Shown one piece after another: positions 1 through 40,000 of a DNA stretch of 40,000 bases. Both the position numbers and the translations under genes were made by a program. How positions within the stretch are numbered: position 1 is the first letter of the stretch; each line of letters starts with the position of its first letter. The DNA comes from Acidimicrobiales bacterium (GTDB taxonomy: Bacteria > Actinomycetota > Acidimicrobiia > Acidimicrobiales > AC-14). The stretch spans positions 111,535 to 151,534 of the forward strand of contig JAODBK010000049.1 of the NCBI GenBank assembly GCA_025463925.1, given 5' to 3'. The notes under the pieces are model-generated. The model did not search any database. It was not told the DNA's origin and worked only from the letters and a program-made list of their open reading frames with translations.

Positions 1-1
1 G

Positions 2-1135
2 CTCCTCGCCCGGCTCGGTGCCGATGTCGTGAAGGTCGAGCCGCCCGGCGCCGGCGACCAGGGTCGGGGGTCGACACCGGCGATGACCGATCCCGAGGGT
101 CGCAAGGTCGGCGCCACCTTCCTGCGCAACAACCTGAACAAGCGGAGCATCTGCGTCGACCTCAAGCACCCGCGCGGCAAGCAGCTGGTGCTCGATCTCG
201 CAGCCCGGTTCGACGTGGTCGCCGAGAACTCCAAGGCGGGGACGATGGCCCGCCTCGGCCTCGGCTACGAGGACATCGCCGCGGTCCATCCCGGCGTCAT
301 CTATGTCTCGGTGTCGGGCTTCGGCAACACCGTCGAGACGCCGTACCGGGCGTGGCCGGCGTTCGCCCCGGTGGTCGAGGCCATGTCGGGCATTTACGAG
401 CTGAAACGCGTCGGGGACCAGCCGCCGCTGGTCGCGCCGGTCGGCGCGCTGGGCGACATCAGCGCCGCGCTGTTCGCCACCGTCGGCATCCTCGCCGCGC
501 TCCGCCAGCGCGATCGCACCGGCCAGGGCCAGTATCTCGACGTCGCAATGCTCGACGCCGTCGTCGCGATGACCGACATCGTCACCAACTTCTGGTCGAT
601 GGGTCTTCCGAGCGGCACGGTGGCGCCGCTGATCATGCACGGTTTCCGGGCCGGCGACGGCTGGTTCGTCATCCAGGTCGGGCGCGAGCACCAGTTCGCG
701 CGCCTGGTCGACCTGATCGGCCATCCCGAGTGGGTCGACGACGAGCGGTTCGCGACGCGTGAGGGTTGGCTCGACCACCTCGAGACGGTGCTGCGGCCGG
801 CGATCGAGTCGTGGGCCGGCTCGCGCACCCGCTTGGAGGTGTGCGACCTGCTGGGTGCCGCGGGGATCGCGGCCGGTCCGTGCTTCGTCGACGCCGAGGT
901 CGCGGTCGACCCCCATGTCGCCGCTCGCAACATGCTGGTCGAGGTGCCCCGCGCCGATGGCGTCGCGCAACCGGTGCTCGTGCCCGGCAACCCGGTGAAG
1001 CTCAGCGGCGTGGCCGAGGGCCCCGAGACCCGCGTCCCCTGGCTCGGTGAGCACACCGACGAGGTCCTGCGCACCGAGCTCGCCCTCACCGCCGACGACA
1101 TCGCGTCACTCCGCGCCGACGGCGTGGTGGCCTGA
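2..1135 (+). CDS. Family III CoA-transferase (CaiB/BaiF-like), 5' end cut by window edge
   Basis: ORF 29..1135. The frame stays open back to nt 2 (LLARLGADVVKVEPPGAGD), which is the conserved N-terminal region of the family, so the true start lies upstream of the window. LRNNLNKRSICVDLKHPRGK...FDVVAENSKAGTMARLGLGYEDI...IYVSVSGFG is typical of CoA-transferase family III. Confidence 0.85.
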   Translation, partial: LLARLGADVVKVEPPGAGDQGRGSTPAMTDPEGRKVGATFLRNNLNKRSICVDLKHPRGKQLVLDLAARFDVVAENSKAGTMARLGLGYEDIAAVHPGVIYVSVSGFGNTVETPYRAWPAFAPVVEAMSGIYELKRVGDQPPLVAPVGALGDISAALFATVGILAALRQRDRTGQGQYLDVAMLDAVVAMTDIVTNFWSMGLPSGTVAPLIMHGFRAGDGWFVIQVGREHQFARLVDLIGHPEWVDDERFATREGWLDHLETVLRPAIESWAGSRTRLEVCDLLGAAGIAAGPCFVDAEVAVDPHVAARNMLVEVPRADGVAQPVLVPGNPVKLSGVAEGPETRVPWLGEHTDEVLRTELALTADDIASLRADGVVA

Positions 1136-1171
1136 CCCCACCACCCCGACCTCACGACCGTTTTCTCCGCA

Positions 1172-1196
1172 GTTGCTGTCGCCAGGCGACAGCAAC
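1172..1196. terminator. Perfect 11-bp stem / 3-nt loop hairpin between convergent genes (bidirectional terminator candidate, no U-tract)
   Basis: gttgctgtcgc-cag-gcgacagcaac, paired by hand with all 11 pairs Watson-Crick. It sits in the 87-nt gap between the stops at 1135 (+) and 1223 (-). Confidence 0.6.
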
Positions 1197-1222
1197 GATG
1201 TCCAGAACCGGGGGTTGGCCGG

Positions 1223-2320
1223 TCAGGGGGTGATGGTGCCGGTGACCTCGCCGAGGTCGACGCCCGCCGCGGTGCCGGTGATCGTCACGGTGTCGCCGTC
1301 CTCGAGCCAGGTGCGGGCCGAGCCGTCGGCCAGCGTGATCGGGTCGCGGCCGTCCCATGTGAGCTCGATCAGCGAGCCCCGCTCGCCGGGCGACGGACCG
1401 GAGACGGTGCCCGACGCGAACAGGTCGCCGGGCCGCAGCCGGGCCCCGTTGACCGTGAGGTGGGCCAGCTGCTGCGCCGGCGTCCAGTACATGCCGGCGA
1501 ACGGTGGCCGCGAGATGACCGACCCGTTGACCCGCACCTCGAGCGCGATGTCGAGGCCCCACGGCTCCCGCGCCGTGAGGTAGGGGAGCGGCGCCGGGAC
1601 CTGAGGCGGCGGCGCGACCCGCGCGCCGTCGAGGGCATCGAGCGGCACGACCCACGGCGAGATCGACGTGGCGAACGACTTGCCGAGGAACGGCCCGAGC
1701 GGCCGGGATTCCCAGGCCTGGAAGTCGCGGGCGCTCCAGTCGTTGAGCAGGACCACGCCGAAGACGTGCGCGGCCAGGTCGTCCACGCCCACCGGCCGCC
1801 CGAGGTCGGAGCCCGGCCCGACGACGAACCCGACCTCGGCCTCGATGTCGAGCTTCGTGGTCGGGCCGAACGCGGCCGGGCCCGATTGGCCGCGCGGGCG
1901 GACGATCGGGGTCCCCGACACGACCACGGTGCCGGCACGGCCGTGGTAGCCGATCGGCAGATGACGCCAGTTCGGAAGCAACGGCTCACCGTCCGGCCGG
2001 AAGATGCGGCCGACGTTGGTCGCGTGGTCGATCGACGAGTAGAAGTCGACGTAGTCGCCGATCGCGACCGGCAGGTGCAGGGCCACCGAGCGCAACGGGA
2101 TCAGCGGCGCCGCGCCGCGCTCGATGAGGCGGTCGAGGCGCTCGAAGGTGGCCGCCCACGCGCCGCGACCGGCGGCGAGGAAGGCGTTCAGTGTCGGTTG
2201 GTCGAACATCGGATCTCGCAGGACCCGCCCGACGTCGAGCACCTGGTCGCCGGCGCGGGCGCCGACCCGCCGGCGGCCGTCACCGGCCGAGAACACACCG
2301 AACGGCAGCGCCTCGGTCAC
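1223..2320 (-). CDS. fahA: Fumarylacetoacetase (FAH)
   Basis: ORF 1223..2434. DFYSSIDHATNVGRIFRPDGEPLLPNWRHLPIGYHGRAGTVVVSGTPIVRPRGQ follows the fumarylacetoacetase core almost residue for residue. Start moved to GTG 2320 (VTEALPFGVFS, matching the LPYGVFS N-terminus of FAH) because the longer extension overlaps the divergent gene. Confidence 0.9.
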   Translation of the reverse strand: MTEALPFGVFSAGDGRRRVGARAGDQVLDVGRVLRDPMFDQPTLNAFLAAGRGAWAATFERLDRLIERGAAPLIPLRSVALHLPVAIGDYVDFYSSIDHATNVGRIFRPDGEPLLPNWRHLPIGYHGRAGTVVVSGTPIVRPRGQSGPAAFGPTTKLDIEAEVGFVVGPGSDLGRPVGVDDLAAHVFGVVLLNDWSARDFQAWESRPLGPFLGKSFATSISPWVVPLDALDGARVAPPPQVPAPLPYLTAREPWGLDIALEVRVNGSVISRPPFAGMYWTPAQQLAHLTVNGARLRPGDLFASGTVSGPSPGERGSLIELTWDGRDPITLADGSARTWLEDGDTVTITGTAAGVDLGEVTGTITP

Positions 2321-2361
2321 GGCGCGATCCGCCCGGCTCGGGCCGGCTCGACGAACTCCAT

Positions 2362-2389
2362 GCGGGGAAGCTAGGGCAGACTTCCCCGC
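2362..2389. promoter_or_regulatory. Perfect 9-bp inverted repeat with 10-nt spacer in a 70-bp divergent intergenic region, ending 1 nt before ATG 2391
   Basis: gcggggaag-ctagggcaga-cttccccgc; all 9 pairs checked by hand. Confidence 0.5.
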
Positions 2390-2390
2390 G

Positions 2391-2915
2391 ATGGACGGGG
2401 TGGACCTCCTGCTGGCCGAGCGTGAGATCCGCAACGTCGTGCTGCGGTACTGCCGCGGCGTGGACCGGATGGACCAGGACCTCGTGCGGTCCTGCTACCA
2501 CGCCGACGCGGTCGACTCCCACGGCACGTTCGAAGGTGGTGTCGACGCCTTCGTCGACTGGGTGTGGCGCGTGCTCGGGCGCTACTCCATGACGATGCAC
2601 GTCGTCGCCAACATGCTCGTCGAGGTCGACGCCGAGTACGGTGATCGCGCCCGGTGCGAGTCGTACGGCATCGCCTATCACCGCACCGGCGACGGCCACG
2701 CCGACGGCAACCTCACCACCGGGTTCCGTTTCGTCGACACCTTCACCCGGCGAGCGGCCGGGCCCGCGGCGGCGCCCGAATGGCGCATCGCCCGGCGGGT
2801 CGCCGTCACGGAGTGGGCCCGGCCCGACCGGCTCGAGGATCATTGGCCGGTGCCCGCGGGCATGCTGCGGGGCCGCAGGGACGGGACCGACCCGGTGCAA
2901 CAGGGGGAGTGGTGA
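2391..2915 (+). CDS. SnoaL-like / NTF2-fold protein
   Basis: In-frame part of ORF 2124..2915. MDGVDLLLAEREIRNVVLRYCRGVDRMDQDLVRSCYHADAVDSHG... is the typical SnoaL_4 N-terminal pattern. The upstream part of the ORF overlaps fahA. Start could also be GTG 2400. Confidence 0.75.
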   Translation: MDGVDLLLAEREIRNVVLRYCRGVDRMDQDLVRSCYHADAVDSHGTFEGGVDAFVDWVWRVLGRYSMTMHVVANMLVEVDAEYGDRARCESYGIAYHRTGDGHADGNLTTGFRFVDTFTRRAAGPAAAPEWRIARRVAVTEWARPDRLEDHWPVPAGMLRGRRDGTDPVQQGEW

Positions 2916-4042
2916 GCGACATCGAGATCGCCAACACGCGATCGAGCCGCGACATCGACGACGTGCGCGTCCGGCTGGAGCGTTGGCTGAAGGACCGGAC
3001 CGGCCCCGACGCTTCGGTCACCGGCCTGTCGGTGCCGTCGCGCACGGGGATGTCGAGCGAGTCGATGCTCTTCGACGCCACGTGGACGCCGCCGGACGGC
3101 GGTGCGCGGCGTTCGGCCTCGCTGGTCGCGCGGCTCGCGCCCGACCCGGCCGACGTGCCGGTCTTCCCGACCTACGACCTGGCGAAGCAGTACCGGCTGA
3201 TGGGCATGGTCGGCCAGCGCACGTCAGTACCCGTCCCCGCGGTGCTGTGGTGCGAGCCCGACGCCACGCCGCTCGGCAGCCCGTTCTTCGTGATGGCGCG
3301 CGTCGACGGCGTGGTGCCGCCCGACGTCCTGCCGTACTGCTTCGGCGACAGCTGGCTGTTCGACGCCACACCGGAGCAGCAGGCCCGGCTGCGCGACGAG
3401 AGCGTCGCCGTGCTGGCCGCGCTGCACCGCGTCGACGGCGAGGAGGCCAAGCAGGACTTCGGCTTCCTCGACCTCGACCGGCCGGAGCTCACTCCGCTGC
3501 GCCGTCATGTCGGCGACCAGGGCGACTACTACCGGTGGGCGATGGACGGCCTGCGCGTGCCGGTGCTGGAACGGTCGTTCGCGTGGCTCGACGAGCACCT
3601 GCCGGTCGACGAAGGGCCGACGGTGTTGTCGTGGGGCGACAGCCGCATCGGCAACATCCTGTTCCGCGACTTCGCGCCGGTCGCGGTGCTCGACTGGGAG
3701 ATGGCGATGCTCGGCCCGCGCGAAGCGGACCTCGGTTGGATGATCTGGATGCACCGCTTCTTCCAGGACCTGGCCGAGAGCTACGGGCTCGCGGGCATGC
3801 CGGCGTTCATGCGGCGCGACGACGCGGCCGCGACCTACGAGCGGCTCACCGGGCACACGCCGCGCGCCATCGAGGTCTTCATGTTCTACGGCGCGCTGCG
3901 CCACGGCATCATCATGGCCAGGATCCAGCGGCGGGCGATCCGGTTCGGCCAGGCGGCGATGCCGGACGATCCCGACGAGCTCGTCGTCCACCGCGAGACC
4001 CTCGAGACGATGATGGCCGGCAGCTACTGGGCCCGGCTGTAG
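2912..4042 (+). CDS. APH-fold phosphotransferase (ACAD10/11-associated type kinase-like protein)
   Basis: In-frame part of ORF 2654..4042, starting at GTG 2912 (VSDIEIANTR), which overlaps the previous stop as GTGA. WGDSRIGNILF (HGDxxxxN-type catalytic loop) and VLDWEMAMLGPREADLGW (DxD/activation segment) are visible. Confidence 0.8.
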   Translation: MSDIEIANTRSSRDIDDVRVRLERWLKDRTGPDASVTGLSVPSRTGMSSESMLFDATWTPPDGGARRSASLVARLAPDPADVPVFPTYDLAKQYRLMGMVGQRTSVPVPAVLWCEPDATPLGSPFFVMARVDGVVPPDVLPYCFGDSWLFDATPEQQARLRDESVAVLAALHRVDGEEAKQDFGFLDLDRPELTPLRRHVGDQGDYYRWAMDGLRVPVLERSFAWLDEHLPVDEGPTVLSWGDSRIGNILFRDFAPVAVLDWEMAMLGPREADLGWMIWMHRFFQDLAESYGLAGMPAFMRRDDAAATYERLTGHTPRAIEVFMFYGALRHGIIMARIQRRAIRFGQAAMPDDPDELVVHRETLETMMAGSYWARL

Positions 4043-5409
4043 CCCTCGGCGGTCGCCTTCTCCAGCAGCTCGAGCTCGTCGCGCACGTGCTCGACCATCG
4101 AGCGGATGTCGGGCGCGTGCTCGCGGCACGCGTGGATGCCGATCGAGAGATCGTCGCCGTAGCTCCACGCGGTGAAGTTGAGGCACTGGGACGGAACGAT
4201 CGGCCCCATCGAGCGGACCGCGACGACTGGCGCGCCCTGGAACTGCAACGGCGACGGTCCCCGGACGTTCGACACGATGGCGTTGAACGCCGGCCGGCGC
4301 ATGAGCTTCTCGGTCACGGTCAGCAGGCGCCGCGTCAGGAGGCGGAACAACAGGTAGTAGTCCTGCCAGTCGCTGAAGAGGCTGCGATCGCTGCTCGCCC
4401 ACCGGCGCGCCGCTTGCGTGCTCCGGCTCACCGCCGCCAGCCGCGCCACGGGGTCGGCCTCGTCGGTGCCCAAGGTGACGTACCAGTAGGAGATCCGGTT
4501 GCCGTAGGCGCCCGACTCCTCGTCCGTGCGCAGGGACACCGGCGACGTCGCGGTCAACGACGGGCCCGGCAGCTCGCCGCGGGCCTCGAGGTATCGCCGC
4601 ACCGCGCCGCCGCACAGCGTCAGGTACATGTCGTTGAGCGTGCCGCCCATCGCGTCCTTGGCGTCCTTCAACGACTGCATCGGCACGGTGACGTCGACGT
4701 AGACGCGGTTGGGCGTGATCGGCTGATTGAACCGCGTTTTCGGACCGGAGAGCGGTGGCGTGACCGCCGGGACGTCGGTGTCGCGTCGCATCGAGTTCGC
4801 GGCGCGCATCGACGCGAGCTGCCGGCCTGCCATCCGCGGGAACCCGGCCCAGAGCCGGGCCTGACCCGCGAGTGCGGTGATCGCCAGTGCCCACCTGTCC
4901 GGGACCGGTTCCTCGCGCCCGGGGCCGGGCGGTTCCAGCGCGCCGAACAGCTCCTCGAGGATGCGCACGCTGGCGCCACCGTCGGCGATGGCGTGGTGCA
5001 TCTTGAACGCCAGTGCGACCTGCCCGCCGGCCAGCCCGTCGAGCACCCACAGCTGCCACAGGGGACGGTCGCGCGCCAGCGGGATGCTGGCGACGTCGCC
5101 GATGGCGTCGTCGAGCTGCTCGGGACCACCGGGCGCCGGGATGGTGCGGCCGACGACGTGGTAGTCGGCGTCGACCGCGGCGCTGTCGAGCCAGAAGGGC
5201 CGGCCGAGGCGGAACGGGACGGCGGCCAGGCGCCACCGCAGCGCCGGCACCAGCGCGGCCCGCTCGGCCGCCCAACGCCGCGTCGACTCGACCGTGACCG
5301 CCGTCGATGCGGACGCGGCGTCGACGATCACCACCTTCATGGTGTGCATGTGCTGGGCCGGGCGCTCCTCGAGCACGTGGTACGCGTCGGTGCCGGCCAG
5401 CTGCCTCAT
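4024..5409 (-). CDS. Wax ester synthase / diacylglycerol acyltransferase (WS/DGAT)
   Basis: ORF 4024..5409. It has the active-site HHxxxDG motif (MHHAIADGGAS), an N-terminus LAGTDAYHVLEERPAQHMH, and a C-terminal SNVRGP motif. The 3' end overlaps the convergent APH gene by 19 nt. Confidence 0.9.
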   Translation of the reverse strand: MRQLAGTDAYHVLEERPAQHMHTMKVVIVDAASASTAVTVESTRRWAAERAALVPALRWRLAAVPFRLGRPFWLDSAAVDADYHVVGRTIPAPGGPEQLDDAIGDVASIPLARDRPLWQLWVLDGLAGGQVALAFKMHHAIADGGASVRILEELFGALEPPGPGREEPVPDRWALAITALAGQARLWAGFPRMAGRQLASMRAANSMRRDTDVPAVTPPLSGPKTRFNQPITPNRVYVDVTVPMQSLKDAKDAMGGTLNDMYLTLCGGAVRRYLEARGELPGPSLTATSPVSLRTDEESGAYGNRISYWYVTLGTDEADPVARLAAVSRSTQAARRWASSDRSLFSDWQDYYLLFRLLTRRLLTVTEKLMRRPAFNAIVSNVRGPSPLQFQGAPVVAVRSMGPIVPSQCLNFTAWSYGDDLSIGIHACREHAPDIRSMVEHVRDELELLEKATAEGYSRAQ

Positions 5410-5506
5410 CCGGTGGTCATCGTTCGCTCGCCGATGGCTCGCTCATCCCCCGCGAGACGTTAGTTCTATGCTCCCAGCGCTCGGGGAGCAGACGGGGGAG
5501 GTACCG

Positions 5507-6913
5507 GTGAAGCGACTCTCGGGAGCGGACGCCTTCTTCCTGTACAGCGAGCGGCCGACCTGGCCGATGCACACCGGCGCGCTCGTCGTGCTCGACCCGT
5601 CCGGCGTGCCCGACTTCGGCATGGAGAAGCTTCGCAAGCGGATCGCGCAAGGGCTGCCGAAGCTGCCGGAGTTCATGATGAAGGTGAAGGAGGTGCCGTT
5701 CGGGCTCGACCTCCCGATGCTCGTCAACGACCCCGACTTCCACCTCGACTCCCACCTGCACCGCATCGCGGTGCCCGCCCCGGGCGGCCGCCACGAGCTC
5801 GGCGACCTGGTCGGCGACCTCATGGAGCCGCAGCTCGACCGGCGGCGGCCGCTGTGGGAGATGTGGCTGATCGAGGGCCTGGAGGGCGGAAAGGTCGCCC
5901 TCTTCACCAAGATGCACCACTCGGTCGTCGACGGCGTGTCGGGCGCGGGCATCGCCGAGATCCTGTGCGACCTCGAGCCGAACCCGCCGTCGCCCGACGA
6001 CGTGCCGGCCGAGCTGGGGCTGCCGCCGGACAGGATCCCGAGCGACCTCGAGCTCACCGCGCGCGGCGCGATCTCGGCGATCACGAGCCCGGTCAGAGTT
6101 GGGCAGTGGGCGACCGGCGCGACCCGCCGCCTCGTCAAGACGCTGCGCGTCGCCCGCCCGCGCGGTGGCCGCACGTTCCTCGACCAGGCGCCGCCGGTGC
6201 CCTGGGTCGGGACGCTCGGGCCGCTCCGCCGGTTCGCGTTCGAGTCCGTCGCGCTCGACGACATCAAGGAGATCCGCAGGGCGTTCGACGTCAAGGTGAA
6301 CGACGTCGTGCTGGCGATCGCGTCGGGCGTGCTGCGGCGCTGGCTCGTCGCGCAGGACGCCCTCCCCGAGCAGGCGATCATCGCATCGGTGCCGATGTCG
6401 ATCCGCTCGGAAGGCGACGTCGAGCTCGGCAACAAGCTCACGACACTGTTCACGTCGCTGGAAACGCACATCGACGACCCGGTCGAGCGGCTGCGGTCCA
6501 TCGCGGCCAAGATGCAGGCTGCCAAAGAGATCGGGAACGCGCTCAGAGCGCAGGAGATCCGCCGGCTCAGCGAGACCGTGGTCCCGGGGCTCGCCAACCT
6601 CGGGTGGCGCGCCTACCAGGCGGCCAACCTCGAAGCGCGGGTGCCCAACCCGTCGAACCTCATCGTGTCGAACGTGCCGGGCCCGCCGATCCCGCTGTAC
6701 ACGTGCGGCGCCCGCATCCTCGCGCTGCACCCGGTGCCGCCGGTCGTGCTCTCGCAGGGCCTGAACGTCACCGTCATGAGCTACCTCGACTCGGTGGACT
6801 TCGGCTTCACCGTCGACCGCGAGATGATCCCCGATCCGTGGGCCATGGCCGAGGGCGTCCACCTCGCCGTCGACGAGTTGAAGACGGCCGCCAAGAGCGC
6901 GGTGGGTTCGTGA
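5507..6913 (+). CDS. Wax ester synthase / diacylglycerol acyltransferase (WS/DGAT), second paralog
   Basis: In-frame part of ORF 5294..6913. GTG 5507 (VKRLSGADAFFLYSERPTWPMH, the typical family N-terminus) is preceded by the RBS gggggagg at 5494-5501. Motifs MHHSVVDGVSG and SNVPGP are present. An alternative in-frame ATG lies at 5468. Confidence 0.9.
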   Translation: MKRLSGADAFFLYSERPTWPMHTGALVVLDPSGVPDFGMEKLRKRIAQGLPKLPEFMMKVKEVPFGLDLPMLVNDPDFHLDSHLHRIAVPAPGGRHELGDLVGDLMEPQLDRRRPLWEMWLIEGLEGGKVALFTKMHHSVVDGVSGAGIAEILCDLEPNPPSPDDVPAELGLPPDRIPSDLELTARGAISAITSPVRVGQWATGATRRLVKTLRVARPRGGRTFLDQAPPVPWVGTLGPLRRFAFESVALDDIKEIRRAFDVKVNDVVLAIASGVLRRWLVAQDALPEQAIIASVPMSIRSEGDVELGNKLTTLFTSLETHIDDPVERLRSIAAKMQAAKEIGNALRAQEIRRLSETVVPGLANLGWRAYQAANLEARVPNPSNLIVSNVPGPPIPLYTCGARILALHPVPPVVLSQGLNVTVMSYLDSVDFGFTVDREMIPDPWAMAEGVHLAVDELKTAAKSAVGS

Positions 6914-8541
6914 CAGCGGGCTCGCCGACGTTCAACCTCTCGCACCTGTTCGAGCTGGTGGCCGACGCGTTGCCCGACCGCACCGCGCTGGTCGTCGGCG
7001 ACGTCCGGATGACCTACGCCGATCTCGACGCGCGGGCCAACCGGTTCGCCAACGCCCTCGTCGACGCCGGCATCGGACGGGGCGACCACGTCGGCCTCCA
7101 GCTCCTCAACGGGCCCGAGTACCTCGAGGGGATGCTGGCCGCGTTCAAGCTCGGCGCGGTGCCGGTGAACGTCAACTACCGCTACGTCGAGAACGAGCTG
7201 CGGTACCTCTTCGACGACGCCGACCTGGTGGCGCTGGTGTACCACCGCCAGTTCGGCCAGCGCGTCGCGGTGGCGGCGTCGGGCTTGGACCAACTGCGCC
7301 ACTTCGTCGTGGTCGAGGACGGCAGTGGTGAGGCACCGGTCGAGGGATCGGTCGGGTACGAGGACGCGCTGGCGGCGGCGTCGGCCGAGCGCCCAGCGGC
7401 GGCGCGGAGCTCGGACGACCACTACATCGCCTACACCGGTGGCACCACCGGGATGCCCAAGGGTGTGGTGTGGCGCCACGAGGACATCTTCTTCGCGGCG
7501 ATGGGTGGTGGCGACCCGCTGCAGATGGGCAACTTCATCACCTCGCCCGAGGAGCTGGCCGAGCGGCTGCCGGAGGTCGGCGCGGTGTCGCTGATGACGC
7601 CGCCGCTGATCCACGTCAGCGCGCAATGGGGGGTGTTCAGCCAGCTCTACAGCGGCGGCACCGTGGTCATCCCGCCGGAAGGTCGCTTCGAACCGGACGT
7701 CATCTGGCGGCTGGTCGGCGACGAGAAGGTCAACATCATCACGATCGTCGGCGACGCGATGGCCCGACCGCTGCTGGACGCGCACGCCGCCGCGGCCGCG
7801 GCCGGGACGCCCTACGACACCTCGGCGATGTTCGTGCTCGGCTCCGGCGGCGCCATCCTGTCGCCCGCGACCAAGCAGCAGATCGCGTCGCAGCTCCCGA
7901 ACGTGATCGTGGTCGACGGGTACGGCTCGTCGGAGACCGGCGTGGTGGGGGCCAAGGCCGGTGGGACCGAAGGGCCCCGCTTTGCCGTGAACGATTCGAC
8001 CGCGGTGCTCGACGACGACGGTCGGCCAATCGCGCCGGGCTCCGGTGCGGTCGGCCGGATGGCCAAGCGCGGCCGCGTCCCGATCGGCTACTACAACGAC
8101 GAGGCCAAGACCGCGTCCACCTTCCTCACCATCGACGGAGTGCGCTGGGTGCTCCCCGGTGACATGGCCACCGTCGAGGCCGACGGCACCGTCGTGGTGC
8201 TCGGTCGGGGCTCGGTGTCGATCAACACCGGCGGCGAGAAGGTCTACCCGGAGGAGGTCGAGTCCGTGCTCAAGGCGCACCCGGAGGTCGAGGACGCGGT
8301 CGTGGTCGGCGTGCCCGACGACCGTTGGGGAGAGCGGGTCGTCGCCGTCGCGCAGGCGCGCGGCGCGGTGACGCCGGCGCTCGGCGACCTGCAGGAGTTC
8401 TGCCGGACGCAACTGGCCGGCTACAAGGTGCCGCGTGAGCTCGTGATGGTGGACGAGATCGTGCGGTCGCCGGCCGGCAAGCCGGACTACCGCTGGGCCA
8501 AGGACACGGCAGTCAACGCACTTGGAGGCGCGACCCGATGA
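6910..8541 (+). CDS. AMP-forming acyl-CoA synthetase (FadD-like)
   Basis: In-frame part of ORF 5854..8541. GTG 6910 overlaps the previous stop (GTGA). AMP-binding motif YTGGTTGMPKGVVWRH, plus GYGSSETG, and a C-terminal GKPDYRWAK. Confidence 0.9.
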   Translation: MTAGSPTFNLSHLFELVADALPDRTALVVGDVRMTYADLDARANRFANALVDAGIGRGDHVGLQLLNGPEYLEGMLAAFKLGAVPVNVNYRYVENELRYLFDDADLVALVYHRQFGQRVAVAASGLDQLRHFVVVEDGSGEAPVEGSVGYEDALAAASAERPAAARSSDDHYIAYTGGTTGMPKGVVWRHEDIFFAAMGGGDPLQMGNFITSPEELAERLPEVGAVSLMTPPLIHVSAQWGVFSQLYSGGTVVIPPEGRFEPDVIWRLVGDEKVNIITIVGDAMARPLLDAHAAAAAAGTPYDTSAMFVLGSGGAILSPATKQQIASQLPNVIVVDGYGSSETGVVGAKAGGTEGPRFAVNDSTAVLDDDGRPIAPGSGAVGRMAKRGRVPIGYYNDEAKTASTFLTIDGVRWVLPGDMATVEADGTVVVLGRGSVSINTGGEKVYPEEVESVLKAHPEVEDAVVVGVPDDRWGERVVAVAQARGAVTPALGDLQEFCRTQLAGYKVPRELVMVDEIVRSPAGKPDYRWAKDTAVNALGGATR

Positions 8542-8972
8542 CACTCTCCATCCAGGAGATCTCCGACCGCTTGGAGATCCAGGACCTGCTGGCGACCTAC
8601 AGCCACGCCATCGACTCCAGCGACTGGGACGCGCTCGACGACGTGTTCACCGAGGACGCGCTGATCGACTACACCGCGATGGGCGGGCCGGCCGGCAACC
8701 GCGCCGAGACCAAGAAGTTCCTCGCCGAGATCATGCCGAGCTTCCCCGGGTTCCAGCACATGGTCGCGACGAGCAAGGTCATCATCGACGGTGACGCCGG
8801 CACCGGCCGCACGATCTGCCACAACCCGATGATCATCTCGACGCCCGACGGCAACCGGGCCGTCTACTGCGCCCTCTGGTACAACGACCGCTACATCCGC
8901 ACGCCCGCCGGGTGGCGCATCCAGGAGCGGGTCGAGGAGAAGTGCTACCTGCCGCCCGAACTGGGCGGCTGA
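8538..8972 (+). CDS. SnoaL-like / NTF2-fold protein
   Basis: ORF 8538..8972, with an ATGA overlap with the synthetase stop. ISDRLEIQDLLATYSHAIDSSDWDALDDVFTEDALIDY is the SnoaL_4 pattern. Confidence 0.8.
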   Translation: MTLSIQEISDRLEIQDLLATYSHAIDSSDWDALDDVFTEDALIDYTAMGGPAGNRAETKKFLAEIMPSFPGFQHMVATSKVIIDGDAGTGRTICHNPMIISTPDGNRAVYCALWYNDRYIRTPAGWRIQERVEEKCYLPPELGG

Positions 8973-8979
8973 GGGTCGC

Positions 8980-9783
8980 GTGTCCTTCGTCCTCGTCGAC
9001 ACGCCGCGCCCCCACGTGACGCTGGTCACGCTCAACCGGCCCGAGCGCATGAACGCCATGGCGTTCGACGTGATGATCCCGTTCCGCGACGCGCTCGAGG
9101 AGATCCGCCACGACAACGACACCCGCGTCGTGATCATCACCGGCGCCGGTCACGGCTTCTGCTCGGGCGCCGACCTCGAGGACTCGGGCCACGTCCCGCA
9201 CATCGCCGGACTCACCCGCACGACGATCGGCCGCCGGGCCATGGGTCTGCTCGACGACGTGATCCTGCAGATGCGCCGGATGCACCAACCGGTGATCGCC
9301 GCCGTCAACGGCGCGGCCATCGGCGGTGGGTTCTGCCTGGCCGTCGCCACCGACATCCGCATCGCGTCGGAACGGGCCTACTTCCGCGCCGCCGGCATCA
9401 ACAACGGCCTCACGTCGACCGAGCTCGGCATCAGCTACCTCCTCCCGCGGGCGATCGGGTCATCCCGGGCCTTCGAGATCATGCTGTCGGGCCGCGACGT
9501 CGGCGGTGCCGAGGCCGAGCGGATCGGCCTCGTCTCGCGCACGGTGGCCCATGACGACCTGCTCGACGAGTGTTGTTCGCTGGCCGAGCGGATCATCGGC
9601 TTCAGCCGCGTCGGTGTCGAAGCCACCAAGGGGCTGCTGTGGTCGGGGCTCGAAGCGGGAAGCCTGATGTCGCACATGGACCACGAGGGTCACGCGCAGC
9701 TCTACGTCCGGCTGACCACTGGCAACTTCGAGGAAGCGATCCTCGCTCGCCGGGAAGGGCGCCCGCCCGACTACCTCGATTAG
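8980..9783 (+). CDS. Enoyl-CoA hydratase/isomerase (crotonase fold)
   Basis: ORF 8980..9783 with RBS gaggg at 8971-8975. VTLNRPERMNAM...VVIITGAGHGFCSGADL...PVIAAVNGAAIGGGFCLAVATDIRIAS is the crotonase oxyanion-hole pattern. Confidence 0.9.
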   Translation: MSFVLVDTPRPHVTLVTLNRPERMNAMAFDVMIPFRDALEEIRHDNDTRVVIITGAGHGFCSGADLEDSGHVPHIAGLTRTTIGRRAMGLLDDVILQMRRMHQPVIAAVNGAAIGGGFCLAVATDIRIASERAYFRAAGINNGLTSTELGISYLLPRAIGSSRAFEIMLSGRDVGGAEAERIGLVSRTVAHDDLLDECCSLAERIIGFSRVGVEATKGLLWSGLEAGSLMSHMDHEGHAQLYVRLTTGNFEEAILARREGRPPDYLD

Positions 9784-9817
9784 ATTCGCGCATCGACTGC
9801 TGGGCGGGGGAGCGCCA

Positions 9818-10234
9818 ATGCGTCTGGTGGGATTGTCGCGAGGGATGCGCGAGGTGCTCGCTCTGCCGGGCTACGCGGCCGTCGACCAACTCGAGGTCGC
9901 CGAAGCCGCGTGGTCGTTGGCCACGGATCTCGGACTCGGGTGGGGCCCGTTCGAGCCGGGCAACGATGCGCTGGTCGACTTCGTCGTCGGTGTCGTGGAG
10001 GCGATCGACGAGTTCATCGCGGTCGCCGAGAGCCGCGGCGAGTGGCCCCGCGACGTGGCGTTGCGTGCCGAGGCGGAGGCGGCGGCGTGGGTCGACGACT
10101 TCCTCTACGACAATCCGAACGTGCGCTTTCCGGCAGCCACCGGAGACGCGACCGACGTGTCGTTGTTCACGGTGGCGCAGCACCTCGCGCAAGCGCTGGC
10201 GGCCGCGGTGAGCGGGGTCCGGCCCGACCGCTGA
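9818..10234 (+). CDS. Hypothetical protein (acidic, no recognisable family)
   Basis: ORF 9818..10234 with RBS gggggag upstream and strongly G/C-ending codons like its neighbours. No motif recognised. Confidence 0.55.
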   Translation: MRLVGLSRGMREVLALPGYAAVDQLEVAEAAWSLATDLGLGWGPFEPGNDALVDFVVGVVEAIDEFIAVAESRGEWPRDVALRAEAEAAAWVDDFLYDNPNVRFPAATGDATDVSLFTVAQHLAQALAAAVSGVRPDR

Positions 10235-10291
10235 AGCGGACGAAACGCCGCGAAGCGCGTCATCGCGGCGCTCGGCGGCCGTTCCTGACAC

Positions 10292-11299
10292 ATGATCCGG
10301 GATCGCAGACTCTCGGCGGCGCTGGCCGTCATCGGTGGTGTCGTCCTCGTGACGCCGGCGGTGGCCCTTGCGGCGACCCCACCTCCACCGGGCGCGGCCC
10401 AGGCCGTGGCCGCACAGGTCGGCACGATCGTCGCGCTCAGCAAGACGAGCGCCGGCGCCGGGCCGGCCGGACCGTCGGCCGCGGCCGCGCCGGTCGAGCT
10501 CGGTGGCCAGCCACCCTCGTCCGCGTTCGGCGGCCGCCAGAAGGGGCCGGGGAAGTCGAGCGGCCACCTCGTCGACACCGGGAAGTCGCCGGTGGCCCAG
10601 GTGCAGGTGACCCCGTGGTCGGCCAGCGGCGAGCAGTCGGGCGACTCGAACCGGGCCGATGCGGAGGCCGCGCTGGCCCGCATCATCCTCGGCGACGGCG
10701 CGCTGACCGTGAACGTCGTGCAGTCGTCGTCGCATGCCACCTACAACGGCGCCGCCAGCACCGGAGCATCCTCCAGCGACGGCGCGACGGTGCACGCATC
10801 CGGCCTCGACCTCGTGCTCCTGCATTCGGAGGCGTCGTCGAGCGGGAAGGGGTTCAGCGAGGTCGCCGGCATCAACGGGAACGGCATCCTCACCAGCGGC
10901 GACACCAACGGGAGCTGCATGCTCACCGTGCCCGGCCTGCTGATGTTGAACTGCCTCACCGCGTCCGGCGGTGTCGGTCATGCGGTCGCCGGCGTGCTGG
11001 ACGCGACCCTCGGCTCGGGCTCGAGTGGATTGTCGGCGGCCGCGTTCCAGTCGGGCGCGAGCGGGCTGGACGGCGCGTCGGCCACCCGCGTGTTGGCCGA
11101 ACCGCCGCTGTCGCGGCCCGCGCCCGCGCCGGCCCCGGCGCTGGATCAGGCGGCCGTCGGCCGGCTGCCGAGGACCGGGATCGCCGTGACCTTCGCGGCC
11201 GCGGTGGGAGTGGCGCTAATCCTGCTGGGCCTGGTCCTCACCGTGCCGTTCCGCGTGCGCCGGCTCGCACTTGCCGGCGCGATCCGATCGGGAGGGTGA
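10292..11299 (+). CDS. LPXTG-anchored secreted Ala/Gly/Ser-rich surface protein
   Basis: ORF 10292..11299. N-terminal signal peptide (MIRDRRLSAALAVIGGVVLVTPAVALA). C-terminal sorting signal LPRTG, then a hydrophobic stretch IAVTFAAAVGVALILLGLVLTV, then a basic tail FRVRR. Confidence 0.75.
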   Translation: MIRDRRLSAALAVIGGVVLVTPAVALAATPPPPGAAQAVAAQVGTIVALSKTSAGAGPAGPSAAAAPVELGGQPPSSAFGGRQKGPGKSSGHLVDTGKSPVAQVQVTPWSASGEQSGDSNRADAEAALARIILGDGALTVNVVQSSSHATYNGAASTGASSSDGATVHASGLDLVLLHSEASSSGKGFSEVAGINGNGILTSGDTNGSCMLTVPGLLMLNCLTASGGVGHAVAGVLDATLGSGSSGLSAAAFQSGASGLDGASATRVLAEPPLSRPAPAPAPALDQAAVGRLPRTGIAVTFAAAVGVALILLGLVLTVPFRVRRLALAGAIRSGG

Positions 11300-13346
11300 A
11301 CGCGAAGACCGCGCCGCCGCCGTCGGGCGGCTGGTCGGCCCAGATGCGGCCGCCCGCCAGCTCGGCGTAGCGGCGCGCCACCGCCAGGCCGACGCCGGTG
11401 CCGCGGTGGCCCGGCACCGTCACCAGCTGGACGAACCGTTCGAAGATGCGCTCCTCCTCGCCAGGAGGCACCCCGATGCCGTGATCGCGCACCCGCACCT
11501 CGACCTCGTCGCCGGCCCGCCTGACGGACACCTCGATCCGGGTGCCGGCGGCCGAGAACTTGGCGGCGTTGGTCAGCAGGTTCGAGACGATGCGGTCGAG
11601 GGCCTGGGGATCCGTCCACGCCACGAGCGCCGGCGGACCTTCGACGACCACGGTGTAGGCCGCGAGCAGCGCGCCCAGGCCGTCGGCGGTTCGGCGCAGC
11701 GACTCGACGATCGGCACGTTCTCGGGTGCGAACGCCACGTTTCCGGCCTGGAGCCGGCTGAAGTCGAGCAGTTGCTCGACCATGCGGCCCATGGCGTCGG
11801 CACTCGAGCGGATCCGGTCGACGAACTCGTCGCGCCGATCGCCGTCGAGTTGGTCGTGGTGGTGGCGAAGCGTCTCGGCGAAGCCCGAGATGATCGTGAG
11901 GGGCGTGCGGAGCTCGTGGGACACCGTCGCCAGGAACTCGTCCTTCATGCCGTTGGCGTCGCGCAGGCGGTCGGCCGCCAGTCGCTCCCGCTCGTAGGCC
12001 TCGGCCAGCACCAGCTCGGCGCGCTTGCGGGCCGTGATGTCCCGGGCGAACGCGAAGAAGCCCCAGTCGACATCCGTCGGCGCCGCCCAGATGGTGATCT
12101 CGACCGGGAACTCGTGCCCGTCGCGATGGAGGGCGTTCAGCTCGAGGCGTTGGCCGATCACTTTCGCCTCGCCGGTCGACAGGAACCGCTGCAGGCCCTC
12201 GCGGTGGGCGGCGCGCATCTCGACCGGGATGAGCAGGCCGGCCACCGTGTGACCGATCGCCTGCGCCCGCGTCCAGCCGAACACCGCGGCCGACGATTCG
12301 TTCCAGTCGGTGATCGTGCCGGACGCGTCCATGCCGATGAACGCGTCGGTCGCGGTGTCGACGATGTGCCGGATCCGCTCCTCACTCGACCGGAGCGCCG
12401 CCGCCGCCTCCTCCCGCTCGATGGCCCGGCCGAGCTGGGCGCCGACGTTGGTCATGATCGCGAGCTGCTCCTCGTCGGGTTGGCCCGGGCGGTCGGAGAA
12501 GAACTCGAGGACTGCGCGGACCTCGCCGCCGGCCATCACCGGGAAGGCGGCGGCTGATTGGAGGCCGGCCGCCGCGGCCGCGCCGGCCCGCGGGAAATTG
12601 CCGTCGTGGCGCACGTCGACGATCCAGGCCGCCTGGCGCGACGCCATCACGCGGCCCGGGAGGCCGATGCCGGCGCGGAACACCGTCCCCTCGGTCTCTG
12701 CGACGAAGGCGTCGATGGTCATGCCGTCGGCGATGTGCCAGATCGGTGTCGAGACGAGGTCGTCGCCGACCCGCCGGCACACGTGCCCGACCGGCCAACC
12801 GGCGTGGGCGCACACCGACGTCACGGCGGTGGCCAGCGCCTCGTCGCTGGTGGCCGCCTCGTTGGCGGCGGTCGCGACCTCACGGAGGAGCCAGTTCATC
12901 GCCGCCTGCTTCCGCAGCGCCTCCTCCGACTCCTTGGCCGCGGTGATGTCCACGACCTGCACGAAACGGCAGATCGCGTGGCTGCCGTCGTCGAGCAGCA
13001 GCGCCGTGGCGACGAGCCCCCACACCGCGTCCCCGGAAGGCTGGACGAACCGGGTCTCGCTCCAGAACGTCGGGTCGGACCGGCCCGACATCGTGACGGT
13101 GTCGGCATCCGAGAACGGCGGCGCGTCATCGGGGTGCGTGAGCAGGGCGAACGGGTAGCCGGTGAGCTCGGCCGCCGGCCGGTCGACCAGGGCGGCGAGC
13201 GCGGTGTTGGCCCGGAGGATCTCGCCGTCCAATCCGACCAGGCACATGCCGATCGCGGCGACGTCGAACGTGTAGCCGAACCGCGAATCGGCCGCGGGCA
13301 GCACGTCCAACTCCTCCGGCGATCCGCCTGTCCCCCTACCCGGCAC
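11238..13346 (-). CDS. Soluble sensor histidine kinase, PAS-GAF-PAS-HisKA-HATPase
   Basis: ORF 11238..13346. H-box SHELRTPL, the HATPase end GTGVGLAVARRYAELAGGRIWA, two PAS-like blocks (FDVAAIGMCLVGLDGEILRAN; IVDTATDAFIGMDASGTITDWN) and a GAF-like block between them. No hydrophobic TM segment and no response regulator nearby. Start codon (GTG 13346) is uncertain. Confidence 0.85.
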   Translation of the reverse strand: MPGRGTGGSPEELDVLPAADSRFGYTFDVAAIGMCLVGLDGEILRANTALAALVDRPAAELTGYPFALLTHPDDAPPFSDADTVTMSGRSDPTFWSETRFVQPSGDAVWGLVATALLLDDGSHAICRFVQVVDITAAKESEEALRKQAAMNWLLREVATAANEAATSDEALATAVTSVCAHAGWPVGHVCRRVGDDLVSTPIWHIADGMTIDAFVAETEGTVFRAGIGLPGRVMASRQAAWIVDVRHDGNFPRAGAAAAAGLQSAAAFPVMAGGEVRAVLEFFSDRPGQPDEEQLAIMTNVGAQLGRAIEREEAAAALRSSEERIRHIVDTATDAFIGMDASGTITDWNESSAAVFGWTRAQAIGHTVAGLLIPVEMRAAHREGLQRFLSTGEAKVIGQRLELNALHRDGHEFPVEITIWAAPTDVDWGFFAFARDITARKRAELVLAEAYERERLAADRLRDANGMKDEFLATVSHELRTPLTIISGFAETLRHHHDQLDGDRRDEFVDRIRSSADAMGRMVEQLLDFSRLQAGNVAFAPENVPIVESLRRTADGLGALLAAYTVVVEGPPALVAWTDPQALDRIVSNLLTNAAKFSAAGTRIEVSVRRAGDEVEVRVRDHGIGVPPGEEERIFERFVQLVTVPGHRGTGVGLAVARRYAELAGGRIWADQPPDGGGAVFAFTLPIGSRRQVRAGARGTAR

Positions 13347-13414
13347 GGTCTCGATGGTATGGGCCAGGCTGCATGATGTCGTGACCAGATCCGCACAACC
13401 TGGACGAACGTTGA

Positions 13415-13428
13415 CAGTTCATGAACTG
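13415..13428. promoter_or_regulatory. AT-rich perfect 14-bp palindrome CAGTTCATGAACTG overlapping a TTGACA hexamer
   Basis: Read directly: ttgaCAGTTCATGAACTGgc, in the 117-bp divergent gap between the kinase (start 13346) and the lipoprotein gene (start 13464). Confidence 0.45.
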
Positions 13429-13463
13429 GCTCCGAAGCGAGCCGATCCGGTCGATACTGGTGC

Positions 13464-14114
13464 ATGGCCGCGGGCGGGCGTCGCAGGCTCTGGCGATGGT
13501 TGGTGGCGGCCGCCGCGGGCGCGGCCACGCTGACCGCCTGCACCGGCTCGGGCTACTCCTACGTCAAGAGCTCGTCGACCCGGACCTACTTCAAGCTCCC
13601 GGTGCGATGGCGGCTGTACTCCCGGGAGGACTTCATCAACTCCGAGGGTGCCGCCTCGCTGCCGAAGGACTTCAAGGACCGGTACCCGTTCTTCGTGTTC
13701 TTCGACGGCAGCAAGAGCCCCTCGATCCGCCACGACCTGTCGACCGCGACCGAGCCGTTCGGGCTGGCCCAGGTGCGCCGGTTGACGCTCGACGAGCACG
13801 ACACCTTCTCGTTGCAGGCTCTGCGCAACGTGGTGATCAAGGTGGACGAGCTCTCGAAGACGCCCGGTACGTCGGTGGACGTGCTCGAGTCGCCGAAGGC
13901 GATCCAGCTGCCCCATGGCGTGCACGGTGAGAAGCTCGTGTACACGGTGCGCCCGCCCGACGGGAGCACCTTCAGTGTCCTCCAGATCGGCATGACCGAC
14001 CCGTCCAGCAACACGGTGTGGTTCCTGCTGCTCGGGTGCGAGAGCAAGTGCTTCACCGCGAACCGCCGCCACATCGACGCGGTCGCCGATTCGTGGACGA
14101 TCCGAGAGAAGTGA
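13464..14114 (+). CDS. Lipoprotein of unknown family
   Basis: ORF 13464..14114. Signal peptide with lipobox (WLVAAAAGAATLTAC|TGS). No family recognised. Its stop lies 7 nt before the FtsH-like gene. Confidence 0.7.
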   Translation: MAAGGRRRLWRWLVAAAAGAATLTACTGSGYSYVKSSSTRTYFKLPVRWRLYSREDFINSEGAASLPKDFKDRYPFFVFFDGSKSPSIRHDLSTATEPFGLAQVRRLTLDEHDTFSLQALRNVVIKVDELSKTPGTSVDVLESPKAIQLPHGVHGEKLVYTVRPPDGSTFSVLQIGMTDPSSNTVWFLLLGCESKCFTANRRHIDAVADSWTIREK

Positions 14115-14121
14115 GTAGCCG

Positions 14122-17100
14122 ATGAGCGACGACATCGAGCCGGTCGAGCCGGTCGACCCGGTGGAGCTGATCGAGCCGCCCGAAGGCGACGGCCTGGCCT
14201 GGCCCGACCATGACACGGGCCCCACCCCGCCCGGCGGGATGGCGGACCAGACCCGGAAGCGGATCGCGTTCTGGGACCGGATCAAGATCCTCGTCGCCAT
14301 CGGCATCCTGTGGTTGGTCGTGTTCTGGCAGCAGCTGGCCGACGACCCGATCCTCCCGGTTCGCGAAGCGGCTCGCGACATGCTCCGCAACAAGTGGTGG
14401 ATCACGGTCGTCGCCGCCCTCGAGCTGGTGCGGCAGCTGCACTACGCGATCAGCGAGCGGTCGCCCCGCTGGCACGGGTTCTGGACGCGCGGTGTCTTCG
14501 GCGGCTTCGAACGGCGAACGGGCCGGATCAGCGACTGGAACCGCTACCGCATCGGCCGCGCGATGCGGTTGCTGTTCTTCCTCGCGATCATCGCCGTCAT
14601 CGCCGGCGCGATCCGGCACGAGACGCCGGTGCTCGCGCTCTTCAACCTCCCGGCGCGGCTGTGGCACGCGCTGCCGCTGTTCTTCCAGCTGATCTTCGGC
14701 GCGCTGTTCATCGTGATCGAGTTCGGCGCCCTGTTCTTCCTGCTGTCGCGCGGCGGGGTCGAGACCTACTTCCCGGACGACATCAAGACGCGGTTCAGCG
14801 ACGTCTGGGGCCAGGACGCGGTGCTCGATCGGGTGAAGGAGAACATGCTGTTCCTCGACGACCCCGAGTCGATCGAGCGGCGCGGCGGCTATGTGCCGGC
14901 CGGCATCCTCCTGTGGGGCCCACCCGGAACCGGAAAGGGCCAACCGGTGTCGGCCGACGTGATGACGCCGAGCGGCCCGCGCAATATGGGCGATCTGTTG
15001 CCGGGCGACGAGGTGATGGGCGCGGATGGCCGAACGACCGCGGTGCTCGAGGTCCACCTGCTGGGCGAACGCGACCTCTACCGGGTGTCGTTCAGCGACG
15101 GCTCGTCGCTCCGGGTCACCGAAGACCATCTGTGGCAGGTCCACTCCGAGTACGGCGCGACGAAGGTGATCCCGACGCGGGACCTCGCCGGGCGCCTCTT
15201 CGAAGCCGGCGACCGGCCCCGGTTCCACATCCCGATGACGAAGCCGGTCGAGTTCACGCCACGCGAGCTCCCGCTGTCGCCCTACGTGATGGGAGCGTTG
15301 CTCGGCGACGGCACGTTCCGCCATCAGATCGGGTTCTCGAACGTCGATCTGGAGATCCTCGCCCGCGTCGAGGCCGAGCTGCCGGCCGGCGACGGCATGG
15401 TGCGCAAGAGCGCCGCTGACTGGTCGATCATCGGAGGGGCGACCCGGACGATCGTGAAGGAGCTCGAGCTCTTCGGCCGGTTCTCGCACGAGAAGCACGT
15501 CCCCGCCGACTACCTCTGGTCGTCGATCGAGCACCGGCTGGCCCTCCTTCAGGGCCTCATGGACACCGATGGGCACGTCGACCAACGGGGTGTGGTCGAG
15601 TTCCACAGCACGTCGGAGCGGTTGGCCGAGGACGTCCGCCAGCTCGTCGAGTCGTTCGGCGGCACGTCCCGGATGACGACGAGGTCGACGCGCTATCGCC
15701 ACAACGGTCGGCAGCTCCGGGGCCGCCCGATCTTCATCGTCCGCCTGGCACTGCCGAATGACGTGGTGCCGTTCTGGGTGCCCCGCAAGGTCGAGCGGCT
15801 CCGTCCGCGCACCAAATACTTCCCGAAGCGCCGGATGCTGGCGATCGAGCCGGACGGTCGCGAGGAGGCGCGCTGCATCAAGGTCGACGCGCCCGACCAC
15901 CTCTACGTGACGGAGCGGTTCATCGTCACCCACAACACTCTGATGGCCGAAGCGGTGGCCGGCGAGACCGGGAAGCCGTACGTCTTCGTCGACCCCGGGG
16001 CCTTCATCAACATGTTCATGGGGATCGGCATCATCAAGGTCAAGATGCTGTTCCGGAAGCTCCGCAAGCTCGCGGTGCGGTATGGCGGCGTGATCGTCTT
16101 CTTCGACGAGGCCGATTCACTCGGCAGCCGCGGCATGCTGGCGCCCGGGGGCGGGTTCGGCGGTGGCGCCGGCGCGGCGCCCGCGTCCGGACCCTGGGCC
16201 CACGCACCGTCGTGCAACGGGCTGTCCTACGTCACCCCGGACACCACGGCGCGGCTGCTCCGCGAGGCGATGCCGTCGTCGGGCGACGACGCGCCGCGGC
16301 GGTTCATCGATCGCATGATGCCGATGATGGGCGGTGGCGGCGGCGGCATGGGCACGCTCCAGGCGCTGCTGACCGAGCTGTCGGGATTGAAGAAGCCTCG
16401 CGGCTTCCTCAATCGCATCGGGCGCCGGTTGCTCGGCATGAAGCCCAAGGCGCCGCCCAAGTACCGCATCCTCGTGATGATGGCGTCGAACATGCCCCAA
16501 GCACTCGACGAGGCGCTGCTCCGTCCGGGCCGCATCGACCGCATCTACAAGGTGGGCTATCCGTCGAAGGCCGGTCGCATGCGGACGTACGAGGGGTACT
16601 TCGCCAAGGTCGCCAACAACCTCACCCGCAACGACATCGACAAGCTGGCGACGATCACGCCCTACGCGACCGGCGCCACGATCAAGGACCTCGTCAACGA
16701 GTCGCTGATCAACGCCATCCGGCATGGTCGTGACGTCATCGTCTGGAAGGACGTCATCCAGGCCAAGCAGCTCAAGGAGCTCGGCCCGCCCGAGGACGTC
16801 GAGTACATCGAGCGCGAGCGTCATGCGATCGCGATCCACGAGTCGTGCCACGCGGTCATGGCCTACCGCGTGCGCAAGCACCTCACCATCGACATCGCGA
16901 CCATCGAGAAGGGTGGCACGTACCTCGGCATGGTGGCGTCGATCAAGCCGGAGGACCAGTTCAACAATTGGCGCACCGAGTTCGAGGCCGACATCCTCGT
17001 CAGCCTGGCGTCGCTGGCCGGCGAGCGGATGTTCTTCGACGGCGACAGCTCGCGCGGCGTGTCCGGTGATCTCGAGACCGCCACCACGCTGGCGACGTAC

Positions 17101-17568
17101 ATGGAGGGCTACTGGGGCATGGGCAGCACGGTCGCCTCGCACGGGGTGACCGAGCGGCTGAAGGTGGGGGGCGGGGCCCCGCCGGGCGAGAAGGGCAAGG
17201 CCCGCAACAAGGAGAAGGACCTGCTCGAGGGCACGCTGGGCGGCCGCATCGAGAGCAAGCTGGCCGAGTTGATGGTTCGCACCGAGGCACTGCTCGCCGA
17301 GAACCGGGCCGCGATCCTCGCCGTCGCCCACGCCCTCGAGACGCACAAGACGATGACCGGCGACGACGTCGAGGCGATCATCGAGGGCCGTCCCGGACCG
17401 CTCGTCGACGGCTCGGTCTACCGCGCGTCGTCGTTCCGGCAGGAGGCCGAGGACTATCACGCGCAAGTGGTGGCGGCCCACAAGGCGCACGCCAGGGTCC
17501 ATGTGCCGCTGCCGGTGCTCAATGGCCAGGTCCAGGTCGAGGCGATCAGCGCCCACGACGCCGACTGA
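14122..17568 (+). CDS. FtsH-like membrane AAA+ ATPase / M41 zinc metalloprotease precursor (contains intein)
   Basis: ORF 14122..17568 (1148 aa). Four hydrophobic segments lie in the first ~240 aa. The AAA module shows a split Walker A GPPGTGK/T, pore loop MFMGIG, Walker B VIVFFDEAD, sensor-1 MMASN and SRH LLRPGRIDR. The M41 HEXXH is HESCH (AIAIHESCHAVMAY). Confidence 0.9.
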   Translation: MSDDIEPVEPVDPVELIEPPEGDGLAWPDHDTGPTPPGGMADQTRKRIAFWDRIKILVAIGILWLVVFWQQLADDPILPVREAARDMLRNKWWITVVAALELVRQLHYAISERSPRWHGFWTRGVFGGFERRTGRISDWNRYRIGRAMRLLFFLAIIAVIAGAIRHETPVLALFNLPARLWHALPLFFQLIFGALFIVIEFGALFFLLSRGGVETYFPDDIKTRFSDVWGQDAVLDRVKENMLFLDDPESIERRGGYVPAGILLWGPPGTGKGQPVSADVMTPSGPRNMGDLLPGDEVMGADGRTTAVLEVHLLGERDLYRVSFSDGSSLRVTEDHLWQVHSEYGATKVIPTRDLAGRLFEAGDRPRFHIPMTKPVEFTPRELPLSPYVMGALLGDGTFRHQIGFSNVDLEILARVEAELPAGDGMVRKSAADWSIIGGATRTIVKELELFGRFSHEKHVPADYLWSSIEHRLALLQGLMDTDGHVDQRGVVEFHSTSERLAEDVRQLVESFGGTSRMTTRSTRYRHNGRQLRGRPIFIVRLALPNDVVPFWVPRKVERLRPRTKYFPKRRMLAIEPDGREEARCIKVDAPDHLYVTERFIVTHNTLMAEAVAGETGKPYVFVDPGAFINMFMGIGIIKVKMLFRKLRKLAVRYGGVIVFFDEADSLGSRGMLAPGGGFGGGAGAAPASGPWAHAPSCNGLSYVTPDTTARLLREAMPSSGDDAPRRFIDRMMPMMGGGGGGMGTLQALLTELSGLKKPRGFLNRIGRRLLGMKPKAPPKYRILVMMASNMPQALDEALLRPGRIDRIYKVGYPSKAGRMRTYEGYFAKVANNLTRNDIDKLATITPYATGATIKDLVNESLINAIRHGRDVIVWKDVIQAKQLKELGPPEDVEYIERERHAIAIHESCHAVMAYRVRKHLTIDIATIEKGGTYLGMVASIKPEDQFNNWRTEFEADILVSLASLAGERMFFDGDSSRGVSGDLETATTLATYMEGYWGMGSTVASHGVTERLKVGGGAPPGEKGKARNKEKDLLEGTLGGRIESKLAELMVRTEALLAENRAAILAVAHALETHKTMTGDDVEAIIEGRPGPLVDGSVYRASSFRQEAEDYHAQVVAAHKAHARVHVPLPVLNGQVQVEAISAHDAD
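14938..15936 (+). mobile_element. Intein (333 aa) with LAGLIDADG homing-endonuclease domain, class-3-type W-C-T signature
   Basis: Excising 14938..15936 joins GPPGTGK to TLMAEAVAGE, giving a canonical P-loop. Block B is LRVTEDHLW. LAGLIDADG motifs are MGALLGDGT and LLQGLMDTDGHV. Block F is ARCIKVDAPDHLYV and block G is FIVTHN followed by +1 Thr. The N-terminal junction is inferred from P-loop logic and is uncertain by about 2 codons. Confidence 0.85.
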
Positions 17569-17577
17569 GCCGGCCGC

Positions 17578-18432
17578 TTGGCGCTCACCGTCGTCGTCCT
17601 CGCCGCCGGTCTCGGCCGCCGGTTCGGCGGGGTCAAGCAGCTGGCCGAGGTCTTCCCGGACGGGCGGACGGTGATCGCCCGCAGCATGGAGCACGCGGCG
17701 CGCGCCGGTTTCGAGCGGGCCGTCGTGATCGTGCGGTCGGACATCGCGGGACTGCTGGCCGACGACGTCCGCGTGCATTGGCCGGCGGACATCGCGGTCG
17801 AGTACGTCGAGCAGGACCGCGACCCGGCCTCGATCGCGGCCGAGCGCGAGCACGGCCGCACCAAGCCCTTGGGCACGGCCCATGCGGTGCTGGCGGCCGC
17901 CGACCGGCTCGACGGGCCGTTCGCGGTCTTCAACGCCGACGACCTCTACCGCGCCAATCCGGTCGCGGCCATCGCCGGTCAGCTGCGCGATGGTGACGGC
18001 CACGCGGTGATGGGCTTCGACGTGGCGCGGACACTGCTGACCGACCGCCCGGTCACGCGCGGCCTGTGCCGCACCGACGCCGCCGGCCGCCTGTCGGCGA
18101 TCGAGGAGGGGACGGTCGGGCGCGGCGAAGATGGCCGCCTGACGTGGGCGGCGCCGGGTGGCGCGCCGGTGACGCTCGCCGGAACCGAGCCGGTGTCGAT
18201 GAACCTCTGGGCGTTCGCGCCGTCGATCCTCGGCCGGCTGGCCATCGCGGTCGACGAGTTCATGGCATCCGGGCGGGTCGCGAGCGGCGACGAGGTGCTC
18301 CTGCCGAGCGTGGTCGGCCGGATGGTGGCCGACGAGCCGGTCCGGGTGTTGCGCACCGGCGAATCGTGCCTCGGCGTCACGTACCGGGAGGACATCCCGT
18401 TGCTGGTCGAAGCGCTGGCTTCGGAGCGCTGA
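17578..18432 (+). CDS. Sugar-1-phosphate nucleotidyltransferase-like protein
   Basis: ORF 17578..18432 (TTG start, 9 nt after the ftsH-like stop). N-terminal VVVLAAGLGRRFGG (GxGxR nucleotide loop), plus KPLGTAHAV and FNADDLY. Confidence 0.75.
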   Translation: MALTVVVLAAGLGRRFGGVKQLAEVFPDGRTVIARSMEHAARAGFERAVVIVRSDIAGLLADDVRVHWPADIAVEYVEQDRDPASIAAEREHGRTKPLGTAHAVLAAADRLDGPFAVFNADDLYRANPVAAIAGQLRDGDGHAVMGFDVARTLLTDRPVTRGLCRTDAAGRLSAIEEGTVGRGEDGRLTWAAPGGAPVTLAGTEPVSMNLWAFAPSILGRLAIAVDEFMASGRVASGDEVLLPSVVGRMVADEPVRVLRTGESCLGVTYREDIPLLVEALASER

Positions 18433-18434
18433 GA

Positions 18435-19376
18435 TTGGAGCCGTACGGCGACGGTCACATCCACGACACGTACCTCGACGTCACGCCCGACGGCCGGGTG
18501 CTGATCCAGCGGCTCAACACCGACGTGTTCGCCGACCCGGGCGCGCTGATGCGCAACGTCTTCACCGTCGTCGACCACGTCCGCCCGCCGTTCACGGTCT
18601 TCCGCAACTGGACCGATCGCGCCGGCGTGACGTGGCGCGCCATCTCGTTTGTCGAGGGCACGCGGGCGCCCGACCCGGTGGTGACGGTGATCGACGCCGG
18701 CGCCGTCGGGCGCGCCATCGGCGCGTTCCACGGCGCCGTGGCCGACCTCGACCCCGACTGGCTCGAGGTCCTGTTGCCGGGCTTCCACGACCCGGCGGCG
18801 CGGTGGCGCGAGCTCGAGCGGGTCGCCGCCGCGAGCGAGCGGGCTGACGCGACGGAGGAGCTCGACCGGCTGGCGGCGCACCGCCACCTCGCCCACGTGC
18901 CCACGGCGTGGCTGCCGCCAGCCGTGCCCGTTCGGGTCGCCCACTTCGACGCGAAGGCGGCCAACGTGCTGCTGGACGTCGAGACCGGAGCGCCGGTGAC
19001 GGTCGTCGACCTCGACACCGTGATGCCGGGGTCGTGGCTCTGGGACATCGGCGACATGGTGCGCAGCACCGCGGCGACGGCGGTCGAGGACGATCCGCAC
19101 GGCATGGCGATGGATCCCGAGAAGTGGCATGCCGTGGTGTCCGGCTACCTCCACGTCGCCGGCGATCTGCTGACCGACGCCGAGCGGGAAGCCATTCCGG
19201 ACGCCGGACCGGCGGTGACGTGGGAGCAGGCGGTGCGGTTCCTCACCGACCATCTGGCCGGCGACACCTACTACCGGGTGACCCGGCCCGGTCACAACCT
19301 CCTCCGGGCCCGCGCGCAGCTCGCGTTGCTCGAGTCCATGGAGGCGCAGCGGTCGGCCATGATGCTGCCCCGATGA
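18435..19376 (+). CDS. NahK-like anomeric sugar kinase (APH fold)
   Basis: In-frame part of ORF 18066..19376. LEPYGDGHIHDTY resembles the EPYGDGHINTTY loop of N-acetylhexosamine 1-kinase. The catalytic loop is HFDAKAANVLLD (HxDxKxxN) and the metal site is VVDLDTV. The TTG 18435 start, 3 nt after the previous stop, is a guess. Confidence 0.7.
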   Translation: MEPYGDGHIHDTYLDVTPDGRVLIQRLNTDVFADPGALMRNVFTVVDHVRPPFTVFRNWTDRAGVTWRAISFVEGTRAPDPVVTVIDAGAVGRAIGAFHGAVADLDPDWLEVLLPGFHDPAARWRELERVAAASERADATEELDRLAAHRHLAHVPTAWLPPAVPVRVAHFDAKAANVLLDVETGAPVTVVDLDTVMPGSWLWDIGDMVRSTAATAVEDDPHGMAMDPEKWHAVVSGYLHVAGDLLTDAEREAIPDAGPAVTWEQAVRFLTDHLAGDTYYRVTRPGHNLLRARAQLALLESMEAQRSAMMLPR

Positions 19377-20227
19377 CGACCCTCGAACGGCTCGACGCCG
19401 GCCACACCGACGCCATCGCCGGGCTCTGCGCGCGCTCGATGGCGCGCCCGCCGACCGCCGACGAGCTGGCGGGCGGGCTGTGGGCGCCCGACCAACCGGC
19501 AGTCGTGCGTGGCGACCCCGATGTCGGCGTCGTCGTCACCGTCACGGGGCAGGTGAGCGACGCGCCCCGGGAGGGCTACGTGCGGCTGCTCGTCGTCGAT
19601 CCGGCGCACCGAGGCAAGGGCCATGGCCGGGCACTGCTCGCCGCCGCGGAGGCCGACTCGCTGGGCGCCGGCGCGACCCGCGTCACCGTCGGCGCCGACG
19701 CGCCGTACTACCTGTTTCCCGGCGTCGAGACGACCGAGACCGCGATGCTCTGCCTGCTCGAGCGCTGCCGGTACCAGCGGCACGAGGCGAACTTCAACGT
19801 CACGGTCGACCTGACCAAGCTGGCGGACCCCGCCGATCTCCCGCCGGGCGCCGGCCCGACGATCGCGACAGCGGACGAGCGCGGCGAGGTCGCGGCGTGG
19901 ATGGCGGAGCACTGGCGCAACTGGGCGCCGGAGGTGCTGCGGGCTCTCGACAAGGGAACGTTGCTGATCGCGCGCGACGACGACGGCATCTCCGGCTTCT
20001 GCGCGTGGGACGTCAACCGCGCCGGCCTGCTCGGTCCGGTGGCAGTGCGGCCGGGCAGCATCGGCCGGGGGACCGGCGTGCCGTTGCTCATGGGCGCGCT
20101 GCATCGCATCCGCGACGCCGGGGCTGACGTCGTCGAGGTCTCCTGGGTCGGTCCGCTGGTCCCGTACGCGCGTGCCGGTGGCGAGGTCGGCCGGGTGTTC
20201 TTCGTGTACCGGAAGCAGCTGGCGTGA
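19373..20227 (+). CDS. Tandem-GNAT acetyltransferase
   Basis: In-frame part of ORF 18908..20227. ATG 19373 overlaps the previous stop (ATGA). Two acetyl-CoA-binding style motifs are present: VVDPAHRGKGHGRALL and VRPGSIGRGTGVPLL. Confidence 0.75.
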   Translation: MTTLERLDAGHTDAIAGLCARSMARPPTADELAGGLWAPDQPAVVRGDPDVGVVVTVTGQVSDAPREGYVRLLVVDPAHRGKGHGRALLAAAEADSLGAGATRVTVGADAPYYLFPGVETTETAMLCLLERCRYQRHEANFNVTVDLTKLADPADLPPGAGPTIATADERGEVAAWMAEHWRNWAPEVLRALDKGTLLIARDDDGISGFCAWDVNRAGLLGPVAVRPGSIGRGTGVPLLMGALHRIRDAGADVVEVSWVGPLVPYARAGGEVGRVFFVYRKQLA

Positions 20228-21942
20228 ACCTGCTGCCGTTGCCGCGGCGGGTCGACGTCGACGAGCTGACGCTCGTGCCGGCAGGGGAGTTGCGCATCAC
20301 GATCGACGACGTGCTCCCGCCGCAGGGCTACCGCATGTGGATCCGGGACCGCGGCGTCGACATCGACGCCGGCGACGAAGCGGGCGCGTTCTACGCCGGG
20401 TGCACGCTCGACCAGCTCCTGACGATCCACGGTGGCCGCCTTCCGGTCGGCGCCATCGAGGACTGGCCCGACCTCCCCGTGCGAGGCGTGATGCTCGACA
20501 TCTCTCGCGACAAGGTGCCGACCCTCGAGACGGTGATGGCACTCGTGGAGCGGTTGGCGTCGTGGAAGGTCAACCACGTCGAGCTCTACATGGAGCACAC
20601 CTTCCGGTACACCGGCCACACCGAGGTGTGGGCCGAGGCCAGCCCGTTCAGCGCGCTCGAGATCCGCCAACTCGACGAGTTCTGCCGCGACCGCCACGTC
20701 GAGCTGACACCGAACCAGAACTGCCTCGGCCACTGGGAACGGTGGTTGAAGTTCGACGAGTACCGGCCGCTGGCATTGTCACCGGGCGGGTTCACGGATC
20801 AACGCGGCCGGCATCGCGCGCCGACGACCATCGACCCGACGAACCCGGGCGCGCTGGCCCTCGTCCGGGAGCTGCTCGCGCAGCTCCTCCCGAACTTCAC
20901 CAGCCCGCGCATGCACGTCGGCCTCGACGAGCCGTGGGAGCTGCCGGCCGAGCGCATCGACGACTACCTCGCGTGGCTCACGACGCTGCGGTCGCTGCCC
21001 GAGCTCGACGGTCGGGAGATGCTCGTGTGGGGCGACATCCTGGCGGCCCGGCCCGATCGGCTGGCGCGGGTGCCCGACGGGGTCACGATCTGCGAGTGGG
21101 GCTACGACGACTGGCATCCGTTCGACGAGCGGTGCGCGGCCTATGCCGCCGCGGGGGTGCCGTTCTGGGTCGCGCCGGGGACGTCGAGCTGGCTGACGAT
21201 CCTCGGCCGCTGGACGAACATGATGGGCGACAACCGCGTGGCCGCCGAAGCCGCCGTCGCGCATGGTGGCAGGGGTTTCCTCAACACCGACTGGGGCGAC
21301 CAGGGCCACCTTCAGTACCTGCCGGTCAGCGAACCGGGATTCGCGTACGGCGCCGCGGTGTCGTGGTGCCTCGAGTCCAATCGGGACCTCGACCTCGAGG
21401 CGGCGTTGTCGGTGCACGCGTTCGGCGACCCCACCGGTGAGATCGGCGCCGCGTTGCACCGGCTGGCCGACGTGCACACCCTCATCACCCCGCAGTTCCC
21501 GAACATGTCGACGCTCGTCGCCCACCTGTACTTCCCGCAGATGCAGGTCGGGCGGACGTTCACCGAGGGGCTGACGGCGGCCGAGCTCGACCGGGTCGAC
21601 ACCGCGCTCGACGAGGCGCTGGCCGAGCTCGATCGGGCCCGCCCGGCGCGGGCCGACGGCCCGCTGGTCCTCGACGAGCTGCGGGCCGGCGCCGCGATCG
21701 TGCGGCTCGCGGTCCACGACGCGCGGGCGCGGATCACCGAGGGCGACGGCTGGCTGGCGTCCGTCCCGGAGTGGACGCGGCTGGCCCTCGCCGACGAGCT
21801 GGCGCCGCTCATCGACGAGCACCGCCGGCTGTGGCTGGCCCGAAACCGGCCCGGAGGCCTCGACGACAGCTGCGCGTGGCTGCACCATGTGCTCGAGTGC
21901 TATCGGTCGGGCGAGGCGCCGTGGGGATGGGGCGGCTGGTGA
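20224..21942 (+). CDS. GH20-type beta-N-acetylhexosaminidase-like protein, no signal peptide
   Basis: ORF 20224..21942 (GTGA overlap). VRGVMLDISRDKVP and the H-x-G-x-D-E catalytic pair in MHVGLDEPWE match the GH20 catalytic domain. Confidence 0.7.
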   Translation: MNLLPLPRRVDVDELTLVPAGELRITIDDVLPPQGYRMWIRDRGVDIDAGDEAGAFYAGCTLDQLLTIHGGRLPVGAIEDWPDLPVRGVMLDISRDKVPTLETVMALVERLASWKVNHVELYMEHTFRYTGHTEVWAEASPFSALEIRQLDEFCRDRHVELTPNQNCLGHWERWLKFDEYRPLALSPGGFTDQRGRHRAPTTIDPTNPGALALVRELLAQLLPNFTSPRMHVGLDEPWELPAERIDDYLAWLTTLRSLPELDGREMLVWGDILAARPDRLARVPDGVTICEWGYDDWHPFDERCAAYAAAGVPFWVAPGTSSWLTILGRWTNMMGDNRVAAEAAVAHGGRGFLNTDWGDQGHLQYLPVSEPGFAYGAAVSWCLESNRDLDLEAALSVHAFGDPTGEIGAALHRLADVHTLITPQFPNMSTLVAHLYFPQMQVGRTFTEGLTAAELDRVDTALDEALAELDRARPARADGPLVLDELRAGAAIVRLAVHDARARITEGDGWLASVPEWTRLALADELAPLIDEHRRLWLARNRPGGLDDSCAWLHHVLECYRSGEAPWGWGGW

Positions 21943-22400
21943 TGCGCCGCGCCGTGGGGCTGGCCGCCCTCGTCGCGCTGGTCGCCGGAGTCGGCTGGCT
22001 CACTGTCACCGGCGGCGCGACGGCGGGTGCCGCGCCCGGCGCCCCACGCACGGATCCGACGGCCGCGGCACCGACGCTCGTCGACACCACCAAACCGGTG
22101 GTCACGACGATCGTCCCGACGACCAAGGCGGTCACGACGACGAAACCCCCGCCGGCCGCCACCGCGCCGCCCCGGGTGTTGCCGCGCCCGACCTCATCCG
22201 TGCCGAAGGCGACGACCTCCGCCCCGCCGATCACCTTCCCGACGGCGCCGACCGACCCGCCGACATTGCCGCTTCCCGCCGGCATCACGAGCAATGGCGA
22301 AGGCCACATGGCGAGGTGGCCGGCGGCGCTGTCGGTGCTCGGCGTCGCGATGTTCGTCGCGATCCTGGGTGGCCACTACTGGCGGAGCCGCCCGCGCTGA
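21942..22400 (+). CDS. Pro/Thr-rich membrane-anchored protein
   Basis: In-frame part of ORF 21771..22400. ATG 21942 overlaps the GH20 stop (TGATG). N-terminal hydrophobic segment AVGLAALVALVAGVGWL, then a PT-rich linker, then a C-terminal TM ALSVLGVAMFVAILGG followed by RSRPR. Confidence 0.55.
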   Translation: MRRAVGLAALVALVAGVGWLTVTGGATAGAAPGAPRTDPTAAAPTLVDTTKPVVTTIVPTTKAVTTTKPPPAATAPPRVLPRPTSSVPKATTSAPPITFPTAPTDPPTLPLPAGITSNGEGHMARWPAALSVLGVAMFVAILGGHYWRSRPR

Positions 22401-22401
22401 T

Positions 22402-23169
22402 CTACAGGCCGGCGCGGCCGTCCCAGAGCTTGACCCCGCCGGTGATGCCCGCGGTGTTGGGCACGATCTCCACGTCGTCGGGCAGGTCGATGGTGATCTT
22501 CTTGGCGTTGCCGCCGCCGATGTAGAGGCGGTCGAAGAAGGTGAGGCCTTGCAGCGTGTCGATGGCGATCTCGACACGCGTGCTCCAGTGCTTGTCGCCG
22601 ATCTGCTTGCGCGCCAGGTTGCCGAGTTGCTCGTTGTACGTCTCACCCTTCCGGAACGGGTGGTGGGCGATCTCGAGGTGCGGGGCGAGGCGCCCGTCGT
22701 GGAACAGCGCGGTGCCGAATCCCGTCCCGAGGGTGATCACCATCTCGAGCCCCGTGCCGCTGATGACCGCCAACCCCTGCATGTCGGCGTCGTTGACGAC
22801 CTTGGCCGGCGCGCCGAGCGCCTCGGTGAGCGCGGCCGCGAGGTCGAAGCCCCGCCAGAGGCGTTGGTGGTCCTTCGAGATCTTGGTTCCGGGACCGGCC
22901 TCGGTCTCGAAGTGTGGCGCCGACAGGATGCGGCCGGACCGCACCATGCCGGGGAAGCCGGCCGACGCCCGCTCGTACGGCTCGAGCGGCTCGGCGAGGT
23001 CGACCAGCTGGTCGATGAGGCTCGGTGGTGTGCACGGGTACCGGGTCTCGACGCGGGCGCGGTCGGTGAGCATCTCGCCCCGCGTGTCGAGCACCGCGGC
23101 CTTGAGGCCGCTGCCGCCGACGTCGATCGAGAGTGTCCGGGCCGTGTCCCCTTGAGCCATTCGGCTCAC
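22402..23169 (-). CDS. ppgK: Polyphosphate/ATP glucokinase (ROK family)
   Basis: ORF 22402..23169. LSIDVGGSGLKAAVLD, AKVVNDADMQGLA and ITLGTGFGTALF are ROK/PpgK signatures. Start is either GTG 23169 or ATG 23160. The stop lies 1 nt from the convergent gene's stop. Confidence 0.85.
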   Translation of the reverse strand: MSRMAQGDTARTLSIDVGGSGLKAAVLDTRGEMLTDRARVETRYPCTPPSLIDQLVDLAEPLEPYERASAGFPGMVRSGRILSAPHFETEAGPGTKISKDHQRLWRGFDLAAALTEALGAPAKVVNDADMQGLAVISGTGLEMVITLGTGFGTALFHDGRLAPHLEIAHHPFRKGETYNEQLGNLARKQIGDKHWSTRVEIAIDTLQGLTFFDRLYIGGGNAKKITIDLPDDVEIVPNTAGITGGVKLWDGRAGL

Positions 23170-23293
23170 GATATTGCCGCAACGCCGACGTGGCCGAGGT
23201 CACGTCGACCGCGGCGGTCGACACCGGTACGGTGAAGCGGTGGGCTGGAAGGCGCACCCGTGCGACGGACTGGTGGAACGGGTCGGCCGGACG

Positions 23294-24784
23294 ATGGGCA
23301 TCTGCCTGTTCCTCGCCAACGTCGTCGGGGCGGTCGTGGAATTCGGGTACGGGCAGCTGGCGTTCAACGCCGGCTCGCGTGCCTGCGTCTCGTGCCACAA
23401 CGCGCCCGCCTTGTTGCACGACGCGCCGCTGGCGGCGATGTACTTCGCCCTCGCGAGCCTGGTCATCGGGTGGTGGGCCGAGCGCTCGTACATGGCGTCA
23501 GTGGCCTGGATCGACGAGGGCCGCGTCCCGTCGGACGCCGAGCGCGACGGCCTGCTCCGTCAGCCGTGGCGACTGGCAAAGGGCGCGTTCCTGGCGTGGC
23601 TGGGCGCGGCGTTGCTCTTCGGCATCGGGAGTGTGGCGTTCTACGGCCGGCCGGTGAGCCACGGCGCCCGCGTCGGGCTCGACATCGTCGTCGGCGGCCT
23701 CACCACCGCAGCTCTGGCCAACCTCCTCGTCGAGCGGGCCTTCCGGCCGGTGTTCGCCGCAGCGCTGGTCGGCGCACCGTCCACCCGCACCACGACGTTC
23801 ACGATCCGACGGCGGTTGCTCCGGGCGTGGGTGCTGGGGTCGGGCATCCCGCTGGCGGGCGTCGCGCTCGTCCCGGCGCTGGCCGAGGGCGGGAGCGACC
23901 GCCGCATCGTCCTGCTGATGACCGTGCTCGCGGCCATCGGGCTGATCGGCGGCCTGGCGACGATCGCCGTCGCGGCCGAGTCGGTGGCCGATCCGCTGCA
24001 GAGCGTCCGCGCCGGCATGGCCGAGGTTGAGAGCGGCGACCTCACCGCGGCGGTCGTCGTCGATGACGGCGGCGAGGTCGGCCTCCTCCAGAGCGGCTTC
24101 AACGCGATGGCCGCCGGTCTGCGCGATCGCCAGGAGCTGCAGGACCTGTTCGGCCGCCACGTCGGCGCCGAGGTGGCGCGCCGCGCGCTGGCCGGTGGGG
24201 TGAGCTTGGGCGGCGAGCAGCGCGATGTGACGCTGTTGTTCGTCGACATGATCGGGTCGACCGCGCTGGCCGAGGAGCGGCCGGCAACCGAGGTGTTGGC
24301 GGTCCTCAACGCGTTCTTCGCGGCGGCGGTGGACGTGGTCGGTGCCGAGGGCGGCTGGGTCAACAAGTTCGAGGGTGACGCCGCGCTCGCCGTCTTCGGC
24401 GCACCGGGCGACCAGCCCGACCATGCGGTCCGAGCGCTGCGGGCGGCGCGCGCGTTGCGGGCCGCGCTCGACGACCTCGCGGCGGCCCACCCCGGGCTCG
24501 ACGCCGGCATCGGGGTGTCGTCGGGCGTGGTGGCGGCCGGGAACGTGGGCGCCGAGGAGCGGTACGAGTACACCGTCATCGGCGACCCGGTGAACGAAGC
24601 CGCCCGGCTGACGGAACGGGCCAAGCTCGAGCCCGGGCGGGTGCTGGTCGCGGGGAGCACACTCGCCCGAGCCCGGTCCGAGGCGCGGCACTGGCGCGAG
24701 GCCGGGTTGGTCGAGCTGCGCGGCCGGCTGCGGCCCACGCAGGTCTACGTCCCGGTCGACGCGCCGATCGTGGCTCCGGCCTGA
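23294..24784 (+). CDS. Membrane adenylate/guanylate cyclase, TM-HAMP-class III cyclase
   Basis: ORF 23174..24784. Hydrophobic N-terminal half, HAMP (LQSVRAGMAEVESGDL...GFNAMAAGLRDRQ) and cyclase core (VTLLFVDMIGSTALAE, NKFEGDAALAVFGAP, YTVIGDPVNEAARL). Start is uncertain; ATG 23294 was chosen. Confidence 0.85.
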   Translation: MGICLFLANVVGAVVEFGYGQLAFNAGSRACVSCHNAPALLHDAPLAAMYFALASLVIGWWAERSYMASVAWIDEGRVPSDAERDGLLRQPWRLAKGAFLAWLGAALLFGIGSVAFYGRPVSHGARVGLDIVVGGLTTAALANLLVERAFRPVFAAALVGAPSTRTTTFTIRRRLLRAWVLGSGIPLAGVALVPALAEGGSDRRIVLLMTVLAAIGLIGGLATIAVAAESVADPLQSVRAGMAEVESGDLTAAVVVDDGGEVGLLQSGFNAMAAGLRDRQELQDLFGRHVGAEVARRALAGGVSLGGEQRDVTLLFVDMIGSTALAEERPATEVLAVLNAFFAAAVDVVGAEGGWVNKFEGDAALAVFGAPGDQPDHAVRALRAARALRAALDDLAAAHPGLDAGIGVSSGVVAAGNVGAEERYEYTVIGDPVNEAARLTERAKLEPGRVLVAGSTLARARSEARHWREAGLVELRGRLRPTQVYVPVDAPIVAPA

Positions 24785-24802
24785 TCAATCCGGCTTGATC
24801 AA

Positions 24803-24828
24803 TCCCGCGCGAGCGCCGTCTCGCGGGA
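24803..24828 (+). terminator. Hairpin downstream of the cyclase gene
   Basis: tcccgcg-(12 nt)-cgcggga, a 7-bp GC-rich stem starting 19 nt after the stop. No U-tract. Confidence 0.4.
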
Positions 24829-24903
24829 CGCTGACACCGGTGGCCGGCATGGGCGGGGGCGATTGCATACACTTCGGCGCAGTCGCCATCTCAGGGGGAA
24901 CTG

Positions 24904-26292
24904 ATGAAGCGTCGCGCCTTGGTCGTACTCGTCATCGTCGCCGGACTGGTCGCCGCATCGTGCGGGCGAAGCGACAAGAAGGCGACCGGGGGGACGTCCG
25001 GGTCCACGACGACCGCGGCCGCGACTGCCGCCGACAAATGCACGTCCACCCCGCTGCAGGCCACCGAGGTCGGCGTCAGTCCCACCGAGATCACCGTCGA
25101 GGTGATGGCCGACATCGGCTCGCCGCTCGCGCCGGGTCTCTTCCAGGGGAACGTCGACGCCCTCAACGCGTACGCGACGTACGTCAACGCCCACGGCGGC
25201 ATCGGCTGCCGCAAGCTCGTCGTCAAGACCTGGGACTCACAGCTCAAGGCCGATGAGTCCAAGAACGGCATCATCGACGCGTGCAAGAACGCGGTGGCGA
25301 TGGTCGGCGGGAATTCGCTCTTCAACCCGGACGTGTCGCTGTACAACTCCTGCCCCGACAAGGCCGGCGCGGCCACTGGGCTCCCCGACCTCGCGGCGTT
25401 GGCCAACGACATCAACGAGCAGTGCAACTGGGCCGTCACCTTCCTGATCCAGGGCGTGTCGGAGCACTGCCCGATCACGCCTGGCCAACCACGACCGCTG
25501 TCAGGCGTCGTCGGCCCGTCGAAGTACTACCTGAACAAGGTGCCCGGCCTGCATGGCCTCTACCTCGTGCCGGGCGACCTGCCGACCACCCGGCAGTCGG
25601 CCACGTACCTCATCAAGGCGGCTGAGGACGCGGGCATCAAGTGGGACGCCAAGCTCCTCGTCGGTGGTCGCGACGAGCAGTCGGCGTACACGCCGCGCAT
25701 CCAGGCGCTGAAGGCCAACGGTTCGAACTTCGTCTACAACGGGTCCAACGACCAGGCGATGATCAAGATCCGCAAGGAGGCCAAGGCGCAGGGCGTCGAC
25801 TCGGTGAAGATCTGGGCCTGCTCGCTGGCGTGCTACACCCGCAACATGCTCACCCAGGGCGGTGCCGACGTCGAGGGCACCTACGTGTGGATGCAGTTCC
25901 TCCCGTTCGAGGAGGCCGACACCAACGCCGAGGCCAAGGCCTACGTCGACAGCGTCGGTGCCAACAAGGTCGATTCGTTCGGTGCGAACGCGTGGCAAGC
26001 GGCGGTGTTGTTCAAGCAGGTGATCGACCAGATCGTGCAGACCGACGGCCCCAACGCGATCACCCGGGCCAAGATGCTCGAGGTCCTCAAGGGCACCAAG
26101 GACTTCTCGGCCAACGGCTGGCTCGGTCCGAAGGACCTCCACGGCTTCTCGACGTGCCAGGTCATCATGCAGGTCCAGGCCGGCAAGTTCGTCCGGGTCT
26201 TCCCGCAGGAGCGCGGAAAGATGGACTGCAACCCGGCCAACATCGTCACGGTGAACCTGGATCCGGTGGCCGAGGCCGCCAAGCTGAAATAG
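24904..26292 (+). CDS. ABC transporter substrate-binding lipoprotein (LivK/Peripla_BP_6-like)
   Basis: ORF 24904..26292 with RBS aggggga upstream. Lipobox LVAASC|G followed by a Ser/Thr/Ala linker. First gene of the liv-type operon. Confidence 0.8.
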   Translation: MKRRALVVLVIVAGLVAASCGRSDKKATGGTSGSTTTAAATAADKCTSTPLQATEVGVSPTEITVEVMADIGSPLAPGLFQGNVDALNAYATYVNAHGGIGCRKLVVKTWDSQLKADESKNGIIDACKNAVAMVGGNSLFNPDVSLYNSCPDKAGAATGLPDLAALANDINEQCNWAVTFLIQGVSEHCPITPGQPRPLSGVVGPSKYYLNKVPGLHGLYLVPGDLPTTRQSATYLIKAAEDAGIKWDAKLLVGGRDEQSAYTPRIQALKANGSNFVYNGSNDQAMIKIRKEAKAQGVDSVKIWACSLACYTRNMLTQGGADVEGTYVWMQFLPFEEADTNAEAKAYVDSVGANKVDSFGANAWQAAVLFKQVIDQIVQTDGPNAITRAKMLEVLKGTKDFSANGWLGPKDLHGFSTCQVIMQVQAGKFVRVFPQERGKMDCNPANIVTVNLDPVAEAAKLK

Positions 26293-26318
26293 CGCACTGA
26301 GGCGCTGAGGCGGACACC

Positions 26319-28553
26319 ATGCGGCTCAAGACGAAGCCGACCACGATCGCGGCGGGCGTGGCGGTCGCGGTGTTCGCACTCGTCGTCATCAACGGCAACC
26401 GCGGTCCGGCGGTCTACAGCGGGCACAACATCGCCATCGCCTTGGTGGTCGGCATCTCGCTCGGCGGCATCTACGCGATCTCGGCCGGCGGCCTGGTCGT
26501 CACCTACTCGACCACCGGCATCTTCAACTTCGCCCACGGGGCCATCGGCTGCTTCCTGGCGTTCGTCTACTGGGAGCTCCGCGTCAACCGGAACTGGCCG
26601 ACGCCGCTCGCGCTGATCGCGGTGATCTTCGTGCTGGCGCCGCTGCTCGGCATCGGGCTCGACGTGTTCCTCATGCGCCGCTTGCGCAACGCACCGCTGG
26701 TCGTCCAGCTGATGGTGACGGTCGGCCTCATGCTGACGTTCATGGGGATCACCCTCACCATGTGGAAGCCGACCCAGGGCCGGGCGCTGCAGCACTTCTT
26801 CGAGAGCTCGAAAGGCGTCGAGGTCGGGAACGTGATCGCGACCTGGCACCGGATCATCACCGTCGCGGTCGCGCTCGGGATCGCGCTGCTCCTGCGGACC
26901 CTCCTCTACCGCACGCGCATCGGCATCTCCATGCGGGCGGTCGTGGACAACCGCAACCTCGCCGGCCTCACCGGTGCCCGGCCGTCCGTCATCAGCGGCG
27001 CGTCGTGGGCGCTCGGATGCATGACGGCTGCCGTGGCCGGCATCCTCATCGCCCCCGAGACCGGGCTGGTCGTCGAGAACCTGACACTGGTCATCGTCGT
27101 CGCATTCGCGGCGGCCGCCATCGGCCAGCTCAAGAGCCTGCCGTGGGCCTTCGCCGGCGGGATGATCATCGGTCTGGTCACCGGCTTCACCCGGGTGTTC
27201 ATCGCGTTCGGTCCCAACTACTCATACGCGTCGGAAGCGATCCCGGCAGTGATCTTGTTCATCGCGGTGCTGTTCCTGCCGCAGGCGCGGTTGGCGACCG
27301 GAAGCCTCCGTCTGACGAAGCGGACGGAGCGACTGACGACGCCGGGGGAGGCGCTCGGCGCAGCGGCGTTGATCTTCGGGCTGGTGGCGGCGTGGGCCAA
27401 CGGCTGGATCCCGTGGATCACCGGCACCACCTTCGGCCAGCGGACCGAAGTGTGGCTCGGGCGCGGCGTCGGCTTCCTCGTCATCGGCCTCATCATGCTG
27501 TCGCTGGTGCCGTTGATCGGCTGGGCCGGGCAGGTGAGTTTCGCCAACTTCGCCATCGCCGGGTTCGGCGCCGCGATGTACGCCCACGTCGGCGGGCAGC
27601 ACGGCAATCCGCTGGCCCTGCTGTGGGTGATGCTCATCTGCGCGCCGCTCGGCGCCCTCGTCGCGCTTCCGGCCCTCCGCCTCAAGGGGCTCTACCTCGC
27701 GCTGGCCACGATGGCGTTCGCCGAGTTCAGCGACAAGATCCTGTTCCGGCATCCGCGGATCATCGACCCCGTGAAGAACGGGCGGCTGTACGAGCCGTTG
27801 CGGGTGTTGGGGTTCCGGATCAGCAGCGACGGGCCCGACCGGAAGGCGTTCGTGATCTTCCTGGCGCTGGCGTTCGTCGTGCTGTTCCTCCTGTTGGAGG
27901 CGCTGCGCCGGAGCCGGTGGGCCCGCCGGTGGATCGCGATGGCCGACAGCCCGGCGGCGTCCGCGACCATCGGCGTCAACCTCACCACGGCGAAGATCGC
28001 GGTGTTCGCGCTGTCCGGCGCGATGGCCGGGTTCGCCGGATGCATGCTCGGTCTCCAGCAGGGATCGTTGCGCGGCGATTCGTTCCCGCTGTTCGCCGGC
28101 CTGCCGCTCGTGCTTTTGCTCGCCGTCCAGGGCGTGCGCTACCCCGTGGCCGCGTTCATGGGCGTCGTGGGACTCGCGGCATTTCCGGCGCTGTACGAGG
28201 TGGCGGGCCAGCCGAACTACCTCACGTCGATCGCGCTCATCGGCCCCGGCCTGGCCGCCATCGCCATGGCCTACCGCCCGGAAGGCGCGGTGTTCTACGC
28301 CGGCCGCGACCTCGCGGCGTTGCTGCCATGGCGCAGGGACGCGCGCGAGGAGAAGGCGCTCGCCGTCGCCAAGCTCCGGTCGCAGGACGTCACGCGCGAC
28401 GAGATCAACGATCTCGGCATCGACCGGCCGTTCACCGTCGAGAAGATCGCGCAGCTCGACCGCGCCCTGAACGTGGCGGACGAGCTGCTCGAGCGACCCG
28501 GGGTCGGGGCCCCGCCGGCCGAGGAGGTGCCCGACGGCACTCTTGTCAGCTGA
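26319..28553 (+). CDS. Fused branched-chain-amino-acid-type ABC permease (LivH-LivM fusion) with C-terminal soluble tail
   Basis: ORF 26319..28553 (744 aa). It is hydrophobic throughout. The first ~290 aa are LivH-like and the remainder LivM-like, followed by a ~90-aa charged tail. Confidence 0.8.
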   Translation: MRLKTKPTTIAAGVAVAVFALVVINGNRGPAVYSGHNIAIALVVGISLGGIYAISAGGLVVTYSTTGIFNFAHGAIGCFLAFVYWELRVNRNWPTPLALIAVIFVLAPLLGIGLDVFLMRRLRNAPLVVQLMVTVGLMLTFMGITLTMWKPTQGRALQHFFESSKGVEVGNVIATWHRIITVAVALGIALLLRTLLYRTRIGISMRAVVDNRNLAGLTGARPSVISGASWALGCMTAAVAGILIAPETGLVVENLTLVIVVAFAAAAIGQLKSLPWAFAGGMIIGLVTGFTRVFIAFGPNYSYASEAIPAVILFIAVLFLPQARLATGSLRLTKRTERLTTPGEALGAAALIFGLVAAWANGWIPWITGTTFGQRTEVWLGRGVGFLVIGLIMLSLVPLIGWAGQVSFANFAIAGFGAAMYAHVGGQHGNPLALLWVMLICAPLGALVALPALRLKGLYLALATMAFAEFSDKILFRHPRIIDPVKNGRLYEPLRVLGFRISSDGPDRKAFVIFLALAFVVLFLLLEALRRSRWARRWIAMADSPAASATIGVNLTTAKIAVFALSGAMAGFAGCMLGLQQGSLRGDSFPLFAGLPLVLLLAVQGVRYPVAAFMGVVGLAAFPALYEVAGQPNYLTSIALIGPGLAAIAMAYRPEGAVFYAGRDLAALLPWRRDAREEKALAVAKLRSQDVTRDEINDLGIDRPFTVEKIAQLDRALNVADELLERPGVGAPPAEEVPDGTLVS

Positions 28554-29277
28554 GCAGGTGGTCGTGCGGTTCAGTGGCCTGGTCGCGCTGTCCGACGTCA
28601 CCGTCGAGGTCGAGCCGGGACGCGTCACCGGCCTGATCGGCCCGAATGGCGCCGGCAAGACGACGTGCTTCAACGTCATCACCGGCTTGCAGGAGCCGTC
28701 GAGCGGGCGGGTGGTGTTCGACGGCGCCGACATCACCGGCAAGAGCCCGTACAAGCGGGCCCGCATGGGGATCGCCCGGACCTTCCAGAAGCTCGAGGCG
28801 TTCAGCAGCCTGTCGGCGCGCGACAACGTGCTCGTGGCCGCCGAGCAGCGCAAGGCGTGGGACCGGTCCGGCTTCAACCCCGGCGCGGTCGCCGACGAGC
28901 TCCTCGAACGCGTCGGCATCAGCCACTTGGCGAACTTCATGGTCGGGACTCTGCCGACGGGGACGGCGCGGCTGGTGGAGCTGGCGCGGGCCTTGGCGAC
29001 CGATCCCAAGGTGCTCCTGCTCGACGAGCCGTCGTCCGGGCTGAACGAGGACGAGACGCTGGAGGTGGCGCGCCTCCTGCGCGTCCTGGCGGCCGACGGA
29101 CTGGCCGTGCTGCTCGTCGAGCACGACATGTCGCTCGTCATGGGCACGTGCGAGGTGATCGACGTGCTGGACTTCGGCAGCATCATCTTCAGCGGCACGC
29201 CGGCTGACGTGCAGCGGAGCCACGCGGTGCAGGCCGCGTACCTCGGGTCGGGGGCGACCAAGGCCGGCGCGCGATGA
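28543..29277 (+). CDS. livG: ABC transporter ATP-binding protein (LivG-like)
   Basis: ORF 28543..29277. Walker A GPNGAGKTT and Walker B LLLDEPSSGL. The start may instead be GTG 28558 or 28564. Confidence 0.85.
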   Translation: MSAEQVVVRFSGLVALSDVTVEVEPGRVTGLIGPNGAGKTTCFNVITGLQEPSSGRVVFDGADITGKSPYKRARMGIARTFQKLEAFSSLSARDNVLVAAEQRKAWDRSGFNPGAVADELLERVGISHLANFMVGTLPTGTARLVELARALATDPKVLLLDEPSSGLNEDETLEVARLLRVLAADGLAVLLVEHDMSLVMGTCEVIDVLDFGSIIFSGTPADVQRSHAVQAAYLGSGATKAGAR

Positions 29278-30008
29278 CGCCGCTCCTCGAGCTCCGCAAC
29301 CTGCGGGCCGGGTACGGGACGATCGATGTGCTGCACGGCGTCGACCTGGTGTTGCAGCCGGGCCAGGTGTACGCGCTCCTGGGGCCGAACGGGGCCGGCA
29401 AGACCACGACGCTTGCGGTGTGCAGCGGCCAGATCCTGCCGTCGGCCGGGCAGGTGCTCCTCTACGGACGGGAGATCAACGGTGTCAGCAGCGACGCCCT
29501 TGCGCGCGCCGGCGTGTGCCTCATCCCCGAGGGCCGCGGCGTCTTCCCGAACCTGACGGTCGCCGAGAACCTGCGAATGTCGACCCACGCCGGCGCGTCG
29601 TACGCCGACGTGCAGGAGCACGCGTTCACGCAGTTCCCGCGGCTCGAGGAGCGGCGGCGCCAGCTCGCCGGGACCCTGTCCGGCGGTGAGCAGCAGATGC
29701 TCGCGATCTCGCGCGCGTTGGCGACCGGCCCGGCGCTGCTCCTGCTCGACGAGCTCTCGATGGGCCTGGCGCCGATCATCGTCGAGGAGCTGTACGAGCG
29801 GGTCGCCGCCCTTGCCCAACAGGGCATCTCGATCCTCATCGTCGAGCAGTTCGCGCAAGCCGTCCTCGGCGTGGCGACCGTCGCGTCGGTCATGCTGCAC
29901 GGGCGGATCGCCCACACCGGTTCGCCGCAAGAGATCGCCGAGGGACTCACCGCGGCGTACCTCGGCGGAGCGGTTGACAAGGCCCACACGCGACAAGGAG
30001 CACCATGA
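29274..30008 (+). CDS. livF: ABC transporter ATP-binding protein (LivF-like)
   Basis: ORF 29274..30008 (ATGA overlap). GPNGAGKTT, signature LSGGEQQML and Walker B LLLLDELSMGL. Confidence 0.9.
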   Translation: MTPLLELRNLRAGYGTIDVLHGVDLVLQPGQVYALLGPNGAGKTTTLAVCSGQILPSAGQVLLYGREINGVSSDALARAGVCLIPEGRGVFPNLTVAENLRMSTHAGASYADVQEHAFTQFPRLEERRRQLAGTLSGGEQQMLAISRALATGPALLLLDELSMGLAPIIVEELYERVAALAQQGISILIVEQFAQAVLGVATVASVMLHGRIAHTGSPQEIAEGLTAAYLGGAVDKAHTRQGAP

Positions 30009-30379
30009 CCGTGGCCGATCTCTCGCCTCCCGACGAAACCATCTCGCCCCGACTCCAGCAGTTCCAGGCCGAGGTCGAGCAGTTGAAGGTCACCGGTGGC
30101 CGGGCCAATCCCGAGCGCATGTGGGCGATCGTCGGCGTACTCGCCATGGCCGCCGGCGTCGTGCTGTCGCTGGTCGCGTGGATCCTCACCCAGGGCACCA
30201 CCAGCACCCTCGACTTCGCCAGCTACAACGCCATGGGCACCTTCGCCATGGCGCTCACCATCGGTGGCACCGGCCTGTTCGTCGTGATGTCGCTGCGGCG
30301 GTACTTCCGCTACTGGCTGGTGCGGTTCATCTACGAGATGCGCGACCAGGCCGACCGGGTGGTCTCGCCCGACAAGTAG
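30005..30379 (+). CDS. Small two-TM membrane protein coupled to the liv operon
   Basis: ORF 30005..30379 with an ATGA overlap with livF. Two hydrophobic segments (WAIVGVLAMAAGVVLSLVAWIL; FAMALTIGGTGLFVVMSL). Confidence 0.6.
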   Translation: MTVADLSPPDETISPRLQQFQAEVEQLKVTGGRANPERMWAIVGVLAMAAGVVLSLVAWILTQGTTSTLDFASYNAMGTFAMALTIGGTGLFVVMSLRRYFRYWLVRFIYEMRDQADRVVSPDK

Positions 30380-30398
30380 AGTGATCGCCCGCAGCAAG

Positions 30399-30473
30399 GG
30401 CGGCGTGGCCGAGTGGTTTAGGCAAGGGCCTGCAAAGCCCTGTACACCGGTTCGATTCCGGTCGCCGCCTCCA
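30399..30473 (+). tRNA. tRNA-Cys (anticodon GCA), CCA encoded
   Basis: Manual fold. Acceptor GGCGGCG/CGCCGCC, D arm GCC...GGC, anticodon stem AGGGC/GCCCT with loop CU-GCA-AA, 4-nt variable region, T arm ACCGG-UUCGAUU-CCGGU, discriminator U73, then CCA. Confidence 0.85.
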
Positions 30474-30526
30474 ACGAGTTCTCCCTGGTCACGTGCGGTG
30501 CACAGGGCTTTGGCTCGCTCCGCTCG
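30429..30526 (+). repeat. tRNA-proximal att-type direct repeat (bipartite)
   Basis: Block 1 is 30429-30471 (anticodon loop to acceptor end). A 14-nt unrelated spacer follows. Block 2 is 30486-30526 (tggtcacgtgcggtgcacagggctttggctcgctccgctcg). Confidence 0.8.
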
Positions 30527-30534
30527 TCAAGACG

Positions 30535-30556
30535 CCATCCCGCGTCCATCCCGCGG
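30535..30556 (+). repeat. Tandem 11-mer (t/g)ccatcccgcg x2, candidate arm-type integrase/Xis site
   Basis: ccatcccgcgtccatcccgcgg, 64 nt inside the element from the proximal core, in non-coding DNA. Confidence 0.5.
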
Positions 30557-30563
30557 CTCAGGC

Positions 30564-30728
30564 CTACCGCTCCGCGGCGTCGCCGAGCTCGTGACGGCGA
30601 ACGCGTCGCGTCTTGCCGAGCTGCCGCAGCTCGCCGACGGACTTCCGAACTGCATCACCATTGCCAGCGTGCTTGTGCGGCTTGCACAGGCGGCAGCCCT
30701 TCCAGCGTCGTGACGAGGTGCGAGCCAT
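30564..30728 (-). CDS. Small basic CxxC protein (54 aa), below the ORF-track cutoff
   Basis: Hand translation gives MARTSSRRWKGCRLCKPHKHAGNGDAVRKSVGELRQLGKTRRVRRHELGDAAER. ATG 30728 is preceded by GGAGG with a 7-nt spacer. The stop TAG is at 30564-30566. Confidence 0.6.
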   Translation of the reverse strand: MARTSSRRWKGCRLCKPHKHAGNGDAVRKSVGELRQLGKTRRVRRHELGDAAER

Positions 30729-30817
30729 CGCACGACCTCCGCGAGTACCTCGCCGTCAACACGACGAAGATTTCAGGATCGCAGCCCTGTCAAGAGACCG
30801 GGCGATCGTCCGCTGGA

Positions 30818-31000
30818 TCAGCGGTGGCTCTCGGCGTACGCCCGCACGGCCAGCAGCGGCACGTAGAAGAGGCCGTCGTCGCCCTTCACGCGGGGCAGAT
30901 CGCGCGTGTCCATGAGCAACAGCACCTGGTAGGTGTCGAGCCCGAGTGCGCGACCTGCTTGCGGCGGGGTCAGCAGTTCTTCGGTGGCATTCACGTCCAC
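30818..31000 (-). CDS. Excisionase-like helix-turn-helix protein (HTH_17/AlpA-like)
   Basis: ORF 30818..31000. LLTPPQAGRALGLDTYQVLLLMDTRDLPRVK has the Xis/MerR-type HTH pattern. Confidence 0.6.
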   Translation of the reverse strand: MDVNATEELLTPPQAGRALGLDTYQVLLLMDTRDLPRVKGDDGLFYVPLLAVRAYAESHR

Positions 31001-31013
31001 AACGGTACCCGTC

Positions 31014-31199
31014 TCATTCCTCGGGCCAGAGCCGGTTCATCAGCAGCTCCATCGACCACCGGAGGCGCTCCCAGGACACCTCGAACGCCGGGCTGGTGCG
31101 GTCGATCAGGTCCACAGCGTCGAGCAGCGCGGCCACGATCCGGAACGCCTCCGCCTTCGACAGCCTCATCTCGTCGTCGCCTTCGAAGAAGCTCGCCAC
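31014..31199 (-). CDS. Hypothetical small protein
   Basis: ORF 31014..31199. It starts 3 nt after the integrase stop on the same strand. No motif recognised. Confidence 0.45.
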   Translation of the reverse strand: MASFFEGDDEMRLSKAEAFRIVAALLDAVDLIDRTSPAFEVSWERLRWSMELLMNRLWPEE

Positions 31200-31202
31200 G
31201 GG

Positions 31203-32300
31203 TCACTGACCGCCGATCGCTTCGTCGAGGTACGCCGCGATCTCTCGGTCGCGTTGTTCGGTGGCGTGCTGGTAGATGAGCGCGGCCCGGGGTGAGGCGT
31301 GGCCGATGCGGGCCATCAGCTCCTTTGTGGTGATGCCGGGCATGCGAGCCGTCAACGTGGCCGCGTGGTGGCGGAGGTCGTGGATGCGGAGGCCCTCCGG
31401 TGCGTCCGCTACCGTCCGGGCCGCTTGCCACTCCTTCGAGAGCAGGGCCCGGGTGATCGGCTCGCCTCGTGGTCCGGTGAACAGCACGCCCGACTCGCCG
31501 GGCTGGCCGTAACTGGCGAGATGCTTCTCGAGCGCCTCGACGACGACCTTCGGGAGGCTGACGGTCCGCTGGCCGGCCTCGGACTTCGGTCCGGTCACGA
31601 GGCGGCCTTGACCGACGACCTGTTGCGCTTGGACGAGCACCGTGAGGCGCGCGTTCTCGATGTCGACGTCGCAGCGACGAAGCCCGAGCAGCTCCCCGGT
31701 TCGTAGACCGACGAAGCCGGCGATGATCACGAGCGCCCGAAGTCGCTCGCTGATCGAGTCAGCAAGCTTGAAGACGAGCGCTGAGTCGATCATCGGACGC
31801 TCATCAGCGCGCTCGCTGCCGCCACCGCGAATGCGACACGGGTTGCGCACGATCAGCTCGTCGTCGACGGCCGTGTTGAGGATCGCTCGCAGCAGTCGGT
31901 AGCTCTTCGCCGCCTGATCGCGCCCGGCGCTGACGGAGACCTTCGAGTACCAGTCGCGCACGACCGACGGCGTGAGCCGCGCCAGCTCGTACTGGCCGAT
32001 CGTCGATTCGATGTTGCGAGCGAGCAGCCCGAGGTAACTCTGCTTCGTCATCGGCGCGAGCGGCTTGCCCTTCACGAGCCGCGTGTCGAGCCAGCGCTGG
32101 GCGAAGGCGGCGAGCTTCTCGCGCCGTCGTCGCGGATCTGCGATGGGCCCCGTGAGACGCTCGGCCTCGACCTGGCGAACGCGGTTCTCGGCGTCTTGGC
32201 GGCGCTTGAACGTCTCTTCGACCGCACGCCCACCGGCGCGGTAGCGGACGTCGTAGCGAGCCTCTCCGGCCGCTGTGAGGCGCTTCGAGATCGAAGCCAT
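31203..32300 (-). CDS. int: Tyrosine recombinase / phage-type integrase
   Basis: ORF 31203..32300. Catalytic signature residues are visible: GLRTGELLGL (Arg), HDLRHHAAT (HxxR), GHASPRAALIYQH (His...Tyr). An N-terminal SAM-like arm/core-binding region is also present. Confidence 0.92.
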   Translation of the reverse strand: MASISKRLTAAGEARYDVRYRAGGRAVEETFKRRQDAENRVRQVEAERLTGPIADPRRRREKLAAFAQRWLDTRLVKGKPLAPMTKQSYLGLLARNIESTIGQYELARLTPSVVRDWYSKVSVSAGRDQAAKSYRLLRAILNTAVDDELIVRNPCRIRGGGSERADERPMIDSALVFKLADSISERLRALVIIAGFVGLRTGELLGLRRCDVDIENARLTVLVQAQQVVGQGRLVTGPKSEAGQRTVSLPKVVVEALEKHLASYGQPGESGVLFTGPRGEPITRALLSKEWQAARTVADAPEGLRIHDLRHHAATLTARMPGITTKELMARIGHASPRAALIYQHATEQRDREIAAYLDEAIGGQ

Positions 32301-32303
32301 CCG

Positions 32304-32621
32304 TCAGTCCTTCGTGAGATCGATGAAGGGCAGCGGAGGCTGCGAGGCGTCTCTGCGGCGAGGCGCTCGTCGCATCGTACGCGGGGGTGGTGACAGCAAC
32401 GCCTCGACATACCGGTGCACGGCGACAAGCGGGACCCGAGCCGCCCGCCCGATGTGCACCACCTGGAGCTCGTCGCCGGCGGTCAGTTCGTGCGCCTTCG
32501 TCCGCCCGACCCCGAGCATCGCCGCCGCCTCCACGATCGTCAGCAGCAACCGTTCGCGCTCCTCGACCTCCACGAGATGACCCATCGCGGTATCCACGTA
32601 CGCTCGCGACCCGAATAGCAC
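32304..32621 (-). CDS. Excisionase-like HTH DNA-binding protein upstream of int
   Basis: ORF 32304..32621. LLLTIVEAAAMLGVGRTKAHELTAGDELQVVHIGRAARVP has the HTH_17 pattern. Its stop lies 3 nt before the int start. Start is either GTG 32621 or ATG 32585. Confidence 0.7.
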   Translation of the reverse strand: MLFGSRAYVDTAMGHLVEVEERERLLLTIVEAAAMLGVGRTKAHELTAGDELQVVHIGRAARVPLVAVHRYVEALLSPPPRTMRRAPRRRDASQPPLPFIDLTKD

Positions 32622-32716
32622 TACGCGTTTCTCAGATCGCGATCAGCGACCCCTCGAAGACGCACACGGACTTGCCGTTGACGCAAAGCGCTAACGGCGG
32701 GCGCGATGCTGGGCCC

Positions 32717-33208
32717 GTGGAGCACCTTGGATCGGCCGCTGATGAGGACGGCGAAAGGACGCTCTACGTCCAGTCGGTGGACTCGTTCGACTCCTGGCCG
32801 GCTCTCCGCGGCGGGGATGCGTGGCGAGCCGTGGTCGAGGACGGCACGACGGGTTTCGCTCTGTTCCTTGCCTGTGACGCCACGTCTCTGACCGCCGAGG
32901 CGCTCGCGACCTTTGCTCAGTACTGCCTCGATCATGACGTCTTCTGGGTCTCAACGTTCGGCGCTGACTGCGAGCGAGTTCACGACGTCTTCGACGAGGT
33001 CGACACCAAGCGAGGGATCGAGGACCGCGGCGTCGTCATGACCACGTGGCATCACGATGAGAGCGTTACCGACGCGCTTGACCTCTTCTGGCACGCCTTC
33101 CCCGACGAGCTGAAGCAGGGTGGCCCCGCCCGCGTCGTGTTGCTCGTCGATCGTGACGAGTGGCTCGAGGAAGTTCGGCGCTCAGCCGCTGACGATCTCG
33201 GGCCGTAG
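32717..33208 (+). CDS. Hypothetical acidic protein (element cargo)
   Basis: In-frame part of ORF 32387..33208 from GTG 32717. It shows coding-like periodicity but many T-ending codons. No RBS and no family recognised. Confidence 0.5.
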   Translation: MEHLGSAADEDGERTLYVQSVDSFDSWPALRGGDAWRAVVEDGTTGFALFLACDATSLTAEALATFAQYCLDHDVFWVSTFGADCERVHDVFDEVDTKRGIEDRGVVMTTWHHDESVTDALDLFWHAFPDELKQGGPARVVLLVDRDEWLEEVRRSAADDLGP

Positions 33209-33215
33209 GCCCGTT

Positions 33216-33237
33216 CCATCCCGCGTCCATCCCGCGG
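33216..33237 (+). repeat. Second copy of the tandem 11-mer, same orientation
   Basis: An identical 22-mer ccatcccgcgtccatcccgcgg, 100 nt inside the element from the distal core, just after the cargo gene stop. Confidence 0.5.
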
Positions 33238-33326
33238 TCGCTGAGATTCGCGGGTGTTCGCCGAGGTCCGCGCGTGTGACCAGGAGGTTCTTACGAGGGC
33301 GGTCTTTCAGACCGCCGGAGGAAGAA

Positions 33327-33425
33327 CCTGCAAAACCCCTGTACACCGGTTCGATTCCGGTCGCCGCCTCTACAAGCTTTGTGTTGGTCACGTGCGGTGC
33401 ACTGGGCTTTGTCTCGCTCCGCTCG
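33327..33425 (+). repeat. Distal att-type direct repeat (displaced tRNA-Cys 3' half plus flank)
   Basis: Block 1 is 33327-33370, with one substitution and one extra base versus the proximal copy; it ends ...gcctcTA rather than CCA. A 14-nt spacer follows. Block 2 is 33385-33425, with 2 mismatches. Confidence 0.8.
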
Positions 33426-33504
33426 CCTGAACACCATGCCGCGCGCCGCGCGTCACCATGTCCGTACCTGGCAAACTTTGACGACCTGACGTCGAGGAGG
33501 TGAC

Positions 33505-33708
33505 GTGACCGAACCGCAGCGAGTAGGTGAGCAGCACCCGTCGGCGCGTCGTGCCTCTCTCGAGGAGCTCGCCCATCAGAAGGGCCTGAAGCCCGTCGAG
33601 TCCATCAACGACCTCGAGGCCTTCGCCCTCGACGTCTGGGACTCTGACGAGGACCTGCAGGCGTTTCTGGCAGACGTGCACGCCAGCCGCCACGCCGATC
33701 TCGCCTGA
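33505..33708 (+). CDS. Putative type II antitoxin (PIN-toxin-associated type)
   Basis: ORF 33505..33708 with RBS gaggagg 4 nt upstream of the GTG. SLEELAHQKGLKPVESINDLEAFALDVWDSDEDLQAFLADVHASR resembles antitoxins found upstream of VapC genes. Confidence 0.5.
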   Translation: MTEPQRVGEQHPSARRASLEELAHQKGLKPVESINDLEAFALDVWDSDEDLQAFLADVHASRHADLA

Positions 33709-33713
33709 GCCCT

Positions 33714-33884
33714 GTGCCCGCAGTCGTCCTCGACACCGGCACGGCCTCACTTCTGCACCTTCGCCAGCTCGAGCCCGCGTACGCACGACACCTGATCGCC
33801 AACACCGCGCTGCTCACGCTCAACCGTCGGGACTTCGATGACTTCTCTCGCCATGACAGCCTGCGGCTGGTCGAAGGCCCTTGA
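33714..33884 (+). pseudogene. Internally collapsed PIN-domain (VapC-like) toxin remnant, 56 codons
   Basis: Hand translation from GTG 33714 gives VPAVVLDTGTASLLHLRQLEPAYARHLIANTALLTLNRRDFDDFSRHDSLRLVEGP*. The PIN N-terminal VVLDT and the C-terminal LLTLNRRDFDDF...L.LV are present, but the ~70 central residues are missing. Confidence 0.5.
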
Positions 33885-34215
33885 TCGCGAGGTCTAGCGA
33901 CTCGCGTCGGCGTCGTCGACTCGTTCGGGCTGACTTCGGATCTGAGTCCAGTACTCGAACATCGTCGTCGACGTCGACCGCGACGCGCTCGCCGTACAGG
34001 CGATCAGTGCCGTCCTTCTTCGGGCCCGAGATCCAGTACTCATCGCCGGTCTCGACATCGTAGTAGTTGGCTTTGCATCCGCCCTTGAGGCTGCGGAAGG
34101 TCTTGCCGCCGTAATAGATGCTGCGACCGGTCTTCGAGAACGTGACACGGCCGATCCGGGCGGGCCCGCTGAGCCCTTCGGCCTTGCACTCGACGTACAT
34201 GATGCGCGGCTTCAT
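33820..34215 (-). CDS. Small hypothetical protein (MKPRIMYVECK...), C-terminus probably frameshifted
   Basis: In-frame part of ORF 33820..34347 from ATG 34215. A second frame (ORF 33894..34148) carries ...FEYWTQIRSQPERVDDADASR* right after ...VDVDDDVR, which suggests a 1-nt insertion near 33955-33963. Confidence 0.5.
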   Translation of the reverse strand: MKPRIMYVECKAEGLSGPARIGRVTFSKTGRSIYYGGKTFRSLKGGCKANYYDVETGDEYWISGPKKDGTDRLYGERVAVDVDDDVRVLDSDPKSARTSRRRRRESLDLAIKGLRPAAGCHGERSHRSPDG

Positions 34216-34365
34216 GTTCCGAGAGCGACCTCGGCGATCGCCGTTGCGACTGTCGTCGGGGGTGGGATTGGGTCGCCGTGCTCCGCCATGAACTCGAGAC
34301 GGAACTGGATCGCCTCGGGCATGAGCTTCTCCGGGGAGCGCGCGCATGTCACGGTCCGATAGTGC
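34212..34365 (-). pseudogene. HicB-like antitoxin fragment
   Basis: This is the tail of off-frame ORF 34212..34784. ...TCARSPEKLMPEAIQFRLEFMAEHGDPIPPPTTV resembles the C-terminal end of the HicB N-domain (EAI..hLE...E.G.PIP.P). Its stop overlaps ATG 34215 (ATGA). The N-terminal part is absent. Confidence 0.3.
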
Positions 34366-35199
34366 TCATGCGGTGAGGGGTTTGGAAGCGGAGATGACGA
34401 GGCCGCGGATCTTGCCGTCCACATCTGTCTTCCCGAAGCGTTGCTCGATGGCCGCTGTCGCCACCGCGGTTGCTTCGGCAAGACGTGAAGGGTGCCGGGC
34501 CTCGATCTCGTTGCGCAATGGTGTGCCCTGGCAGAACGCGATCGCCGGGACCTCGGCCGACCGTGCCCGGCTCCGAGCCTCCAACACCGTGACACCCGCC
34601 GGTGAGACGAAGCCGCCCGCTTCGACATCGGCCTGGATCGCGGCCTCGTCGAAATAGCCGTACGGCGTGCGGGCCAGAAAGAGCGGCGGATCGTCGGCGA
34701 ACAAGCCGCCGACCGCGGCCGCGACCACCGCCGCGAACTCATTGTGTTCGATCGCGTCCCATACGTTGAACAAGAACACGCCACCAGGCCGCAGGACCCG
34801 AGCCACTTCAGCGAACGCGGCCGGCCGATCGGGGAAGAACATCACCCCGAACTGGCACACCACCGCATCGAAGCTTGCGTCACCGAACGGCAGGTCCAGC
34901 ACGTCCCCGCTCTGCCACACCACAGGACGCGACGTGCCAACCGATTGGCCGTAATCGATCATGGACTGACTCAGATCCGTAGCGGTGATCGACACCGATG
35001 CAGGAAGACCAGCCGCCATTGCTCGAGTCACCACACCGGTGCCCGCAGCAACCTCGAGTATCGACCCGAGTTCGAGGTCTTGAAGGCGAGCGACGAGATC
35101 GTCGGCGTAGGGATCAAAGATCAGCGGCACCAGATACCGGTCGTACAACTCCGGCACCGAGCCACCGAACGTCGGATCCTGTGCGCGACGGTCTGACAC
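34366..35199 (-). CDS. Class I SAM-dependent methyltransferase
   Basis: ORF 34366..35232. GTG 35199 was chosen (RBS gaggggg 4 nt upstream). SAM motif I is ILEVAAGTGVV; post-I/II are DAVVCQFGVMFFPD and LRPGGVFLFNVW. Confidence 0.85.
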   Translation of the reverse strand: MSDRRAQDPTFGGSVPELYDRYLVPLIFDPYADDLVARLQDLELGSILEVAAGTGVVTRAMAAGLPASVSITATDLSQSMIDYGQSVGTSRPVVWQSGDVLDLPFGDASFDAVVCQFGVMFFPDRPAAFAEVARVLRPGGVFLFNVWDAIEHNEFAAVVAAAVGGLFADDPPLFLARTPYGYFDEAAIQADVEAGGFVSPAGVTVLEARSRARSAEVPAIAFCQGTPLRNEIEARHPSRLAEATAVATAAIEQRFGKTDVDGKIRGLVISASKPLTA

Positions 35200-35243
35200 G
35201 TGACCCCCTCGAGAGAATTCGGCGCCGAGCACTCCACACCACC

Positions 35244-35260
35244 CTCGTCACACTGACGAG
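35244..35260 (-). terminator. Short hairpin downstream of the cNMP/TrxR-like gene
   Basis: ctcgtca-cac-tgacgag, a perfect 7-bp stem with a 3-nt loop, about 100 nt past the stop at 35364. Confidence 0.3.
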
Positions 35261-35363
35261 AGCACGTCGGGTGACACGACATGGTCGCAGTTCCATCCGA
35301 TCGCGCCGCCGCAGCACCTCGACGGGCACTGCCGACAAGGACCGCCAGCGACTGCCGGAGAGC

Positions 35364-37022
35364 TCAGTCGGCGAAGGCGAGGTAGTCGTGGACGGCGCCC
35401 ACCGCGGCGGATCCTTCGCCCACCGCAGCCGCGACCCGCTTGGTGGAGCCCGATCGGACGTCGCCGACGGCGAACAGCCCGGGGAGGCTCGTCTCGAACG
35501 GCAGCGGACGACGGCCCAACGCGTCCCAACGACCATCGAGGCGCTCGTCGTCGAGGGATCGATCGGTGAGCACGAAGCCACGGGCATCGAGCGCCGCGCA
35601 GCCGGACAGCCACTCCGAGGCCGGATCGGCGCCGATGAAGGAGAACAGGGCCGCGCATGGCATCACGTGCTCGCCATCGGCCCCGGTGACTCGGATCGAC
35701 GCGAGGGAGCGGTCACCGTCGAGACCGGTGATCCTCGTGTCCGTCCGCACGGCGATGCGCGGGTCGTTCTCGATCCGGTCGATGAGGTAGCGCGACATGC
35801 TCGCCGCCAGGTCGGGCCCGCGGATGACGATGATGGTTGGGCTGCCGGCCTCGGCGAGGAACAGCGCCGCCTGGCCGGCCGAGTTGCCGCCGCCGGCGAC
35901 CACGACCGGCGAGCCGGCGCACTGGCGCGCCTCCATCTCGGTGGCCGCGTAGTACACGCCGTTGCCCTCGAAGTCGGCGAGGCGGACGGCGTCGAGTCGC
36001 CGATAGCGCGCACCGGACGCGACGATCACGGCCCGCCCGGCGACGTCGGTCGCATCGGACAGCCGGACGACGAGATGCCCGGCCTCCTCGCGCAGCCCGG
36101 TCGCGGCGCACGGGCTGGTGAGGAGGGCACCGAACTTCTCGGCCTGTACGACGGCCCGCTGGGTGAGGTCACCACCGGAGATCCCGGTCGGGAACCCGAG
36201 ATAGTTCTCGATCCGCGAGCTGCCCCCGGCCTGGCCGCCGACCGCGACCATCTCGACGCCCAAGGTCCGCAGTCCCTCCGACGCGCCGTAGACCGCAGCG
36301 GCCAAGCCGGCCGGACCGCCGCCGACCACGACCAGGTCGAAGCAGCGCTCGGGGATGCTCTCGACGGTCAACCCGAGATAGTCGGCGAGCGCGCCAGGGG
36401 TGGGCCCGCGCAGGACCGACCCGGTGGCGATGACCACCGGCAGCTCGCGTGGGGTGATGCCGAACGCGGTGAGAACCGCTTCCACGGCGGCATCGCGGTC
36501 GGGATCGAGCCACTCGTGCGGGATGCGGCTCCGGGACAGGAACTCGCGGAGTCGGAGCGACTCCGGTGAGAACCGGGACCCGATGACCCGGATGGCCGAG
36601 GCCGCGCCGCTCATCAGACTCGCTCGGCGAGCGATGAAGGCCGCCAACACCGTGTCGCCGAGGCGCGGATTCGTCGCGATCACCCGTTGCAATGCGGCTC
36701 TCGGCACCACGATGACGTCGCCGGACTCCACCACGCGCGCTGACACGAACACCCGCATGCCGGTGAGCATGTTCAGCTCGCCGGAGAAGCCCCCGGCCTC
36801 ATGCCGCGTGATGACCTGCTCCTCGCCGTCGGCCGACACCACGATCTCGACCGCCCCGGAGACGACCACGTAGAAGTCGTAGGTGGTGTCCCCCTCCCGG
36901 TACAGGAACTCGCCCACCGCCATGGACCGCCGCGTCCCGAGCCCGTCGAACACCGCGACGTCCGCGGCGTCCAGCGTCGGGAAGGCCTCGATATCAGCCA
37001 CCTGGGGCCTGCGGTCCGACAT
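35364..37022 (-). CDS. Cyclic-nucleotide-binding domain fused to a thioredoxin-reductase-like flavoprotein lacking the CxxC
   Basis: ORF 35364..37022. N-terminal CNB-like beta-roll (FLYREGDTTYDFYVVVSGAVEIV...GGFSGELNMLTG). FAD motif DLVVVGGGPAGLAAA and NAD(P)H motif VVVAGGGNSAGQAA. GVYYAATEMEA aligns where TrxR has GVSACATCDGF. Confidence 0.85.
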   Translation of the reverse strand: MSDRRPQVADIEAFPTLDAADVAVFDGLGTRRSMAVGEFLYREGDTTYDFYVVVSGAVEIVVSADGEEQVITRHEAGGFSGELNMLTGMRVFVSARVVESGDVIVVPRAALQRVIATNPRLGDTVLAAFIARRASLMSGAASAIRVIGSRFSPESLRLREFLSRSRIPHEWLDPDRDAAVEAVLTAFGITPRELPVVIATGSVLRGPTPGALADYLGLTVESIPERCFDLVVVGGGPAGLAAAVYGASEGLRTLGVEMVAVGGQAGGSSRIENYLGFPTGISGGDLTQRAVVQAEKFGALLTSPCAATGLREEAGHLVVRLSDATDVAGRAVIVASGARYRRLDAVRLADFEGNGVYYAATEMEARQCAGSPVVVAGGGNSAGQAALFLAEAGSPTIIVIRGPDLAASMSRYLIDRIENDPRIAVRTDTRITGLDGDRSLASIRVTGADGEHVMPCAALFSFIGADPASEWLSGCAALDARGFVLTDRSLDDERLDGRWDALGRRPLPFETSLPGLFAVGDVRSGSTKRVAAAVGEGSAAVGAVHDYLAFAD

Positions 37023-37095
37023 GAAGGGCTCTCGTCATGTCCGACATGGTGCCGCCCCTGCGCCCGGTTCGCACCGGGCTCTGACCGGAAAAGCC

Positions 37096-38169
37096 CTAGT
37101 GCCAGGGTTCGAACAGGCCTTCGAACTCGAGCTTGCCGTCACTGACGCGGCCGTAGAGCAGCCAGTCGCCCTTGAAGAGCTGGTGGTCGTGCGGGCCGCC
37201 GGCGATGTGGGTCTGGGGACCACCGGTGGTGCTCGGCATGAAGCGGATCTGCTCGAGCCCGGCCTTGAGGCCCCAACCGGTGAGCACCGGTGCCCGGTGC
37301 AACCCCTCGACGAGCACCCGCGCGGTGTCGTACGCCAGCAATGGGATCGCGTTGGGCCACATCGGCGGGTCGGCCCCGTAGCGCTTGACGTAGCGCGAGT
37401 GGAACCCGTCCACCAGCGGGTTGTCCGGGCAGAGCTGGTCGATGCCCACCCAGCCCTCGAACTTGTCGAACCCCATCAGGTAGAACATGAACGACGTGCC
37501 CATGATGCGCGGCGGGTCCCACCCGAGCTCGTCGAGGGCTCGCCGCAGCGTGCCGTTCGCCGCGATCACGCCGTAGCCCATGTAGACGAGGGCGTCGGCG
37601 CTCGCGTTGCGCAGCTGGCCGAGGTTCGACGCCAAGTTCTCAGGTGTCTGGCTCACGGTCTCGACCGCCGCGATCGACACCCCGCGACGGCGGCACTCCT
37701 GGCGGAAGTACCGGAAGTACTCCTCGCCGTTGGGCGAGACCTCGCTGAGGACCGCGACGCGCTCGTGGCCTTGCTTCTTGAGCCAGCCCACCACGAGGGC
37801 GGCATCGCCACCGCAGTCGCCGTTGCCGAGCCGGAAGCAGTAGTCGCCGTGGTAGCGCTCGGTGCCACACCAGCTGATGAGCGGCACCTCGGCCTCGTTG
37901 GCGTAGCGGCCGAGCACCATCGCGTTGTCGGAGCTGTAGGCGCCGGCGACGCCGATGCACCCGGCGTCGACCAGCTCGCGGAAGCCGTCGATGGCGTTCT
38001 TGGCCGAGCCGTGCGGCAGGCCGTTCTCGGGATGGATGACGAACTCGACCGGCCGGTTGAGCACGCCGGCCTCGATGGCTTCGTCGAACGCCATCCGGTG
38101 GATGTTGTCGTAGCCACCTCCGGGACCGTCGAGCGCCGATCCCAGCCAGCCGATCTTTATCGGGTCCAT
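37096..38169 (-). CDS. Periplasmic-binding-protein-fold (Peripla_BP_6/AmiC-like) protein without signal peptide
   Basis: ORF 37096..38193. ATG 38169 was chosen (RBS ggaagga). It begins MDPIKIGWLGS..., with VGAYSSDNAMVL... typical of LivK/AmiC-type ligand-binding folds. No hydrophobic leader. Confidence 0.7.
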   Translation of the reverse strand: MDPIKIGWLGSALDGPGGGYDNIHRMAFDEAIEAGVLNRPVEFVIHPENGLPHGSAKNAIDGFRELVDAGCIGVAGAYSSDNAMVLGRYANEAEVPLISWCGTERYHGDYCFRLGNGDCGGDAALVVGWLKKQGHERVAVLSEVSPNGEEYFRYFRQECRRRGVSIAAVETVSQTPENLASNLGQLRNASADALVYMGYGVIAANGTLRRALDELGWDPPRIMGTSFMFYLMGFDKFEGWVGIDQLCPDNPLVDGFHSRYVKRYGADPPMWPNAIPLLAYDTARVLVEGLHRAPVLTGWGLKAGLEQIRFMPSTTGGPQTHIAGGPHDHQLFKGDWLLYGRVSDGKLEFEGLFEPWH

Positions 38170-38307
38170 GAAGGTCCTTCCGGCAACTCGCACGGCGCGG
38201 TCGAAGCCGACAATATATGTTTCGGCGACACGACGACCATCGAGGCCTTGTCGTCCGGTGGTTGCACGCGCCGGCGTCGATAGAGTCTGCGCTTCCGGGA
38301 GGAGCCG

Positions 38308-39087
38308 ATGTCACCGAAGATCCAGCTGGAGTACGACGGCCCGATCGCCACGATCACCAACAACAACCCGGACAAGCACAACGCGTTCGACGACGAGATG
38401 GACCGGCGCCTCTGGGAGATCCTCGGCGAGCTGAAGCAGCGGCCCGATGTGCGCGCGGTGATCTGGCGAGCCGAGGGCAAGTCGTGGTCGTCGGGCCGCG
38501 ACGTCGGCGCGCTCGGCGGCGGTCAGGTCGCGGTCTCCCATCACGAGCTCATGCGGGGCGGGCATCGCGGCATCCAGCAGCTGTGGGACATCGACGCCGC
38601 GGTCATCGTGGCGTGCAAGGGCTGGTCGATCGGCGGCTCGTTCCAACGCGCCCTGCTGTGCGACATTCGCGTCGCCGCGGAAGGCGCCCGCTTCCGGCTG
38701 CCCGAGGTCGGCTACGGCGTCATCCCGGACACCGGCGGCGTGGGCGTGCTGTACCAGATGGCTGGCCATGGGGTCGTGAGCGACATGGTGCTCACCGGCC
38801 GGGTGCTGTCGGCCGACGAGGCGCTGCAGCACGGCGTCGTCAGCCGGGTGGTGCCCGAGGCCGAGCTGGACGAGACGGTGCGGTCGATGGCCGAGCAGAT
38901 CGCGGCCTCGCCGCAGGTCACCGTGAAGCTGGCTCGCGAGGTCATCCGCCACCTGGCGCTGCCGGCGCTGCGGACGTCGATGGCCGACGAGATGATCTAC
39001 CAGACCTTCATCGCCAGGAGCGACGACATGGCCGAGATGCGCGCCGCCAGGGCGGACGATCGCCCGCCGCATTACACGGGCAGCTGA
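38308..39087 (+). CDS. Enoyl-CoA hydratase/isomerase family protein
   Basis: ORF 38308..39087 with RBS gggaggag upstream. ATITNNNPDKHNAFD...AVIWRAEGKSWSSGRDV...VIVACKGWSIGGSFQRALLCDIRVAAE fits the crotonase fold. Confidence 0.85.
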   Translation: MSPKIQLEYDGPIATITNNNPDKHNAFDDEMDRRLWEILGELKQRPDVRAVIWRAEGKSWSSGRDVGALGGGQVAVSHHELMRGGHRGIQQLWDIDAAVIVACKGWSIGGSFQRALLCDIRVAAEGARFRLPEVGYGVIPDTGGVGVLYQMAGHGVVSDMVLTGRVLSADEALQHGVVSRVVPEAELDETVRSMAEQIAASPQVTVKLAREVIRHLALPALRTSMADEMIYQTFIARSDDMAEMRAARADDRPPHYTGS

Positions 39088-39112
39088 CCAGTGCCGCGAA
39101 CGAGGAAGTCGA

Positions 39113-40000
39113 GTGAAGATGACTGACGCGATCGGGCTTCCGCCGCCGCCGCCGGTGGGGGAGACCGCGCTGAAGCCCGGCACCTTCGCCGGCGAGACGG
39201 TCTTCGTGACGGGCGCCGGCACCGGCCTGGGCAAGGCGATCGCGGCGGAGTTCGCCCGCCTCGGCGCGTCGATCGTGATCGCCAGCCGCAAGGACGAGCA
39301 CCTGGAAGCCGGGGAGGCGGCGATGAAGGCGCTCGGCGCGCCGGTCCTCACCGTCACCTGCGACATCCGCGAGCCCGAGGACATCGCCGCAGCGTTCGAA
39401 GCCGCCGCCGGCGCGTTCGGCCTCCCGGGCGTGCTGATCAACAACGCCGCCGCCAACTTCCCGGTGCCGGCCGAGGACATGTCGCCCAACGCCTGGCGCA
39501 CCGTCGTCGACATCACGCTCAACGGCACCTTCTTCTGCGCGCGCGAGTTCGGCCGCCGCCACCTGGCCGCCGGCACGCCGGGGTCGATCGTCAACATCGG
39601 CGCGTCGTACGCGTGGACGGGTGGTCCCGGCTTCGCCCACTCGGCCGCGGCCAAGGCCGGCGTCAAGAACCTCACCGAATCGCTCGCGGTCGAGTGGGGT
39701 CCGTACGGCATCCAGGTGAATAGCCTGGTGCCGGGACTGTTCCCCCACGAGGACATGACGGCCGACATCCAGGGCAACCTGCAGCGCACCAACGACAAGG
39801 ACGTCTGCCAGCCCGCCCTCCGGGTCGGGCAGCGCCAGGAGCTCGGGTGGGCGGCGACGTTCCTCGCCTCGCCCTACGCCCGCTTCATCTCCGGCCACAC
39901 CCTCGTGGTGGACGGGGCGAACTGGCAGCGCCGCCTCCTCACCAACCCGCCCGTCGTCACCGTCCGCGACCAGATGGGCAAGGGCCCGTTCGAGCCCTGA
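39113..40000 (+). CDS. Short-chain dehydrogenase, 2,4-dienoyl-CoA reductase (DECR)-like
   Basis: ORF 39113..40000, with the stop at the window end. VFVTGAGTGLGKAIA (TGxxxGxG), INNAAANF, AAKAGVKNLTESLAVEWGPYGIQVNSLVPG. The overall pattern resembles peroxisomal/mitochondrial DECR. Start is either GTG 39113 or ATG 39119. Confidence 0.85.
   Translation: MKMTDAIGLPPPPPVGETALKPGTFAGETVFVTGAGTGLGKAIAAEFARLGASIVIASRKDEHLEAGEAAMKALGAPVLTVTCDIREPEDIAAAFEAAAGAFGLPGVLINNAAANFPVPAEDMSPNAWRTVVDITLNGTFFCAREFGRRHLAAGTPGSIVNIGASYAWTGGPGFAHSAAAKAGVKNLTESLAVEWGPYGIQVNSLVPGLFPHEDMTADIQGNLQRTNDKDVCQPALRVGQRQELGWAATFLASPYARFISGHTLVVDGANWQRRLLTNPPVVTVRDQMGKGPFEP

Follow-up and report, generated by a model that had tools for sequence, protein, structure and literature searches.

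What interrupts the nucleotide-binding loop of an AAA+ protease gene in an Acidimicrobiales bacterium, and whether the interruption could be undone in the protein, is the question raised by this locus. The gene lies in a stretch of 40,000 nucleotides of contig JAODBK010000049.1 (assembly GCA_025463925.1), called here the window, and all coordinates are positions in it (Table 1). A protein search returned a public entry, 'MAG: ATPase central domain protein [Acidimicrobiales bacterium]', with exactly the sequence of the 1148-aa product. The initial annotation had read in this gene a class 3 intein with two LAGLIDADG motifs, splitting the Walker A loop of an FtsH-like protease. Most class 3 inteins on record, including those on which the class was defined, lie in helicases, terminases and other enzymes acting on nucleic acids or nucleotides, often derived from phages. 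The insert of the window is very probably a bifunctional class 3 intein, in which a two-motif LAGLIDADG homing endonuclease is nested within a Hint splicing domain, in a chromosomal membrane-anchored FtsH-like protease.

The precursor contains three strong hydrophobic segments within its N-terminal 215 aa and, in Pfam, an AAA domain in two parts, AAA_lid_3 and Peptidase_M41, with LAGLIDADG_3 inside the insert. The AAA and M41 motifs of the exteins are all intact. The FtsH-like host proposed earlier stands as regards the AAA, AAA_lid_3 and Peptidase_M41 domains and the HESCH motif; FtsH proper does not, the score against the FtsH equivalog model TIGR01241 being 205.8 bits with a cut-off of 600. 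Judged by its profile matches, the host protein is an FtsH-like paralogue rather than an FtsH equivalog. The lipoprotein-like gene upstream has no family match in Pfam or NCBIfam; a counterpart adjoins the FtsH-like gene in the contig of another carrier (L040:333-971; 29% identity, E 6e-30).

Table 1. Features of the intein-bearing gene and its upstream neighbour in the window.
Feature	Position	Strand	Remark
Lipoprotein-like gene	13464..14114	+	Upstream context, outside the intein
Precursor ORF, 1148 aa	14122..17568	+	Membrane-anchored FtsH-like AAA+/M41 zinc metalloprotease with intein
N-extein, 272 aa	14122..14937	+	Ends in GPPGTGK (14917-14937), the initial part of Walker A
Predicted class 3 intein, 333 aa	14938..15936	+	Gly1 to Asn333
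Hint block A, GQPVSADVMTPSG	14938..14976	+	Gly1 (GGC, 14938-14940), without nucleophilic side chain
Hint block B, GSSLRVTEDHLWQV	15100..15141	+	Thr61 = B:7, His64 = B:10, Trp66 = B:12 (TGG, 15133-15135)
LAGLIDADG motif 1, YVMGALLGDGT	15283..15315	+	Putative catalytic Asp124 (15307-15309)
LAGLIDADG motif 2, LLQGLMDTDGHV	15544..15579	+	Putative catalytic Asp211 (15568-15570)
Hint block F, EARCIKVDAPDHLYVT	15865..15912	+	Cys313 = F:4 (TGC, 15874-15876), predicted branch-point nucleophile
Hint block G, RFIVTHN	15916..15936	+	Thr331 = G:5 (ACC, 15928), His332 (CAC), Asn333 (AAC)
C-extein, 543 aa	15937..17565	+	Thr+1 (ACT, 15937-15939) at start completes Walker A (GKT)
Pore loop 1, NMFMGIG	16009-16029	+	C-extein
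Walker B, VIVFFDEAD	16090-16116	+	C-extein
RPGRIDR	16522-16542	+	C-extein
HESCH motif	16837-16851	+	C-extein

The insert comprises 333 in-frame residues (GQPVSADV...FIVTHN, followed by Thr) located between the Lys and the Thr of the Walker A loop GPPGTGKT. Its in silico removal gives ...ILLWGPPGTGKTLMAEAVAGETG... and restores the host stretch GPPGTGKTLMAE. An uninterrupted GPPG[TA]GKTLMAE was identified in 118 of the 120 closest orthologues, which lack the insert at exactly that position, and GPPG[TA]GK-TL[MI]AE is likewise uninterrupted in 24 fetched related genome loci; of all the related loci fetched, about 1 in 25 carries the intein. The codons, the deletion and the orthologues show the boundaries of the initial annotation to be correct to the base, and the intein-free orthologues with contiguous GKT-LMAE that it predicted do exist. 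Hundreds of inteins were matched by the insert in a protein search (best E 1e-73 among the matches listed), and its identity as an intein is, on these comparisons, far beyond chance. In composition it resembles its host, with 68.5% GC as compared to 68.2% in the extein and a GC3 of 92% as compared to 93-95%. An N-terminal boundary at Ser5 was rejected because it leaves GKGQPV-TLMAE, in which the GKT kept in 118/120 orthologues is lost.

Blocks A, B, F and G are all present, together with the C-terminal His-Asn and a Thr at +1. Position 1 has no Cys, Ser or Thr, as first noted, and W66, C313 and T331 occupy B:12, F:4 and G:5; Cys313 is the sole Cys of the intein. The insert aligns full length with the prototype class 3 intein of phage Bethlehem (E 7e-29, 27% identity), where W66, C313 and T331 correspond to W67, C320 and T339 and to the equivalent residues of 6BS8 and 6RIX/6RIY, an alignment that secures the triplet positions originally assigned. 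His64 and Trp66 align with His65 and Trp67 of the prototype and with the HxW of 6BS8/6RIX, while R312, C313, I314, D317, H321 and Y323 align with K319, C320, I321, D324, H328 and F330. In this way all the prototype residues important in mutagenesis (H65, W67, K319, C320, I321, D324, H328, F330, T339, N341 and T+1; PMC2807308) have a match. In an alignment of 83 homologues the W is found in 81, the C in 78 and the T in 79, with Lys at -1 in 63 and Thr or Ser at +1 in 78. The residue at B:7 is variable within this family; it is Thr in the window intein, and the S62A change is tolerated by the prototype (PMC2807308). The Bethlehem 'DnaB' intein was located in gp10, where its flanks (VSQDQ/TKNTF) and residue numbering are as published; gp51 of the same phage ('may contain intein') was rejected as the prototype, being a different, unrelated intein.

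By every sequence test run the insert is therefore a class 3 intein. As the mechanistic class is assigned by sequence signatures, splicing by another route was considered, either with Thr+1 attacking the N-terminal junction as in class 2 (KlbA-like) inteins or with class 1 chemistry from a start at Ser5. Class 2 inteins do not have the WCT triplet (PMC2807308), so that its presence at the aligned positions places the window intein outside that class. The Ser5 start destroys a GKT that nearly all orthologues conserve, and in the aligned homologues the P-loop Lys is immediately followed by Ala1 or Gly1. In addition, the closest experimentally studied sequence relatives all use the F:4 Cys (PMC2807308, PMC6195587, PMC7664689). 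A route other than class 3 is accordingly very improbable.

The predicted structure is in agreement with a Hint fold. The AF2 model of the intein has a pLDDT of 97.2 and a pTM of 0.93, and Foldseek matched it to intein structures with a probability of 1.00; the Pfam Hint and Hint_2 matches in the insert are weak and sub-threshold. TM scores are 0.74 to PI-SceI and 0.79-0.86 to class 3 DnaB mini-inteins, the latter normalised to the target. The best whole-model fold matches are inteins of the PI-SceI/VMA type (TM 0.71-0.75), which share the Hint and nested double-motif LAGLIDADG architecture and an ATPase host; they are, however, class 1 (Cys1, Cys+1), 13-15% identical to the window intein, and possess an extra DNA-recognition region.

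Among class 3 inteins the Bethlehem prototype, whose host gp10 is annotated as a terminase large subunit, shares full-length homology and a LAGLIDADG endonuclease with the window intein. It differs in having Pro1 and 341 aa, and in being located after a Gln in a phage DNA-packaging ATPase, whereas the window intein starts after the P-loop Lys of a chromosomal membrane protease. The top matches of the PDB sequence search were the class 3 inteins 6RIX/6RIY and 6BS8 (E 1e-10 to 5e-10), that is, MchDnaB-1 of M. chimaera and DnaBi1 of M. smegmatis. Both have HxW, RC..VD.P.HLY and THN in common with the window intein, and DnaBi1 is likewise located in an ATPase P-loop (PMC6195587). In contrast, they are mini-inteins without endonuclease, with Ala1 and a replicative helicase as host, and Ser+1 is stated for DnaBi1. 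Beyond the FtsH-like family, the nearest relatives by sequence (full-length identity 31-42%) are the class 3 inteins found in PhoH, DnaB, terminase, Snf2 and dCTP deaminase from bacteria and phages, which are mostly inserted after a P-loop Lys and before Thr or Ser, although in different hosts.

Of the 83 homologues, 58 start with Ala and 7 with Gly, Gly1 being a minority first residue. No class 3 intein with Gly1 is known to us whose splicing has been tested. The only Gly1 intein in the 2009 InBase set analysed by Tori et al. (PMC2807308) has a WDT triplet and was later called a pseudogene (PMC3196547), which together with the scarcity of the intein among the related loci favours reading the insert as a dead, non-splicing remnant, the gene being a pseudogene or yielding only a non-functional precursor. 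A dead remnant has a described precedent in the Arthrobacter FB24 Arth_1007 intein. Against such a reading stand the same-site relatives. The same intein occupies this site in at least 20 further FtsH-like proteins from public data; these were found by searches with the extein alone and with the full precursor, the search with the intein alone having listed proteins of at most 583 aa. All the catalytic residues are present in the 17 same-site inteins that were aligned, whose hosts are diverged; G1, TEDHLW, RC and VTHN are invariant among them, and 12 have a length of exactly 333 aa. The carrier exteins are 50-93% identical to one another and keep every AAA/M41 motif. For the close pair P0241/P0243 dN/dS is 0.12 in the whole intein and 0.14 in the N-extein; values between the window intein and its relatives (0.27-0.43) cannot be relied on, given a dS close to saturation and a GC3 of about 92%. 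In the relative P0254 the endonuclease has decayed and the splicing blocks are intact, the pattern expected if selection requires splicing. A dead remnant is thus highly unlikely.

Splicing of the class 3 intein can be outlined by homology to the experimentally dissected members of the class, from which branching at block F, splicing and DNA cleavage are all predicted for the window intein. The precursor would be made as a single 1148-aa chain, and its ATPase should be inactive because the P-loop is interrupted. Cys313 would attack the Lys272-Gly1 bond with the aid of His64 and Trp66, giving the block F thioester branched intermediate, after which the N-extein would move to the side-chain oxygen of Thr+1 to form the block G branched ester. 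Cyclisation of Asn333, assisted by His332, would release the intein, and an O-to-N acyl shift would leave an 815-aa protease whose P-loop, GPPGTGKT, is native, with the predicted junction peptide GPPGTGK-TLMAEAVAGETGK. The free 333-aa intein would then cut intein-less alleles at the junction of ACCGGCAAG and ACSCTGATGGCC, allowing homing.

The endonuclease part is supported by a match to LAGLIDADG_3 (PF14528; 45.6 bits, cut-off 22.5) and contains two motifs with their acidic residues in an alpha-beta-beta-alpha-beta-beta-alpha core fold, which in the predicted model resembles PI-SceI and I-DmoI. In an alignment of 65 sequences, D211 hardly varies and the conservation of D124 is at least 90%. 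Both motifs with their catalytic Asp, reported intact by the initial annotation, are indeed so and are kept in 16 of the 17 same-site inteins. The predicted target, formed by ...ACCGGCAAG and ACSCTGATGGCC..., is highly conserved as DNA, and the site in the intein-less allele reads GGCCCGCCCGGCACCGGCAAGACGCTGATGGCCGAGGCGGTC. Once released, the 333-aa protein probably has endonuclease activity.

The FtsH-like inteins form a tight group of their own, mutually 53-89% identical and with invariant Gly1. Intein and extein divergence are correlated between pairs (Spearman 0.71), and among the pairwise identities of the same-site carriers there is no intein pair much more similar than its hosts; direct evidence of recent homing is therefore not seen, and the conservation of the endonuclease could have another cause. 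These observations, along with the fully ameliorated composition and the one relative already without endonuclease, agree with an intein whose splicing domain works while its endonuclease no longer cuts DNA, persisting by vertical descent only. The conservation of both Asp and both motifs, a dN/dS of 0.12 in the endonuclease part of the close pair and the conserved target site speak against such a loss, as does the scatter of the carriers over the neighbour-joining extein tree, where the nearest neighbours are often intein-free. Loss of cleavage is possible although doubtful, and an intein with a working endonuclease is preferred. Judging from host-like composition, divergence parallel to the host and patchy distribution, the intein is old in the FtsH-like gene family. 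When metagenomes were scanned for the N-junction pattern, only 4 loci turned up, 3 with a complete intein, a sample too small to give prevalence statistics. In relatives, another class 3 intein site was identified 23 residues downstream, next to pore loop 1, and the two inteins sometimes occur together in one protein.

As a supplement to the class 3 homing intein, the element could be kept as a conditional switch, the membrane protease remaining off until redox state, metal or temperature permits splicing. Splicing would use a thiol as nucleophile, intein and host are conserved to a similar degree, and the family has the additional intein beside pore loop 1. In Msm DnaBi1, a class 3 intein of a P-loop, splicing is reversibly blocked by H2O2 via the catalytic Cys (PMC6195587) and, according to the title of a further paper, by zinc (PMC7360933). 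The gating of protease activity by a thiol-dependent reaction, suggested in the initial annotation, would be an analogy to DnaBi1, the sole documented precedent (PMC6195587). The DnaBi1 trap nevertheless requires a second intein Cys for a disulfide with the F:4 Cys. DnaBi1 has Cys48 as this partner and Asp at B:7, whereas the window intein has Thr at B:7 and only Cys313, and no further Cys is conserved across the aligned same-site inteins. The intein is also absent from most orthologues, and selfish inteins usually land in conserved functional loops (Novikova et al., PMC4760082). Retention as a switch is, on balance, unlikely.

The searchable literature yielded no description of inteins in proteins of the FtsH family, in agreement with the earlier suggestion that this family is not a catalogued host, though the public carriers exist; none of the carrier proteins named by their source is labelled as intein-containing. 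The element is thus of a known kind, in a host family for which we found no report of inteins. A class 3 intein is now placed in a chromosomal membrane AAA+ protease, and it explains the over-long, split AAA domain that was automatically labelled only 'ATPase central domain protein'. The full P-loop intein, the endonuclease-decayed version, the pore-loop-1 site and the protein with both inteins offer a natural series for the study of the intein life cycle and of extein dependence. The combination of a single Cys with Gly1 could suit a protein engineering scaffold if splicing is efficient. Acidimicrobiia and other Actinomycetota might even keep class 3 inteins at the P-loop, at pore loop 1 and sometimes at both as protease on-switches, a speculative and rather improbable proposal in which oxidants, metals or temperature would hold back the single-thiol splicing reaction and proteolysis would be licensed only under permissive conditions. 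If true, this would be a regulatory use of inteins outside DNA metabolism.

Translation of the precursor ORF gave ILLWGPPGTGK, then the 333-aa insert GQPVSADV...ERFIVTHN and then TLMAEAVAGETGKPYVF, in exact agreement with the insert position, junctions and codons named in the initial annotation. In Pfam the insert splits the AAA domain, with AAA_lid_3 and Peptidase_M41 further on in the precursor; within the insert LAGLIDADG_3 (45.6 bits, cut-off 22.5) and Hom_end were identified, and Hint and Hint_2 were matched weakly. The intein has the same GC and GC3 (68.5% and 92%) as the exteins and is thus not a recent arrival. The surrounding region, of 70% GC, contains many long overlapping ORFs in other frames, a 626-aa minus-strand ORF across the intein being one example; they are artefacts of composition, the homologues belonging to the plus-strand protease frame.

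Coordinates of the protease gene, its intein and other features of the window
Feature	Position (nt)	Strand	Basis
Region with long overlapping ORFs	12000-19000	both	
Lipoprotein-like gene	13464-14114	+	
Overlapping ORF, 626 aa (example)	14053-15933	minus	
Precursor ORF, 1148 aa	14122-17568	+	ORF call
Intein insert, 333 aa	14938-15936	+	translation
Gly1 (GGC)	14938	+	translation
Trp66 (TGG)	15133	+	translation
Cys313 (TGC)	15874	+	translation
Thr331 (ACC)	15928	+	translation
His332, Asn333 (last two intein residues)		+	translation
Thr+1 (ACT)	15937	+	translation
Equivalent of second intein site	~16003-16011		
Pore loop 1	16009-16029		
Extra AAA segment, Walker B to sensor 1	~16117-16480	+	
tRNA-Cys (GCA)	30399-30473	+	

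The spliced 815-aa extein was used as query for orthologues. The window's own protein was recovered at 100% identity as 'MAG: ATPase central domain protein [Acidimicrobiales bacterium]', and orthologues showed 64-72% identity. The P-loop, predicted to be contiguous wherever the insert is missing, was found so: GPPG[TA]GKTLMAE is uninterrupted in 118 of the 120 best matches, the other two being the window protein and P0235, a public protein interrupted by an insert at this very position. Among the related genome loci retrieved, 24 share a highly conserved intein-less DNA site, GGnCCnCCnGGnACCGGCAAG joined directly to ACSCTGATGGCCGAGGCGGT.

The intein alone, used as query, matched hundreds of proteins (E down to 1e-73), with PhoH, DnaB, terminase large subunit, Snf2 and dCTP deaminase among the hosts, and 856 phage records, 299 of them from mycobacteriophages. 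Many close relatives are hosted by dCTP deaminase (e.g. P0075, P0078, P0085 and P0092), which is not a P-loop ATPase, so the clade is not confined to GK/T or GK/S sites. In an alignment of 83 full-length homologues the conserved residues were His at B:10 (81), Trp at B:12 (81), Cys at F:4 (78), Thr at G:5 (79), the penultimate His (81) and the last Asn (76). Position 1 was Ala in 58, Gly in 7, Ser in 3 and Cys in 2, Thr being absent among the residues listed; position -1 was Lys in 63 and position +1 was Thr in 49 and Ser in 29.

The solved structures closest by sequence are two crystallised class 3 DnaB inteins (6RIX/6RIY and 6BS8), where HLW aligns with HQW, RCIKVDAPDHLY with RCVEVDNPAHLY and THN with THN. 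The class 3 prototype was located in gp10 of the mycobacteriophage Bethlehem genome, its flanks (VSQDQ/TKNTF), Pro1 and whole residue numbering agreeing with the original description (PMC2807308), and it aligns end to end with the window intein (E 7e-29). All residues important in the prototype according to Tori et al. (PMC2807308) have counterparts: H65, W67, K319, C320, I321, D324, H328, F330, T339, H340, N341 and T+1 correspond to H64, W66, R312, C313, I314, D317, H321, Y323, T331, H332, N333 and T+1, whereas position 1 is Pro in the prototype and Gly here. Class 3 is defined by a non-nucleophilic residue 1 co-varying with the Trp-Cys-Thr triplet and Thr or Ser at +1, and most such inteins lie in ATPase P-loops (PMC2807308). 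The class 3 assignment of the initial annotation therefore stands on every sequence feature of that definition, the triplet aligning with the prototype and the DnaB inteins. The AlphaFold model, built on an alignment of 65 sequences, has very high confidence (pLDDT 97.2, pTM 0.93). PI-SceI-type intein endonucleases match it across the two domains (TM 0.71-0.75), and its best mini-intein matches are class 3 DnaB inteins (TM 0.79-0.86, normalised to target).

A full-precursor search identified 17 protein clusters with the insert at the P-loop site, the window's own included; a genome locus (L001) and three loci from metagenomes also carry it. Gly1, TEDHLW, RC and VTHN are invariant in the 17 aligned inteins, of which 12 have 333 aa, four 334-336 aa and one (P0254) 248 aa. 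Both LAGLIDADG motifs are kept in 16; in P0254 both are decayed or lost and about 85 endonuclease residues are deleted, with every splicing block intact, as expected if splicing is required and the endonuclease can be lost, and this protein looks like a natural intermediate towards a mini-intein. In the close pair P0241/P0243 dN/dS was 0.12 for the whole intein and for its endonuclease part; the Hint parts gave 0.13 and 0.09, and the N-extein 0.14. In a neighbour-joining tree built from 139 spliced exteins the carriers are scattered, their nearest neighbours often being intein-free, yet pairwise identities of inteins (53-89%) and exteins (50-93%) correlate (Spearman 0.71). No sign of recent transfer was seen. 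We read this as an old association of intein and gene family with repeated loss, possibly with homing within the FtsH-like family.

A second class 3 site was identified in the same family (P0255-P0258 and P0241, locus L039:14-4417), 23 residues past the P-loop and 2 ahead of the pore-loop-1 MFMG motif. It reads DPGAF/AQPL...HLW...AQCI...IVTHN/T.MFMGVG, with Ala as residue 1; the +1 residue is Thr in carriers and Ile in intein-free alleles. P0241 (1467 aa) contains both inteins. The fragment P0117, a different M41 protease with its upstream part missing, has a class-3-like intein (QCITV...TVTHN/S) at a third position, directly upstream of Peptidase_M41.

The host had been described as an FtsH-like protease; the AAA/M41 character holds, but it scores 206 bits against a cut-off of 600 in the FtsH equivalog model, and is thus an FtsH-like paralogue, distributed across Actinomycetota, and not FtsH proper. 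Three strong hydrophobic segments lie within the N-terminal 215 residues of the spliced protein, and its motifs are intact: Walker A, pore loop 1 (NMFMG), Walker B (FFDEAD), RPGRIDR and HESCH. Its AAA domain has about 80 extra Gly-rich residues (GGGFGGGAGAAP...MMGGGGGGMG), judged against the canonical FtsH sequence and from the interval separating the Pfam match from that to TIGR01241; the lengths of orthologues point to a family feature. The flanking genes are of ordinary chromosomal kinds and encode a PAS/GAF histidine kinase, a lipoprotein-like protein, a nucleotidyltransferase and a GNAT acetyltransferase. The lipoprotein-like gene, directly upstream, encodes a signal peptide and LTAC lipobox and matched no Pfam or NCBIfam family; a homologue occupies the same position on another carrier contig (L040:333-971, 29% identity, E 6e-30), and it may be a conserved partner of the protease. 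The window has a single tRNA.

The window intein belongs to class 3 and occupies the kind of site most typical of that class; its novelty lies in the host family. Where a name is given at source, these proteins are called 'ATPase central domain protein', 'AAA family ATPase' or 'ATP-dependent Zn protease'. No report of an intein in an FtsH-type protease was found in the literature searched, though the supplementary host lists of a large survey may hold an unremarked earlier listing. By homology, Cys313 would attack the Lys272-Gly1 bond, the N-extein would move onto Thr+1, Asn333 would cyclise and an acyl shift would restore GKT. The interruption of the P-loop should keep the precursor from binding nucleotide; in P. 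horikoshii RadA, ATPase function is disrupted by the P-loop intein (PMC6195587). In Msm DnaBi1 under H2O2 the catalytic Cys118 is trapped as a disulfide with Cys48 (PMC6195587), whereas Cys313 is the only cysteine of the window intein and no second conserved one occurs among its same-site relatives, so gating would need another partner or direct oxidation. Thiol gating of the host protease, as put forward in the initial annotation and with a real precedent in Msm DnaBi1, is speculation.
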